Origin: Ignicoccus pacificus DSM 13166 | GTDB taxonomy: Archaea; Thermoproteota; Thermoprotei_A; Sulfolobales; Ignicoccaceae | Assembly: GCA_025340205.1 (NCBI GenBank) | Contig: CP006868.1 | Span: 1,620,001-1,652,000, forward strand | Reading direction: 5' to 3' | Length of the DNA stretch: 32,000 bases | Shown here: positions 1 through 32,000 of the stretch, piece after piece | Layout: every line of letters starts with the position of its first letter | Position numbering within the stretch: position 1 is the stretch's first letter | Notes under the pieces: generated by a model | The model's database searches: none | Told to the model about the DNA's origin: nothing | The model's input: only the letters and a program-made list of their open reading frames with translations | Translations under genes and position numbers: made by a program

Positions 1-1008
1 TGGGTCGACTGCGTTTGGTCTGTTAGTAGCAGCTATAACGACGACATCTTCCCTAGCTTCAAGTCCATCCAGAAGGGTCAACAGCTGTGCCACTACCCTC
101 TTCTCCACCTCGCCGGTTACCTCCTCCCTCTTGGGGGCTATGGCGTCTATCTCGTCGATGAATATGATGCTCGGAGCGTTCTTCCTAGCCTCCTCGAAGA
201 TCTCCCTCAACCTCTGCTCGCTCTCTCCGTAGTACTTGCTCATGATCTCTGGTCCGTTTATGGCGATGAAATGCGCCTCTGTTTCGTTAGCCAGCGCTTT
301 CGCCAGAAGCGTCTTACCGGTACCAGGAGGGCCGTAGAGGAGCACTCCCTTGGGAGGCTCTATTCCCAATCTCTTGAAGACTTCGGGATACCTTAAGGGT
401 AACTCGATGAGCTCTCTGAGCTTCTGTATTACCGGCCCGAGCCCTCCTATGTCCTCCCAAGTTACCTTGGGAACCTTAGTCTGCTCGACGTACCTCTCTA
501 GGATAATGATATTGGTGTTATGAGTTATCCTAACGACGCCGCTTGGCTTAGTGTGAACGATGACGAAGGGTATGGTTTGACCGAGTATGGGTATGAGTAC
601 CGTATCTCCCTCGACTACTGGGAAGTCCATTAGCTTCTTCTTAGCATAAGGCACGAAGCCTTCGTCTATAGTCACATTAAAGCTGGTAGGAGCCAATTTC
701 ACGAGCACTGCTTTCTTCACCTTAGCTTTTCTAACATAGACCTTGTCTCCTATGTTCACTCCAGCATTTCTTCTAATGAGACCATCCATTCTAATGATGT
801 CCAGTCCTTGATCCTCCGGGTAAGCGGGCCAGACGGTGGCGGCCGTTACCCTCTTACCCTCTATTTCGACGACATCTCCATTGTGCAGACCCAACATGTC
901 CATAATCATCTTGTCTATTCTGACTCTCCCTCTGCCAACATCTCTTTGTTTAGCTTCCATTACCTTGAGCTCTACACCTTTTGGACTTATTCTCTCAGAT
1001 ATTGACAC
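1..1008 (-). CDS. cdc48: CDC48/VCP-type AAA+ ATPase, N-terminal part (N domain plus start of D1); the 3' end runs off the window
   Basis: Hand translation of the reverse strand gives [33 protein letters not shown] (CDC48 N domain). It then gives [78 protein letters not shown] (D1 Walker A and B). A GTG at 1008-1006 lies about 22 nt downstream of a TTTTATAT box. The ATG at 960 is an alternative start. Confidence 0.9.
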
Positions 1009-1029
1009 TATCCTACCCGCCCTATGCTG

Positions 1030-1037
1030 ATATAAAA
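1030..1037 (-). promoter_or_regulatory. TATA-box-like element upstream of cdc48
   Basis: The reverse strand reads TTTTATAT about 22 nt upstream of the GTG at 1008. This spacing fits a leaderless archaeal transcript. Confidence 0.4.
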
Positions 1038-1043
1038 CAGCTT

Positions 1044-1451
1044 TTAAGGAGGGGTCTTGGAAATGCCCAAACACAGCTTTCCGTCTTCCTCCCACACATC
1101 GACCACGTCACCATCCCTTAGGTCTAACTTCCCGAACATGTCGCCATGGGTTATCCCAGCCATCACGCATCCGCTTACGACTATGGGGTCGGTCTCCTCC
1201 TCAAAGATTATCGCTAGAGGTTGATTTCCGTAGTACTTCAATGCATAAATTACGTAGGCGCCAACGGTGGAACCCTTCGCTCCCTCAGCTATTAAGACTT
1301 TACCTTTTATTGATCTACCATCATAAAGCTTTCCTTCCTTTGGATTTACTTCACCCAAGAAGCTAATTCTTCCTTCTATCTTGACGACCTCCCCCCTTCC
1401 GGTCTCACTTGTTATGAGTCTCCTTCCGCACCTCAAGTTACCACTCTCCAT
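1044..1451 (-). CDS. Aconitase X swivel-domain protein (DUF126); small subunit of phosphomevalonate dehydratase
   Basis: The product is 135 aa with a DUF126-like core ([51 protein letters not shown]). It overlaps the 3' end of the DUF521 gene by 19 nt, the usual AcnX large/small pairing. Confidence 0.75.
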
Positions 1452-2596
1452 AGATCCCTCACCCTTACCAAAGCAACTTCCAGTCCCTTTCTATTAAGAT
1501 AGAAATAGGTCTTCGCGCTCGTGGTCATAATTCTCTTATAACCCAAACGTTCTATCGGCGTCACAACACTACAAGTCCCCTTCACTACCTTGATACCCTT
1601 GTTCTCCAAGCTCTGAATTATACCTTCTCGTAAAGCCTCATCGAATACCTTCGGCGAAGTAGCTATCCAGAACTCTCTGCTAACTTTATCCTTTATTATT
1701 TCGTTTATTTTCTTTAGCTCGTTTAAGTTTGAATGAGGACATCCGTGAAATATTAGCTCTGGATCATTGAATCGAAACAGTTCTTCTATTTCCTTTTCGT
1801 CGATCTCAACTCTTTCTTCGTCACCAATATCGTATGTTCCTCGGGGAGTTACCTTCTCCAGAACGCTTAGTGCTATCCCTCCAGAAGCGGCTGAAGCTGC
1901 TAGCATTAGCTTCATCGACTCCTCATCTTGCGGTGGTTTAGGATAGCGAGGTATTCCGCTTCCCACCTTTTCACCTACAAGGTATCCTAAGGCACTCCAC
2001 TCTACGGGGTCGTCGAGTTCTGGGTGGACTATCAAGTGCGTGGTCCTCCTATTCTCAAGAACTTGAAGACCTGCATGATACGTCTTACCGGTTATCGCTG
2101 AGGCCACCGCTAGTGGTCCGCCTTCTCTGTTCGTGAATGATCCCAAAACGCTGTTCGCAAAGGCGACGGCGCTGCTCTCTCCCCAAGAGAGTCTCTCGAA
2201 GGGTTTTGGCTTTCTGAGATAGTAAGGAGTACACGTAACGCTTATCTCAAAACCCATGTCCTTGAATGCTTGCAATACTTCCATCTGCTTCTTGTAGAAT
2301 TGCTCACCTACAGGTATCTTGTTAGGATCATCTAAATCCATTCCAATAGGGTTTACAGTGCTGTATACTCTAGCCTTTGCGCCTTTGGAAGACAACTCCC
2401 TTAGCCAATGGAGGCCGGGTTCACCTATTGTACCATAAGAAACGCCAGAGGCGTGAGCGTGGGATATGTCGACTAGCTTATCTGCTCCCAGTACCTCGCC
2501 GACCTTCACAACTATTTCCATAGCAATCCTCATCGCTTCTCCGTACTCCCCCTTCAGCATCCTCTCCTCTTCACGCGTTAGATGCAACGGATGCAC
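1433..2596 (-). CDS. Aconitase X catalytic-domain protein (DUF521); large subunit of phosphomevalonate dehydratase
   Basis: The product is 387 aa. Its N-terminus (LTREEERMLKGEYGEAMRIAMEIVVKVGEVLGADKLVDISHAHASGVSY) is typical of the DUF521/AcnX family, and it is paired with the DUF126 gene downstream. Confidence 0.75.
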   Translation of the reverse strand: MHPLHLTREEERMLKGEYGEAMRIAMEIVVKVGEVLGADKLVDISHAHASGVSYGTIGEPGLHWLRELSSKGAKARVYSTVNPIGMDLDDPNKIPVGEQFYKKQMEVLQAFKDMGFEISVTCTPYYLRKPKPFERLSWGESSAVAFANSVLGSFTNREGGPLAVASAITGKTYHAGLQVLENRRTTHLIVHPELDDPVEWSALGYLVGEKVGSGIPRYPKPPQDEESMKLMLAASAASGGIALSVLEKVTPRGTYDIGDEERVEIDEKEIEELFRFNDPELIFHGCPHSNLNELKKINEIIKDKVSREFWIATSPKVFDEALREGIIQSLENKGIKVVKGTCSVVTPIERLGYKRIMTTSAKTYFYLNRKGLEVALVRVRDLWRVVT

Positions 2597-3254
2597 CCGC
2601 GAATTCCTTTAACTTTTCATAAGGATCCTTCGCTTTCATCACAGCTGAAGCTACCAAGACGCCGTTAGCACCTAGCTCTATGGCTTTCTTCACGTCATCT
2701 CCAGTAGATATACCCGCTCCGACCAATATCGGTCCGTTGAATCCGATCTCCCTAACTGCGTTTACAGTATCTGTAATCGTCTCAGGTTTGGCCTTGGAAA
2801 CCGAGATACCGGTGCCTATGAGCTCGGGTGGTTCCATCGCTACCATTGTTGGTCTCAATACGGCTACGGAAGCTGCGGTGAGCGGTGTTGGGGCGCATAC
2901 CAAGCTCTCCAGACCGTACTCGTTTAGCTTCCTCACAACTACCTCTATCTCGTCAATCCTTATTCTCTTTTCACTATGGTTGATAATGCTTCCCTTTACA
3001 AAGTCCTTTATGCCTTCAACTATTACGCTCCCAGTATGCGCTCCCGGATTCACCGGATCAACGCTCTGTGCGTATACCTTCGTCTTCTTGGCAATTGAAC
3101 TTACCTCTTTTATTTCGGTGTGGGGTGGGGCCAATATTGTCTCTACATCGTACTCATCTGCTATTCTCTCCAACGCTCTTAGTACCCTAAGGAGATGTGC
3201 TCCAAAGGAATGGGGGTAGTATACCTTAGCGTTTATGGCTATTATAGGCCTCAT
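2571..3254 (-). CDS. tpiA: Triosephosphate isomerase, short archaeal type
   Basis: The product is 227 aa and carries archaeal TIM motifs: IINHSEKR, AMEPPELIGTG and LVGAGISTGDDV. Confidence 0.9.
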   Translation of the reverse strand: MRPIIAINAKVYYPHSFGAHLLRVLRALERIADEYDVETILAPPHTEIKEVSSIAKKTKVYAQSVDPVNPGAHTGSVIVEGIKDFVKGSIINHSEKRIRIDEIEVVVRKLNEYGLESLVCAPTPLTAASVAVLRPTMVAMEPPELIGTGISVSKAKPETITDTVNAVREIGFNGPILVGAGISTGDDVKKAIELGANGVLVASAVMKAKDPYEKLKEFAGASVASNA

Positions 3255-3952
3255 CCTGTATACACCACCTTTACCTCTACGTTGCCCTTAGTGAGTTTGT
3301 TCAATTTATCGATAACCTCTTGTTGCATTCCTGCCGGTATCTCTATTTCCGCCACCAAGCTGCCATCACTCTTCCAATCGACCGACTTCAACTCTCCTAG
3401 CTTCTGAAGGCTCGAGTATGCCCTCCCGGAGAATTGTGGAGGTATTCTGACTTCAATGATCATGCGCGCTATTTTTATAGGTATAACCCTAGATATGGCC
3501 TTTACTATTTTTAGGGCCTGTTCCTCTATGTCCTTATAAGGATCTACTGATACCTTCGCTTCCTTCATAGCTGCCTCGATCCTCGCCGGAGGTATTGGCA
3601 ACTTAGTTTGGGGATCTATGGCATTTCTCGCAATGAAGTTTATCACTTGTCTTTTCTTGGCCTCCAGTATCCTCCTCCTCTGCTCAGCCGTTAGTTGAAG
3701 TTCACCTTTCATTATAATCTCCTTTGCTATTTTATTTATATCTGTTGTACCGAATGTCTTCTTCAAAAGCTCGGGGGATACTCTATCACCCGAGCCGACA
3801 TCTTTGTATACCGTATCAGTGATCAAGACTTCTTCGATTGGTATGTTCTTTCCACTTCTAAGCTCCAAGGCTTTATCGGGATCAACCAAGATCTCAAATC
3901 GATGACCCTTTATCTCCAAACGTGCTATCACGTGATCCTTCTTCCTCTTCAA
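3251..3952 (-). CDS. SBDS/Sdo1 family ribosome maturation protein
   Basis: The product is 233 aa. Its N-terminus (VIARLEIKGHRFEILVDPDKALELRSGKNIPIEEVL) is characteristic of archaeal SBDS proteins. Confidence 0.85.
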   Translation of the reverse strand: MKRKKDHVIARLEIKGHRFEILVDPDKALELRSGKNIPIEEVLITDTVYKDVGSGDRVSPELLKKTFGTTDINKIAKEIIMKGELQLTAEQRRRILEAKKRQVINFIARNAIDPQTKLPIPPARIEAAMKEAKVSVDPYKDIEEQALKIVKAISRVIPIKIARMIIEVRIPPQFSGRAYSSLQKLGELKSVDWKSDGSLVAEIEIPAGMQQEVIDKLNKLTKGNVEVKVVYTG

Positions 3953-3988
3953 AAAGGCTCCCCGAGAGTACTGAAGAGACAGCGAGGG

Positions 3989-5044
3989 TTATAGCTGAAG
4001 GGTTCCATCACGCTTAGGCATACCAATTCTAAAGGTAAAGTTCTTTTTCCTATAAAGCTTCTTAAACTCACACCATCTTTCCTTGTCTCCCATGATGATT
4101 TCCTTCTCGTATTGTATACTCCACATGGCGTAGGGCCTTCTAAATCTATTTATTTCCACTATCTTTTTCATTATTCTCTCTATTTTTTCATCTTCTTCTA
4201 AATCACTTCTAATGATATCCTTCACATCAACAAGTCTATTATATTCATTAAGACAAGGATAAAGTTTACCGTCTGGACTGACTCTTATTCTTAGACATCC
4301 TGCACAGAAGAGGGGGTTAGAAACTGGACGTACGAGCTCCACTATGCTCCCGTTTTCCATAATGAACCTCAACCTATTGTGAAGCCTCCTTATCTCCTTT
4401 CTAGAAGCCCTCTTCTCTAGTTCATTTAACAGTTCATCCGGGAAGCTGTGAGCTTGGTTGAACACGTCCTTACCCCTCCCTACGGGATGCAATTCTATTA
4501 AATGAACATTCATACCCCTACTACTGGCGAACGAGATTAAGTCCATCAATTCATCTTCATTTATCCCTTTGAGTACCGTAACGTTTATTGTTACAGGTAA
4601 ACCCAACTCTAGGGCGGTCTGAATTCCCTCAACTACTCTTTCTAGAGCGTCGACGCCCGTTATCTTACGAAATCTCTCCCTTCTGAGACTATGGAGACTC
4701 ACGTTAATTCTCTTAAGCCCAGAATCTATAAGAGCTGGAGCTAATTTCTTTAGCAAATATCCATTGGTAGTCATGCTTATGTCCTTGAATCCTATCTCAT
4801 TCAACTGAGCCACTAAGTGCTCTATTCGAGGCTTGAGTAGCGGCTCTCCTCCCGTCAACTTAACGTCCTCAGCTCCCAACGCCCTAGAGGCCTTTGCTAT
4901 TAACGCGAATTCCTCTACGTTCAACTCATCCTTTACTCCCTCAACACCCTCTCTATGACAGAAGAAGCACTTGAAGTTACAAAGATCCGTAACTGCGATC
5001 CTTAATGACTTGAATGGTCGTCCGTAAGCATCGTAGATGGTCAT
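3989..5044 (-). CDS. moaA: GTP 3',8-cyclase MoaA (radical SAM, molybdenum cofactor biosynthesis)
   Basis: YGRPFKSLRIAVTDLCNFKCFFCH carries the CX3CX2C radical SAM cluster motif. The C-terminal auxiliary cluster motif is CAGCLRIRVSPDGKLYPCL. I start at the ATG at 5044 (MTIYDAYGR) rather than the ORF-track start at 5101, which would overlap the upstream gene. Confidence 0.8.
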   Translation of the reverse strand: MTIYDAYGRPFKSLRIAVTDLCNFKCFFCHREGVEGVKDELNVEEFALIAKASRALGAEDVKLTGGEPLLKPRIEHLVAQLNEIGFKDISMTTNGYLLKKLAPALIDSGLKRINVSLHSLRRERFRKITGVDALERVVEGIQTALELGLPVTINVTVLKGINEDELMDLISFASSRGMNVHLIELHPVGRGKDVFNQAHSFPDELLNELEKRASRKEIRRLHNRLRFIMENGSIVELVRPVSNPLFCAGCLRIRVSPDGKLYPCLNEYNRLVDVKDIIRSDLEEDEKIERIMKKIVEINRFRRPYAMWSIQYEKEIIMGDKERWCEFKKLYRKKNFTFRIGMPKRDGTLQL

Positions 5045-5069
5045 CCTCCAGCCTCTGTGAAGCCTTCGC

Positions 5070-5540
5070 TTACCAAGACTTATTAATAAACCATGACTCA
5101 ACGAGAGCAGCTATCACTAAATAGACGAGACCCCTAGCTATCTTCTTAGGTTCTCTTGTAGTTGCTAAAGAGTATGCATAAAGCTCAAGTGGTGTATGGG
5201 CACCAAGTATCACCCTCCACGGAATACCAGAGGCAAGGGCCCTCGCTACCATAGCCGTGGTAGTTACACTGAAGCCTAAATACAAGGGTCCAAGAAGCAC
5301 ATTGAGAGCAAACACGACTAAGTTATTCTTGAGTATTGCAATTAATAGTCCAATGCCTTTGGTAACAGCTATTTCCCTCACATATGTCGCTAATTGTAAG
5401 GCTAGTGACCCTATGCAAGGGAGAGAGGACACCAAAGCTAAAGTTAACCAGCTCAAGAGCATCAACTTCAGGGGTTCGCGAGGAGCGTACTTATGATATA
5501 TTATCCCCATCAATATTGGAAGGAAGTCGCATAGATTCAA
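5070..5540 (-). CDS. Integral membrane protein, SpoIIM/DUF95-like
   Basis: The product is 156 aa with about four hydrophobic segments. ILKNNLVVFALNVLLG and HTPLELYAYSLA resemble the NN and H-P-x-EL signatures of the SpoIIM family. Confidence 0.5.
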   Translation of the reverse strand: MNLCDFLPILMGIIYHKYAPREPLKLMLLSWLTLALVSSLPCIGSLALQLATYVREIAVTKGIGLLIAILKNNLVVFALNVLLGPLYLGFSVTTTAMVARALASGIPWRVILGAHTPLELYAYSLATTREPKKIARGLVYLVIAALVESWFINKSW

Positions 5541-5923
5541 ATCTCTTCACCTAAAGCCAATAGGGCACCCCCACGAACACTCCTATCAGCTTTGGCAACG
5601 AGGGATAAAGGAAGCCAAGGTTTGAATGCTTCCTCTACTTCATCGAAGATTAATAACATCCATCCCTTTTCATCTCTTAACAATGACGGTGTAGAAGTCT
5701 TTAGCAATAAATAGACCTCGTTATCACAATCATCCAATACAGAATATGCTTTCATGCCCCAAACGTGGTATGCCCACTTCTTACATGTACCCAGAACTCT
5801 AAATCCAAGTTCATGCTCAATGATTAGGCGGTTACCGAATCCCTTTACTTTCACTATCTTATCTTCGTCTAGCTCTAGGATCCCCTCACGTTGAGTTCCG
5901 TAAATTCTCACCTTAATGGTCAT
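5537..5923 (-). CDS. Hypothetical protein
   Basis: An ORF with protein-like composition that overlaps the downstream gene by 4 nt. The ATG at 5923 (MTIKVRIYG) is preferred to 5944. I recognise no motif. Confidence 0.5.
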   Translation of the reverse strand: MTIKVRIYGTQREGILELDEDKIVKVKGFGNRLIIEHELGFRVLGTCKKWAYHVWGMKAYSVLDDCDNEVYLLLKTSTPSLLRDEKGWMLLIFDEVEEAFKPWLPLSLVAKADRSVRGGALLALGEEI

Positions 5924-5957
5924 CGCCCATCCTTGCAGACGCAAAAGGACTCAACTC

Positions 5958-5964
5958 TATAAAA
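5958..5964 (+). promoter_or_regulatory. TATA box for the V4R-domain gene
   Basis: TATAAAA lies 37 nt upstream of the TTG at 6001 in the divergent spacer 5924-6000. Confidence 0.35.
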
Positions 5965-6000
5965 TCTTCTTCAACGGTAGCTTGACTAGGGTACAATGAA

Positions 6001-6837
6001 TTGCCGTGGTTCAGCATACGTGACAGAGAGAGCGAGGACGTACCAGTGCTTTATCCATTCATAATGAGAGTGGGTACGATAGATGTTTATGTCCTTCAAC
6101 TAAAGTTAGAGCTCATGAAGTATAAGGAGACCTTAATATCGTTGCTTGTATATATGAACACAAAAGGCGTCGACATATTCCACATAGTTAGAGGTCCTGC
6201 CGAAGGGAAGTCTAGGTCGGTCACTTATTTCATTGTAATAAACTTGAGTAGGGCCTCAATAAACATCGAAAGTCTGAAGATAGAGCTGAGCAAGATCGAT
6301 GGAGTGAAATCTGTCACTGTTGGTGGTGAAAAATTGCTAGACATAATGGTCTTCACGAGGGCATTCCCCATATACACGTTCGAAAGAAGTATAATCTTGG
6401 GATTGACTTTTCTAAAGGCGTTCTTCAGCGCGTTTAATACTTACTTCCATCAGCCGGCGCTAGCTGCCAGCACGCTATATCAGCTGGGGTTCAGGACTGG
6501 TTTTGCCATAGCGAAGGAGCTAGCTGAACTCACTAGACACGAAGACGAAGCGTTACTGAGAGACGTTTTCGACTTCCTGAAGGCTCATGGCTTAGGATCT
6601 TTCGAGTTCAAGTCTTCTCCATTCCCACATGGAGGAGAGATCGCCATTAAGGTTACTCATGGTATAGAGGCCTCGGCATCAAACATGCCAGCACCTAGGT
6701 GTCACTTTACGAGAGGGTTGCTAAGCGGAATCATAAGCTACGTAAATGGGGGCTACATACCTATGCAAGAGGTAAAGTGCGTTGGTAAAGGGGATAAGTA
6801 TTGCTTGTTCGTAGGATCTAAGAAAACTAAGAAGTAA
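6001..6837 (+). CDS. V4R (4-vinyl reductase-like) domain protein
   Basis: The C-terminus CHFTRGLLSGIISYVNGGYIPMQEVKCVGKGDKYCLF matches the V4R pattern C-x-F-x2-G ... E-x2-C-x3-G-x3-C-x-F. The TTG start is supported only by TATA spacing. An internal ATG at 6064 is an alternative. Confidence 0.65.
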   Translation: MPWFSIRDRESEDVPVLYPFIMRVGTIDVYVLQLKLELMKYKETLISLLVYMNTKGVDIFHIVRGPAEGKSRSVTYFIVINLSRASINIESLKIELSKIDGVKSVTVGGEKLLDIMVFTRAFPIYTFERSIILGLTFLKAFFSAFNTYFHQPALAASTLYQLGFRTGFAIAKELAELTRHEDEALLRDVFDFLKAHGLGSFEFKSSPFPHGGEIAIKVTHGIEASASNMPAPRCHFTRGLLSGIISYVNGGYIPMQEVKCVGKGDKYCLFVGSKKTKK

Positions 6838-7246
6838 TTCCGCTCAGACACTCTTCCTTACACTTCTTGGACCTTCTGAACCTTTCGACGAGCCTTTCAA
6901 GTCTTCGTATGGTATCTTCACTGAAGCCATGTTCCACGAAGCATGCCTCCTCCTTCGCCCTCTCCTCTGGTACGCCTAACACATTTATGAGGAATTTCAC
7001 AATTACGTTATACTGATGCTCTATCTTTTCGGCTTGTGCAATACCATCTTGGGTAAGCTTTATCTCCCCTTTGGAATACTCAACCAATCCTCTTTCACTC
7101 AACTTCATTATGTATTGAAGTACCGTGGGTGGCCTTAGGTTCATCGCATCCGCTACATCTTTTAATCTCACATGTCCCTTCTCTTTAGCTATTCTATATA
7201 TGACTTTAATATAGTCCTCATATCGCTTTCCGTACATCGCGCTCAT
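6827..7246 (-). CDS. DtxR/MntR-family metal-dependent transcriptional repressor
   Basis: YEDYIKVIYRIAKEKGHVRLKDVADAMNLRPPTVLQYIMKLSERGLVEY forms the wHTH. VKFLINVLGVPEERAKEEACFVEH is the dimerisation/metal-site helix typical of DtxR-family proteins. Confidence 0.8.
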   Translation of the reverse strand: MSAMYGKRYEDYIKVIYRIAKEKGHVRLKDVADAMNLRPPTVLQYIMKLSERGLVEYSKGEIKLTQDGIAQAEKIEHQYNVIVKFLINVLGVPEERAKEEACFVEHGFSEDTIRRLERLVERFRRSKKCKEECLSGITS

Positions 7247-7551
7247 GGATTCTCCAACCTCTTCATTACGCTTTGAACTTTCCTATCCATATCTAAATCC
7301 TTGTCGAATCTATCATCTACCCTCATCATTATTACTACTCTTTTAACTCCCTTTTCCTTGAGCTTACTTTCTATTTCCTTTATTATTTCGCATGCTTTTG
7401 ATAAATCCTTAACCTTAAAGACAGTGGACATCGGAGTTACCTTGTACTCTTCGGATTTCTCAGCAATCACCTTTACCGCTTCAGCGACGTATTCGGAGAC
7501 ACTAGGGGAACCCGTACCGAGCGGCAGCACTTGAAGTTCCACTAGAGGCAT
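7243..7551 (-). CDS. MTH1187/YkoF-family (DUF77) protein
   Basis: MPLVELQVLPLGTGSPSVSEYVAEAVKVI ... VTPMSTV ... RVDDR matches the DUF77 pattern. The ATG at 7551 is preferred because the ORF-track start at 7584 would lie inside the AT-rich TATA element. Confidence 0.65.
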   Translation of the reverse strand: MPLVELQVLPLGTGSPSVSEYVAEAVKVIAEKSEEYKVTPMSTVFKVKDLSKACEIIKEIESKLKEKGVKRVVIMMRVDDRFDKDLDMDRKVQSVMKRLENP

Positions 7552-7582
7552 CGCGTGAGCCCCTAACAAGACCCACGGAACC

Positions 7583-7594
7583 AAAAAATAATAT
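7583..7594. promoter_or_regulatory. Shared AT-rich TATA-like element of the divergent pair 7243-7551 (-) and 7615-8286 (+)
   Basis: AAAAAATAATAT lies 21-32 nt from both proposed start codons (GTG 7615, ATG 7551). Confidence 0.35.
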
Positions 7595-7614
7595 CGCTTT
7601 TTCGGAGGATAGCT

Positions 7615-8286
7615 GTGGGAAAAGCTTTGGTGAAGCTTAAGGTAAAGGTAGTCACTTGGGATGAGGTCGTCCGCTGGTCCAACGACTTAGCCTTTTCTAT
7701 ATTGGATTCTGGCTATAGGCCCGACGTAATTATAGCAATCGCCAGGGGAGGCTTGGTTCCAGCAAGACTCTTGGTCGATTACATGAATGTCATAGATATG
7801 CTTTCTATTAAGGTCGAACATTGGATTGAAACGGGCTCGCATCAAGAGGAAGCTGTAATTAAGTACGAAACCAAGGATGTCGATCTGAGTGGAAAAAAGG
7901 TTCTCATAGTTGATGACATATGCGATACCGGCAAGAGTTTGGTAGTAGCAAGAGATTTCGTAAAGAAATATTGGAACCCTGATGAGATAAGGCTGGCCAC
8001 TCTCCAATACATCGAACCCGTCGCTCAAATTAAACCAGACTATTACGTAGATCTGGTAAAGGATTGGACGTGGTACATGTATCCATGGAACTACGTTGAA
8101 GATATGGTAAATCTAGTCAAAAAGATACTCAAAGAAGAGGGCGATCTAAGTCTTCAAGAGATAATTATCAAGTTCCAAGAGTGGTACGGCATAGTTCCGC
8201 CCTTGACTCTAGCAGAGACGATTAGAATAATGGAATATAGAGGTGTCATCGAGAGAAAGAACGGCAAGTACGTATTAACTACATAA
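7615..8286 (+). CDS. Purine phosphoribosyltransferase with a C-terminal winged-helix-like extension
   Basis: DVIIAIARGGLVPARLL and the PRPP loop KKVLIVDDICDTGKSL are type I PRT motifs. The last 60 aa or so (LSLQEIIIKFQEWYGIVPPLTLAETIRIMEYRGVIERKNGKYVL) look like a wHTH. The start codon is GTG. Confidence 0.75.
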   Translation: MGKALVKLKVKVVTWDEVVRWSNDLAFSILDSGYRPDVIIAIARGGLVPARLLVDYMNVIDMLSIKVEHWIETGSHQEEAVIKYETKDVDLSGKKVLIVDDICDTGKSLVVARDFVKKYWNPDEIRLATLQYIEPVAQIKPDYYVDLVKDWTWYMYPWNYVEDMVNLVKKILKEEGDLSLQEIIIKFQEWYGIVPPLTLAETIRIMEYRGVIERKNGKYVLTT

Positions 8287-8321
8287 CCCCATTCATCATT
8301 TTTCACTTAGGGCAAATCACG

Positions 8322-9389
8322 GTGTCGCAACCGGACTTTTACGTTATCGGTGCCGGCCCTGCTGGTGTCGCCATAGCTCATTACCTAAGTGATCGTGGAT
8401 TTCGCGTTAGGATCTATGAAGCTAGACCAAGGGTTGGCGACAAACCATGTGGAGGAGGGGTCCCTACTGAGATCAACCGCTGGCTCCCTGTCCCGGAGGA
8501 AAGCATACTCAACAGCATATCCTCTATGGAGGTTTACTTCGAAGATAAGAGATTGGGACGCTGGGATTCTGGTAGGAAAATATTCTTCCTCGTAGATAGA
8601 ACAAAATACTTGGAGGAGTATCTTAATAATGACTTAATAGAATTAAAGCTCTCTACTGCGGTAAAGATAAGGAACAATGATGAGTTCCTAGTTGAGGATA
8701 AGAAATTAGAAAAGGAGAAGGTAATTGTAGCTACCGGAGTTACTTGGAGGCTAAAAGAGAGAGACATGGTAGCAAACACTATTCAGTACATAATGGAGGG
8801 AGTCAAAATAGATGAAGTGCATACAATGAAATTCCTATTCTATCAAGGTTTAGTTGGTTACGCATGGATCTTCCCATTATCAGAGAATTCTGTAAAAGTA
8901 GGTATAGGAGGTATCAATGTGAGTGTCGACGAACTAGAAAATAAACTAAATTCAATAATTAAGAAATACAAACTTGAAGGTAAGGTTGTCAAAAGAGAAG
9001 GTGCTCCCATAGATATGGGAGGTCTGAAACCTGAATGGGGTGGTGGACCTCCATATGCAATAGGAGAGGCCATAGGTGCTGTAATGCCCTTAACAGGTGA
9101 AGGAATAAGACCTAGCATAATAACGGCACATGCCCTCGCCACCGCTCTAACAAAGAACAATAATTACAAGAAGATTCTAAGCGGCCTTGGCATATACAAA
9201 GCATCGAAGCTCCAGAGGAAGATACTGGAAAGGGTCTTGAAACAAGGAGCCGAGCTACCGTTCAAAGATAAAGAACTATCTCCTAAGACGATAGAAGCTA
9301 TATACAAGTTGGGTATGGGTGAGTTGGGACTTAGAGATCTTCTCTCACTGGCCAGCAAGTTGCCATCATTGTTAAGAGGGATAATTTGA
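8322..9389 (+). CDS. FAD-dependent geranylgeranyl reductase family oxidoreductase
   Basis: FYVIGAGPAGVAIAHYL is a dinucleotide-binding fold. DKPCGGGVP is the Cys motif characteristic of the GGR family. The start codon is GTG. Confidence 0.7.
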   Translation: MSQPDFYVIGAGPAGVAIAHYLSDRGFRVRIYEARPRVGDKPCGGGVPTEINRWLPVPEESILNSISSMEVYFEDKRLGRWDSGRKIFFLVDRTKYLEEYLNNDLIELKLSTAVKIRNNDEFLVEDKKLEKEKVIVATGVTWRLKERDMVANTIQYIMEGVKIDEVHTMKFLFYQGLVGYAWIFPLSENSVKVGIGGINVSVDELENKLNSIIKKYKLEGKVVKREGAPIDMGGLKPEWGGGPPYAIGEAIGAVMPLTGEGIRPSIITAHALATALTKNNNYKKILSGLGIYKASKLQRKILERVLKQGAELPFKDKELSPKTIEAIYKLGMGELGLRDLLSLASKLPSLLRGII

Positions 9390-9400
9390 GGAGAGGGAGT

Positions 9401-9853
9401 ATGAGAGAAAACATTGATGAGGTAGATAAGGAAATATTAAGAATGTTGCAAGAAGACGGTAGGACATCATTTTCCAGAATCGCCAAGAAATTGAATCTGA
9501 GTGAAGCTACAATTCACTTAAGGGTGAAAAGACTCAAGGAGAGAGGGATACTGAAGGGCTTTCACGCCGACGTGGATCCAGAGAAGGTAGGTAAGAAGGT
9601 ATTGGCATTTATATTGGTCAAGATAGATGCAAAGAAGTATCCTGAAACACTCTCGAAAATAGCTGAATTCAGAGATGTTTATGAAGTCCACGATATAACG
9701 GGTGAATACTCAGCGCTACTCAAAGTAAGGGTAAGTAATAAGGACGAACTAGCGAAACTGCTTGATGAGATAGGAAAACTCGATGGTGTCATGGATACTT
9801 ATACCATGTATGCCTTAAGAACGATCAAGGAGAAGAAGACTGTCGAGCTCTAG
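9401..9853 (+). CDS. Lrp/AsnC-family transcriptional regulator
   Basis: DEVDKEILRMLQEDGRTSFSRIAKKLNLSEATIHLRVKRLKERGIL is the HTH, followed by a RAM domain. The ATG at 9401 follows a GGAGAGGGAG stretch. The ORF-track TTG at 9386 is the alternative. Confidence 0.85.
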   Translation: MRENIDEVDKEILRMLQEDGRTSFSRIAKKLNLSEATIHLRVKRLKERGILKGFHADVDPEKVGKKVLAFILVKIDAKKYPETLSKIAEFRDVYEVHDITGEYSALLKVRVSNKDELAKLLDEIGKLDGVMDTYTMYALRTIKEKKTVEL

Positions 9854-11009
9854 GGTATATCCTTGAAGGCGAAATCCTAGTAACTACATAAATCACTACT
9901 TCACCTTTATCGACATTACTCCTGAACGTCGCTTCATATGGCAAAGGCTTACCGTCAAACGTCATTACAGCTGTCTCCCTCTTTAATCCCAATTCGTAGA
10001 GAACTTGCCTTACTCTCTTGCCCTTCGTATCGGCATACACCCACTTAATCCATCCTTGACCTACCACAGCTATGTTTCCGTCTCCATACACTTCCATCCT
10101 TGGGTTCTTTGGAGGTGTTGTGTTAGTTCTGCTAGCCTGCAGCCTAAGTTTACATATCGAACAGACCTCTCCATAACTTCTCAATCTACAGTACTTGCAG
10201 AGCTTTGCTTCTATAACTTTCTTATTGTTAAATGCATTAGAAATCTTTAAGATATTGTTCATTAGTTTCAATTTCGTCGAAGGATTCGAATCCTCGAGTT
10301 CGTGTAAGAATAATCTTATCTTGTCTCCAACAGCTTCTTCCGTATAATAAAGTGGACATCTCTCCTTCAACCATGTTAATCTTTTTGATAAAGCGAAGGC
10401 CAAAATGTCGCGCTCGGGTATCCAGAACAAAGGTTTCACTCGTCCCAGCGTTCCCTTTAGTTTCTCTTCAATAGCCTTCGCCTTTCTTAACTCCTCCGGC
10501 TTTCCAAAAATTAGAGATGAGAGAGCTACTTGAAGCACATCATCTAAGTTATGTCCTGTTGCAACGTAATCCTTACCTAAGCGGGTTCCTATCAGATCCA
10601 AGGCATGTCTCCTTATCTTTGAACAGAGACCACAAGGGGTTCTCTTGAACTTTCTATAATCTAGAGCAGTAAAACCATACAGTTCCTTAGCGTGTACAGT
10701 TATATGTTCCAGTTGCAATTCCTCTGCCACCTTCTTAGCTACTCTTGCCTCAACAGTACTATAGTACGGTACAGTATCCACGGTCACAGTTAGAGGGTTG
10801 TATCCCAATCTCTTTAATAAGTAGGCTAATACTACGCTATCCTTACCTCCGCTCAGCCCTAAGATAAGGTTTCTTGGGATGTCTACCCTCTTAACACGTT
10901 TAAGCATGAACTTCTCAAAGTGTTCTTCACAAAGTCTCAATCTAGCATAAGGGAGACTCACGATGGCTCTTCTCCCACAAAGGGAACATCTCGGAACTTG
11001 GACCTTCAT
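9825..11009 (-). CDS. ttuA: TtuA-like PP-loop tRNA 2-thiolation enzyme with an extra C-terminal domain of about 100 aa
   Basis: It has an N-terminal Zn finger (CSLCGRRA ... CEEH), the PP-loop LSGGKDS, cluster cysteines (PCGLC ... CP) and a C-terminal Zn finger (CKYCRLRSYGEVCSIC). About 100 further residues follow, of the kind discussed in the findings. Confidence 0.75.
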   Translation of the reverse strand: MKVQVPRCSLCGRRAIVSLPYARLRLCEEHFEKFMLKRVKRVDIPRNLILGLSGGKDSVVLAYLLKRLGYNPLTVTVDTVPYYSTVEARVAKKVAEELQLEHITVHAKELYGFTALDYRKFKRTPCGLCSKIRRHALDLIGTRLGKDYVATGHNLDDVLQVALSSLIFGKPEELRKAKAIEEKLKGTLGRVKPLFWIPERDILAFALSKRLTWLKERCPLYYTEEAVGDKIRLFLHELEDSNPSTKLKLMNNILKISNAFNNKKVIEAKLCKYCRLRSYGEVCSICKLRLQASRTNTTPPKNPRMEVYGDGNIAVVGQGWIKWVYADTKGKRVRQVLYELGLKRETAVMTFDGKPLPYEATFRSNVDKGEVVIYVVTRISPSRIYPRARQSSSP

Positions 11010-12529
11010 AGCACTTCAGCTACCACGCTCCTCGCGTGGTGCCTCTTTACAACTACGCTGACCCATCGACCTATTTCCATTGGCCTAGGTATTTCAAAAG
11101 TTATAGGATAGCTCCCCGGGTAGCGTGCATAACTCACTCCCCTCTCTACCTTCTCCACCACCACATTTCTAACTACAGTATTTGCTGGCAATACCCTCCT
11201 CAGCATCCTTTTCTGCCATTCCATTACGAATCTTCGAAAGCCTTCATACCCTTTACCTACCTTTACTTTCGATATCATCTTACTGACTTTACTCCCCTCT
11301 AGAATGGACAACTTTCTTATGTTAACTCTTCTTACCATTAACCCTCTTTTCTCTATTTCGTTCATCAGCTCCTCGTTTATCTTCCATGTTTCCTTACTCT
11401 CACCCGGTAATCCCGCGATGAAGTTCAAGCCAGGTAAAAGATGAGGTAACCCATTCCATCCCCTCTTCGCTCCTACTTTATTTATTATCTCTACTGCTTT
11501 CAACGCTCCTTCTTTGTCCACCTTCAAGTTATTCAATTTCACCACCTTAGGATCTACGCTTTCTATACCTAGGGCGGCAACATCGCCCGGTGTATGATAT
11601 TCTACAACGACCTTCAAAGCTTCCTCGCTTTCTCGAGGATTCCTCGCTATGGTTCCTGGATTCACGTTGTCAATGTGTAGTGTTATGAGTGAAGGAGCTC
11701 TCGATCTTATACCGTAAAATAGTTTCCTTAACTCTTCTGGTTCCGGCTTAGGCCATTCCTTTAAGCCCAAGTCCTTTGATCCGTAAACGAGGATGTCGCT
11801 CTGTCTTCCCAATCTGATGTTCCTGACGCCAAAACGGTATAGCATGCCTACTTCCTCTACTATATCTTCGATTTTTCGGACCTTTGGTCTACCGTAGAAT
11901 GGGTCCAGACAAAAGCTACAGCCACCGGTAACCCATCGAGCGCAGCCCCTGTAGGTTTCAATTTCTGCGACCAAGTTCCCTATTCTCATATTTGGATGTT
12001 GTAAGACCACCTCAGAACCTCTTATTAAGGCCTTACTCCTCAAATCATAGCTTTTCTCATCTTCATAGTCTGATGCATATTCAATGCCGTATTTAGCTGC
12101 CTCATACACCCACTTAGCGACGTTGTGTCTTATTCTTACCACACCCTCTAAAGGTTTAGTTCGGGTACCTCCTAAGCCACCGAGTCCGAAACGAGCCGCC
12201 GGACCAACCAAGTACAAAGGTTTATCGCTCCACAATTGCATGTACTCGATCTCCTTGGGATCTCTTAGTGGTTCTCCTGACAAGTATCTTCCAGGGACTA
12301 GCGCTCCGGCTATTACTATTACTGCATCGACCTTCTCGACCATTCGAACATACTCTCTTCTGTCTTTTCTTACATCATCAATGGTTAGGTAGTAAGCCTC
12401 GTTGTCCTTCGATGCCAGCTTCAAAGCTCCGTAGATCTCACGGGGATACGTATCTATGTAAGGCGGGACTCCTAGTCCTGCTGGTTCATCTGTGTAACCA
12501 TCGACAATTAGCACCCTCCTTAGCTTCAT
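11006..12529 (-). CDS. Radical SAM protein with a C-terminal TRAM-like domain
   Basis: Cysteine motif YRGCARWVTGGCSFC. The central barrel is like those of the radical SAM/Elp3 superfamily. The C-terminus VVVEKVERGVSYARYPGSYPITFEIPRPMEIGRWVSVVVKRHHARSVVAEVL resembles a TRAM beta-barrel. The exact family is not identifiable by eye. Confidence 0.6.
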   Translation of the reverse strand: MKLRRVLIVDGYTDEPAGLGVPPYIDTYPREIYGALKLASKDNEAYYLTIDDVRKDRREYVRMVEKVDAVIVIAGALVPGRYLSGEPLRDPKEIEYMQLWSDKPLYLVGPAARFGLGGLGGTRTKPLEGVVRIRHNVAKWVYEAAKYGIEYASDYEDEKSYDLRSKALIRGSEVVLQHPNMRIGNLVAEIETYRGCARWVTGGCSFCLDPFYGRPKVRKIEDIVEEVGMLYRFGVRNIRLGRQSDILVYGSKDLGLKEWPKPEPEELRKLFYGIRSRAPSLITLHIDNVNPGTIARNPRESEEALKVVVEYHTPGDVAALGIESVDPKVVKLNNLKVDKEGALKAVEIINKVGAKRGWNGLPHLLPGLNFIAGLPGESKETWKINEELMNEIEKRGLMVRRVNIRKLSILEGSKVSKMISKVKVGKGYEGFRRFVMEWQKRMLRRVLPANTVVRNVVVEKVERGVSYARYPGSYPITFEIPRPMEIGRWVSVVVKRHHARSVVAEVL

Positions 12530-12563
12530 GAGTCTTCACTCTCAACCGCTCCGGGAGAAAGGA

Positions 12564-12845
12564 GTGGAGGAGAAATTAGTAAGAGACTTTATACCGATTA
12601 TAGCGGAAGGCTGCTATAGAAAAGCTACTCCCTCAGAAGCTCTTGATTACTTGGCTAAGAAGCTGGTCGAAGAGGCCTTAGAATTCTTGGTTACTAAAGA
12701 CCCCATGGAATTAGCTGACGTAGAAAGTGTTCTCAAGGCTCTTACGAAGTTGATGAAAGTGAATCTGGAAGAACTTACGTTGAAGAAGGATAAGGATAGA
12801 GGCGGATTCAAAGCACTATGGATAAGGACAGAATGTTATCCCTAA
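12564..12845 (+). CDS. MazG-like nucleoside triphosphate pyrophosphohydrolase (PRA-PH-like)
   Basis: EEKLVRDFIPIIAEG ... KLVEEALEF ... ELADVESVLKAL ... KDKDRGGF matches the small all-alpha MazG/PRA-PH family. A GTG at 12564 gives the usual N-terminus. The ORF-track ATG at 12528 overlaps the divergent start codon at 12529. Confidence 0.65.
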   Translation: MEEKLVRDFIPIIAEGCYRKATPSEALDYLAKKLVEEALEFLVTKDPMELADVESVLKALTKLMKVNLEELTLKKDKDRGGFKALWIRTECYP

Positions 12846-12887
12846 GACATAAAGACCTTGACGTACCGAGCACGCGGGGTCCGATAA

Positions 12888-13334
12888 TTGATAGAATATG
12901 ATATAGATTCGCTCTCCCTCGCAGTACTCTTCGCTATAAAGAATGGACTTAAGGATCCTAAAGCTATAGCTAGGGAACTCAACGTCGATGAAGATAGCAT
13001 TCGCGAGGTCATCGAGGAACTCGAGGATAGAGGTTTGATTAAAGTGGAGAAAAAGAAGTTCTTATTTTTCGAGACTAGCGACGTTAAGCTAACAAGAGAG
13101 GGTTACAACACTTTGCTAGCTGCCTTAGATAAGCTGAAACCCAAGTTGGAAGAGGCGAGGAAGATAGCGGTAGAAAGGGGTCCTGATGAGGCCATGGCGT
13201 TCCTGGGAGCAATGGGATTGGGGCTGTTAGCTCCTCTCCTCTTACCCCTACTTCTAGGTGGGATATTCACCTTACCCTTCATGGATCCTAGCGGAGGACA
13301 CAATAATAATATCCATCCTGGTGAACCCTTTTAG
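12888..13334 (+). CDS. Winged-helix protein with a C-terminal transmembrane anchor
   Basis: The N-terminal wHTH is DPKAIARELNVDEDSIREVIEELEDRGLIKVEKKKF. The C-terminal hydrophobic segment is AMAFLGAMGLGLLAPLLLPLLLGGIF. It uses a TTG start, and there is no in-frame ATG near the N-terminus. Confidence 0.5.
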   Translation: MIEYDIDSLSLAVLFAIKNGLKDPKAIARELNVDEDSIREVIEELEDRGLIKVEKKKFLFFETSDVKLTREGYNTLLAALDKLKPKLEEARKIAVERGPDEAMAFLGAMGLGLLAPLLLPLLLGGIFTLPFMDPSGGHNNNIHPGEPF

Positions 13335-13345
13335 GGAAGAGCGAA

Positions 13346-14005
13346 GTGATCGATCTGGCCTACCTCCTAATTGGTTTTATAAAGGCAATACTGTACTTCA
13401 ACACACTAATGGCATCCTCACACACTGACTTGACCTCGCTATTTCCTCATAACATAATTCAAAGCACCCAAACGCTTAGTACAAGCAACTGCACGATTCA
13501 GATAGTCAAAATCAGTAACACTACCCTGCCTATAGCCAAGGCTACGATAGTGGTTACACCCCTATACCTCAAAGGCTGGAGAAACGCGTTCATACATTCT
13601 ATTGAGTATCTAGTATCGCATCATGTTGAAGTAATCCTAGTCAAGCCTGTCTGTAAAGGCTATGTAGATGGAACGATCAAAGATTTAACGAAGGTTGTTA
13701 AAAGTACTAACACTACAACGTGTTATGGTTGGGGCCCAGAAGCGCTTATCTGTATGAACGTCACCGACGTCTCTTCTATAGCTGATTCTCCTCAAGGAAG
13801 CTACGAACTCATGAGATCCTACCTCTCGACGTTTGGAGCTGGTGGCTATCTTGCTTTGGAATACTTGTATGGAAAGGGATTGCTGTTCAAATACGCACAA
13901 TCAAATAAGCTGCTAGTCAATGGAAAACTATACGGATTCTCTAACAGGGATGTACCCCTCTTACTTTGGTCACCTGAGGTGCTCCTGAAACTAATCGTGA
14001 AATAA
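13346..14005 (+). CDS. Hypothetical membrane-anchored or secreted protein
   Basis: GTG start. The N-terminal hydrophobic segment is LAYLLIGFIKAILYF. It has several N-x-S/T sequons (NCT, NTT, NVT) and paired cysteines. I recognise no family. Confidence 0.45.
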   Translation: MIDLAYLLIGFIKAILYFNTLMASSHTDLTSLFPHNIIQSTQTLSTSNCTIQIVKISNTTLPIAKATIVVTPLYLKGWRNAFIHSIEYLVSHHVEVILVKPVCKGYVDGTIKDLTKVVKSTNTTTCYGWGPEALICMNVTDVSSIADSPQGSYELMRSYLSTFGAGGYLALEYLYGKGLLFKYAQSNKLLVNGKLYGFSNRDVPLLLWSPEVLLKLIVK

Positions 14006-14040
14006 ATACCGTGCCAAGCTCTCCTCGCGGGCCTATCGTC

Positions 14041-15996
14041 ATGAAGAAGATAGTGTTGGGGCTAACACTACTGCTCATCTTAGCGATAATGGGTGGTTCT
14101 GCATGGGACACTTACGTGTTTATAGAGAGCACGAGACTCTTCGTGAAGGGTATAGATCCTTACGTATTCTATAACGACGTCAGAGCGTACTTACCAGGTC
14201 TAGGTCCCATGTGGCTAACCTATCCGCCGTTACCCTTGTTCCTATGGGCCCCCTTCATAGCCCCCTTAGTTTACTTGAAGATTCCTCTATCATGGCTCTA
14301 TACGTTGGCGGTAAAGATACCTTCAATCATAGCTCTCTTAGCTTCGGTCTATATGATAAAGAAGAAAAACGGTAAGTGGGTTTGGGTACTCTTTAACCCA
14401 ATAGCAATAGCTACCATATTCATTCATGGAATGTTTGACGTTATTGTTGCGTTCTTCTTACTCTTCAGTCTATTAAACATAGATGAAAGGAAGGAATTAA
14501 GTGCAATAAGTTTTGGACTGGCGCTGGCGACTAAGCAGCATGCAGTCCTAGCTGCCCCTGCCTTCTTAGCCTACTTTCTAAAGAAAAAAGATTTTAAAAA
14601 TATGATAAAGTTCTTCCTAATAGCAGCGCTAGCTTTTGCAATGGTAATACTTGCCTTTGAAGCCATCTTTGGATTCAATGACATCAGCTACTTACTCAAG
14701 AGCGTCTTTCTCTTCCATACCAAGAGACCACCTAATGGATTGGGCTTCGGTGGTTTCGCCGTAATGAACTTCTATGCGGATGCCTTCGACCATTACGCCG
14801 GCAACACAGCTGTGGCCTTGTACATGGGAGGTCATGCTTCTGTGCTTTCGAAGATCGTAGATAAGATAGCACTGCTAATGATTCCGGCTGTTCTGTTAGC
14901 ATTAAAGTTAGATCCTTTGACAGCTACATTCCTCATCTACTTGGATTATATAGCACTGAGTTACGTGGGAGCGATCCAGCATATGGTAGTTCCTATGGTG
15001 CTGGCAGGTTTAGTCTTAGCTAAGGATGACAAGTTACGCAAGATATTGCTATATAGCTTCACGCTATACGCCATAGAGCATGTATTGGTATTCTGGGACT
15101 TCTTCCCGATGTTCCTTTCGCCGCTCTTCCTGAAACAGTTTGGTATGTGGATGGCCTACATATCGAGGCTCAGTGACACGTTCTTCCCTTATTGGGCTAT
15201 GCTCTTAAGAGCGTTCGGAGTTGTAGTAACCTCAGCAGCGCTAGCTCTATTACTGATCTTCTTGACTCTCTACTATAAGGAGAAATTTGCGTTTAGGTTC
15301 TCCGGCCTAATAATACCAACCTTATACGTACTCGAAATACTGCTACTCGCGATATTCATGAGTGGCGTGACTGGTCATGTTGCAGTTCACCATCCTTCAC
15401 AAGCAAAGGGTTGGTGTCTTCTAGTACCATGGGAGAACTCAGAGTATCCAGGCTATAGGATGGGTGACTATCTATCTCCCTTTGCTATTCCCACGCCTTT
15501 AGGCTACTACTCTTACGTCTACCCAGTAGCTGAGAAGGTGATTAAAGATCTCAAGGGGAGGTGCAATATCGCAATTCTAGCTAGAGAGGACTTGTTCAGG
15601 GCTTACCAGTACGTAGACTTACTCTCCGTCATAATGAAATACAACATGACCTATGCTTGGGTAATTACATCAAACAAGAATTACCTAGAGGGATTGGGTA
15701 GTGGTCCTTATCAAACCCTCATTCCTACAATACTATCGAACATACCTTATAAGAAAATGTTCAGAATGGGAGGAATCATGGGTTTCATGAATTTGACGTT
15801 CAACTTCTTACCACCGATATCTTATCAAGGATATTACAAGGTACACAACAGGCCCGTGATCTTCGTGTGGAATATAAACCCCAATGATTTAATTACTATT
15901 AAAGAAATGGTTAGGGGCAAAGACGTTGTGATATTACCTTTTAGAGGAAAGATATTGGACATCAAAGCCTTGGGGCTATCCATAATCGGAGGCTAG
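14041..15996 (+). CDS. Large polytopic membrane protein, probably a GT-C-type glycosyltransferase (DUF2029/PMT-like)
   Basis: It has at least 12 hydrophobic segments. An acidic first loop (SAWDTYVFIESTRLFVKGIDPY) follows TM1 as in GT-C enzymes. A C-terminal soluble domain of about 200 aa follows. The ATG at 14041 (MKKIVLGLTLL) is preferred to the GTG at 14011. Confidence 0.45.
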   Translation: MKKIVLGLTLLLILAIMGGSAWDTYVFIESTRLFVKGIDPYVFYNDVRAYLPGLGPMWLTYPPLPLFLWAPFIAPLVYLKIPLSWLYTLAVKIPSIIALLASVYMIKKKNGKWVWVLFNPIAIATIFIHGMFDVIVAFFLLFSLLNIDERKELSAISFGLALATKQHAVLAAPAFLAYFLKKKDFKNMIKFFLIAALAFAMVILAFEAIFGFNDISYLLKSVFLFHTKRPPNGLGFGGFAVMNFYADAFDHYAGNTAVALYMGGHASVLSKIVDKIALLMIPAVLLALKLDPLTATFLIYLDYIALSYVGAIQHMVVPMVLAGLVLAKDDKLRKILLYSFTLYAIEHVLVFWDFFPMFLSPLFLKQFGMWMAYISRLSDTFFPYWAMLLRAFGVVVTSAALALLLIFLTLYYKEKFAFRFSGLIIPTLYVLEILLLAIFMSGVTGHVAVHHPSQAKGWCLLVPWENSEYPGYRMGDYLSPFAIPTPLGYYSYVYPVAEKVIKDLKGRCNIAILAREDLFRAYQYVDLLSVIMKYNMTYAWVITSNKNYLEGLGSGPYQTLIPTILSNIPYKKMFRMGGIMGFMNLTFNFLPPISYQGYYKVHNRPVIFVWNINPNDLITIKEMVRGKDVVILPFRGKILDIKALGLSIIGG

Positions 15997-16732
15997 AGCC
16001 CATCTCCATTTCGTAATCTATTCTTAGAGGTAGGTCCTGCCCGAAGCTAAGGCTTAAGCTCTCAGCTGCTTGGTACGCTCTAGAAGCATCGTACAGATGT
16101 GCCACTGAATACTTAGCCTTCGCCTTTTCATCAACTATTAGCGACAGCAAAGGGTTACCTAAGGAGAGCTGGGCCTCGTAACTCTTGCCCACGTCACTCG
16201 TGAGGATTCTTATCATATCGTTGCTTGGCGTTTCCATAAGTACTTCTTCACCTATTATCTTGGCATCAGCTACTATATCCCTCAAATCCTTGGGCTTCAT
16301 TGTTGCTTCAACAGTCAAGTCAACTTCTGGCTCTTGCAGATCCTCTTCTTCAGCCATCTCTAAAGCACTTACCTTGAATTCTCTCTCAACGCTAGTCTTC
16401 TTATTTATAAACTTAATTATGAAATATGGGGATCCTGTTTCGTAGCTCAATATAACCATATCATCTCTAGTTCCTCTCTTTATCACCTTAGAAACCTCAT
16501 CCGGTATGAGTTTGACTAGCAGTTCATCTTTCATGAGTACGTATTCCTCGAACGATGCCGCCACCATGTTAAATATTACCATTAAGTTGTTGTCACTACT
16601 CATTCTCTTTACATTTATGCCTTCTTGAGTTATCTTCAATGGAAGTTCCTCGAAGAGCTTGAGTATAGGTTGCCATATCTTTTTGAACTTACTAGCATTC
16701 GGGAAAACTGCCTTGAACGTAACTTCATCCAT
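15962..16732 (-). CDS. pcn: DNA polymerase sliding clamp PCNA
   Basis: The product from the ATG at 16732 (MDEVTFKAVFPNASKFKKIWQPI ...) is 256 aa and ends LRLWIAPRL, the typical archaeal PCNA C-terminus. The 68-codon extension in the ORF track is low-complexity and overlaps the divergent gene. Confidence 0.85.
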   Translation of the reverse strand: MDEVTFKAVFPNASKFKKIWQPILKLFEELPLKITQEGINVKRMSSDNNLMVIFNMVAASFEEYVLMKDELLVKLIPDEVSKVIKRGTRDDMVILSYETGSPYFIIKFINKKTSVEREFKVSALEMAEEEDLQEPEVDLTVEATMKPKDLRDIVADAKIIGEEVLMETPSNDMIRILTSDVGKSYEAQLSLGNPLLSLIVDEKAKAKYSVAHLYDASRAYQAAESLSLSFGQDLPLRIDYEMEMGSSLRLWIAPRL

Positions 16733-16762
16733 TTGAGGACCCAATGTAGCTTCGGTGCCCCC

Positions 16763-16771
16763 TTTATTATA
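16763..16771. promoter_or_regulatory. Near-palindromic TATA element shared by pcn (-) and the 16803 gene (+)
   Basis: TTTATTATA lies 31 nt upstream of the pcn ATG (16732) and 32 nt upstream of the TTG at 16803. Confidence 0.4.
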
Positions 16772-16802
16772 CTCTAGAACAGCACGGTAGCTGGGAGAGA
16801 GC

Positions 16803-17189
16803 TTGAAGGAGATAAAGATTCTCGTAGATGGGGGTAAGTATAAGTGGGTGACGCTCCCCAAGGATGAAGCTCTAAAACTCTTGGAGATGATAGAGGGAGA
16901 ACTTGGAAGAAGTCCCAGGGACCTACAAGAGACCATGAGGTACCTGAGGCATTTCGATGAGTTCTACAGGGATATGAAGAAGAGGTTCAAGGATTTCATC
17001 GCACCTTCTCATAGTTTAGATGACATGATAAGAGGGGTAGTTGTGGTTGACAAGGTGGCTCTCAAAAAGGAAGGAGATCAAGACCTAGCTACCATAGTCT
17101 TTGATAGGAGGGTCAAAACTGAGCTCTTGAAGAAGTTGCTAGAAGAATTGGGTTACAAAGTAGAGATAGAGGTGGAGAAGTTATGGTAG
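16803..17189 (+). CDS. Hypothetical protein (128 aa)
   Basis: Composition is charged and protein-like. It uses a TTG start, with the ATG at 16887 as an alternative. Its stop overlaps the start of the next gene (ATGGTAG). I recognise no family. Confidence 0.5.
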   Translation: MKEIKILVDGGKYKWVTLPKDEALKLLEMIEGELGRSPRDLQETMRYLRHFDEFYRDMKKRFKDFIAPSHSLDDMIRGVVVVDKVALKKEGDQDLATIVFDRRVKTELLKKLLEELGYKVEIEVEKLW

Positions 17190-17404
17190 AGGTCGTCAGG
17201 GTGTTTCTTCACACCTATGATGACGACCTCTTTGAGAAGGCGTTAAAGAAGTTGGAGGAACTTGGTTCTGTCAAGATTTCCAAGTCCATGGTAGTACCGA
17301 ACTACGCTTATTCGGAATTACCTCCATCTTCTTTGAGTAAGGCCAAAGAAGTACTCGAGGAATTGGGAATAGAGGACTTTAAGGTGGTACTGGTTAAAAC
17401 CTGA
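17183..17404 (+). CDS. Hypothetical small protein (73 aa)
   Basis: It is translationally coupled to the preceding ORF and contains two LEELG-type motifs. Its 3' 97 nt overlap the convergent ATPase ORF. Confidence 0.45.
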   Translation: MVEVVRVFLHTYDDDLFEKALKKLEELGSVKISKSMVVPNYAYSELPPSSLSKAKEVLEELGIEDFKVVLVKT

Positions 17405-18717
17405 AGGATTTCCTCTACGTCGACCAATATCCTCTTTACGTGACCCTGATGCCTTAGAAACACCTCCCCTCGGGGCAATGCCTTCAATAATCTATATTGT
17501 TCTCCTAGAAGCTTGAAGTATAGGTCCTCATTCTTGATACTATTCGACCTAAAGAGTATCATCGTGTGTGTATTAGTTAATATCGCATCGCTTAAGTCGC
17601 CAAGCTCTTGTGTCGATAAAACCACGCCGACGCCTTTGCTGCGCCCCTCCCTAACTAGCTCTTCCATCAATTCCTCCGAAACAATCCACGCTTCATCTAT
17701 TACGACAAGTCTTCTAAGTCTTTTCGTTGGATTCATTTCTATTATCTCATTTAGAATATTTAACATAATATCGTTTATCTTTTCATTCCTTAATCTAGGA
17801 TCACCATGATACGTTATTACATTTACCTCAAGATCAACCTTCTCCAAAATATACCTTAAATCACCTTTAGGATCAACCACAGTTACGTCAACATCTTCGC
17901 TAAGAGTTTTTAGCCTATATATTAGAGAGGCTAGAAAAGTAGTCTTCCCAGAACCCGTAGAGCCAACTACACCTACATGATGAGTCAAATCATCATATCC
18001 TAGAAATACTGGCTCATTTGTCGATATGTCTTTCCCTATATATATTCCATTGATATCTGATTTCTTGACATGGGGATACACTAGCCCTAGGGATTCAGCG
18101 GTACAAGTGATGTCCTTACTCTTTATTATGTTTACGTTTATCAATCTCTTCAGCTCTCTGTTATTAATTTTCCTCACCTTCGCACCTAAGAGGTTCTCGA
18201 GTACTACTGAGATGAACTGCATCTCAGAGCGCAACTTATTTAGTTCGTTTGAGTATAACAGATACTTCAAGTTAATACTAGCAGGAGGAACTCCTTCGCT
18301 TAGCACCTTATATAACTTCTCAAGTACCCTAAGTTTTCTATCAACCTTTACGTCTGTAGGATCGCTCATCTTCAATACCCTCAAACTAGTTATTTCTCTC
18401 TCAAGTTTCGCTAATATGTCGTTAACTGCAATTGGTTTCTTCACCAATCTTATCTCTAATATCATTCCTGGAGCCGCTCTTTGGAGAGCATAAGAATACT
18501 GCCTTATGGTCTCATAATATTCATCGTAAAGCCTACTCGGATCAATATCTACAACCTCTATTCCTCCGACAAATATCACCTTTTTCCCGTAGACAACCTT
18601 TATTATACCGTCTTCTACATTGAACATTCTCTTTCTCTTTATTCTATTACTTCGTTTACATACTATTAAGGCGACTAGCGTAGGCACCAAGATCTCAAAT
18701 ATCATTACCTCTACCAT
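17308..18717 (-). CDS. Membrane-anchored FtsK/HerA/VirB4-superfamily P-loop ATPase (CedB/TedB-like candidate)
   Basis: N-terminal TM IFEILVPTLVALIVC. Walker A THHVGVVGSTGSGKTTFL (about 17941-17985). Walker B RRLVVIDEAWIV (about 17688-17720). The N-terminal half is about 230 aa and non-P-loop, as in VirB4/HerA-like proteins. Its start overlaps the stop of the upstream membrane-protein gene. Confidence 0.7.
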   Translation of the reverse strand: MVEVMIFEILVPTLVALIVCKRSNRIKRKRMFNVEDGIIKVVYGKKVIFVGGIEVVDIDPSRLYDEYYETIRQYSYALQRAAPGMILEIRLVKKPIAVNDILAKLEREITSLRVLKMSDPTDVKVDRKLRVLEKLYKVLSEGVPPASINLKYLLYSNELNKLRSEMQFISVVLENLLGAKVRKINNRELKRLINVNIIKSKDITCTAESLGLVYPHVKKSDINGIYIGKDISTNEPVFLGYDDLTHHVGVVGSTGSGKTTFLASLIYRLKTLSEDVDVTVVDPKGDLRYILEKVDLEVNVITYHGDPRLRNEKINDIMLNILNEIIEMNPTKRLRRLVVIDEAWIVSEELMEELVREGRSKGVGVVLSTQELGDLSDAILTNTHTMILFRSNSIKNEDLYFKLLGEQYRLLKALPRGEVFLRHQGHVKRILVDVEEILQVLTSTTLKSSIPNSSSTSLALLKEDGGNSE

Positions 18718-20297
18718 AACTTAATACTCAATCTCTTAACGCCGCCAGAGATGAGCGAAGCTATAGCATACGTACTCATCGACATAATTATTATATGTAT
18801 TATTGGGACTGCGGTTATGAAGAACGGCAACAGAAGTATATCAAACTCATTATACTTATACTTACCTAGAACCTCCAGAACTTGAAGCCCTAGTTTATTT
18901 GCTAAGTATCCATACCCAACTATTCTAGGAGGCTCAAACGTCGTCTGTTCTCCAGTAATTGCTACCGTCACGTCCTTCCCTTGAGGCACGTACATCTTCA
19001 AAATCCATACGTCTATTCCGTACCACTCCTTTCTCAAAAGTATCGGATTTCTTGCACCGCTGCTAACGTAAACGCCCATACCCTTGGGATCGAACAATCC
19101 CGAGGTAGAGAGGGTAACGTTACATGCACTCCCTACATGAAAAGAGACAACAAACCTCATCTGTCCACTACTCAACGTCTCGAATTTGGGACCCGAGGTT
19201 ATCTCATAATAGCAATTTTGAGGGAAGTAGAGAACGATACCTGAATCCGGCATGACTATGCCTTTGAATGACATCTTCATTCCGTTCTTAACTGTCATAG
19301 GCTCCAGGCCCATTTTCCTCATATCAATTATACCCTTGTTTATAGTAATTCCTAATATTTGTAAGGTGAAATTTGTGTAAGGCCACGGAGCCCCACCTAG
19401 CATATAGGCTGTGTTAACCTCCCCCTTAGGGCCGGCTGGGTAGATACCACAGATGCCCTTGAGGTCGCACAATTGAAGTACGGAATACGCTAGAGGATGC
19501 CACTTACTGTCGTACAGCATTGCTTGAAAGTAGCTAACATTGCTCATGAAGGAGGGGGATTTTATTCCCAAGAAGCTATTCCATAAATTGGAAAATAGTG
19601 GATCATAGAGGGCAATTAACTTTAGTACCAATATAACTAATGGACCCATTATATAAGTTACCATAGCTAGTGCAATGAGAAATGCTCCTGATGCTTTGGT
19701 TATTCTAAAAGGGATCCCGACCATCACTATTCCCGATGCAAGCATAAAAGGCGCCAAGAGTTCCGATATTCTGCTTACAATGTAGAGAAAAGTCCATGCA
19801 TATATACCGGATTTCAGTGTTGTCAATAGCATGTCCATAAAGGGTTTCGTAAATATATTCGTAAACATATAGAACTTTGAGTATAAGTAGTAAATACCCA
19901 TAATAATAGTGCCTAGAGGAATGTTTTCGTAATTGAACTTGAAAAGCATGTTAATTACTTTTGAAATGTAATTCAAAGCTAGATAAAGTGTTCCTAAGTT
20001 TTTCGCTATTGATAATATCTCATTCACGTAGTCCTCTCTGTTAATACCCATCATTTTGTATGCGTAGCTCATTCCCCATATTATCATAGTAAAGAAAGAT
20101 ACTAGGGCTATGGTAAGAAGACCGTCACTTATTAAGGCAGGGGCCCACTTTTTTATCCCCTTTATTGGAATAGGGAGAGAATATATTAGAACACCTAGGA
20201 AGTACGTAAATACACCTAACGCGGTCGCTAAGCTCAACAGCTGCCATATTATGTCCATCTCACACCCTATTTGATAACGCCCAAAGTTCCCGTACAC
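18711..20297 (-). CDS. Polytopic membrane protein with a large extracellular domain (VirB6/CedA-like candidate)
   Basis: About 6 TM segments lie in the first 235 aa. A beta-rich, Cys-containing soluble region of about 250 aa follows, with N-x-S/T sequons. It ends in a final TM (FDILLLPFFITAVPIIHIIIMSMSTYAIASLI). An alternative start is the ATG at 20258 (MDIIWQLL). Confidence 0.6.
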   Translation of the reverse strand: MYGNFGRYQIGCEMDIIWQLLSLATALGVFTYFLGVLIYSLPIPIKGIKKWAPALISDGLLTIALVSFFTMIIWGMSYAYKMMGINREDYVNEILSIAKNLGTLYLALNYISKVINMLFKFNYENIPLGTIIMGIYYLYSKFYMFTNIFTKPFMDMLLTTLKSGIYAWTFLYIVSRISELLAPFMLASGIVMVGIPFRITKASGAFLIALAMVTYIMGPLVILVLKLIALYDPLFSNLWNSFLGIKSPSFMSNVSYFQAMLYDSKWHPLAYSVLQLCDLKGICGIYPAGPKGEVNTAYMLGGAPWPYTNFTLQILGITINKGIIDMRKMGLEPMTVKNGMKMSFKGIVMPDSGIVLYFPQNCYYEITSGPKFETLSSGQMRFVVSFHVGSACNVTLSTSGLFDPKGMGVYVSSGARNPILLRKEWYGIDVWILKMYVPQGKDVTVAITGEQTTFEPPRIVGYGYLANKLGLQVLEVLGKYKYNEFDILLLPFFITAVPIIHIIIMSMSTYAIASLISGGVKRLSIKLW

Positions 20298-20335
20298 TGA
20301 GGATCACGAAATTGAGTAAGAGAAAGCGGTGGTTC

Positions 20336-22270
20336 ATGAGAACCGACATCGTTTGGGACATTGAAAAGAACGTGCCTACCTTCAAGAGTACTTGTTGGGA
20401 CTGTAACGTAGTAGAGCTCCCAATGACTGACCCCGGAGATGCCAGACTGGCTTTTGAAAGCGATCTAGATATATTAAGAGAAGCTTTGAATAATGAATTC
20501 GGAGCTCCCGAGTATTGGAAGGACGTAGTCGGATCCGGCGTAGTACTTGTAAATAAGGGAGCTGGACTTGATGACTTTAGAGAACTCTTCGCGAGGGGTA
20601 CTATAATCGGTAAACTGTACTGGGACTTGTTTGAAGGCAAGTGGAGGTTCAGGTTAAGCTACGCCAGCGCTAAGGTGCTATTAGAGAAAGGTATCATGAA
20701 TACCTTTGAAGTGGATGAACATCCCAAGGAAGGAGCAAATCTGTTTTCTGAAGGATGTGAGGAGGGTACACAAATAGTCTTGGTCAAGAACGGCGAACCT
20801 GTCGGCATAGGTTACTGCAGAAAAAACGGCAGGATAAGGGTAGTTACCTCCTTCCCACCGGAGATTGTGGGAAAAGAGCCTTTTCCAGCTAAGGATAAGC
20901 CAACGACTTGGGACGACGTAGTAAAACATAATGAATATAGGATTAGGATGATGACTTCCCAAGCGAAGAGATTCCTATACAACATGATTAACAAAGTTAA
21001 GAAGACGGTAACGGTTTCCTTTTCTGGGGGAAAGGATAGCTTAGTAGCGCTACATCTGACAAAGCAGCTGGTCGAACCAATAGTAGTGTTTAACAACACT
21101 GGAATAGAAATGCCTGAAACCGTTGAAACCGTTGAAAGGGTCGTCAAAGCTTGGGACCTTAAACTCGTCACGGCGGATGCCGGAGACGACTTCTGGCACG
21201 CTCTCAGAATGATTGGACCGCCGGCGAGGGACTTGAGATGGTGTTGCAAGGTAGCGAAGCTTGTTCCAATGGCTAAGTTGGTAAAGGAGAGATGGCCTGA
21301 AGGCACGCTTAACGTAGTTGGTCAGAGAGCGTTCGAAAGCATAGAGAGAGCCAAGTCCCCAAGAGTTTGGAGGAATAAGTGGTTCCCTCAAGTATTAAAT
21401 ATCTCACCCATTCAAGATTGGACTCAATTGGATGTATGGCTCTACATATATTCAAACGACCTCATGGAATTCGTCAACCCTCTATACTTCAAGGGGTTCG
21501 AGAGGGTTGGTTGCTTCATGTGCCCAGCCAGTCTGATGGCAGAGTTTGAGTTTACTAAGAAAGTTCATCCCGAACTCTGGGGGAGGTGGGAAAGAGAATT
21601 AGAAAGGTGGAGAAAGTTATTGGGACTTCCAGAAGAGTGGAGCAAGTATGGTTTGTGGAGATGGCTATCCTATTCTACGAAAAAGAAGACCATTCTTAGA
21701 AAGCTTGGAATAGAGTATGACTGGAAACGAGAATTTGAGGGACGAATACATCCATCAATAGTGGAGAAGACTATCGAAAACGAAAGGGTTGAACTTGAGT
21801 TCTCCTCTCGAATAGACTTAGCTTTGAAGGACCAGTATAGCGTACTCGGTAAGCCGAGTGAAGATGGCATAGTTTCAGATGAGATCAAAGTATCATTCGG
21901 TCAAAGGAAGGTTGCGATAATCGGTAGTAACCCGATAGAGGGCGCTATAGAAGTTTCCGCCCTCATTCAAAGATGGTTCAAGTGCTTGAGGTGTAAGAGC
22001 TGCGAAGTGTGGTGTCCTACGGGTTCAATAAAGGTTACCACGAGACCTAAGATAGATTCAGAATCGTGCATAAGTTGCAAGCTCTGTCTGCTCGAGTGTC
22101 CAATGTATGATCCGTTTGCAGATAGAGTAGTCTCTGCAGTAATCCTCGATGATCCAAACGCGTGGAAGAGGAAGACTAAGATGTCTAGAAAGGAGCTGGT
22201 TAAGAAGCTGAAGGAGAGCGTTGTAGAAGAGGCACAAGGGCTAGGTGGTGTAGGCTCAGAGGAGCTTTAA
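20336..22270 (+). CDS. PAPS reductase-family (PP-loop) protein with an N-terminal PUA-like region and a C-terminal 2x[4Fe-4S] ferredoxin domain
   Basis: PP-loop VSFSGGKDSLVALHL. It has the RWCCKVAKL and GCFMCP cysteine motifs. The ferredoxin motifs are CKSCEVWCPTGSI and CISCKLCLLECP. The ATG at 20336 is preferred to the TTG at 20312. Confidence 0.75.
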   Translation: MRTDIVWDIEKNVPTFKSTCWDCNVVELPMTDPGDARLAFESDLDILREALNNEFGAPEYWKDVVGSGVVLVNKGAGLDDFRELFARGTIIGKLYWDLFEGKWRFRLSYASAKVLLEKGIMNTFEVDEHPKEGANLFSEGCEEGTQIVLVKNGEPVGIGYCRKNGRIRVVTSFPPEIVGKEPFPAKDKPTTWDDVVKHNEYRIRMMTSQAKRFLYNMINKVKKTVTVSFSGGKDSLVALHLTKQLVEPIVVFNNTGIEMPETVETVERVVKAWDLKLVTADAGDDFWHALRMIGPPARDLRWCCKVAKLVPMAKLVKERWPEGTLNVVGQRAFESIERAKSPRVWRNKWFPQVLNISPIQDWTQLDVWLYIYSNDLMEFVNPLYFKGFERVGCFMCPASLMAEFEFTKKVHPELWGRWERELERWRKLLGLPEEWSKYGLWRWLSYSTKKKTILRKLGIEYDWKREFEGRIHPSIVEKTIENERVELEFSSRIDLALKDQYSVLGKPSEDGIVSDEIKVSFGQRKVAIIGSNPIEGAIEVSALIQRWFKCLRCKSCEVWCPTGSIKVTTRPKIDSESCISCKLCLLECPMYDPFADRVVSAVILDDPNAWKRKTKMSRKELVKKLKESVVEEAQGLGGVGSEEL

Positions 22271-22609
22271 CTTTCCAGTAATTTTATCTATTTCGGAGCT
22301 CGGGGCGGGACCTATCCCTACGGCGGTCACTGTCCCAGGAGGCAGCTGCGTTAGGCCGGCGTCAGCTATCATCGACGCGGGTAATCCCATACTCCTCGCC
22401 TTTACATATATTTCTTTCAACTCTAACTCTGTATTAACCTTTAGCACTATTTTCTTTTGACCGCTCAATCTCCATTGCTCAACCCACGAGGGTTTCTTCC
22501 TCATCGCCTCAAAGACGGCCTCACAAGACGCGTGAGCCACTTGTGCAGCCAACTTCCCCTTTCCCATCTTTAAATCCGTTCTAACAACTATCACTTGCTT
22601 GATCTCCAT
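22256..22609 (-). CDS. pth2: Peptidyl-tRNA hydrolase, archaeal Pth2 type
   Basis: The product is 117 aa. KQVIVVRTDLKMGKGKLAAQVAHAS and DAGLTQLPPGTVTAVGIGP are the Pth2 signatures. Confidence 0.9.
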   Translation of the reverse strand: MEIKQVIVVRTDLKMGKGKLAAQVAHASCEAVFEAMRKKPSWVEQWRLSGQKKIVLKVNTELELKEIYVKARSMGLPASMIADAGLTQLPPGTVTAVGIGPAPSSEIDKITGKLKLL

Positions 22610-23601
22610 TTCTCCAACACCTCTTCGATATCTCTTGAATCCAAGTTAAGACCACTCATCTTAATTGAGTGAATTAAATCCTTCTCGTTCATCCTTAACC
22701 ATTCCCCTACCTCTATTATTTTCTCTTTAACATCCTCTCCCCTCCTCCGAGCCTCTATAAGTTCCTTAGCCATCCTCCATCTCTTTTCCTTTGAACTCAT
22801 AACTTCTATTATCGCTTCCTCCAAGTTACCTCTAAGCTCATATCGTGCCCTTAGTAGCGCATATACGAGTTTGTGAACTATCGCTGGTACACCGTAAACG
22901 CTTCCCCTTAAGGTAACCTTCCTGCGTAAACATCTGGGTTTATCACAAGGAATCAAGGAAGTAAGGCCTATTCTCGGAACTTCCTTATCCACTATTCCTC
23001 CGAAGACGAATGCTTCGGCTTCAAGAACCTCTTCCGGACTCAATTCCTCTTCTGCATTGGGATCCATGAGTATGATCTTTTTCGCATCTATCTCCTCCAT
23101 GCTTCTAACTACATTAACATGGGGACTAGGTACGAGCTCCGGAGGTAAGGGCGAAGGTTCGACGAGTACCATGTTTAAATCCCATAGGAAGGTTCTGACA
23201 GCGCTTAACGTCTCATGTACTTGCAATTTCAACTTTCTTTTTTCGCGCTCTGTATGAATATAGTAAAATCCTAGATACAGTACAATTAATGGTTTTCTAT
23301 CAACTAAATCGATGAAATCTTCGACTCCTACTTCCCCCTCCCATTCATGAAGAGACTCGCTCAGCTCTTCTCCACCTCTCCACATGTACTCGACCGCGCC
23401 ATATCTTGTTCTTATTAAGAACCATCTCTTTGCATGAACTCTCTTCTTCGTGTTTATCTTACTTTTATGAACTAACATATGCACGGCTGTTTCTTGGAAT
23501 GGGTTTCTACGGAAACGGGCGTTCAGAGGGGCAACGAGCGAGGCAACGCTCTTTACTCCTCTTTGTGCCAACACCTCGGCGAGAGCTTCTCCGGGTCTCA
23601 C
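22591..23601 (-). CDS. trm10: tRNA (purine-9 N1) methyltransferase Trm10, archaeal SPOUT type
   Basis: The layout is like archaeal Trm10: an N-terminal domain, then the SPOUT core with ILMDPNAEEELSPEEV, AFVFGGIVDKE and VTLRGSVYGVPAIVHKL, then a C-terminal helical domain. Confidence 0.7.
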   Translation of the reverse strand: MRPGEALAEVLAQRGVKSVASLVAPLNARFRRNPFQETAVHMLVHKSKINTKKRVHAKRWFLIRTRYGAVEYMWRGGEELSESLHEWEGEVGVEDFIDLVDRKPLIVLYLGFYYIHTEREKRKLKLQVHETLSAVRTFLWDLNMVLVEPSPLPPELVPSPHVNVVRSMEEIDAKKIILMDPNAEEELSPEEVLEAEAFVFGGIVDKEVPRIGLTSLIPCDKPRCLRRKVTLRGSVYGVPAIVHKLVYALLRARYELRGNLEEAIIEVMSSKEKRWRMAKELIEARRRGEDVKEKIIEVGEWLRMNEKDLIHSIKMSGLNLDSRDIEEVLEKWRSSK

Positions 23602-23670
23602 TTTCGTTGAGCACCTGGATGAGGAAAAGAGCGGTGCTGATAAGATGAAGAGGCTGAGCTACTCCGACAG

Positions 23671-24720
23671 CTATATGTATCCCTCCTTGTACATCAGCTC
23701 AGCCGTCAGCAAGCTAACTCCCGAAGCTCCTCTGAGAAGGTTATGACCCACTATTACCATCCTTATCCTACCTAGCTCTGTCACCTCGACCCTTCCTACA
23801 GTAACGCTCATACCGTTTCCGGCCATTCTGTCCAACCTAGGTTGAGGTCTATCGTTCTCCTCCCTTACTACGAGGGGGTTCTCAGGAGCTGTCGGTAAGC
23901 TCAACTCTTGAGGTCTCGACTTGAAGGACTTGAGCACGTCCTTCACTACATCAACGTCAACGCTCTTCTTCGTTTTAATGTAGAGTACTTCAGTATGACC
24001 GTCGAGTACCGGAACCCTTGTAGTAGTTGCCTCAACGCCGAACTTCACCTCCTCTATTCTTCCCTCCTTATACTTACCCAGTATTTTCATTGATTCTACC
24101 TTCACTTTGTATTCTTCTTTGGCTATATAGGGCAATAGGTTGTCTACTATAGCATACGCGTTAAGGCCAGCGAATCCAGCTCCACTTATGGCTTGCATAG
24201 TCGTTACGGTTATCTCATCGATACCGAACTCATCCATTATAGGTCTCAATGGCATTGTCATGACTGCTGTAGTACAGTTGGGGTTCTTGACGAGCTTCGC
24301 TCCCCACCTCTCCTGATGCTTCAAGAGTTGAAGATGTTCCCAGTTCACCTCAGGGTTCATTAGAGGTACGTCTGGCTCCAATCTGAATGGAGATGCGTTG
24401 GAGACTACGTTTATACCCCTTTTCAAGTATTTCAATTCTATCTCGCCGGCTACCTCGCTTGGCAATGCAGAGAATATTAGATCCACCTCCTCCTTTAAGG
24501 TATCCGGATCAGCTGCGTCAAAGACGACGTAGTCGGCAAACTTCTGAGGAAAAGGCCTTGGAATAATCCAATGTACTGCTTCGAAGTACTTCTTGCCCGC
24601 TGATCTCTTAGAGGCTCCAAGAGCTACCAGTTCAAAGTAAGGGTGATCTTCCAGTAAACTCGCAAACCATTGGCCTGCCATCCCGGTCGCTCCCAGGACA
24701 GCAACCCTAAGCTTGTCCAT
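23671..24720 (-). CDS. asd: Aspartate-semialdehyde dehydrogenase
   Basis: VAVLGATGMAGQ is the NAD(P) fold. The catalytic motif is KNPNCTT, and SGAG and the RVPVLDGH histidine are present. The length is typical for the archaeal enzyme (349 aa). Confidence 0.85.
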   Translation of the reverse strand: MDKLRVAVLGATGMAGQWFASLLEDHPYFELVALGASKRSAGKKYFEAVHWIIPRPFPQKFADYVVFDAADPDTLKEEVDLIFSALPSEVAGEIELKYLKRGINVVSNASPFRLEPDVPLMNPEVNWEHLQLLKHQERWGAKLVKNPNCTTAVMTMPLRPIMDEFGIDEITVTTMQAISGAGFAGLNAYAIVDNLLPYIAKEEYKVKVESMKILGKYKEGRIEEVKFGVEATTTRVPVLDGHTEVLYIKTKKSVDVDVVKDVLKSFKSRPQELSLPTAPENPLVVREENDRPQPRLDRMAGNGMSVTVGRVEVTELGRIRMVIVGHNLLRGASGVSLLTAELMYKEGYI

Positions 24721-24835
24721 CTCCTTCGGACCTCCAACATTCCTTAAGTTTCATCAAACTTAAGCTCAGCGCGCCTAGTGCTACGAGGATTATTCTTAAA
24801 ACCTCACGTAGGTTAGCCCGAAAAGGGATTCGATC

Positions 24836-24946
24836 ATGGGAGGAAGACAGAGGACCAGCTTGTTCATGGAGACCAGCTCCGAAAGAGCTAGAGTGGAGAA
24901 GAGGCTTCAAAGCAAGAAGGAGAAGGGTAAGAAGGGCAGGAAGTAA
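24836..24946 (+). CDS. Candidate 36-aa basic micro-ORF (unverified)
   Basis: ATG ... TAA encodes MGGRQRTSLFMETSSERARVEKRLQSKKEKGKKGRK. An AT-rich TTATTCTTAAAA lies about 35 nt upstream, and a T5 run (24951-24955) follows the stop. I have no homology evidence. Confidence 0.2.
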   Translation: MGGRQRTSLFMETSSERARVEKRLQSKKEKGKKGRK

Positions 24947-24991
24947 CCCATTTTTGGAGTCACTTCACACCCTCCTCGATAGGGCTCAATC

Positions 24992-25813
24992 GTGAGGTGC
25001 AAGCACAGAAGACTTAGGATCGCAATACCCTCGGACGCCCTTTCAGCAAATCCCTCGTTGAGGGAGAAAACCCTCGTGGCCGGTTACATAGCCAGAGCTG
25101 CCGCAGCCCTCCGAAGCGAGGCAATAGATATCTACATGACTGAGAGCGATGAGGGTTTAGACGTACTCTTAGAAGTCTTAAGATACCTTTCCGAACCCGC
25201 CTATCTTAGGAAAGTATTGATTCCTCTGAAACCTCAATTAAAATTCGCTGGAATACTACCTCCCGTCACAATAAAGCCCCTTAATGAGGGATTTAAAGAT
25301 CAAGAAGATAAGCTATTCTTTAAAGTAGGTGTGATTTTATCGTGTCTCAAGAATAACTATGCTAAGGTCCTAATAGATAAAGATGATGAAGTAACTATTA
25401 AGGTTGAAAAATGTAGAAGATACAAAGAAATACTAGTTGGGATAGATGAAAAGGGTAAACCTAGAAAAGTTTATCCAAGGAGGTATGGAATATGGAGAGG
25501 TCATTACCTAGGCTTTCAAGTCAGAACATTTGAAAATATCTATGATCTTCTAAGATTTTATGATAATAACAACTATAAGAAAGTAGGAACTTCGAGGTAC
25601 GGTGAGTGGCCAGGTAAACTAAGAGAGTTCGTTGGTAATGACGTCGCTCTGATTTATGGCTCTCCCTCGGCTGGCTTGCTTGAACGCTATGGTGAGTTAA
25701 ATCTCGATGCTTTAATTAATATCATACCTTGCCAAGGTGTCAAAACTGTGAGATTGGAAGAGGCTCTCTGGGCTACCGTAGGCTTATACTCTTCATTAGA
25801 ATTTGGACTCTAA
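24992..25813 (+). CDS. SPOUT-superfamily RNA methyltransferase, DUF171 (COG2106) family
   Basis: GTG start. LRIAIPSDALS ... LREKTLVAGYIARAAAALRSEAIDIY is the family N-terminus. GTSRYGEW, LIYGSPSAGL and the C-terminal IIPCQGVKTVRLEEALWATVGL trefoil-knot region are also present. Confidence 0.7.
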   Translation: MRCKHRRLRIAIPSDALSANPSLREKTLVAGYIARAAAALRSEAIDIYMTESDEGLDVLLEVLRYLSEPAYLRKVLIPLKPQLKFAGILPPVTIKPLNEGFKDQEDKLFFKVGVILSCLKNNYAKVLIDKDDEVTIKVEKCRRYKEILVGIDEKGKPRKVYPRRYGIWRGHYLGFQVRTFENIYDLLRFYDNNNYKKVGTSRYGEWPGKLREFVGNDVALIYGSPSAGLLERYGELNLDALINIIPCQGVKTVRLEEALWATVGLYSSLEFGL

Positions 25814-25821
25814 TTGAACCA

Positions 25822-25850
25822 TTGGACACTGTTTGGACAAGGTTTGGACA
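25822..25850 (+). repeat. Three direct TTGGACA boxes at exact 11-bp spacing
   Basis: TTGGACA begins at 25822, 25833 and 25844. The last two are full TTTGGACAA 9-mers. Weaker copies are TTGGAC at 25803 and 25890 and TTGGA at 25878. Confidence 0.9.
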
Positions 25851-26101
25851 AGTCTTGTTTGTCTCTTAGATATTTTGTTGGATTTTTATTTGGACTACTA
25901 AACCCATAGATGCTTCTAGAGGAATCGCAACTTACGTGAAGATTCTATATTTGGTTTTGTATAATATTTGTTTAGAGACTAATAAATAAAGCAAAGATCT
26001 CCAAAGTTTGGTGAAAGTACTAGAGGTAACTATCTACATGAGATGTCCCATGAATTGCCCAACTAAGTGTACTGGAGCTATGCAAGCTTAATTCAAACTG
26101 T

Positions 26102-26119
26102 TGTCCAAGGTTTGTCCAA
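26102..26119 (-). repeat. Two TGTCCAA boxes (reverse complement of TTGGACA) at 11-bp spacing
   Basis: TGTCCAA begins at 26102 and 26113 (TTGTCCAAG and TTGTCCAAA). This array is inverted relative to the one at 25822-25850. Confidence 0.9.
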
Positions 26120-26133
26120 ATCATGGGAATTAC

Positions 26134-27360
26134 TTAGAGATACTTAAGAAGCTCTATGAGACGTTTATCTCCGACACGATATTTGCTTCTCCTTTTTCCC
26201 CTACTACTGGGTGTCTTTTCGACTAATCCTTTTTTCAAGAGAGGCTCTTTCAAGCGGTAATGGACGGTACTCTTAGCTACGTCGTAACCTTGCTTCTTTA
26301 ACCATCTCGTAACATCACTTGGTCCCGCTTCACCGAGTTCAGCTAACGCCTTTAAGATCATTCTGTCGAGTTCGTCTAACTCAAATAAAACGGTAGTCTC
26401 CATAGCCCGTTCAGCCTCTTTTATCGCTAGCTCGATGTGCTTCTTCTGAAGAGAGCCATCCTTAGCAGCGTAGGTTAGTGCTCTCTGTGCAACCTTGATT
26501 GTATCTCTCAATATTGGGAAGTGCTTCCAAATTTCCTCGATCCATTCCTCCTTGAATGGATAGAATGGGTTCTCTGGAGTGGCGAAATCTTTCAATCTTT
26601 TTGAGAATACCTTCTTGGTCTCCTCAGCGTTATAGCCAGGTATCCTAATTTCTATGAACTTACTGACTACGTGTGGAAATCGAGTCCTGAAGGAGTTTAG
26701 ATGGTCAGGTATTATAGTGAAGATGAAGCTAACCTTTCCTTGCCCCTGTAAGAGGTTGTCGAACCAGAAGGCAAGCTGTTCAAATGACTCAGAATAGGCG
26801 AATCCGTCTACCATGAAAATCACTGGTATGTTGCTGTTATCTACTATAAAGCCTAAGGCGGATTTCAAGGTATCTAAATCAACTCTTCCCATTTTCTCAA
26901 ATCTCATAAGCACGTTTTCTACTACTTGAGTTATATACTTGAAGAACTTTTCATACTCTTGGTTCATCCCTACGAAGTATATCCAGCCCGGCTTCTTGAA
27001 ACCCTTTTCAAGACCTTTGAGTAGATTATATAAGAATTTCTGAGGGTTATCGTCGTAGACGGTCTTTACTACTATGGGAATTAGCTTCTTCATTGATGCT
27101 TCTAAGGGTGACCGCGGGTAAGGGATATCCATTTCCTTTCTCCAGAAATTCAAGAACGTAGACTTGCCTAGACCGTAGCTTCCAACTACGAAGACTCTGC
27201 TATTGCCACCTTCCTTCACTATTTTCTCATATACTAGCTTTTCGAAGAGGTTATCAGGTTCGTAGCGCTTGACGTAGAACCGCAGCATTTCGCCGTCCAG
27301 CGGAGCCGGCTCGAACCTCCGTATCAGTTCGTAGAAGTCGGGCGGCACGCCACTCTCCAC
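26134..27360 (-). CDS. Divergent Orc1/Cdc6-like AAA+ ATPase with a C-terminal winged helix
   Basis: Walker A VFVVGSYGLGKSTFL (about 27158-27196). Degenerate Walker B VIFMVDGF. IEIRIPGYNAEETKKVFSKRL and ILRDTIKVAQRALTYAAKDG resemble the Orc1/Cdc6 box VII and lid. The terminal wHTH is LDRMILKALAELGEAGPSDVTRWLKKQGYDVAKSTVHYRLKEPLLKKGLVEK. A GTG at 27360 lies 22 nt downstream of a TTTTTACA box. The ORF-track ATG at 27486 would add 42 codons that run through the repeat cluster. Confidence 0.6.
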   Translation of the reverse strand: MESGVPPDFYELIRRFEPAPLDGEMLRFYVKRYEPDNLFEKLVYEKIVKEGGNSRVFVVGSYGLGKSTFLNFWRKEMDIPYPRSPLEASMKKLIPIVVKTVYDDNPQKFLYNLLKGLEKGFKKPGWIYFVGMNQEYEKFFKYITQVVENVLMRFEKMGRVDLDTLKSALGFIVDNSNIPVIFMVDGFAYSESFEQLAFWFDNLLQGQGKVSFIFTIIPDHLNSFRTRFPHVVSKFIEIRIPGYNAEETKKVFSKRLKDFATPENPFYPFKEEWIEEIWKHFPILRDTIKVAQRALTYAAKDGSLQKKHIELAIKEAERAMETTVLFELDELDRMILKALAELGEAGPSDVTRWLKKQGYDVAKSTVHYRLKEPLLKKGLVEKTPSSRGKRRSKYRVGDKRLIELLKYL

Positions 27361-27373
27361 TCCCCTACTAGTG

Positions 27374-27525
27374 TGTCCAAATGTAAAAACAGCGGTAACC
27401 CTTGAGTTGGATAATAGGACATCTATCAGTGGTTGGACTAAGTGATAATGTAGTACAAATGGTCCAGATGTCCATTGGACGAACAAACTAGTTGTACCGA
27501 GATAATTAGTTGTCCAAGTGTCCTG
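27374..27525. repeat. Cluster of TTGGACA/TGTCCAA boxes in both orientations in the divergent promoter region
   Basis: TGTCCAA at 27374. TTGGATA at 27407. TTGGACT at 27433. The palindrome GTCCATTGGAC at 27470-27480. TGTCCAA at 27511. TGTCCT at 27519. TATA-like elements lie at 27382-27389 (-) and 27502-27508 (+). Confidence 0.85.
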
Positions 27526-27534
27526 CAGGAGTGG

Positions 27535-28155
27535 GTGCTACTCGAGTTGCCCGCTCGTCCCAAGATAATCACAAAAGTACTTGAATCAATCTATCCTCTT
27601 CATGACGATGTTGTCGCTATAAAGTTCATTGAAAGAGGTTATTATAAGAGGGCATTAGAACTGTTAGGTAATTGGAAAAGGATACTAGAGGTAGGATGTG
27701 GTACTGGAAGACTGTTAGAGGTGGCTAGAGAGAACGGGAAACCCTTGTGGGGTCTTGATATATCACTGAAGTTCCTAAAAATTTCGAAAGAAAGGTTCAA
27801 GGATTATCCCGCAGACTTCGTCTACGGAACTGCTACAAACCTACCTTTTCGCTCCAACTCCTTTGATGGAGTTCTAACATTCACCATGATTCATCACTTG
27901 ACTAAGGAGGAAAAAATACAAATGATAGAGGAGATAGCCAAGCTCTCCGATAAGTATGCCTTTGGAGAAGTAGGTAAGAGGATATGCTGGAGTGCTATTC
28001 TACTAAAGATAATAGGGTCTAAGGACTTGATATCAAAGGAGTTATTCAAGAAGGCTGGAATGAAAATAGAGAGATGGGAAGATCCTAAGGGATTTTGTTT
28101 GATCATTGGGTTGGCGAGAAGATTAAGTGGCCCGGTACGCCGAGATGCACGGTAG
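27535..28155 (+). CDS. Class I SAM-dependent methyltransferase (Methyltransf_11-like)
   Basis: Motif I is ILEVGCGTGRLLE, and post-I and motif II are LDIS ... FDGVLTFTMIHHL. A GTG at 27535 lies 27 nt downstream of ATAATTA. The ORF-track TTG at 27475 lies inside the repeat palindrome. Confidence 0.7.
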   Translation: MLLELPARPKIITKVLESIYPLHDDVVAIKFIERGYYKRALELLGNWKRILEVGCGTGRLLEVARENGKPLWGLDISLKFLKISKERFKDYPADFVYGTATNLPFRSNSFDGVLTFTMIHHLTKEEKIQMIEEIAKLSDKYAFGEVGKRICWSAILLKIIGSKDLISKELFKKAGMKIERWEDPKGFCLIIGLARRLSGPVRRDAR

Positions 28156-28161
28156 ATCGGC

Positions 28162-29166
28162 GTGAGGATCCGCGTCTTAGCAACGCACAGCGGGGGCTAC
28201 CCGCGCCCACCGGAATGGAGAAAGAGCATAGACCTATACAACGCCGGTAAACTAGACTACATATCCTTAATGAGTACTTGGGAAAGTGCCAGTAAGAAGG
28301 TGATCTTTGAACAAGTGGAGGAAGGTCTAGACGTCGTGACCACCGGTCACTTGGCTTGGGACGATATCTTCAGACCCTTCGCTGAGGCATGGGCTGGAGT
28401 AGAACTACCTGAGGTCGGAGGTTATTACAGATACTACGAGCTAAACTTCTATTATAAGAAACCTATAATTAACGGACCTATAAGGCCTACTAGGCCTGTT
28501 ATGTTCAAGGAGCAGTTGTTAGCATCCGAGATATCGCCTAGGATGGTAAAGATATCGATACCCGGACCGTTAACCTTCGCCTTGCATGTTCAAGATGAGT
28601 TCTATGAGGATGTTGAGGAGTTGATGAATGATCTAACCTATGCCTTAGCGTATGAGGTCGAAGCCGTAGAAGGTTTGATCGACTATGTACAGATAGAGGA
28701 GCCAGCTTTGGTCGATCCCGAAGTAAAGCCAGAAGACGTAGACCTAGGTATCGAGTACATCAACAAGTTATCCAACCTAATTTCAGTTCCTGTAGTCGTT
28801 AAGACTTACTTTAAGCCCGCCGAAAGAGTGTACAAGCTACTCATGGGACTAAACGTCGACGGATTAGGATTTGATATGGTGGCTTGGAACTATGAGGACC
28901 TCAAGGAAACGATAAACGAGTACGGCTATCCGTTTGAGATAATAGACTTAGGAGTAGGCGACGCCCTGAACGTTAGGCTAGAGGCTATAGAAGAGAACGT
29001 GAGTAAGATAATGGCTGTTCTCGACGAGGCCTGTCCTAAGGAAGTTCATATAAGCCATAACTATCGCCTAGATGTACTTCCTTATTCTCATATAAGGAAG
29101 AAGCTTCGCAGGCTAGCGGAGATTGCCCTTAATCTGAGGAAGGCTATTGAGGAGGGGGTGAAGTGA
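28162..29166 (+). CDS. MetE N-terminal-domain-like protein (split cobalamin-independent methionine synthase, non-catalytic half)
   Basis: GTG start, 334 aa. It has a (beta/alpha)8 MetE-like pattern ([22 protein letters not shown]) but lacks the His/Cys zinc ligands. The catalytic half follows after one nucleotide. Confidence 0.65.
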
Positions 29167-29167
29167 G

Positions 29168-30196
29168 ATGAGTGAGTACAAGGTGCCTAAGGTATTACCT
29201 ACAACAGTCGTCGGGAGCTATCCCAAGTTTCCAATAGCCAAGAAGGCGTTGAAGCTGAAGGAAAAGGGTCAAATTTCCGATGAGGAATTCGAGAAGATGA
29301 TAAAGGAAGCGATAAGGATGGCAGTAGAGGATCAGATAAAGGCCGGCGTTGACATAATTTCCGATGGTGAACAGAGAAGAGAAGACATGGAGGTTTACTT
29401 TGCTGAGAGGATGGATGGGTTCGTCGTCGGGAATAAGCCAGAGGACTGGGTAAGGATATTCGACAACGTGCACTATAGGAAACCCATAGTGGTTGGTAAG
29501 ATCGCTTGGAAGGAGCCCATGACCCTAACCGACTGGAAGTATGCTACCGAATTCTCACAAGGTAGGCCAGTTAAGGCGATCATCACCGGACCTTATACTA
29601 TGGCTGACTGGGCGTTTGATGACTACTATGGAGATAAGAAACAGTTGATAATAGACTTAGCAAAGGCCCTTCATAAGGAACTGAAGGTTCTCTACGAGGC
29701 CGGAGCTCGCTATCTGCAAGTCGACGAGCCAGCGCTTTCAACTCACCCCTACAAGGAGGATATTGAAATAGCGAAGGAGGCACTAGCTATAGTATTCCAA
29801 GGCATGAGCGACGCAAAGAAGATCGTTCACATATGCCACGGACGCGTAGAGAAACTGTTCCCAGATATCCTAGATTACCCTGTTGACCAATTCGATCTGG
29901 AGTTCGTGAATAATAATTTCGAGCTTCTACCGGTATTAAAAGAGTACGATTATGCCGGTAGCGGAAAGGAGCTAGGTTACGGAGTGATAGACATACATTC
30001 CAAGAAGGTGGAGTCTAAGGAGTTCATTAAAGATGCTATACATAAGGTACTAGAGTTCATGCCTCCAGAGAAGGTCTACGTGAAGCCGGACTGCGGTCTA
30101 AAGATACTCGGTGATAGGGACATCGCCTTCCAGAAGATGAAAGTGATGGTAGAAGCTACCAAGGAGGTAAGGAAAGAGTTAGGGTATGAGGAGTGA
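29168..30196 (+). CDS. metE: Cobalamin-independent methionine synthase catalytic domain (MetE C-terminal-type)
   Basis: [21 protein letters not shown] and LQVDEPAL are present, with the zinc ligands HICHG and KPDCGLK. Confidence 0.8.
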
Positions 30197-30853
30197 TCAT
30201 TCCTTTTTAGCGTAGAGCTCCAGTAGGTTGCACTTCTCGTTGGCGCTGCTCAACGCGCCCTTGAACTCATCAAGGGAAGTTATCACTATGGTATCAGTTC
30301 CTACGCTTATGTTTATCGCTATCTTGTCTGGACACATCTCTCCCTTTATCGCTCCTTGACACTCTTCGCCTCCTAGGAGACCCTCTATTCTGAGACAACT
30401 CGTAGTTTCTATTTGGGAGAGCGCGTCGTAGAGCAGCGTCAGATCTCCTTTCGCAGCTGCGTGGAATTCAACCAAGTTTCTGAGTTCGACGGGAGCGGAA
30501 ATAGTCAATGAGACTCTAGCCATAGGATTTTCCTCAAGATCTATTTCGACTTTGTGTTCGTCGAGCTCTATTATTTCCGCGTACCCCTCGGCTCTGTCTA
30601 AAGCTTGCTCTAATATAGGAATAGCTTCGGTACCGACGAGCAGTCTTCCGTTCTTCTCAATTTCTAGTCCCACCACTCTATTCTTGTTCATTTCTATCCT
30701 TATCAATACAGTATCGTTACCCACCCTACCGTCGAAGACTATTCTTCCTATGAACTTTTTCGAGGAAAGGTCGATAAGTAGGTCCCTCAAGCTCAGCTCA
30801 AAGGGACCTACTCGCTTGAAGCCGATGGTCTTTCCTCTGCTAATGAAAGGCAT
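30197..30853 (-). CDS. Hypothetical protein with a PATAN/DUF4388-like N-terminal module
   Basis: LSLRDLLIDLSSKKFIGRIVFDGRVGNDTVLIRIEMNKNRVVGLEIEKNGRLLVGTEAIPILEQAL follows the pattern DLL-x-l ... G-x-l-x-f ... i-x-f-x-G-x-vv ... G-x-eA. It is the last gene of a three-gene operon. Confidence 0.45.
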   Translation of the reverse strand: MPFISRGKTIGFKRVGPFELSLRDLLIDLSSKKFIGRIVFDGRVGNDTVLIRIEMNKNRVVGLEIEKNGRLLVGTEAIPILEQALDRAEGYAEIIELDEHKVEIDLEENPMARVSLTISAPVELRNLVEFHAAAKGDLTLLYDALSQIETTSCLRIEGLLGGEECQGAIKGEMCPDKIAINISVGTDTIVITSLDEFKGALSSANEKCNLLELYAKKE

Positions 30854-30855
30854 CT

Positions 30856-31311
30856 CTAGCGTTCACCTCCAGCCTTCTTTAACTCCTCGACGACCGTGTT
30901 AAAGTTTGGAGTTTCTGGGGAAACTATGTACACTGAGAAAACGCTAGCCCCACGACCTATTAGTATGAACAAGTGGTCCTTGAAATCGCTCTTCCTCGAC
31001 TCGACGAAGAATATAACGTTCTCGAGCTCTTCCCTAAGTTCCTTAAACATTCTAGCCGTATCGTCTTGAAGATCCTTCCCTAAAACTAAGAAGGATTTGT
31101 GAAGTACTATTCTCGGTTTCTCATTAAGGAGTTGACCTTCAGGTGGTTTAGTCTTATAACCCAATATCTTGTACCTCACGAGCTCTCGTCTGCTCTGGAT
31201 GGTTATCGCGGAAACGGCAGTTCCTATCTCACTTAGTTCGTTACCTAACTGTTCGATCAGTTTCTTGAGCTTGTTGATGAAGTCATCGGCACCAAAGCCA
31301 ATTATTATCAT
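30856..31311 (-). CDS. Hypothetical protein (151 aa)
   Basis: A protein-like alpha/beta pattern. It overlaps the upstream gene by 4 nt and lies 2 nt from the downstream gene. I recognise no motif. Confidence 0.45.
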   Translation of the reverse strand: MIIIGFGADDFINKLKKLIEQLGNELSEIGTAVSAITIQSRRELVRYKILGYKTKPPEGQLLNEKPRIVLHKSFLVLGKDLQDDTARMFKELREELENVIFFVESRKSDFKDHLFILIGRGASVFSVYIVSPETPNFNTVVEELKKAGGER

Positions 31312-31991
31312 GCCTTCACAACCCCCGTAACAACGTTTTTCGCTTTTTCAACAATTCTTCTATCTATTTTGAAGTTTATTGGAGGACACGAAAGAGGTTT
31401 AGCATGGGTAACTATCCACTTGCCCGGACTTTCTATTGGGTAATTAAACGCGTCCGCGCCAGTTATGGGTTCAACTTGCTCTGGCATGGAAAGAGAAGCA
31501 CCTATCACTACCTTATTACAGATCACGATATCGAGTACCCACCTATCAGTAACTGAAACTATGTTGTATGCCATCGTATCTGCCATCAACAAATCCTTTA
31601 GTGTTAACACCGGTGTATCAACGACTAGTAGATCACTTCCCCACTTCTTGTCGTCGACGGCTACAGAGCCGGGTTCAAATAAGTGAATGACCGGAAACAA
31701 TATTCCTTCGAGAACGACACCTTCTGTTACGACGACCTCTTTTATTAAAGAGAGGAGAGACTCTATAGAGTCCAACTTTATGTAATCTTTGTCATTGCTT
31801 TCGACGATGAGTTCAGGATCACTCATTTCTATTATGCTTATATCTACATCCCTACCTATTGAGAAGGCCGTTAAATCACCCTTGTACGCTATAGGTACAC
31901 CGTCAACCATAAGAATGTCCAAGGTAGGCCACTTGACAGAGATCTTACCCTTCAAGCCTTTAGAACGAGCATAGTTCAAAGCATTTAACAT
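31308..31991 (-). CDS. Hypothetical protein with two PATAN/DUF4388-like modules
   Basis: GLKGKISVKWPTLDILMVDGVPIAYKG and LTLKDLLMADTMAYNIVSVTDRWVLDIVICNKVVIGASL ... ITGADAFNYPI repeat the pattern seen in the 30197-30853 product. The start lies 9 nt from the window edge. Confidence 0.45.
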   Translation of the reverse strand: MLNALNYARSKGLKGKISVKWPTLDILMVDGVPIAYKGDLTAFSIGRDVDISIIEMSDPELIVESNDKDYIKLDSIESLLSLIKEVVVTEGVVLEGILFPVIHLFEPGSVAVDDKKWGSDLLVVDTPVLTLKDLLMADTMAYNIVSVTDRWVLDIVICNKVVIGASLSMPEQVEPITGADAFNYPIESPGKWIVTHAKPLSCPPINFKIDRRIVEKAKNVVTGVVKA

Positions 31992-32000
31992 GTTCTTATA

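Follow-up and report, generated by a model that had tools for sequence, protein, structure and literature searches.

The closest described system to the locus reported here is Ced, a crenarchaeal DNA-exchange system that, in the account of van Wolferen et al. 2016 as cited in PMC9905601, comprises CedA, CedA1, CedA2, and CedB. CedD and CedE are later additions (PMC11823120; PMC11868833), and the system is known from Sulfolobales, Desulfurococcales, and Acidilobales (PMC9905601; PMC11823120; PMC11868833). In Sulfolobales, DNA transfer requires each of CedA1, CedA2, and CedD, and a CedD-type second ATPase co-occurs with CedB (PMC11823120, PMC11868833); the Sulfolobus Ced genes are dispersed, with cedB unlinked (PMC11823120). 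CedA is related to the CedA1 pilin (PMC9905601), and its link to VirB6 rests on published HHsearch results and superpositions (PMC9905601, PMC11868833). The Ted system of Thermoproteales (TedA, TedB, TedC) has, by definition, no recognizable sequence similarity to Ced, and includes an adjacent signal-peptide pilin, TedC (PMC9905601).

Here we describe IPA_09560 and IPA_09555 of the Ignicoccus pacificus chromosome, both annotated as “hypothetical,” as the Ignicoccus versions, previously without a name, of CedA and CedB, the channel and the motor ATPase of this DNA-import system. Both are genuine genes, because syntenic orthologues are found in I. islandicus, I. hospitalis, and several metagenome-assembled genomes (MAGs). 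Their coordinates, lengths, and stop/start overlap are exactly those given by an earlier reading of the letters alone (hereafter, the first-pass annotation). Positions refer to the window, that is, the whole 32-kb stretch of DNA that was analyzed.

18711-20297, minus strand: IPA_09560, cedA-like, an ORF with a listed GTG start and 528 aa as listed; matched by CedA models
17308-18717, minus strand: IPA_09555, cedB-like, a membrane-anchored VirB4/HerA-superfamily ATPase of 469 aa; CedB is its best model
18711-18717, minus strand: gene overlap ATGGTAG, 7 nt, with the cedA stop within the cedB start, a translational coupling geometry
20259-20311, no strand: short divergent intergenic region, read from the sequence, with a PAPS-reductase-like gene on its other side

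All orthologues of the cedA-like protein begin at M14, and because they do, the true start is probably the ATG at 20258, which gives 515 aa. An A/T-rich TTATCAAATA element, a putative promoter element, lies ~12-22 nt upstream of this probable start, within 20259-20311. The cedA/cedB junction is similarly tight in the orthologues, where the genes overlap by up to 7 nt or are separated by up to 10 nt. Outside the pair the window holds housekeeping genes, which bears out the earlier description of a pair set among such genes, and the G+C content of the pair is slightly lower than that of its surroundings (0.39-0.41 vs ~0.43-0.46 nearby).

The membrane protein can be divided into the following parts.

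19572-20258, minus strand: polytopic helical membrane core, aa 14-242, common to short canonical CedA (AlphaFold2 [AF2], hydropathy, hhalign)
20058-20258, minus strand: N-terminal hairpin of two helices, aa 14-80, a homologue of the CedA1/VirB2-type pilin
18948-19550, minus strand: predicted extracytoplasmic all-beta insert of two beta-sandwich domains, aa 250-450 (AF2)
18747-18848, minus strand: C-terminal TM helix, aa 484-517, then a basic cytoplasmic tail ...SGGVKRLSIKLW (hydropathy, AF2)

The best NCBIfam model for IPA_09560 is NF041796 CedA (5.3e-27), and CedE also matches (8.6e-12). The CedA score is 95 bits against an equivalog cutoff of 330, a cutoff of which the long-form relative P0018 also reaches only 167 bits; by the NCBIfam criterion, Ignicoccus CedA is a distant subfamily and no equivalog of the Sulfolobales protein. 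When a profile of 99 long-form homologues was compared with one of 21 short, canonical-size proteins, each of the latter matching NCBIfam CedA, hhalign gave a probability of 100% (E 6e-52) over aa 14-232. In Pfam, PF27251 (CedA1) is precomputed for IPA_09560 and for every orthologue. On these profile matches we class the protein as a divergent CedA.

The AF2 model (mean pLDDT 89.6) is helical up to ~aa 242, with helices at 7-242 mostly above pLDDT 90. Hydropathy gives four to six hydrophobic helices ahead of the insert, depending on the threshold, where about six had been claimed; this agrees with ~7 TM helices overall, and the C-terminal TM helix that had also been claimed is indeed present. 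This terminal helix and a G-L-A-x-x-L-G-G...R tail are common to long and short CedA homologues. The N-terminal hairpin holds an invariant LPIP...K.W motif, with G35, P42, P44, and K49 unchanged in 99 sequences. Positions 3-67 of the family profile match PDB 8DFU_B, the Aeropyrum pernix CedA1 pilin (E 3.1e-9), reproducing the CedA/CedA1 relationship of PMC9905601, and NCBIfam CedA1 matches IPA_09560 weakly at aa 16-78. Hydropathy, AF2, PF27251, and 8DFU_B together describe a protein of six to seven TM helices with a CedA1-homologous N-terminus. The first-pass annotation had proposed looking for similarity to VirB6 or CedA, and it is CedA that was recovered, by HMM and hhalign. No link to VirB6 emerged by sequence or fold: with an E limit of 1, Pfam TrbL/VirB6 matched neither IPA_09560 nor any of the 99 family members, and no VirB6 chain was among the top 50 Foldseek PDB matches of the model.

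The insert is modeled with strands at aa 254-449 (pLDDT ~95), and four cysteines (277, 283, 362, 392) and three sequons (N253, N309, N393) all fall within this beta region. The extracellular domain with cysteines and sequons that had been placed at nt 18857-19592 (aa 236-480) stands, but the view that it is foreign to CedA does not, since ~99 of 139 family representatives carry a beta-sandwich insert of ~200 aa. It is also present at almost all cedA1-linked loci in genomes of Desulfurococcales, Pyrodictiaceae, and Acidilobaceae, and on these counts the insert-bearing form is the commonest CedA-family architecture outside the short Sulfolobus-type proteins. G292 and W425 are almost invariant in the 99 long-form proteins. 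Foldseek returned only generic beta-sandwich or Ig-like matches for the insert (BcpA pilin 9e-4), and Pfam CarboxypepD_reg matches the region in 11/99 family members.

The ATPase has the following parts.

18649-18717, minus strand: N-terminal TM anchor, aa 1-23 (hydropathy peak 2.4; AF2 helix 2-24)
18133-18636, minus strand: non-P-loop alpha/beta N-terminal domain, aa 28-195 (AF2 secondary structure)
17938-17973, minus strand: Walker A GVVGSTGSGKTT, from the translation
17686-17706, minus strand: Walker B VVIDEAW, from the translation
17629-17661, minus strand: conserved REGRSKG segment after Walker B, from the translation

The anchor, the non-P-loop N-terminal half, and both Walker motifs had been predicted, and all are confirmed. 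The best NCBIfam model is NF041017 CedB (9.2e-34, 117 bits), which aligns aa 21-301 with model positions 50-330 and so includes the N-terminal domain; the next models, HerA_antiphage (1e-11) and CedD (4e-10), lie on the P-loop core alone, and the aa 28-195 domain is outside the HerA, CedD, and VirB4 HMM alignments. The CedB score of 117 bits stands against an equivalog cutoff of 700. Because both proteins fall far under their NCBIfam cutoffs, we read the Ignicoccus pair as distantly related to the characterized Sulfolobus proteins and not as their close orthologues. All 47 partner ATPases keep the Walker A residues G252, G255, G257, and K258, and D341, W344, and R359 are likewise invariant.

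A neighbor-joining distance tree, without bootstrap, of 78 ATPases from the loci places the Ignicoccus clade within the clade that occupies the cedB position, apart from that of the second ATPase (mean distance 2.04 to the partner type vs 3.23 to the second type). By best model and tree position, IPA_09555 is identified as the CedB orthologue. The top Foldseek matches of the ATPase are R388 TrwK/VirB4 chains (2.7e-15 to 1e-13), at TM-scores of only ~0.3-0.4 and from a model of pLDDT 75, followed by HerA (~1e-12 to 1e-11) and FtsK (1e-10). By sequence it is no member of the VirB4 family (TIGR00929, 36.6 bits vs a cutoff of 643); by analogy the ATPase would work like VirB4, yet it cannot be classed as VirB4. 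The proposal of a Ced-type, VirB4/HerA-like membrane ATPase is upheld by model, clade, and fold alike.

The pair occupies the same chromosomal site in the three Ignicoccus species and related MAGs. In Desulfurococcales-type genomes, the array cedA1-cedA(long)-ATPase has the same PAPS-reductase-like gene upstream of it, in divergent orientation, and the s128 gene and PCNA are close by; at one such locus, L006, the ATPase aligns with CedB over its full length (217 bits) and CedA1, at 124 bits, clears its cutoff of 100. We compared five unbiased non-Ignicoccus loci fetched via CedA itself (L006, L008, L089, L090, L091) with six Ignicoccus-clade loci (the window, L001, L002, L003, L005, L092). Directly upstream of the long cedA, cedA1 is present in 5/5 of the former and 0/6 of the latter, I. 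hospitalis included. The site corresponding to 20259-20311 is a cedA1 gene of 87-97 aa in L006, L008, L089, and L091, and in the window the PAPS-reductase gene directly adjoins cedA.

Other Ced components were also sought. The CedA1 HMM had no match among window ORFs of at least 40 aa (best E 0.12), and no free two-TM small ORF or micro-ORF was found near the pair in the window or between cedA and cedB. The second ATPase, which in relatives stands beside the PAPS-reductase gene, is missing as well: in the 32-kb window its queries matched the cedB-like gene alone. Neither a CedA1/CedA2 pilin nor a CedD-like second ATPase occurs in the window or any Ignicoccus-clade locus. The 32-kb window holds no pilin or mobile-element gene, and the first-pass annotation was right to see no pilin and no integrase nearby. 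Ignicoccus CedB is ~80-130 aa shorter than that of relatives and is without an insertion of ~80-100 aa. It is mainly the absence of cedA1 from its conserved position, and not the insert, that is lineage-specific in Ignicoccus, and the locus is reduced compared with its relatives. The pair adds a divergent, reduced member to the known Ced system.

Homology, architecture, orthology via synteny and tree, and intact catalytic motifs make it likely, in our judgment, that these two Ignicoccus genes are orthologous to the core of the Ced DNA-exchange machine of crenarchaea, a channel-motor complex. Several points weigh against this reading: scores far under the equivalog cutoffs, no CedA1, CedA2, or CedD at the locus although Sulfolobales need them for transfer, fast divergence of the pair, no VirB6 link recovered by sequence or fold, and an envelope with two membranes. 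How far the reduction goes is where the best of the alternatives comes in. The envelope of Ignicoccus has an outer membrane, a wide inter-membrane space, and no S-layer (PMC7613921), and a two-protein inner-membrane machine alone cannot link two cells. If cedA1, the two-TM ORF, and the second ATPase have been lost genome-wide, the pair would be a repurposed, pilin-less CedA-CedB module, reduced from the conjugation-derived Ced machine, that works through no mating pilus, bridges no cells, and moves DNA or another polymer or cargo across the inner membrane only, to or from the inter-membrane compartment, with the beta-sandwich ectodomain as a docking platform there. The missing upstream cedA1, the shortened CedB, and the double-membraned envelope without an S-layer all fit such a derivative, as does the lack of Ignicoccus in the best 80 of 104 genomes found by CedA1 patterns. 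However, those patterns are strict peptide patterns, the absence of cedA1 is known at the level of the locus, and Ced genes can be dispersed, as in Sulfolobus (PMC11823120); moreover, CedA keeps its pilin-like hairpin and every core motif, and the proteins signal no new function. We regard this derivative as a minority possibility, rather unlikely; if true, it would be a natural minimal T4SS-type DNA translocon, with a possible bearing on exchange where Ignicoccus and Nanoarchaeum are in contact.

A decaying, non-functional Ced remnant that has lost its partners is much harder to sustain. Besides the loss of accessory genes from the locus, it could draw on the fast divergence of the pair, two to three times that of its neighbors: between I. 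pacificus and I. hospitalis, identity is 30-34% for cedA and cedB and 59-78% for PAPS-reductase, PCNA, and s128, which could reflect relaxed constraint. In the L005 lineage, the ATPase is down to 396 aa and has lost its TM anchor. Set against this, 6/6 Ignicoccus-clade loci carry both ORFs unbroken and at full length, deeply diverged as they are (27-52% identity), and the two genes still overlap or lie close together. Walker A, Walker B, the arginine segment, and the core motifs of CedA do not vary, and AF2 models the membrane protein with high confidence. We think decay very improbable.

A HerA-type helicase, acting in end resection (HerA-NurA) or in anti-phage defense (SIR2-HerA, Dnd/Dpt-type), has scarcely any probability left. 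The Pfam DUF87/HerA central domain (4.8e-12), PADLOC mad8 (1e-21) and HerA (1e-20), and PDB sequence matches to defense HerA (~1e-5) do point that way, but these matches are confined to the P-loop core (aa 213-311 or 330-430), whereas CedB scores higher and spans the N-terminal domain. The repair helicase was rejected at 26.9 bits vs a cutoff of 970 for helicase_HerA and 20.8 vs 800 for HerA_Thermprot, and the PADLOC anti-phage HerA because its matches are limited to aa 213-311 and neither the membrane partner nor either small neighbor has a defense-family match. The window holds no NurA, Mre11, Rad50, SIR2, or nuclease neighbor, and the ATPase is membrane-anchored, its gene overlapping that of a CedA homologue. 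The first-pass annotation had named clustering with HerA-NurA, or a partner without CedA similarity, as grounds for abandoning its proposal; HerA-NurA scores proved negligible and CedA was matched.

An integrated conjugative element or plasmid-derived T4SS (VirB4/VirB6) in place of a chromosomal exchange system, to which the TrwK/VirB4 fold similarity and slightly lower G+C might be thought to point, is just as implausible, given that lower G+C is expected of hydrophobic membrane proteins, the VirB4 and TrbL/VirB6 models are at or under noise, the window has no integrase, relaxase, coupling protein, tRNA, or repeat boundary, and the position and neighbors of the pair are constant across three Ignicoccus species and a number of MAGs, recurring in part in Desulfurococcales.

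As a Ced core, the pair might work as follows. IPA_09560 would be a CedA-type (VirB6-like) polytopic channel in the cytoplasmic membrane, its first two helices pilin-like, and its two-domain beta-sandwich ectodomain, held between the penultimate and last TM helices, would face out into the inter-membrane compartment. IPA_09555 joins a TM anchor and a CedB/VirB4-like N-terminal domain to an FtsK/HerA-superfamily P-loop motor. The two genes are presumably co-transcribed, with overlapping frames, so that CedA and CedB are likely to be produced together and to form a channel-motor complex. ATP hydrolysis by a CedB oligomer may then drive DNA through the CedA pore, or assemble that pore. DNA as the substrate, import as the direction, hexameric assembly, and any DNA-damage induction are carried over from Sulfolobus and would hold here by analogy. 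To our knowledge, Ignicoccus is not genetically tractable.

How, then, does the locus compare with known systems? Like Ced, it has a CedA-type TM core with a pilin-like N-terminal hairpin, a CedB-type ATPase that carries a TM anchor and an N-terminal domain like that of CedB, and a chromosomal position among housekeeping genes; the PAPS-reductase-like gene, s128, and PCNA around it are those of Desulfurococcales Ced loci, and a long CedA with a beta-sandwich insert is common to nearly all non-Sulfolobus-type loci examined. Unlike Ced, it is without an upstream cedA1, a small two-TM ORF, and an ATPase at the CedD position, its CedB is shorter, and its sequences are far under the equivalog cutoffs; as a host, Ignicoccus has two membranes and no S-layer. 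The first ~65 residues of the Ignicoccus-type CedA family resemble the Ced pilus subunit of A. pernix (CedA1, 8DFU; PMC9905601), but in Ignicoccus the pilin-like module is present only as the CedA N-terminus, with no free-standing pilin gene in the window.

The first-pass annotation had called the pair “Ced/Ted-like,” and of the two names only the first can be retained. With Ted of Thermoproteales the pair shares a VirB6-like channel and a VirB4-like ATPase domesticated on the chromosome. Judged by the published description of Ted (PMC9905601), that identity was rejected, as the Ignicoccus proteins match the CedA and CedB HMMs directly and best, and the window has no adjacent TedC-like pilin. 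The R388 T4SS, with its VirB4 (TrwK) and VirB6 (TrwI; PDB 7O41, 8RTB), differs in its accessory parts, no VirB3, B5, B7-B11, VirD4, or relaxase accompanying the Ignicoccus pair, and its VirB4 and TrbL/VirB6 HMMs are under significance for the Ignicoccus proteins. What the two have in common is a polytopic channel with a VirB4-type motor, TrwK/VirB4 chains being the best structural matches of the ATPase model; the T4SS exports DNA, whereas its Ced relative imports it.

Judged by sequence, the two genes are the Ignicoccus counterparts, by orthology, of CedA (the channel) and CedB (the motor), held in what would be their ancestral chromosomal position. The two minus-strand open reading frames (ORFs) lie as the first-pass annotation had described them, and the hydropathy, the positions of cysteines and N-glycosylation sequons, and the Walker motifs agree with its account.

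18711-20297, minus strand: cedA-like ORF, 528 aa, GTG start
17308-18717, minus strand: cedB-like ATPase ORF, 469 aa, ATG start

Both products are identical to I. pacificus DSM 13166 proteins (IPA_09560 and IPA_09555, respectively), each labelled hypothetical. The junction reads AAGTTATGGTAG, the ATG of cedB lying over the TGG-TAG end of cedA with an overlap of 7 nt. Orthologues of the membrane protein all begin at Met14 (MDIIW...), so translation of cedA probably begins with the ATG at 20258, the GTG at 20297 being a probable over-extension (20258-20297).

A local Pfam-A scan of the membrane protein found nothing; in precomputed Pfam annotation, it and all its orthologues are labelled PF27251 "CedA1." NCBIfam returned CedA (5.3e-27), CedE (8.6e-12), and, weakly on the N-terminus, CedA1. 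A profile of the long form of CedA, which carries an extracytoplasmic beta-sandwich insert, matched the solved A. pernix CedA1 pilin 8DFU_B (3e-9, over the profile's first ~65 positions); this confirms the relationship between CedA and CedA1 that Beltran et al. had reported (PMC9905601). The membrane protein has no VirB6 match by sequence or fold: none of 99 family members scanned against Pfam hit TrbL/VirB6, and Foldseek of the structure model against PDB and BFVD gave no VirB6. For a CedA-VirB6 link, the basis is HHsearch and superposition work in the literature (PMC9905601, PMC11868833).

With 99 homologues as input, AlphaFold2 gave a confident model (mean pLDDT 89.6) with helices to about residue 242, an all-beta region at 254-449, and a long terminal helix at 484-517. 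Since the positive charges fall in loops 41-50 and 195-203 and in the C-terminal tail, we infer from charge placement that the beta region lies outside the cytoplasm, and the cysteines and sequons are in line with this topology.

When 1.84 billion representatives were searched exhaustively by profile, 139 relatives of the membrane protein emerged. Approximately 99 are long forms of 445-518 aa, in which a helical core reaching to residue ~190-240 is followed by 200-250 aa of non-TM insert and then by a terminal TM helix with the tail G-L-A-x-x-L-G-G...R. Another 24 or so, of 246-300 aa, are short forms that keep the terminal helix and tail without the insert; the NCBIfam CedA model matched 21 of 21 short forms (best 4.7e-110), which are on sequence grounds canonical CedA/CedE. 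Aligned profile to profile, the long and short sets match with 100% probability (E 6e-52), the alignment spanning residues 14-232 of the window's CedA. Near-invariant G292 and W425 across the 99 long-form sequences show the insert to be homologous among long forms. In 11 of 99 members, the first beta-sandwich of the insert is of CarboxypepD_reg/transthyretin-like type, and fold searches with the membrane-protein model (PDB, BFVD) gave generic beta-sandwich, Ig-like, and pilin-domain matches only. A further homologue search with the 99-sequence profile recovered just two relatives, both known before; the word index was swamped by hydrophobic words. The large ectodomain, initially not associated with CedA, is the majority state of the family: most homologues carry this conserved beta-sandwich of ~200 aa, and the short, six-to-seven-TM CedA of Sulfolobus is the exception. 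We found no discussion of the ectodomain in the searchable literature.

For the ATPase, CedB was the top family model (9.2e-34, 117 bits, residues 21-301), in an alignment that takes in the non-P-loop N-terminal domain. The HerA, CedD, VirB4, TraD, and EccC models reached the P-loop core only, at ≤44 bits. The structure model, from a 7-sequence alignment, is of medium quality (pLDDT 75); its best match is TrwK/VirB4 of the R388 type IV secretion system (2.7e-15 to 1e-13), followed by SIR2-associated HerA and Sulfolobus HerA (~1e-12 to 1e-11) and FtsK (1e-10). A neighbour-joining distance tree without support values, built on sequences from 90 related loci, separates ATPases encoded downstream of cedA from a second ATPase of ~600-660 aa encoded beside a PAPS-reductase-like gene, and in this tree the Ignicoccus ATPases nest inside the cedA-downstream clade; the comparison covers ATPases encoded at these loci. 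An insertion of ~80-100 aa that separates Walker A from Walker B in two more distant relatives (P0008, P0009) and in the longer partner ATPases (most 490-605 aa) is missing from the Ignicoccus proteins. At locus L005, from a MAG lineage related to Ignicoccus, a 518-aa cedA is directly followed by a cedB-like ATPase (6001-7191) of 396 aa that has no N-terminal TM helix.

The first-pass annotation had proposed a Ced/Ted-like pair. The Ced half is borne out by the CedA and CedB models scoring best; membership of Ted, the Thermoproteales counterpart, was rejected, the pair matching the CedA and CedB models directly. A HerA-NurA repair function was also rejected, given that the HerA model is confined to the P-loop core and CedB scores better. 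An anti-phage HerA was rejected too, as the PADLOC defence HerA models span only residues 213-311.

The same arrangement as in this Ced-type pair occurs in I. hospitalis (ABU81898.1) and four MAG lineages, and I. islandicus has a CedA orthologue (EYM_07610). The gene for the CedA1 pilin is found in none of the six Ignicoccus-clade loci, the window included, and lies directly upstream of long cedA in five of five non-Ignicoccus loci (L006, L008, L089, L090, and L091), a count covering only loci retrieved via long CedA itself. These CedA1 proteins have 87-97 aa, and those of L006 and L008 score 124-131 bits against the NCBIfam CedA1 cutoff of 100. In four of the five, cedA1 is preceded within a few kb by the PAPS-reductase-like gene, by a second ATPase of DUF87 type, or by both; PCNA and a 128-aa gene are also nearby in L006 and L008. 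In five of the six Ignicoccus-clade loci, cedA directly adjoins the PAPS-reductase gene; L005 has a PIN-domain gene upstream. Within the window, the CedA1 profile matched no ORF of at least 40 aa and no free-standing two-TM small ORF lies near the pair, so the earlier remark that no pilin gene is visible is borne out. In Sulfolobus, the ced genes are dispersed (PMC11823120).

We also scanned GTDB species genomes with a two-sequence CedA1 alignment, finding 104 genomes. The best 80 of 104 belong to Desulfurococcales, Desulfurococcaceae, Pyrodictiaceae, Acidilobaceae, Staphylothermus, Hyperthermus, Pyrodictium, and Caldisphaera, and Ignicoccus is missing from these 80. In nearly all, cedA1 is followed by long cedA (450-508 aa), with an ATPase (393-605 aa) directly downstream in most. 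Because this seeding biases the 80 loci towards cedA1 presence, we draw the unbiased comparison from the CedA-retrieved loci only.

Two further components accompany the non-Ignicoccus genes.

L008 9521-9694: two-helix micro-ORF, 52-60 aa
L089 4939-5112: two-helix micro-ORF, 52-60 aa
L091 4958-5140: two-helix micro-ORF, 52-60 aa
L090 4876-5034: two-helix micro-ORF, 52-60 aa
L006 3779-5623, minus strand: second FtsK/HerA-type membrane-associated ATPase, ~600-660 aa
L008 2895-4739, minus strand: second ATPase of the same type (19 loci in all)

The micro-ORF encodes two hydrophobic helices and sits just 3' of long cedA, between it and the ATPase where one follows; in ~60% of non-Ignicoccus loci, the cedA-ATPase gap of 117-210 nt has room for it. 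It may be a CedA2-like small subunit; the single one scored (L008) had no NCBIfam match, and it is absent from Ignicoccus and Acidilobaceae-type loci. The second ATPase is encoded upstream of cedA1 and, in L006 and L089, is the immediate neighbour of the PAPS-reductase-like gene; its P-loop domain scores against the CedB, CedD, and VirB4 models. None is encoded in the 32-kb window.

All other identifiable window genes are housekeeping: aconitase X, TIM, SBDS, MoaA, an iron-dependent repressor, TtuA-like, radical SAM, PCNA, a PRK13795-type PAPS-reductase/4Fe-4S protein, PTH2, aspartate-semialdehyde dehydrogenase, and methionine synthase. The 32 kb hold no integrase, relaxase, or tRNA; an integrated conjugative element was rejected in part on this ground, and the first description of a pair among housekeeping genes with no integrase nearby is correct for the window. 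Several neighbours deserve a record of their own.

20312-22270, plus strand: PAPS-reductase-like, ~650 aa, C-terminal 4Fe-4S ferredoxin (NCBIfam PRK13795 'hypothetical protein'); counterparts at L006 5628-7619, L089 1146-3155, and L091 1-1676
16803-17189, plus strand: small soluble protein, 128 aa, no family match
17183-17404, plus strand: small soluble protein, 73 aa, no family match
13346-14005, plus strand: sequon-rich protein, 219 aa, no Pfam or NCBIfam match
14011-15996, plus strand: polytopic membrane protein, 661 aa, no Pfam or NCBIfam match
15962-16936, minus strand: PCNA mechanical ORF, 324 aa, 5' over-extended (orthologues 247-256 aa)
26134-27486, minus strand: 450-aa protein, no Pfam match

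The PAPS-reductase-like gene is divergent from cedA or cedA1 and abuts the ced genes in Ignicoccus and many Desulfurococcales (~1.5 kb upstream in L091), a linkage kept across large phylogenetic distance. The 128-aa protein is 78% identical between I. pacificus and I. hospitalis, above PCNA, and in Desulfurococcales, too, its gene lies close to those for PCNA and Ced; the PCNA ORF extension overlaps its start on the opposite strand. The 73-aa gene converges on cedB and shares 97 nt (17308-17404) with the Ser-rich 3' end of the latter. The 219-aa and 661-aa genes are conserved beside PCNA in the Ignicoccus clade only (35-52% identity to the nearest MAG), and the 450-aa protein is strongly conserved (87% to its nearest-MAG counterpart).

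For CedA and CedB, identity to the nearest MAG is 51-53%, versus 67-95% for most housekeeping neighbours, and identity to I. hospitalis is 30-34%, versus 59-78% for PAPS-reductase, PCNA, and the 128-aa protein. The two genes (17308-20297) thus evolve two- to three-fold faster than most adjoining housekeeping genes. Such speed fits a surface-exposed recognition role, and relaxed constraint is another possible cause; intact ORFs and catalytic residues invariant over deep divergence argue against decay.

By analogy with the Sulfolobus work, CedA and CedB, made from overlapping reading frames, would most likely form an inner-membrane channel-motor complex that moves DNA inward. Two "hypothetical" genes conserved in all three cultured Ignicoccus species (in I. 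islandicus, as the CedA orthologue) gain a name and a testable function, and the Ced DNA-exchange system is extended to a lineage whose double-membrane envelope is unique; Ignicoccus homologues may already figure in the original 2016 Ced paper or its per-species tables. The evidence supports a new, divergent, and reduced member of the known Ced system, and the first-pass reading of a Ced-type pair is upheld once corrected to Ced, not Ted, with a typical ectodomain. Compared with its relatives, the Ignicoccus locus has no adjoining pilin gene, micro-ORF, or nearby second ATPase, and its CedB is shortened, making it the most reduced version among the loci compared. If the missing parts are truly absent genome-wide, the Ignicoccus pair would define the minimal functional core of a conjugation-derived machine.

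Follow-up and report, generated by a model that had tools for sequence, protein, structure and literature searches.

A 320-bp gap between two convergent open reading frames, which end at positions 25813 and 26134 of the 32-kb stretch of Ignicoccus pacificus DSM 13166 DNA that was analysed (the window), is part of a conserved module. This module consists of promoter boxes and a gene for an AAA+/winged-helix protein with a predicted Orc1/Cdc6 fold, followed by box arrays in a proximal arm and, in inverted orientation, a distal arm, with an AT-rich, ucm-bearing centre between the two. Judged from the sequence comparisons, the island is probably a chromosomal replication origin, and the gene that ends 14 nt away would encode its dedicated initiator. 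The region shows the complete anatomy known from archaeal origins, i.e., inverted repeats on both sides, an AT-rich element between them, a ucm within this element, and adjacency to a gene with an Orc1/Cdc6 fold. Because this anatomy is found together with an adjoining, divergent Orc1/Cdc6-like gene, the two probably form a previously unrecognised pair of origin and initiator. A preliminary description of the window had suggested an unrecognised or secondary origin at this site, and this reading gained support in silico from the conserved architecture, the phased inverted arms, the ucm and the Orc1/Cdc6-fold neighbour.

To our knowledge, only about a dozen archaeal species have known origins, and a literature search did not find a mapped Ignicoccus origin. 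The locus is a concrete candidate origin with a named candidate initiator that is now annotated as hypothetical protein. If the origin fires, the archaeal initiator types extend beyond recognisable Orc1/Cdc6 and WhiP, and the ucm is extended to another lineage and gains a further initiator partner. The locus would also be an archaeal case of tightly phased arrays of graded affinity, a design for which bacterial DnaA and plasmid Rep proteins are the best-understood cases, and such loci would escape prediction tools based on annotated orc/cdc6 genes and ORB motifs. The features of the module are given below in positions of the window.

25803 to 25896, plus strand: distal arm, boxes face the centre, consensus nTTTGGACAAg (position weight matrix)
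25803, plus strand: further distal-arm box, overlaps the stop codon of the left gene
25822, 25833 and 25844, plus strand: strong boxes of the distal arm
25855 (TTGTTT), 25866 (TTAGAT), 25878 (TTGGAT) and 25890 (TTGGAC), plus strand: weaker in-phase boxes of the distal arm
25897 to 26043, no strand: candidate DNA unwinding element, AT-rich centre that is unconserved apart from the 10-mer
25955 to 25965, minus strand: ucm-like motif ATTATACAAAA, its core TTATACAAAA identical in ten of ten islands
26044 to 26120, minus strand: proximal arm, starts 14 nt past the stop codon of IPA_09595
26119 to 26113 and 26108 to 26102, minus strand: strong boxes of the proximal arm
about 26096 (TTGAAT), about 26085 (TTGCAT) and 26050 to 26044 (TGGGACA), minus strand: weaker in-phase boxes of the proximal arm
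Box arrays of the island, candidate target of IPA_09595: TTTGGACAAG
Pattern named for this module alongside the 11-bp-phased TTGGAC arrays: ATTATACAAA
26134 to 27360, minus strand: candidate initiator gene IPA_09595 (NCBI: hypothetical protein), divergent Orc1/Cdc6-like AAA+ ATPase
27374 to 27517, no strand: candidate promoter boxes upstream of IPA_09595
27380 to 27375, minus strand: promoter box TTGGAC, immediately 3' of the TATA-like GTTTTTACAT (27390 to 27381)
27433 to 27438 (plus strand), 27475 to 27480 (plus strand) and 27517 to 27512 (minus strand): promoter boxes

Box arrays and AT-rich centre of the island

The convergent gene pair around the gap, which had been claimed before, was confirmed, and exact matching retrieved TTGGACA on the plus strand at the starts 25822, 25833 and 25844 and the complement TGTCCAA at 26102 and 26113, again in agreement with the preliminary description. 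In the 32 kb the 7-mer occurs 11 times, compared with 3.0 +/- 1.8 times in dinucleotide shuffles, none of 100 of which reached 11 copies, and five of the 11 copies fall inside the 320-bp gap. The distal arm contains a run of seven boxes from 25822 to 25890 with spacings of 11, 11, 11, 11, 12 and 12 nt, and an eighth copy is located at 25803. The degenerate inner copies that had been listed before turned out to be mostly in phase, and the start of one of them, TGTCCCA, had to be moved from 26045 to 26044. A repeat search found two 20-nt arms (25832-25851 and 26101-26120) with 85% complementarity and a distance of 249 nt. Canonical ORB and mini-ORB sequences are absent from the island, and the box was thus rightly regarded as non-canonical; with the ORB dyad, it has only the TGGA core in common.

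A gap of about 300 bp behind the same gene was found in ten genomes of the Ignicoccus lineage, with protein identities between 62% and 100%. In I. islandicus DSM 13165 the corresponding site is located at about 1,341,015-1,341,339 of CP006867.1. In all ten loci two strong boxes with a distance of 11 nt are present 4-22 nt past the stop codon of the gene. The mean column identity is 51% for the gap, in which the box cores and TTATACAAAA do not vary, and 82% for the protein. Read in gene orientation, the consensus of the distal arm in the ten loci is ...TCCAAnnCTTGTCCAAAnCTTGTCCAAACnCTGTCCAAA. In one of them, L003, all neighbouring genes differ, upstream as well as downstream, yet the promoter boxes, the gene and the island are kept.

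Orientation and phasing were counted over nine non-redundant islands. The boxes show a strict orientation split about the ucm, i.e., TTGGA occurs 28 times to the left and never to the right, and TCCAA once to the left and 40 times to the right (Fisher, 1.7e-18). Exact 11-nt pairs of TGGA/TCCA were observed 29 times, versus 0.07 times in shuffles, and 29 of 49 distances between successive boxes were 11 nt. The best-matching boxes sit at the outer ends of the arms. Inverted arrays with 11-bp phasing, as proposed for the window, recur in ten loci with the same strict split.

The preliminary description had named a box that is common in promoters as an argument against its own proposal. Over about 157 kb of flanking DNA, with the island and the promoter of the gene itself excluded, the box occurs about 0.13 times per kb, compared with about 0.09 times per kb by chance, and it is thus not common there. 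The triple pattern GTCCAA-N5-GTCCAA-N5-GTCCAA was found in at least 119 unrelated stretches of genome contigs, mostly bacterial, and no Ignicoccus locus was among the matches listed.

The GC content is 0.35 for the island and 0.44 for the window. It drops to 29% between 25896 and 25997, and the poorest 40-nt stretch, around 25941-25990, has 17%, which bears out the AT-rich core of the preliminary description. The low GC content is a general property of the islands: it lies 5-9 points under the locus mean in ten of ten loci, and the poorest 40-nt windows have 17-28% GC. The centre varies in sequence and in length across the ten loci, with the exception of the 10-mer TTATACAAAA. The GC skew across the window tracks the gene orientation and is uninformative for origin placement.

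The 11-mer ATTATACAAAA agrees with the ucm of Sulfolobus oriC1, ATTATACAAAC, at ten of 11 bases. It contains the sole TTATACAAA in the 32 kb and is also the sole match to the ucm 11-mer at one mismatch or less. In the window and the loci taken together, 13 copies of the motif lie within islands versus one copy in about 157 kb outside them, an about 600-fold enrichment in the islands. In known origins the ucm is located within the unwinding element between inverted ORBs, namely in all three Sulfolobus and both Aeropyrum pernix origins, and the firing of oriC1 needs it (PMC12141716); the origin plan has been described as ORB-ucm-ORB (PMC3718332). A ucm alone is no origin marker, because the Sulfolobus UBP occupies more than 300 ucm sites, most of which are not at origins. 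The ucm-like 11-mer at 25955-25965 had not been listed in the preliminary description.

The neighbouring gene IPA_09595 and its promoter

The protein is predicted to consist of an AAA+ domain, a lid domain and a single C-terminal winged helix. It has the Walker A motif GSYGLGKST, the Walker B motif FMVDGF and the further motifs IRIPGYNAEE..KR and ILRDTIKVAQRAL. Within the family Walker A is invariant (GSYGLGK[ST]T), Walker B has the form hhhhDGF with an invariant D185 and without the catalytic glutamate, and R255 and R285 are conserved. A putative recognition helix, AKSTVHYR, is invariant, like the box.

All matches of IPA_09595 in Pfam and NCBIfam were sub-threshold. The model TIGR02928 yielded 14.8 bits at a cut-off of 181.3 (E about 0.01), and the Pfam family Cdc6-ORC-like_ATPase_lid was matched by only one of the ten family members (E=0.2). 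An AlphaFold2 model, which was built from an alignment of 21 sequences, had a pLDDT of 88.4 and a pTM of 0.76; it replaced an earlier model from 10 close orthologues with a pLDDT of 67 and low TM-scores. When the new model was compared with the PDB using Foldseek, the best 28 matches were all Orc1, ORC or Cdc6 proteins, ahead of any regulator (2qby_A, TM 0.58/0.64 over 415 columns; 2v1u_A, TM 0.56/0.59). The profile of the wider family matched Orc1-1 of Sulfolobus solfataricus over the full length with an E-value of 7.8e-15, a significance that needs the added remote relatives, which may draw the profile toward Orc1/Cdc6. This alignment spans Walker A, Walker B, YNAEE..KR, sensor 2 and the winged helix. 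The Ignicoccus-only profile reached an HHalign probability of 62% against Orc1-1 with Walker B out of register, and a PDB sequence search with it gave no Orc1/Cdc6 match and nothing above threshold. According to the structure model, IPA_09595 is a very divergent Orc1/Cdc6-like protein with an Orc1/Cdc6 fold, and the AAA+/winged-helix gene that had been predicted next to the island is indeed present.

In every locus boxes overlap the core promoter of the gene, and several promoters carry the inverted pair TTGGAC-N13-16-GTCCAA. Outside the islands, 22 of the 42 copies of TTGGACA are found within about 190 nt upstream of the gene (window and loci L001-L010, L003 included). In the window, the box at 27517-27512 on the minus strand adjoins the conserved CCTGCAGG. 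From their positions, the promoter boxes of IPA_09595 are probably autoregulatory operators. The four boxes at 27375-27517 were also absent from the preliminary description.

Proposed mechanism and alternative readings

In the proposed mechanism the TTGGACA box would be read by the winged-helix domain via the putative recognition helix, and binding would nucleate at the best-matching outer boxes. ATP-bound protomers would then occupy the weaker inner boxes at 11-bp intervals. With the boxes on one face of the helix and filled from the outer to the inner ones, two opposed oligomers would therefore converge on the AT-rich centre. At the centre, a UBP-like ucm-binding protein and the MCM helicase may act as at Sulfolobus oriC1, and the duplex would open. 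Via the box just past the TATA-like element and via the inverted promoter pair, the protein would act as a repressor of its gene. An extrachromosomal replicon is the probable source from which the module was captured, and the module is probably an accessory or secondary origin. Points against an origin include the convergent orientation of the genes on either side of the island and the failure of the curated Orc1/Cdc6 models.

A wider proposal is more tentative and falls somewhat short of probable. It states that an orphan, lineage-specific descendant of Orc1/Cdc6 fires an Ignicoccus origin by polymerising on phased arrays that resemble iterons or DnaA boxes, not on ORBs, and that ucm and UBP form a portable module for three or more initiator types that are unrelated or have diverged strongly (Orc1, WhiP and the IPA_09595 family). 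If true, it would mean that extrachromosomal replicons were captured repeatedly in Crenarchaeota, and that there is a convergence with the logic of bacterial origins.

The island could instead be an array of transcription-factor operators without a role in replication, and the AAA+/winged-helix protein an ATP-dependent regulator of its own promoter. The array downstream of the gene would then be a second, high-capacity site for titration or looping, and the ucm one of many sites of a nucleoid protein. The overlap of boxes and core promoter in every locus fits this view, as do the location of most Sulfolobus ucm sites outside origins, the sub-threshold matches of the protein to KAP, NACHT, AAA_22 and MarR-type domains, and the annotation of the remote relatives merely as winged-helix proteins. 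Autoregulatory sites fit an initiator too, however, and the large array lies between convergent 3' ends, where there is no promoter to control. In addition, the array is kept in L003 despite a different downstream gene, inverted arms around an AT-rich centre with one invariant ucm correspond to the plan of an origin, and the fold matches Orc1/ORC/Cdc6 before any regulator; a mere operator array is thus unlikely. It is quite improbable that the module is what remains of an integrated replicon from a plasmid or virus, a silent relic with the anatomy of an origin and initiator that no longer fires in the chromosome. The boxes, their phase and the ucm are intact down to 62% protein identity while the surrounding DNA is scrambled, and the protein is strongly conserved. 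Integrase, tRNA or other element genes were not found beside the module at the syntenic loci, and searches of viral contigs and plasmids yielded no relatives. For a relic speak the patchy spread, with only 10 orthologues among 5.8 billion proteins searched and no homologue from Ignicoccus hospitalis, the other genomic context in L003, and a 41%-identical fragment that adjoins a resolvase gene.

A centromere-like or chromosome-organising site, at which the arrays load the winged-helix ATPase for segregation or for a domain boundary, is very improbable. Archaeal and plasmid partition sites also consist of phased short repeats with an adjoining winged-helix gene, and the family profile shows, in its winged-helix part, a weak match to pNOB8 AspA, but the ATPase is not ParA/SegA-like, its match to Orc1/Cdc6 is full-length, and the module is without a partner gene. 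Furthermore, we know of no need of partition sites for an AT-rich centre with a ucm. The long gap between convergent genes and the 20-nt inverted repeats at its bounds would also be compatible with a gene for a small non-coding RNA, or with a MITE that has the arms as terminal repeats, and yet this can be nearly dismissed. The host is a hyperthermophile and the island has only 35% GC, each arm is a tandem array with an 11-bp period, and the place beside one gene is fixed in ten genomes. Against a MITE stands the single copy of the island, as a copy search did not detect a second one in the 32-kb window or in the ten 13-kb loci. Rfam had no match at the gathering score or at E<=1, a tRNA search found none, and RNAalifold paired only arm with arm (covariation term +0.53) and left the centre unstructured. 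With neither an RNA family nor a conserved RNA fold in these searches, the stable non-coding RNA that had been raised as an alternative in the preliminary description does not appear to be supported.

Comparison with known origins and remote relatives

As a candidate origin, the island resembles Sulfolobus oriC1 and oriC2 and Aeropyrum pernix oriC1 in the inverted initiator repeats that flank an AT-rich, ucm-bearing unwinding element, and in an adjoining gene for an AAA+/winged-helix initiator of the same fold (predicted for IPA_09595). In contrast to these origins, the boxes are 7-9-bp TTGGACA(A) sequences and not ORB or mini-ORB dyads, and the island is downstream instead of upstream of the gene. 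Each arm has about seven boxes phased at 11 bp, whereas Sulfolobus and Aeropyrum have few, well-separated ORBs, and IPA_09595, unlike their initiators, is not recognised by curated Orc1/Cdc6 models.

Sulfolobus oriC3 is an intergenic region directly 3' of whiP, with WhiP sites at the boundaries of the region. The Ignicoccus module has several features in common with oriC3/WhiP (and also with A. pernix oriC2), namely a location just 3' of a lineage-restricted initiator gene, boundary sites and an internal ucm. Like the module, oriC3 has neither ORB nor mini-ORB, and for it, too, an ancestry from an extrachromosomal element has been proposed; because oriC3 also lacks ORBs, the ORB is not universal in archaeal origins. 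The proteins differ, however, since WhiP is a Cdt1-like protein with tandem winged helices and no ATPase, while IPA_09595 is Orc1/Cdc6-like and combines a P-loop AAA+ domain with a single winged helix.

Bacterial oriC regions with DnaA boxes and iteron origins have short boxes about one helical turn apart, in two opposed arrays with strong outer and weak inner boxes. The arrays steer an AAA+ oligomer to an AT-rich unwinding element, and the initiator represses itself via inverted boxes. The likeness to the island is an analogy, in another domain of life and with another protein family; moreover, in the island the unwinding element has an array on either side, and oligomerisation and unwinding are only proposed here. 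Haloarchaeal accessory origins adjacent to orc genes are multiple, lineage-variable and dependent on the neighbouring initiator, and are often mobile between contexts. They are similar to the Ignicoccus module as lineage-variable pairs of replicator and initiator with changes of context, but they have recognisable Orc1/Cdc6 initiators and ORB-like repeats. According to the I. hospitalis genome paper, the origin predicted for that species does not adjoin its canonical Orc1/Cdc6 genes.

Remote relatives (27% identity) have different boxes at the same two places, a co-variation that speaks for the origin reading. At locus L130 the box is TTCGAGT, and TCGAGT was observed nine times compared with 1.4 expected. 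At L133, the single new remote locus from a metagenome search, the box is GTTCGG, which was also observed nine times, versus 1.9 expected.

Inverted arrays of phased boxes in the intergenic island

The island at 25814-26133 lies between two converging open reading frames, which end at 25813 and 26134, as had been described. The boxes reported for it were all found, i.e., TTGGACA (plus strand) starting at 25822, 25833 and 25844 and the complement TGTCCAA starting at 26102 and 26113, and the low GC content was confirmed (35% versus 44% for the window; lowest 40-nt stretch 17%). The whole window contains 11 copies of TTGGACA, compared to 3.0 ± 1.8 in shuffled sequences, and five of them are inside the 320 bp of the island. 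The arms 25832-25851 and 26101-26120 are inverted and 85% complementary. The degenerate copies noted in the preliminary description are also present and, rather than being scattered, are mostly in phase with the strong boxes. On the distal side the match to the consensus is best at the outer end and becomes poorer toward the centre.

Distal-side box-like hexamers of the island (start positions, plus strand)
25822: hexamer
25833: hexamer
25844: hexamer
25855: hexamer
25866: hexamer
25878: hexamer
25890: hexamer

Homologues of the adjacent gene product, IPA_09595, form only ten clusters at 90% identity among 5.8 billion proteins, all from Ignicoccus or Ignicoccus-like organisms (62-100% identity). 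The DNA around nine homologues was compared, giving ten loci including the window. Every locus has a gap of 293-326 bp 3' of the gene. Gene order around it is syntenic with the window in eight loci; L003 has entirely different neighbours, with the next gene transcribed in the same direction, and the gap is nevertheless kept. Each gap starts on the gene side with two strong TTGGAC boxes 11 nt apart, 4-22 nt past the stop codon, followed inward by weaker in-phase copies, an AT-rich, unconserved centre and, at the far end, three to six GTCCAA boxes spaced by 11-12 nt. In each of the ten loci the island has a GC content 5-9 points lower than the locus mean.

Phasing and orientation were quantified for nine non-redundant islands. 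Exact 11-nt TGGA/TCCA pairs occur 29 times versus 0.07 times in shuffles. Of 49 spacings between successive same-strand boxes, 29 are 11 nt, five are 12 nt and most others are near multiples. All 28 TTGGA copies are on the gene side of the centre; for TCCAA the counts are one there and 40 on the opposite side (Fisher 1.7e-18). The consensus from 51 exact boxes is nTTTGGACAAg.

A motif of crenarchaeal origins in the centre

The sole conserved block of the centre is the invariant 10-mer TTATACAAAA. Its copies number 13 within islands and one outside in about 157 kb (window and related loci), and TTATACAAA occurs only once in the 32-kb window.

Central motif in the window
25955-25965, minus strand: window form of the central motif, ATTATACAAAA

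The 11-bp ucm of Sulfolobus islandicus oriC1, contained in the oligonucleotide UCM30TOP, is ATTATACAAAC (Dhanaraju et al. 2025, PMC12141716). In that work the ucm was located in the unwinding element, with the inverted ORB2 and ORB3 on either side; UBP is the protein that binds to it, and oriC1 needs it to fire. Copies were reported for each of the three Sulfolobus origins and for both origins of Aeropyrum pernix, and the ubp gene occurs in Sulfolobales and Desulfurococcales (PMC12141716). An independent paper also describes S. islandicus origins with a central AT-rich ucm surrounded by ORBs (PMC3718332). The window motif agrees with the ucm at 10 of 11 positions, and nothing else in the window comes within one mismatch of it; judged by sequence, the central motif is the ucm. 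Because more than 300 sites are bound by UBP in Sulfolobus (PMC12141716), the ucm alone is not diagnostic of an origin. A second ucm-like copy was seen inside the distal arm near the inner boxes in two loci, L001 (I. islandicus; about 7459-7467, TTATACAAA) and L007 (about 7485-7492, TATACAAA).

The candidate initiator and its remote relatives

The best homologue of the gene at 26134-27360 (minus strand) is IPA_09595 of the hyperthermophilic crenarchaeon I. pacificus DSM 13166 (100% identity), in agreement with the origin of the window. With Pfam, matches to KAP_NTPase, NACHT, AAA_22 and winged-helix families were all sub-threshold for this protein and all ten orthologues; with NCBIfam, RuvB and TIGR02928 (orc1/cdc6) were far under the cut-offs. 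An HMM of the ten orthologues had no Orc1/Cdc6 match in the PDB and, at E<1e-3, retrieved just 17 of 1.84 billion representative proteins. By these sequence searches the protein is an orphan. In the alignment the Walker A motif GSYGLGK[ST]T is invariant, and Walker B has the aspartate and lacks the glutamate. Further motifs are IRIPGY..E..K.VF..R and ILRD.IKVAQRAL, and the C-terminal winged helix has a putative recognition helix, AKST.HYR, that is invariant within the Ignicoccus group.

When built with the ten close orthologues, the structure model was of mediocre quality (pLDDT 67), and its best Foldseek matches were already archaeal Orc1/Cdc6 proteins. Addition of remote relatives gave a confident model (pLDDT 88.4, pTM 0.76), for which ranks 1-28 against the PDB were all Orc1, ORC subunits or Cdc6, the first other protein being at rank 29. 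TM scores were 0.58/0.64 over 415 columns with DNA-bound Sulfolobus solfataricus Orc1-1 (2qby_A) and 0.56/0.59 with A. pernix ORC1 (2v1u_A). The wider-family profile aligned with S. solfataricus Orc1-1 in one full-length stretch (E=7.8e-15) covering Walker A, Walker B, the sensor-2 region and the winged helix, and the Orc1-1 motif I.FPPYNAEE..KR was aligned with IRIPGYNAEE..KR of Ignicoccus; the Ignicoccus-only profile reached just 62% HHalign probability. The protein is therefore described as Orc1/Cdc6-like in fold and probably in descent, a label that stops short of demonstrated family membership.

Remote relatives have boxes of their own, which differ from TTGGACA and occupy the same two places, the promoter and the region past the stop codon; their putative recognition helix varies. 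L130, with a relative of 27% identity, and L133, from a Korarchaeota/Thermoproteota MAG, are short contigs, and thus the box layout is known only near the gene. The six exact TTCGAGT/ACTCGAA copies in L130 are all in the promoter or around or just after the stop codon (TCGAGT: 9 observed, 1.4 expected). The (T)GTTCGG copies in L133 are all within 170 nt 5' of the start or 3' of the stop (GTTCGG: 9 observed, 1.9 expected), and an AT-rich patch immediately 5' of the gene is enclosed by repeats.

Repeats near genes of remote relatives
L130, 1700-1770: repeats
L130, 2818-2865: repeats
L133, 1540-1700: repeats
L133, 2880-3225: repeats

The 690-bp gap upstream of the L130 relative resembles, by eye, decayed insertion-sequence remnants (1130-1420), with an excisionase or MerR-type helix-turn-helix frame and a cysteine-rich zinc-finger-like stretch. 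In L131 (42-2019), on a 2.3-kb AT-rich metagenome contig, a 41%-identical C-terminal family fragment has a small zinc-ribbon-like ORF and then a serine resolvase gene behind it, a hint of a mobile or extrachromosomal relative. The fragment has no TTGGACA array after it.

Promoter boxes and the origin interpretation

Outside the islands 42 TTGGACA copies were found, 22 of them within about 190 nt upstream of the initiator-like gene, with every locus represented.

Boxes in the promoter of the gene in the window
27380-27375, minus strand: box
27433-27438, plus strand: box
27475-27480, plus strand: box
27517-27512, minus strand: box

The box at 27380-27375 is directly 3' of the TATA-like GTTTTTACAT, where a bound protein should block transcription initiation. 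In several loci the boxes also form an inverted pair, TTGGAC-N13-16-GTCCAA, farther upstream. The preliminary description had considered that the box might be a common promoter motif. This was not seen in about 157 kb of window and related loci, as its density elsewhere in them is about 0.13/kb versus 0.09/kb expected, i.e., at background level. In every locus the 8-bp palindrome CCTGCAGG (27519-27526 in the window) is conserved beside the outermost upstream TTGGAC box, at a distance of 0-5 nt; in L001, L003, L004 and L006-L010 it is at about -165 nt of the gene. In L003 upstream boxes, gene and island are all retained in a foreign context, and CCTGCAGG falls inside a different upstream ORF; it may mark the module edge.

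The methyltransferase ORF at 27475-28155 (plus strand) is listed with a TTG start and 226 aa, 18-36 codons more than in its orthologues (190-208 aa), and its first codons overlap two TTGGAC boxes. The true start is probably farther downstream, and a divergent promoter region of about 190 bp would result. A lone TTGGACA at 15955-15961 adjoins the stop codon of the PCNA gene (15955-16936) and may be chance; this gene is listed as a 324-aa ORF, the N-terminal extension of which is probably untranslated.

The proposal that the island is a replication origin was supported in silico, and on sequence evidence we consider it fairly likely, with firing and binding as predictions. For the alternative of a structured RNA, no Rfam match was obtained even at E<=1, no tRNA was found, and RNAalifold paired the two arms only, without covariation support. 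Against a MITE, neither the window nor any locus contains the island a second time, and its arms are tandem arrays that keep their position next to a single gene. A role of the boxes purely in regulation is considered less likely, being hard to reconcile with an array between two 3' ends and with an inverted layout that has the ucm in the middle. A relic origin is disfavoured, as boxes, phase and ucm have been preserved amid DNA that has diverged.

In its layout the module corresponds to a crenarchaeal replicator-initiator pair. Its plan is most similar to that of Sulfolobus oriC3, an intergenic origin directly 3' of whiP that is bordered by WhiP sites, is devoid of ORBs and has been proposed to derive from an extrachromosomal element by capture. 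In protein fold, the Orc1-1 and Orc1-3 origins are nearest. New here are the box itself, the dense 11-bp phasing with a consensus match graded from outside to inside, and a candidate initiator family that curated Orc1/Cdc6 models do not recognise. Phased, graded arrays resemble bacterial DnaA-box arrays and plasmid iterons. An accessory, captured origin fits because of the patchy distribution, the relocation in L003 and the 41%-identical fragment beside a resolvase gene. No I. hospitalis match was found by homology search (5.8 billion proteins) or HMM search (1.84 billion representatives); the Orc1/Cdc6 genes of that species are not co-localised with its predicted origin (I. hospitalis genome paper). 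A literature search found no paper mapping Ignicoccus origins.

The window also encodes a HerA/FtsK-like ATPase (17308-18717, minus strand; DUF87, AAA_10, FtsK_SpoIIIE), the gene of which overlaps that of a 528-aa multi-pass membrane protein (18711-20297, minus strand). Orthologues of the latter in related loci carry Pfam CedA1, and together the two proteins look like a Ced-type crenarchaeal DNA-import system.

Follow-up and report, generated by a model that had tools for sequence, protein, structure and literature searches.

The window examined here, a stretch of 32 kb, comes from Ignicoccus pacificus. It carries on the reverse strand the gene IPA_09595, which is flanked on its 3' side by an intergenic region between convergent genes and on its 5' side by a divergent intergenic region of ~185 bp; both regions contain copies of one short box (Table 1). 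The sequence-only reading had assigned to this gene an ORF at 26134-27486. That frame is present on the same strand, with 450 aa and a TTG start, but its first 46 codons are probably untranslated. The GTG at 27348 is the start of all homologues and of the GenBank model, and the gene is most likely the resulting frame of 404 aa, the 450-aa ORF being over-extended; the remaining 5' part of that ORF is probably promoter and operator DNA and not coding. Members of the family are at present annotated as 'hypothetical', 'winged-helix' or 'MarR', and the I. islandicus orthologue is named a MarR family regulator in RefSeq; the family thus escapes current annotation.

Table 1. Features of the IPA_09595 locus (positions in the window) and of the 404-aa IPA_09595 protein (residues).
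Feature	Position	Strand	Remarks
Putative origin	25814..26133	.	whole 320-bp 3' intergenic region between convergent genes
Distal box array	25822..25852	-	TTGTCCAAA, TTGTCCAAA, GTGTCCAAT at 11-bp spacing; inverted relative to the proximal array
AT-rich core, candidate duplex-unwinding region	25853..26100	.	between the inverted arrays; GC 0.34
ucm-like element ATTATACAAAA	25955..25965	-	centre of core
Gene-proximal box array	26101..26120	-	TTTGGACAA (26120-26112) and CTTGGACAA (26109-26101)
IPA_09595, divergent Orc1/Cdc6-like AAA+ protein	26134..27348	-	most likely GTG start; AAA+, lid, C-terminal winged helix
5' part of mechanical 450-aa ORF, probable promoter/operator DNA	27349..27486	-	basis: homologue starts; conserved boxes and TATA-like element
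Upstream box cluster, presumed autoregulatory operators	27373..27517	.	conserved boxes
Upstream boxes	27373-27380 (-), 27407-27414 (+), 27433-27440 (+), 27475-27482 (+), 27510-27517 (-)		
TATA-like element TTTTTACA	27382..27389	-	~35 nt upstream of GTG start
Conserved palindrome CCTGCAGG	27522..27529	.	adjoins outermost box; just upstream of methyltransferase start
Walker A	residues 56-63		
ISM-like loop GFKKPGWIY	residues 116-124		
Walker B	D181-G182		
Putative sensor-1	T211		
PGYNAEE box	residues 237-243		
Conserved arginine	R251		
Sensor-2	R281		
wHTH	residues about 325-404		

The nucleotide-binding motifs that had been described as atypical were found as such. The Walker A of the protein is GSYGLGKST; written as GSYGLGK[ST]T, the motif fits GxxGxGK[ST], and G59, G61 and K62 are invariant in 25 sequences. 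The Walker B segment, VIFMVDGF, lacks the second residue of the acidic pair. All ten Ignicoccus-clade proteins carry FM(I/V)D(G/S) at this position, and the hhhhDE pattern with its catalytic Glu is absent; distant relatives retain D[DEN], the D-G/S form being specific to the Ignicoccus clade. The lid region (IEIRIPGYNAEETKKVFSKRL and ILRDTIKVAQRAL) and the C-terminal wHTH that follows it also agree with the earlier description, and D181, R251 and R281 vary little or not at all among homologues.

An AlphaFold (AF2) model built from the 25-sequence alignment reached a pLDDT of 89.7 and replaced an earlier run on 10 close homologues (pLDDT 62). When this model was compared to the PDB with Foldseek, as the sequence-only reading had proposed, the top 21 matches were all Orc1/Cdc6/ORC proteins (E 2e-11 to 1e-8), in full-length alignments of 420-490 columns and with a best TM of 0.67 to Sso Cdc6-1; NLRs, SSO1545, RuvB and TnsC were placed below them. 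The top PDB match of the family profile was the same protein, Sulfolobus Orc1-1 (Sso Cdc6-1; E 2e-15). That alignment spans Walker A and B, the ISM-like insert, sensor 1, PPYNAEEL..IL..R, GDAR and the winged helix; IRIPGYNAEE..KR of IPA_09595 is aligned in it with IIFPPYNAEEL..ILTKR, and the sensor-2 R281 (ILRD) with GDAR. Alignment of the family with a Cdc6 pair by hhalign gave a probability of 96.4%. In the model, residues 102-171 form four helices between beta-2 and beta-3, which may correspond to the ISM; hhalign and hmmsearch aligned LLKGLEKGFKKPGWIY with the ISM region of Cdc6 and Orc1-1.

The sequence link to Orc1 depends on intermediate relatives of 20-25% identity. With the Ignicoccus-only profile, the P-loop and ISM region were aligned with Cdc6 by hhalign, and a search of the PDB matched wHTH proteins alone. 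None of the curated models recognises the protein: TIGR02928 scored 14.8 bits against a cutoff of 181.3, and Pfam Cdc6_C (PF09079) gave no match at E<=1. Single-sequence searches of Pfam, NCBIfam and the PDB returned sub-threshold noise alone, and the BFVD viral fold library returned generic AAA+ proteins alone. The wHTH resembles that of Lrp, MarR, PadR and TrmB regulators. Assignment to the MarR family, whose members have about 140-160 aa and dimerisation helices flanking the wHTH, was considered and rejected: Pfam MarR scored 18.8 bits against a cutoff of 24.6 and covered only residues 363-398 of the 450-aa ORF, and ~320 residues of AAA+ and lid precede the wHTH. Nor did PF01637, NACHT, KAP or PADLOC give a significant match that would place the protein in a non-replicative family. 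Both the sequence comparisons and the model therefore support the view that the IPA_09595 protein is a very divergent member of the Orc1/Cdc6 initiator clade, resembling Orc1/Cdc6 and arranged as AAA+ core, lid and wHTH, as had been read from its sequence.

The 3' intergenic region is kept at the same position in all loci, with a length of 290-325 bp. Its proximal array, with 11-bp spacing, starts 14 nt past the stop codon and holds the same position in the loci aligned. Weaker half-boxes, GTCCAAA and ATCCAAC, were seen at about 25878-25897, and one further half-box overlaps the last codons of the convergent gene. The core between the arrays is poorer in GC than the window (0.34 vs 0.44), and its sequence is not conserved apart from the ucm. 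There, TTATACAAAA is invariant in 11 of 11 loci, usually within ATTATACAAAA. The S. islandicus oriC1 ucm has exactly this sequence, and ATTATACAAAA matches the oriC1 ucm oligos of both S. islandicus and S. acidocaldarius. The exact sequence TTATACAAA occurs once in the 32-kb window, at this element; in 162 kb it has 12 copies, 11 of them in the 3' intergenic region.

The impression that the gene is surrounded on both sides by its own repeat family was borne out by counting. The 32 kb hold five exact copies of TTGGACAA, all within 25833-27517, and box density, scored with a PWM derived from the module itself, rises from ~0.4 per kb outside the module to ~12-18 per kb in the intergenic regions on its two sides. 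Box pairs spaced by 11 bp are confined to the 3' intergenic region (162 kb, 10 loci). Boxes of the TTGTCCAAA type are the sole conserved repeats in the aligned intergenic regions, where inspection by eye revealed no conserved ORB- or mini-ORB-like dyad; Rfam gave no match in 24700-28300.

On the promoter side, the box TTGGACAC (27373-27380) directly follows the TATA-like TTTTTACA, and the same TATA position holds TTTTTACA, CTTTATC or CTTTATAC in 9 loci. The likely start of the methyltransferase gene is the GTG at 27535. The palindrome CCTGCAGG in front of it is retained even in L003, a relocated copy of the module. We also considered whether the upstream boxes might encode an N-terminal extension of the methyltransferase. 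This was rejected: among genomes the same DNA lies in a different frame or in none (closed) relative to the methyltransferase ORF, and the boxes are therefore not a by-product of coding.

The gene and the same flanking DNA occur together in 11 loci. One of these, L003, lies in a different gene neighbourhood, where it keeps all cassette elements without the methyltransferase operon. The inverted 11-bp-phased arrays and the AT-rich core accompany the invariant TTATACAAAA in all 11, and every orthologue carries flanking boxes; orthologues lacking them, which would have spoken against the sequence-only reading, did not occur. Ignicoccus-clade proteins share as little as 62% identity, and the rest of the intergenic region is scrambled. 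Some 300 bp between convergent genes, where no promoter is needed, have yet been kept in compact genomes. A scan of genome contigs returned two MAG loci only, and a scan of a composite metagenome contributed a further locus beside the gene, along with a single chance match in AT-rich, bacterial-like DNA. Matches to TTGTCCAAANNTTGTCCAAA on 45 low-GC bacterial phage contigs, which hold no protein homologue, were judged unrelated. Distant homologues are found on small contigs resembling mobile elements; in one case (P0013) 590 bp separate the relative from a true Orc1/Cdc6 gene, and another relative (P0016) lies beside a ParA gene, among small ORFs.

The usual guides to an archaeal origin are ORB repeats and orc1/cdc6 genes. 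For I. hospitalis, however, the predicted origin is reported to lie away from the canonical Orc1/Cdc6 genes (Podar et al. 2008, PMC2614490), and beyond that paper our literature searches brought up no Ignicoccus origin, mapped or predicted. The ucm of Sulfolobus, represented by the oligos ATTATACAAAC and ATTATACAAAAG, lies in the DUE midway between the ORBs, and oriC1 firing requires it (PMC12141716); it is the binding site of UBP (Dhanaraju et al. 2025, PMC12141716) and is present at all Sulfolobus and both Aeropyrum origins (PMC12141716; PMC3718332). Since the 329 UBP/ucm sites of Sulfolobus are mostly intergenic and outside origins (about 300 non-origin sites), where they influence expression (PMC12141716), ucm alone defines no origin. 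In the Ignicoccus locus, ATTATACAAAA equals the ucm core of S. islandicus oriC1 and, as in that origin, stands midway between inverted initiator sites (PMC12141716). Two features of crenarchaeal oriC are thus seen here: inverted box arrays around an AT-rich region beside an initiator-like gene, and a ucm within that region.

The AAA+ base, lid and C-terminal winged helix of IPA_09595 are common to S. solfataricus Orc1-1/Cdc6-1 (2qby_A) and A. pernix ORC1 (2v1u) and ORC2 (1w5s). Archaeal Orc1/Cdc6 proteins also share with it the Walker A GxxGxGK[ST], the P(P/G)YNAEE...(I/V)(L/F)..R box, the sensor-2 Arg and, probably, helices inserted after beta-2 at the ISM position, and in both cases the gene directly adjoins inverted sites that flank an AT-rich ucm region. 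However, identity to these proteins is ~15%, and IPA_09595 fails both TIGR02928 and Cdc6_C; its Walker B is D-G/S, not D-E; it has ~35 extra residues between the ISM and beta-3 and a wHTH of the MarR/Lrp sequence type; and the adjoining sites form 11-bp-phased arrays of 9-bp TTGTCCAAA boxes in place of ORB/mini-ORB dyads. The low-affinity DnaA sites of E. coli oriC are 9-bp boxes ~11 bp apart, in two opposed arrays that would act as a template for an oligomer of the AAA+ initiator. Bacterial DnaA/oriC, with such boxes ~11 bp centre to centre beside an unwinding region, is comparable by analogy only: the DNA-binding domain and the lineage differ, and sequence kinship exists only via the AAA+ initiator clade. 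WhiP, the non-Orc1 initiator of Sulfolobus oriC3, has two winged-helix domains, resembles Cdt1 and lacks an ATPase domain. The oriC3/WhiP origin has been regarded as a captured element (Samson 2013, PMC3607249; reportedly also Robinson and Bell 2007). Here, ucm and initiator-specific repeats lie beside a non-canonical initiator gene and the canonical Orc1/Cdc6 genes lie elsewhere in the genome, an arrangement that the putative Ignicoccus origin resembles. Unlike WhiP, IPA_09595 is an Orc1-clade AAA+ ATPase; oriC3 is an origin of demonstrated activity, the Ignicoccus locus a putative one.

Because a divergent Orc1/Cdc6 relative adjoins DNA built like a crenarchaeal origin, an unrecognised origin-initiator pair is probable at this locus. 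We put the probability that IPA_09595 encodes a non-canonical initiator with its own chromosomal origin at roughly 0.6, and we infer DNA binding by the protein, MCM loading and origin firing along the following lines. The winged helix and, probably, the basic ISM-like loop GFKKPGWIY would bind the 9-bp box TTGTCCAAA, the arrays of which are phased one helical turn apart, opposed, and flank an AT-rich region of 150-270 bp 3' of the gene. The ATP-bound protein would oligomerise on each array, with both oligomers facing the AT-rich core, and MCM would be recruited there; a UBP-like factor on the ucm might then help MCM to leave the origin. With no catalytic Glu in its Walker B, the protein would be expected to keep its ATP, similarly to Orc1-1 E147A, a hydrolysis-dead mutant which still recruits and loads MCM (PMC12141716). 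The boxes over its own promoter would provide autoregulation.

The sequence-only reading had suggested the initiator of a captured replicon. To this the central position of the ucm in the 3' region can now be added, as can the distant homologues beside Orc1/Cdc6 or ParA genes; the history of capture is still something that we infer. Gene and sites were probably captured together from an extrachromosomal replicon, since they move as one cassette and distant relatives occur on element-like contigs. For the fuller proposal, that an active Ignicoccaceae origin is specified not by canonical Orc1/Cdc6 and ORB elements but by a private, naturally hydrolysis-deficient Orc1-clade initiator that forms oligomers on DnaA-like phased 9-bp arrays around a ucm, we would give even odds. 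The locus may be the 'predicted origin' of Podar et al. that is not linked to the orc1/cdc6 genes.

One possible alternative is an autoregulated transcription factor, i.e., an ATP-sensing AAA+-wHTH repressor or activator acting on the boxes of the promoter shared with the methyltransferase-MetE genes; the 3' TTATACAAAA would then be the TATA of a small unconserved or antisense transcript, and the box arrays would serve in looping. The wHTH is indeed nearest in sequence to Lrp, MarR, PadR and TrmB, in keeping with the MarR name in RefSeq, and the promoter is overlapped by boxes, one of them just past the TATA-like element, a typical archaeal repressor position. The A-rich 5' flank of TTATACAAAA is like a BRE, so that a BRE/TATA promoter is possible, and the mostly non-origin UBP/ucm sites of Sulfolobus influence expression (PMC12141716). 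Nevertheless, the full-length fold and the motif set are those of initiators, and no archaeal regulator is known to have them. There is no sign of a conserved transcript, because downstream of TTATACAAAA only boxes are conserved and Rfam has no match; moreover, a TATA does not need an invariance of 10 nt, and the gene's own TATA varies. Paired boxes occur at no other promoter in 162 kb, and the module of L003 persists without the methyltransferase operon. We regard such a regulator as rather unlikely. Less likely still is an origin that is dormant or a relic: a replicon captured from a plasmid or virus would no longer fire, and its protein would have been domesticated, e.g., for organising or silencing the locus. 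The clade-wide loss of the catalytic Walker B residue and the element-like contexts of distant homologues would suit it, and for Haloferax mediterranei dormant origins have been reported (PMC4595724). A hydrolysis-dead Orc1-1 is, however, active in MCM recruitment (PMC12141716), and strong purifying selection acts on the protein, on the phasing and orientation of the boxes and on the ucm, across a clade with protein identities down to 62%; with the rest of the intergenic region scrambled, this argues for a working cis element.

A STAND-, KAP- or PF01637-type NTPase in defence or signalling, or a segregation system with the boxes as centromere, appears very improbable. The 'DG' that follows the Walker B strand is reminiscent of NACHT. 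Pfam KAP_NTPase (18.4 bits, cutoff 20) and NACHT (13.8, cutoff 26.7) stayed below threshold, Foldseek also matched the plant NLR Sr35 and SSO1545, at lower ranks, and the family profile also matches the AspA wHTH (E about 1e-7). SSO1545 (2fna) and PAB2304 (2qen) of PF01637 are, like IPA_09595, AAA+-like NTPases of about 350-400 aa with a helical lid and a winged helix. Their Foldseek E-values are 4e-7 to 2e-6 vs 2e-11 for Orc, and Pfam ATPase_2 does not match IPA_09595. Orc1/Cdc6 leads every STAND and PF01637 structure by four orders of magnitude in E-value. The protein has only 404 aa, ends at the wHTH and lacks sensor repeats, but possesses the sensor-2 Arg and the ISM-like insert; PADLOC matches cover the wHTH only, and none of the Ignicoccus loci has a neighbouring ParA-type partner.

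If IPA_09595 and its flanking sites do constitute an initiator and its origin, they would form a further archaeal origin-initiator pair alongside Orc1-1/oriC1, Orc1-3/oriC2 and WhiP/oriC3. A hidden Orc1-clade initiator would explain origins that lie apart from orc1/cdc6 genes, e.g., in Ignicoccus hospitalis, and the formation of origins by capture of extrachromosomal elements would reach another lineage. The ucm would then be a portable core that is paired with quite different initiators, and the IPA_09595 family would offer a natural Walker-B-defective initiator for studying how the ATP state controls MCM loading. As I. hospitalis is cultivable, the prediction is directly testable.

In the window, which comes from Ignicoccus pacificus DSM 13166, the open reading frame first flagged by the sequence-only reading contains the whole of the annotated gene IPA_09595, with 100% identity across 404 aa. 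The annotated limits were adopted, since the GTG is the equivalent start position in all homologues and the 138 nt 5' of it are occupied by conserved DNA boxes and a TATA-like element. The motifs described in the earlier reading were found in the protein: Walker A (GSYGLGKST), a Walker B strand (VIFMVDGF) without a second acidic residue, two further motifs (IEIRIPGYNAEETKKVFSKRL and ILRDTIKVAQRAL), and a C-terminal winged helix (wHTH).

Coordinates of the features discussed, counted from the start of the window
Feature	Position	Strand	Remarks
ORF as first flagged	26134-27486	-	450 aa, TTG start
IPA_09595, annotated gene	26134-27348	-	404 aa, GTG start at 27348
ucm-like element	25955-25965		sole exact TTATACAAA in the 32-kb window
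Palindrome CCTGCAGG	27522-27529		adjoins outermost upstream box, just before likely methyltransferase start
ORF	14011-15996	+	661 aa, no Pfam match at E≤1e-5
Cluster of three ORFs	15962-16936, 17308-18717, 18711-20297	-	the PCNA_N-domain ORF is some 9 kb away from the module

When 5.8 billion proteins were searched by word index, ten family members came back (62-100% identity), each from Ignicoccus or a related vent MAG; the gene is also present in I. hospitalis. The family profile, run with HMMER against all of 1.84 billion cluster representatives, produced only 17 hits at E≤1e-3. The distant matches (20-25% identity, 350-450 aa) all consist of a P-loop domain, with sub-threshold matches to AAA_16, AAA_22, ATPase_2 or KAP, and then a wHTH at the C-terminus. 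In public records the family goes by the names "hypothetical protein", "winged-helix domain-containing protein" and "MarR family transcriptional regulator", and literature searches found no paper on this protein family or on an origin at this locus.

Searches of Pfam, NCBIfam and PDB with the single IPA_09595 sequence gave nothing informative, nor did a PDB search with a profile of ten close sequences; a match to Orc1/Cdc6 emerged when distant relatives were added. With the resulting 25-sequence profile the top PDB match was Sulfolobus solfataricus Cdc6-1/Orc1-1 (2qby_A, E 2e-15), in an alignment taking in the N-terminal "R-E" helix, Walker A, the region after beta-2, Walker B, the sensor-1 strand and the winged helix, and pairing IIFPPYNAEELEDILTKR with IRIPGYNAEETKKVFSKR and GDAR with ILRD (R281); RuvB, TnsC, Aeropyrum pernix ORC1 and ORC2, and human ORC4 followed. 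In hhalign, the wide profile matched two true Cdc6 proteins with a probability of 96.4% (E 1.3e-9); an Ignicoccus-only profile reached 57%, in an alignment confined to the P-loop and the initiator-specific motif region that pairs LLKGLEKGFKKPGWIYFVG..YEKFFKY with ILKALAKFFPKEDFIGYSS..YEKLLDY. The AlphaFold model used was built from the 25-sequence alignment (pLDDT 89.7, pTM 0.77; pLDDT 62 for an earlier 10-sequence model), and its Foldseek matches at ranks 1-21 in PDB were all Orc1/Cdc6/ORC chains (A. pernix ORC2, E 2e-11; S. solfataricus Cdc6-1, TM 0.62/0.67), above an NLR, SSO1545 (3.6e-7), PAB2304, RuvB and TnsC. Matches in PADLOC and PHROGs were to wHTH and clamp-loader-lid only. These results place the protein in the Orc1/Cdc6 initiator clade as a highly diverged member, or else beside it as a sister; STAND or defence NTPases and MarR regulators were rejected as its identity. 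The protein nevertheless differs from Orc1/Cdc6 in failing the curated models (TIGR02928 score 14.8, cutoff 181), in an enlarged helical insert between beta-2 and beta-3 of the AlphaFold model, in a wHTH of the Lrp/MarR sequence type, and in a Walker B that reads D-G/S in every Ignicoccus-clade sequence, whereas the distant relatives keep D[DEN].

Ten loci were compared in detail (the window, I. islandicus, I. hospitalis and seven MAG contigs), and an eleventh, from a metagenome scan, in its downstream region alone. In every locus an intergenic region of 290-325 bp with the same layout lies 3' of the gene. One to three TTTGGACAA boxes at 11-bp spacing begin 3-21 nt past the stop codon and are followed by a variable AT-rich stretch, a near-central invariant 10-mer (TTATACAAAA), a further variable 85-125 nt and, at the distal end, two or three inverted TTGTCCAAA boxes, 11 bp apart, with weaker half-boxes alongside. 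The sequence separating these elements is scrambled from genome to genome. The core has a GC content 6-10 percentage points below that of its locus and is among the most AT-rich 60-nt windows in six of nine loci tested. All five exact copies of TTGGACAA in the window fall within 25833-27517, and no box pairs at 11-bp spacing occurred outside the 3' region in the 162 kb examined. A box PWM, built from the module itself, gave 0.41 hits/kb outside the module versus roughly 12-18/kb in both flanking intergenic regions. In database numbering, the I. hospitalis module (CP000816) lies at about 673.2-674.7 kb of 1,297,538 bp, no more than about 25 kb from the position opposite record coordinate 1, and that of I. 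islandicus about 50 kb from the record end.

The exact 20-mer TTGTCCAAANNTTGTCCAAA was also present in 45 stretches of IMG/VR viral contigs, mostly of low GC, often directly after a terminator-like hairpin and typically as TTGTCCAAAATTTGTCCAAAA. No homologue of the Ignicoccus protein is encoded on any of them, and the repeats look like phage operators or iterons of an unrelated family that shares the box by chance. A 1.1-kb AT-rich metagenome contig (L060) carries, at 585-700, CATTATACAAAAAAG and, about 90 nt on, three TGTCCAAATCT repeats; it has a bacterial-type terminator, encodes no homologue, and probably matches the composite pattern by chance, as part of the phage-type box family.

Judged from its sequence, the invariant 10-mer is the crenarchaeal origin motif ucm. 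In Sulfolobus oriC1, ucm occupies a point halfway between ORB2 and ORB3 within the unwinding region, is needed for firing, and binds UBP, an essential protein interacting with MCM; it also occurs at oriC2, oriC3 and both A. pernix origins (Dhanaraju et al. 2025, PMC12141716). Published oligonucleotides give it as ATTATACAAAC in S. acidocaldarius and ...AACCATTATACAAAAGAATT... in S. islandicus (PMC12141716). Among the ten Ignicoccus loci, TTATACAAAA occurs in all and ATTATACAAAA in six, and 11 of 12 exact copies of TTATACAAA lie within the 3' intergenic region. Other authors regard ucm as the central signature of Sulfolobus and Aeropyrum origins (PMC3718332), and it has guided the location of oriC3. 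It is not proof of an origin, since UBP occupies 329 Sulfolobus sites that are mostly non-origin intergenic (PMC12141716).

The 5' region (about 185 bp), common to IPA_09595 and a divergent SAM-methyltransferase gene, holds four or five boxes in both orientations, one of them directly downstream of the TATA-like element, which lies about 35 nt 5' of the start codon. The palindrome has the same position in L001, L003-L009 and I. hospitalis, and is kept in L003, a MAG locus without the methyltransferase. Coding conservation was rejected as the cause of these elements, as the same DNA lies in frame 0, in frame 2 or behind a stop codon of the methyltransferase ORF, depending on the genome. In L003 (protein 62% identical) both site sets are retained among wholly different neighbouring genes, so that the gene and its sites can be taken as a single portable cassette. 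Elsewhere in the window, the minus-strand cluster comprises an ORF with a PCNA_N domain and, beside it, a HerA/FtsK-type ATPase and an ORF of 528 aa; in related loci, orthologues of the 528-aa ORF carry the CedA1 family. The arrangement resembles a Ced DNA-import cluster next to a PCNA paralogue.

The nearest out-of-genus relative (P0013), from a Korarchaeota or Thermoproteota MAG, is encoded 590 bp away from a true Orc1/Cdc6 gene, whose product matches 2qby_A in phmmer at 1.5e-21. Both genes are on a small contig of hypothetical genes rich in private repeats. The neighbours of another distant relative's gene (P0016) are small unknown ORFs and a ParA gene. Capture from an extrachromosomal element, as earlier suggested, is consistent with both contexts, although they do not prove it. 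The P0013 contig (L013; also L014) bears at least nine copies of a ~20-nt motif (TGACGCCACACAAA..ATTA), in both orientations and mostly intergenic, and a palindrome (TGCTGACCCTCCAGGGTCAGCA) flanks its Orc1/Cdc6 gene; the contig has the look of a plasmid or virus that carries a regulatory repeat set of its own.

The most likely function of the module is that of a putative replication origin with its own initiator (probability about 0.6), because an Orc1-clade gene directly adjoins inverted initiator-type repeats flanking an AT-rich, ucm-centred region, with convergent genes either side: standard crenarchaeal origin anatomy in which one part, the ORB elements, is swapped for phased 9-bp boxes. 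The ATP-bound protein would oligomerise on each box array and recruit MCM to the AT-rich core, a UBP-like factor would sit on ucm, and the promoter boxes would allow autoregulation of IPA_09595. The spacing, one helical turn for each box, recalls the DnaA arrays of bacterial oriC. Absence of the catalytic Glu from Walker B need not disable the protein, since the hydrolysis-deficient Orc1-1 mutant E147A still recruits MCM (PMC12141716). The contexts of P0013 and P0016 fit the origin reading, as does the statement that the I. hospitalis Orc1/Cdc6 genes are not co-localised with the predicted origin (Podar et al. 2008, PMC2614490). Four-fold-site skew between putative leading and lagging genes in the flanks gave a mixed signal in an under-powered comparison.

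The main rival, that the protein is an ATP-dependent transcription factor, appears unlikely; it draws on the regulator-like wHTH, on the operator-like sites clearly present in the protein's own promoter, and on TTATACAAAA, which could itself be a promoter, given the A-rich sequence 5' of it. Less probable still is a dormant captured origin, and a STAND, defence or segregation role is poorly supported. The module is best described as a putative pairing of an Orc1-clade initiator with a ucm-type origin, new in its different recognition element and natural Walker B defect, and the prediction is specific and testable by marker-frequency sequencing in a cultivable organism.
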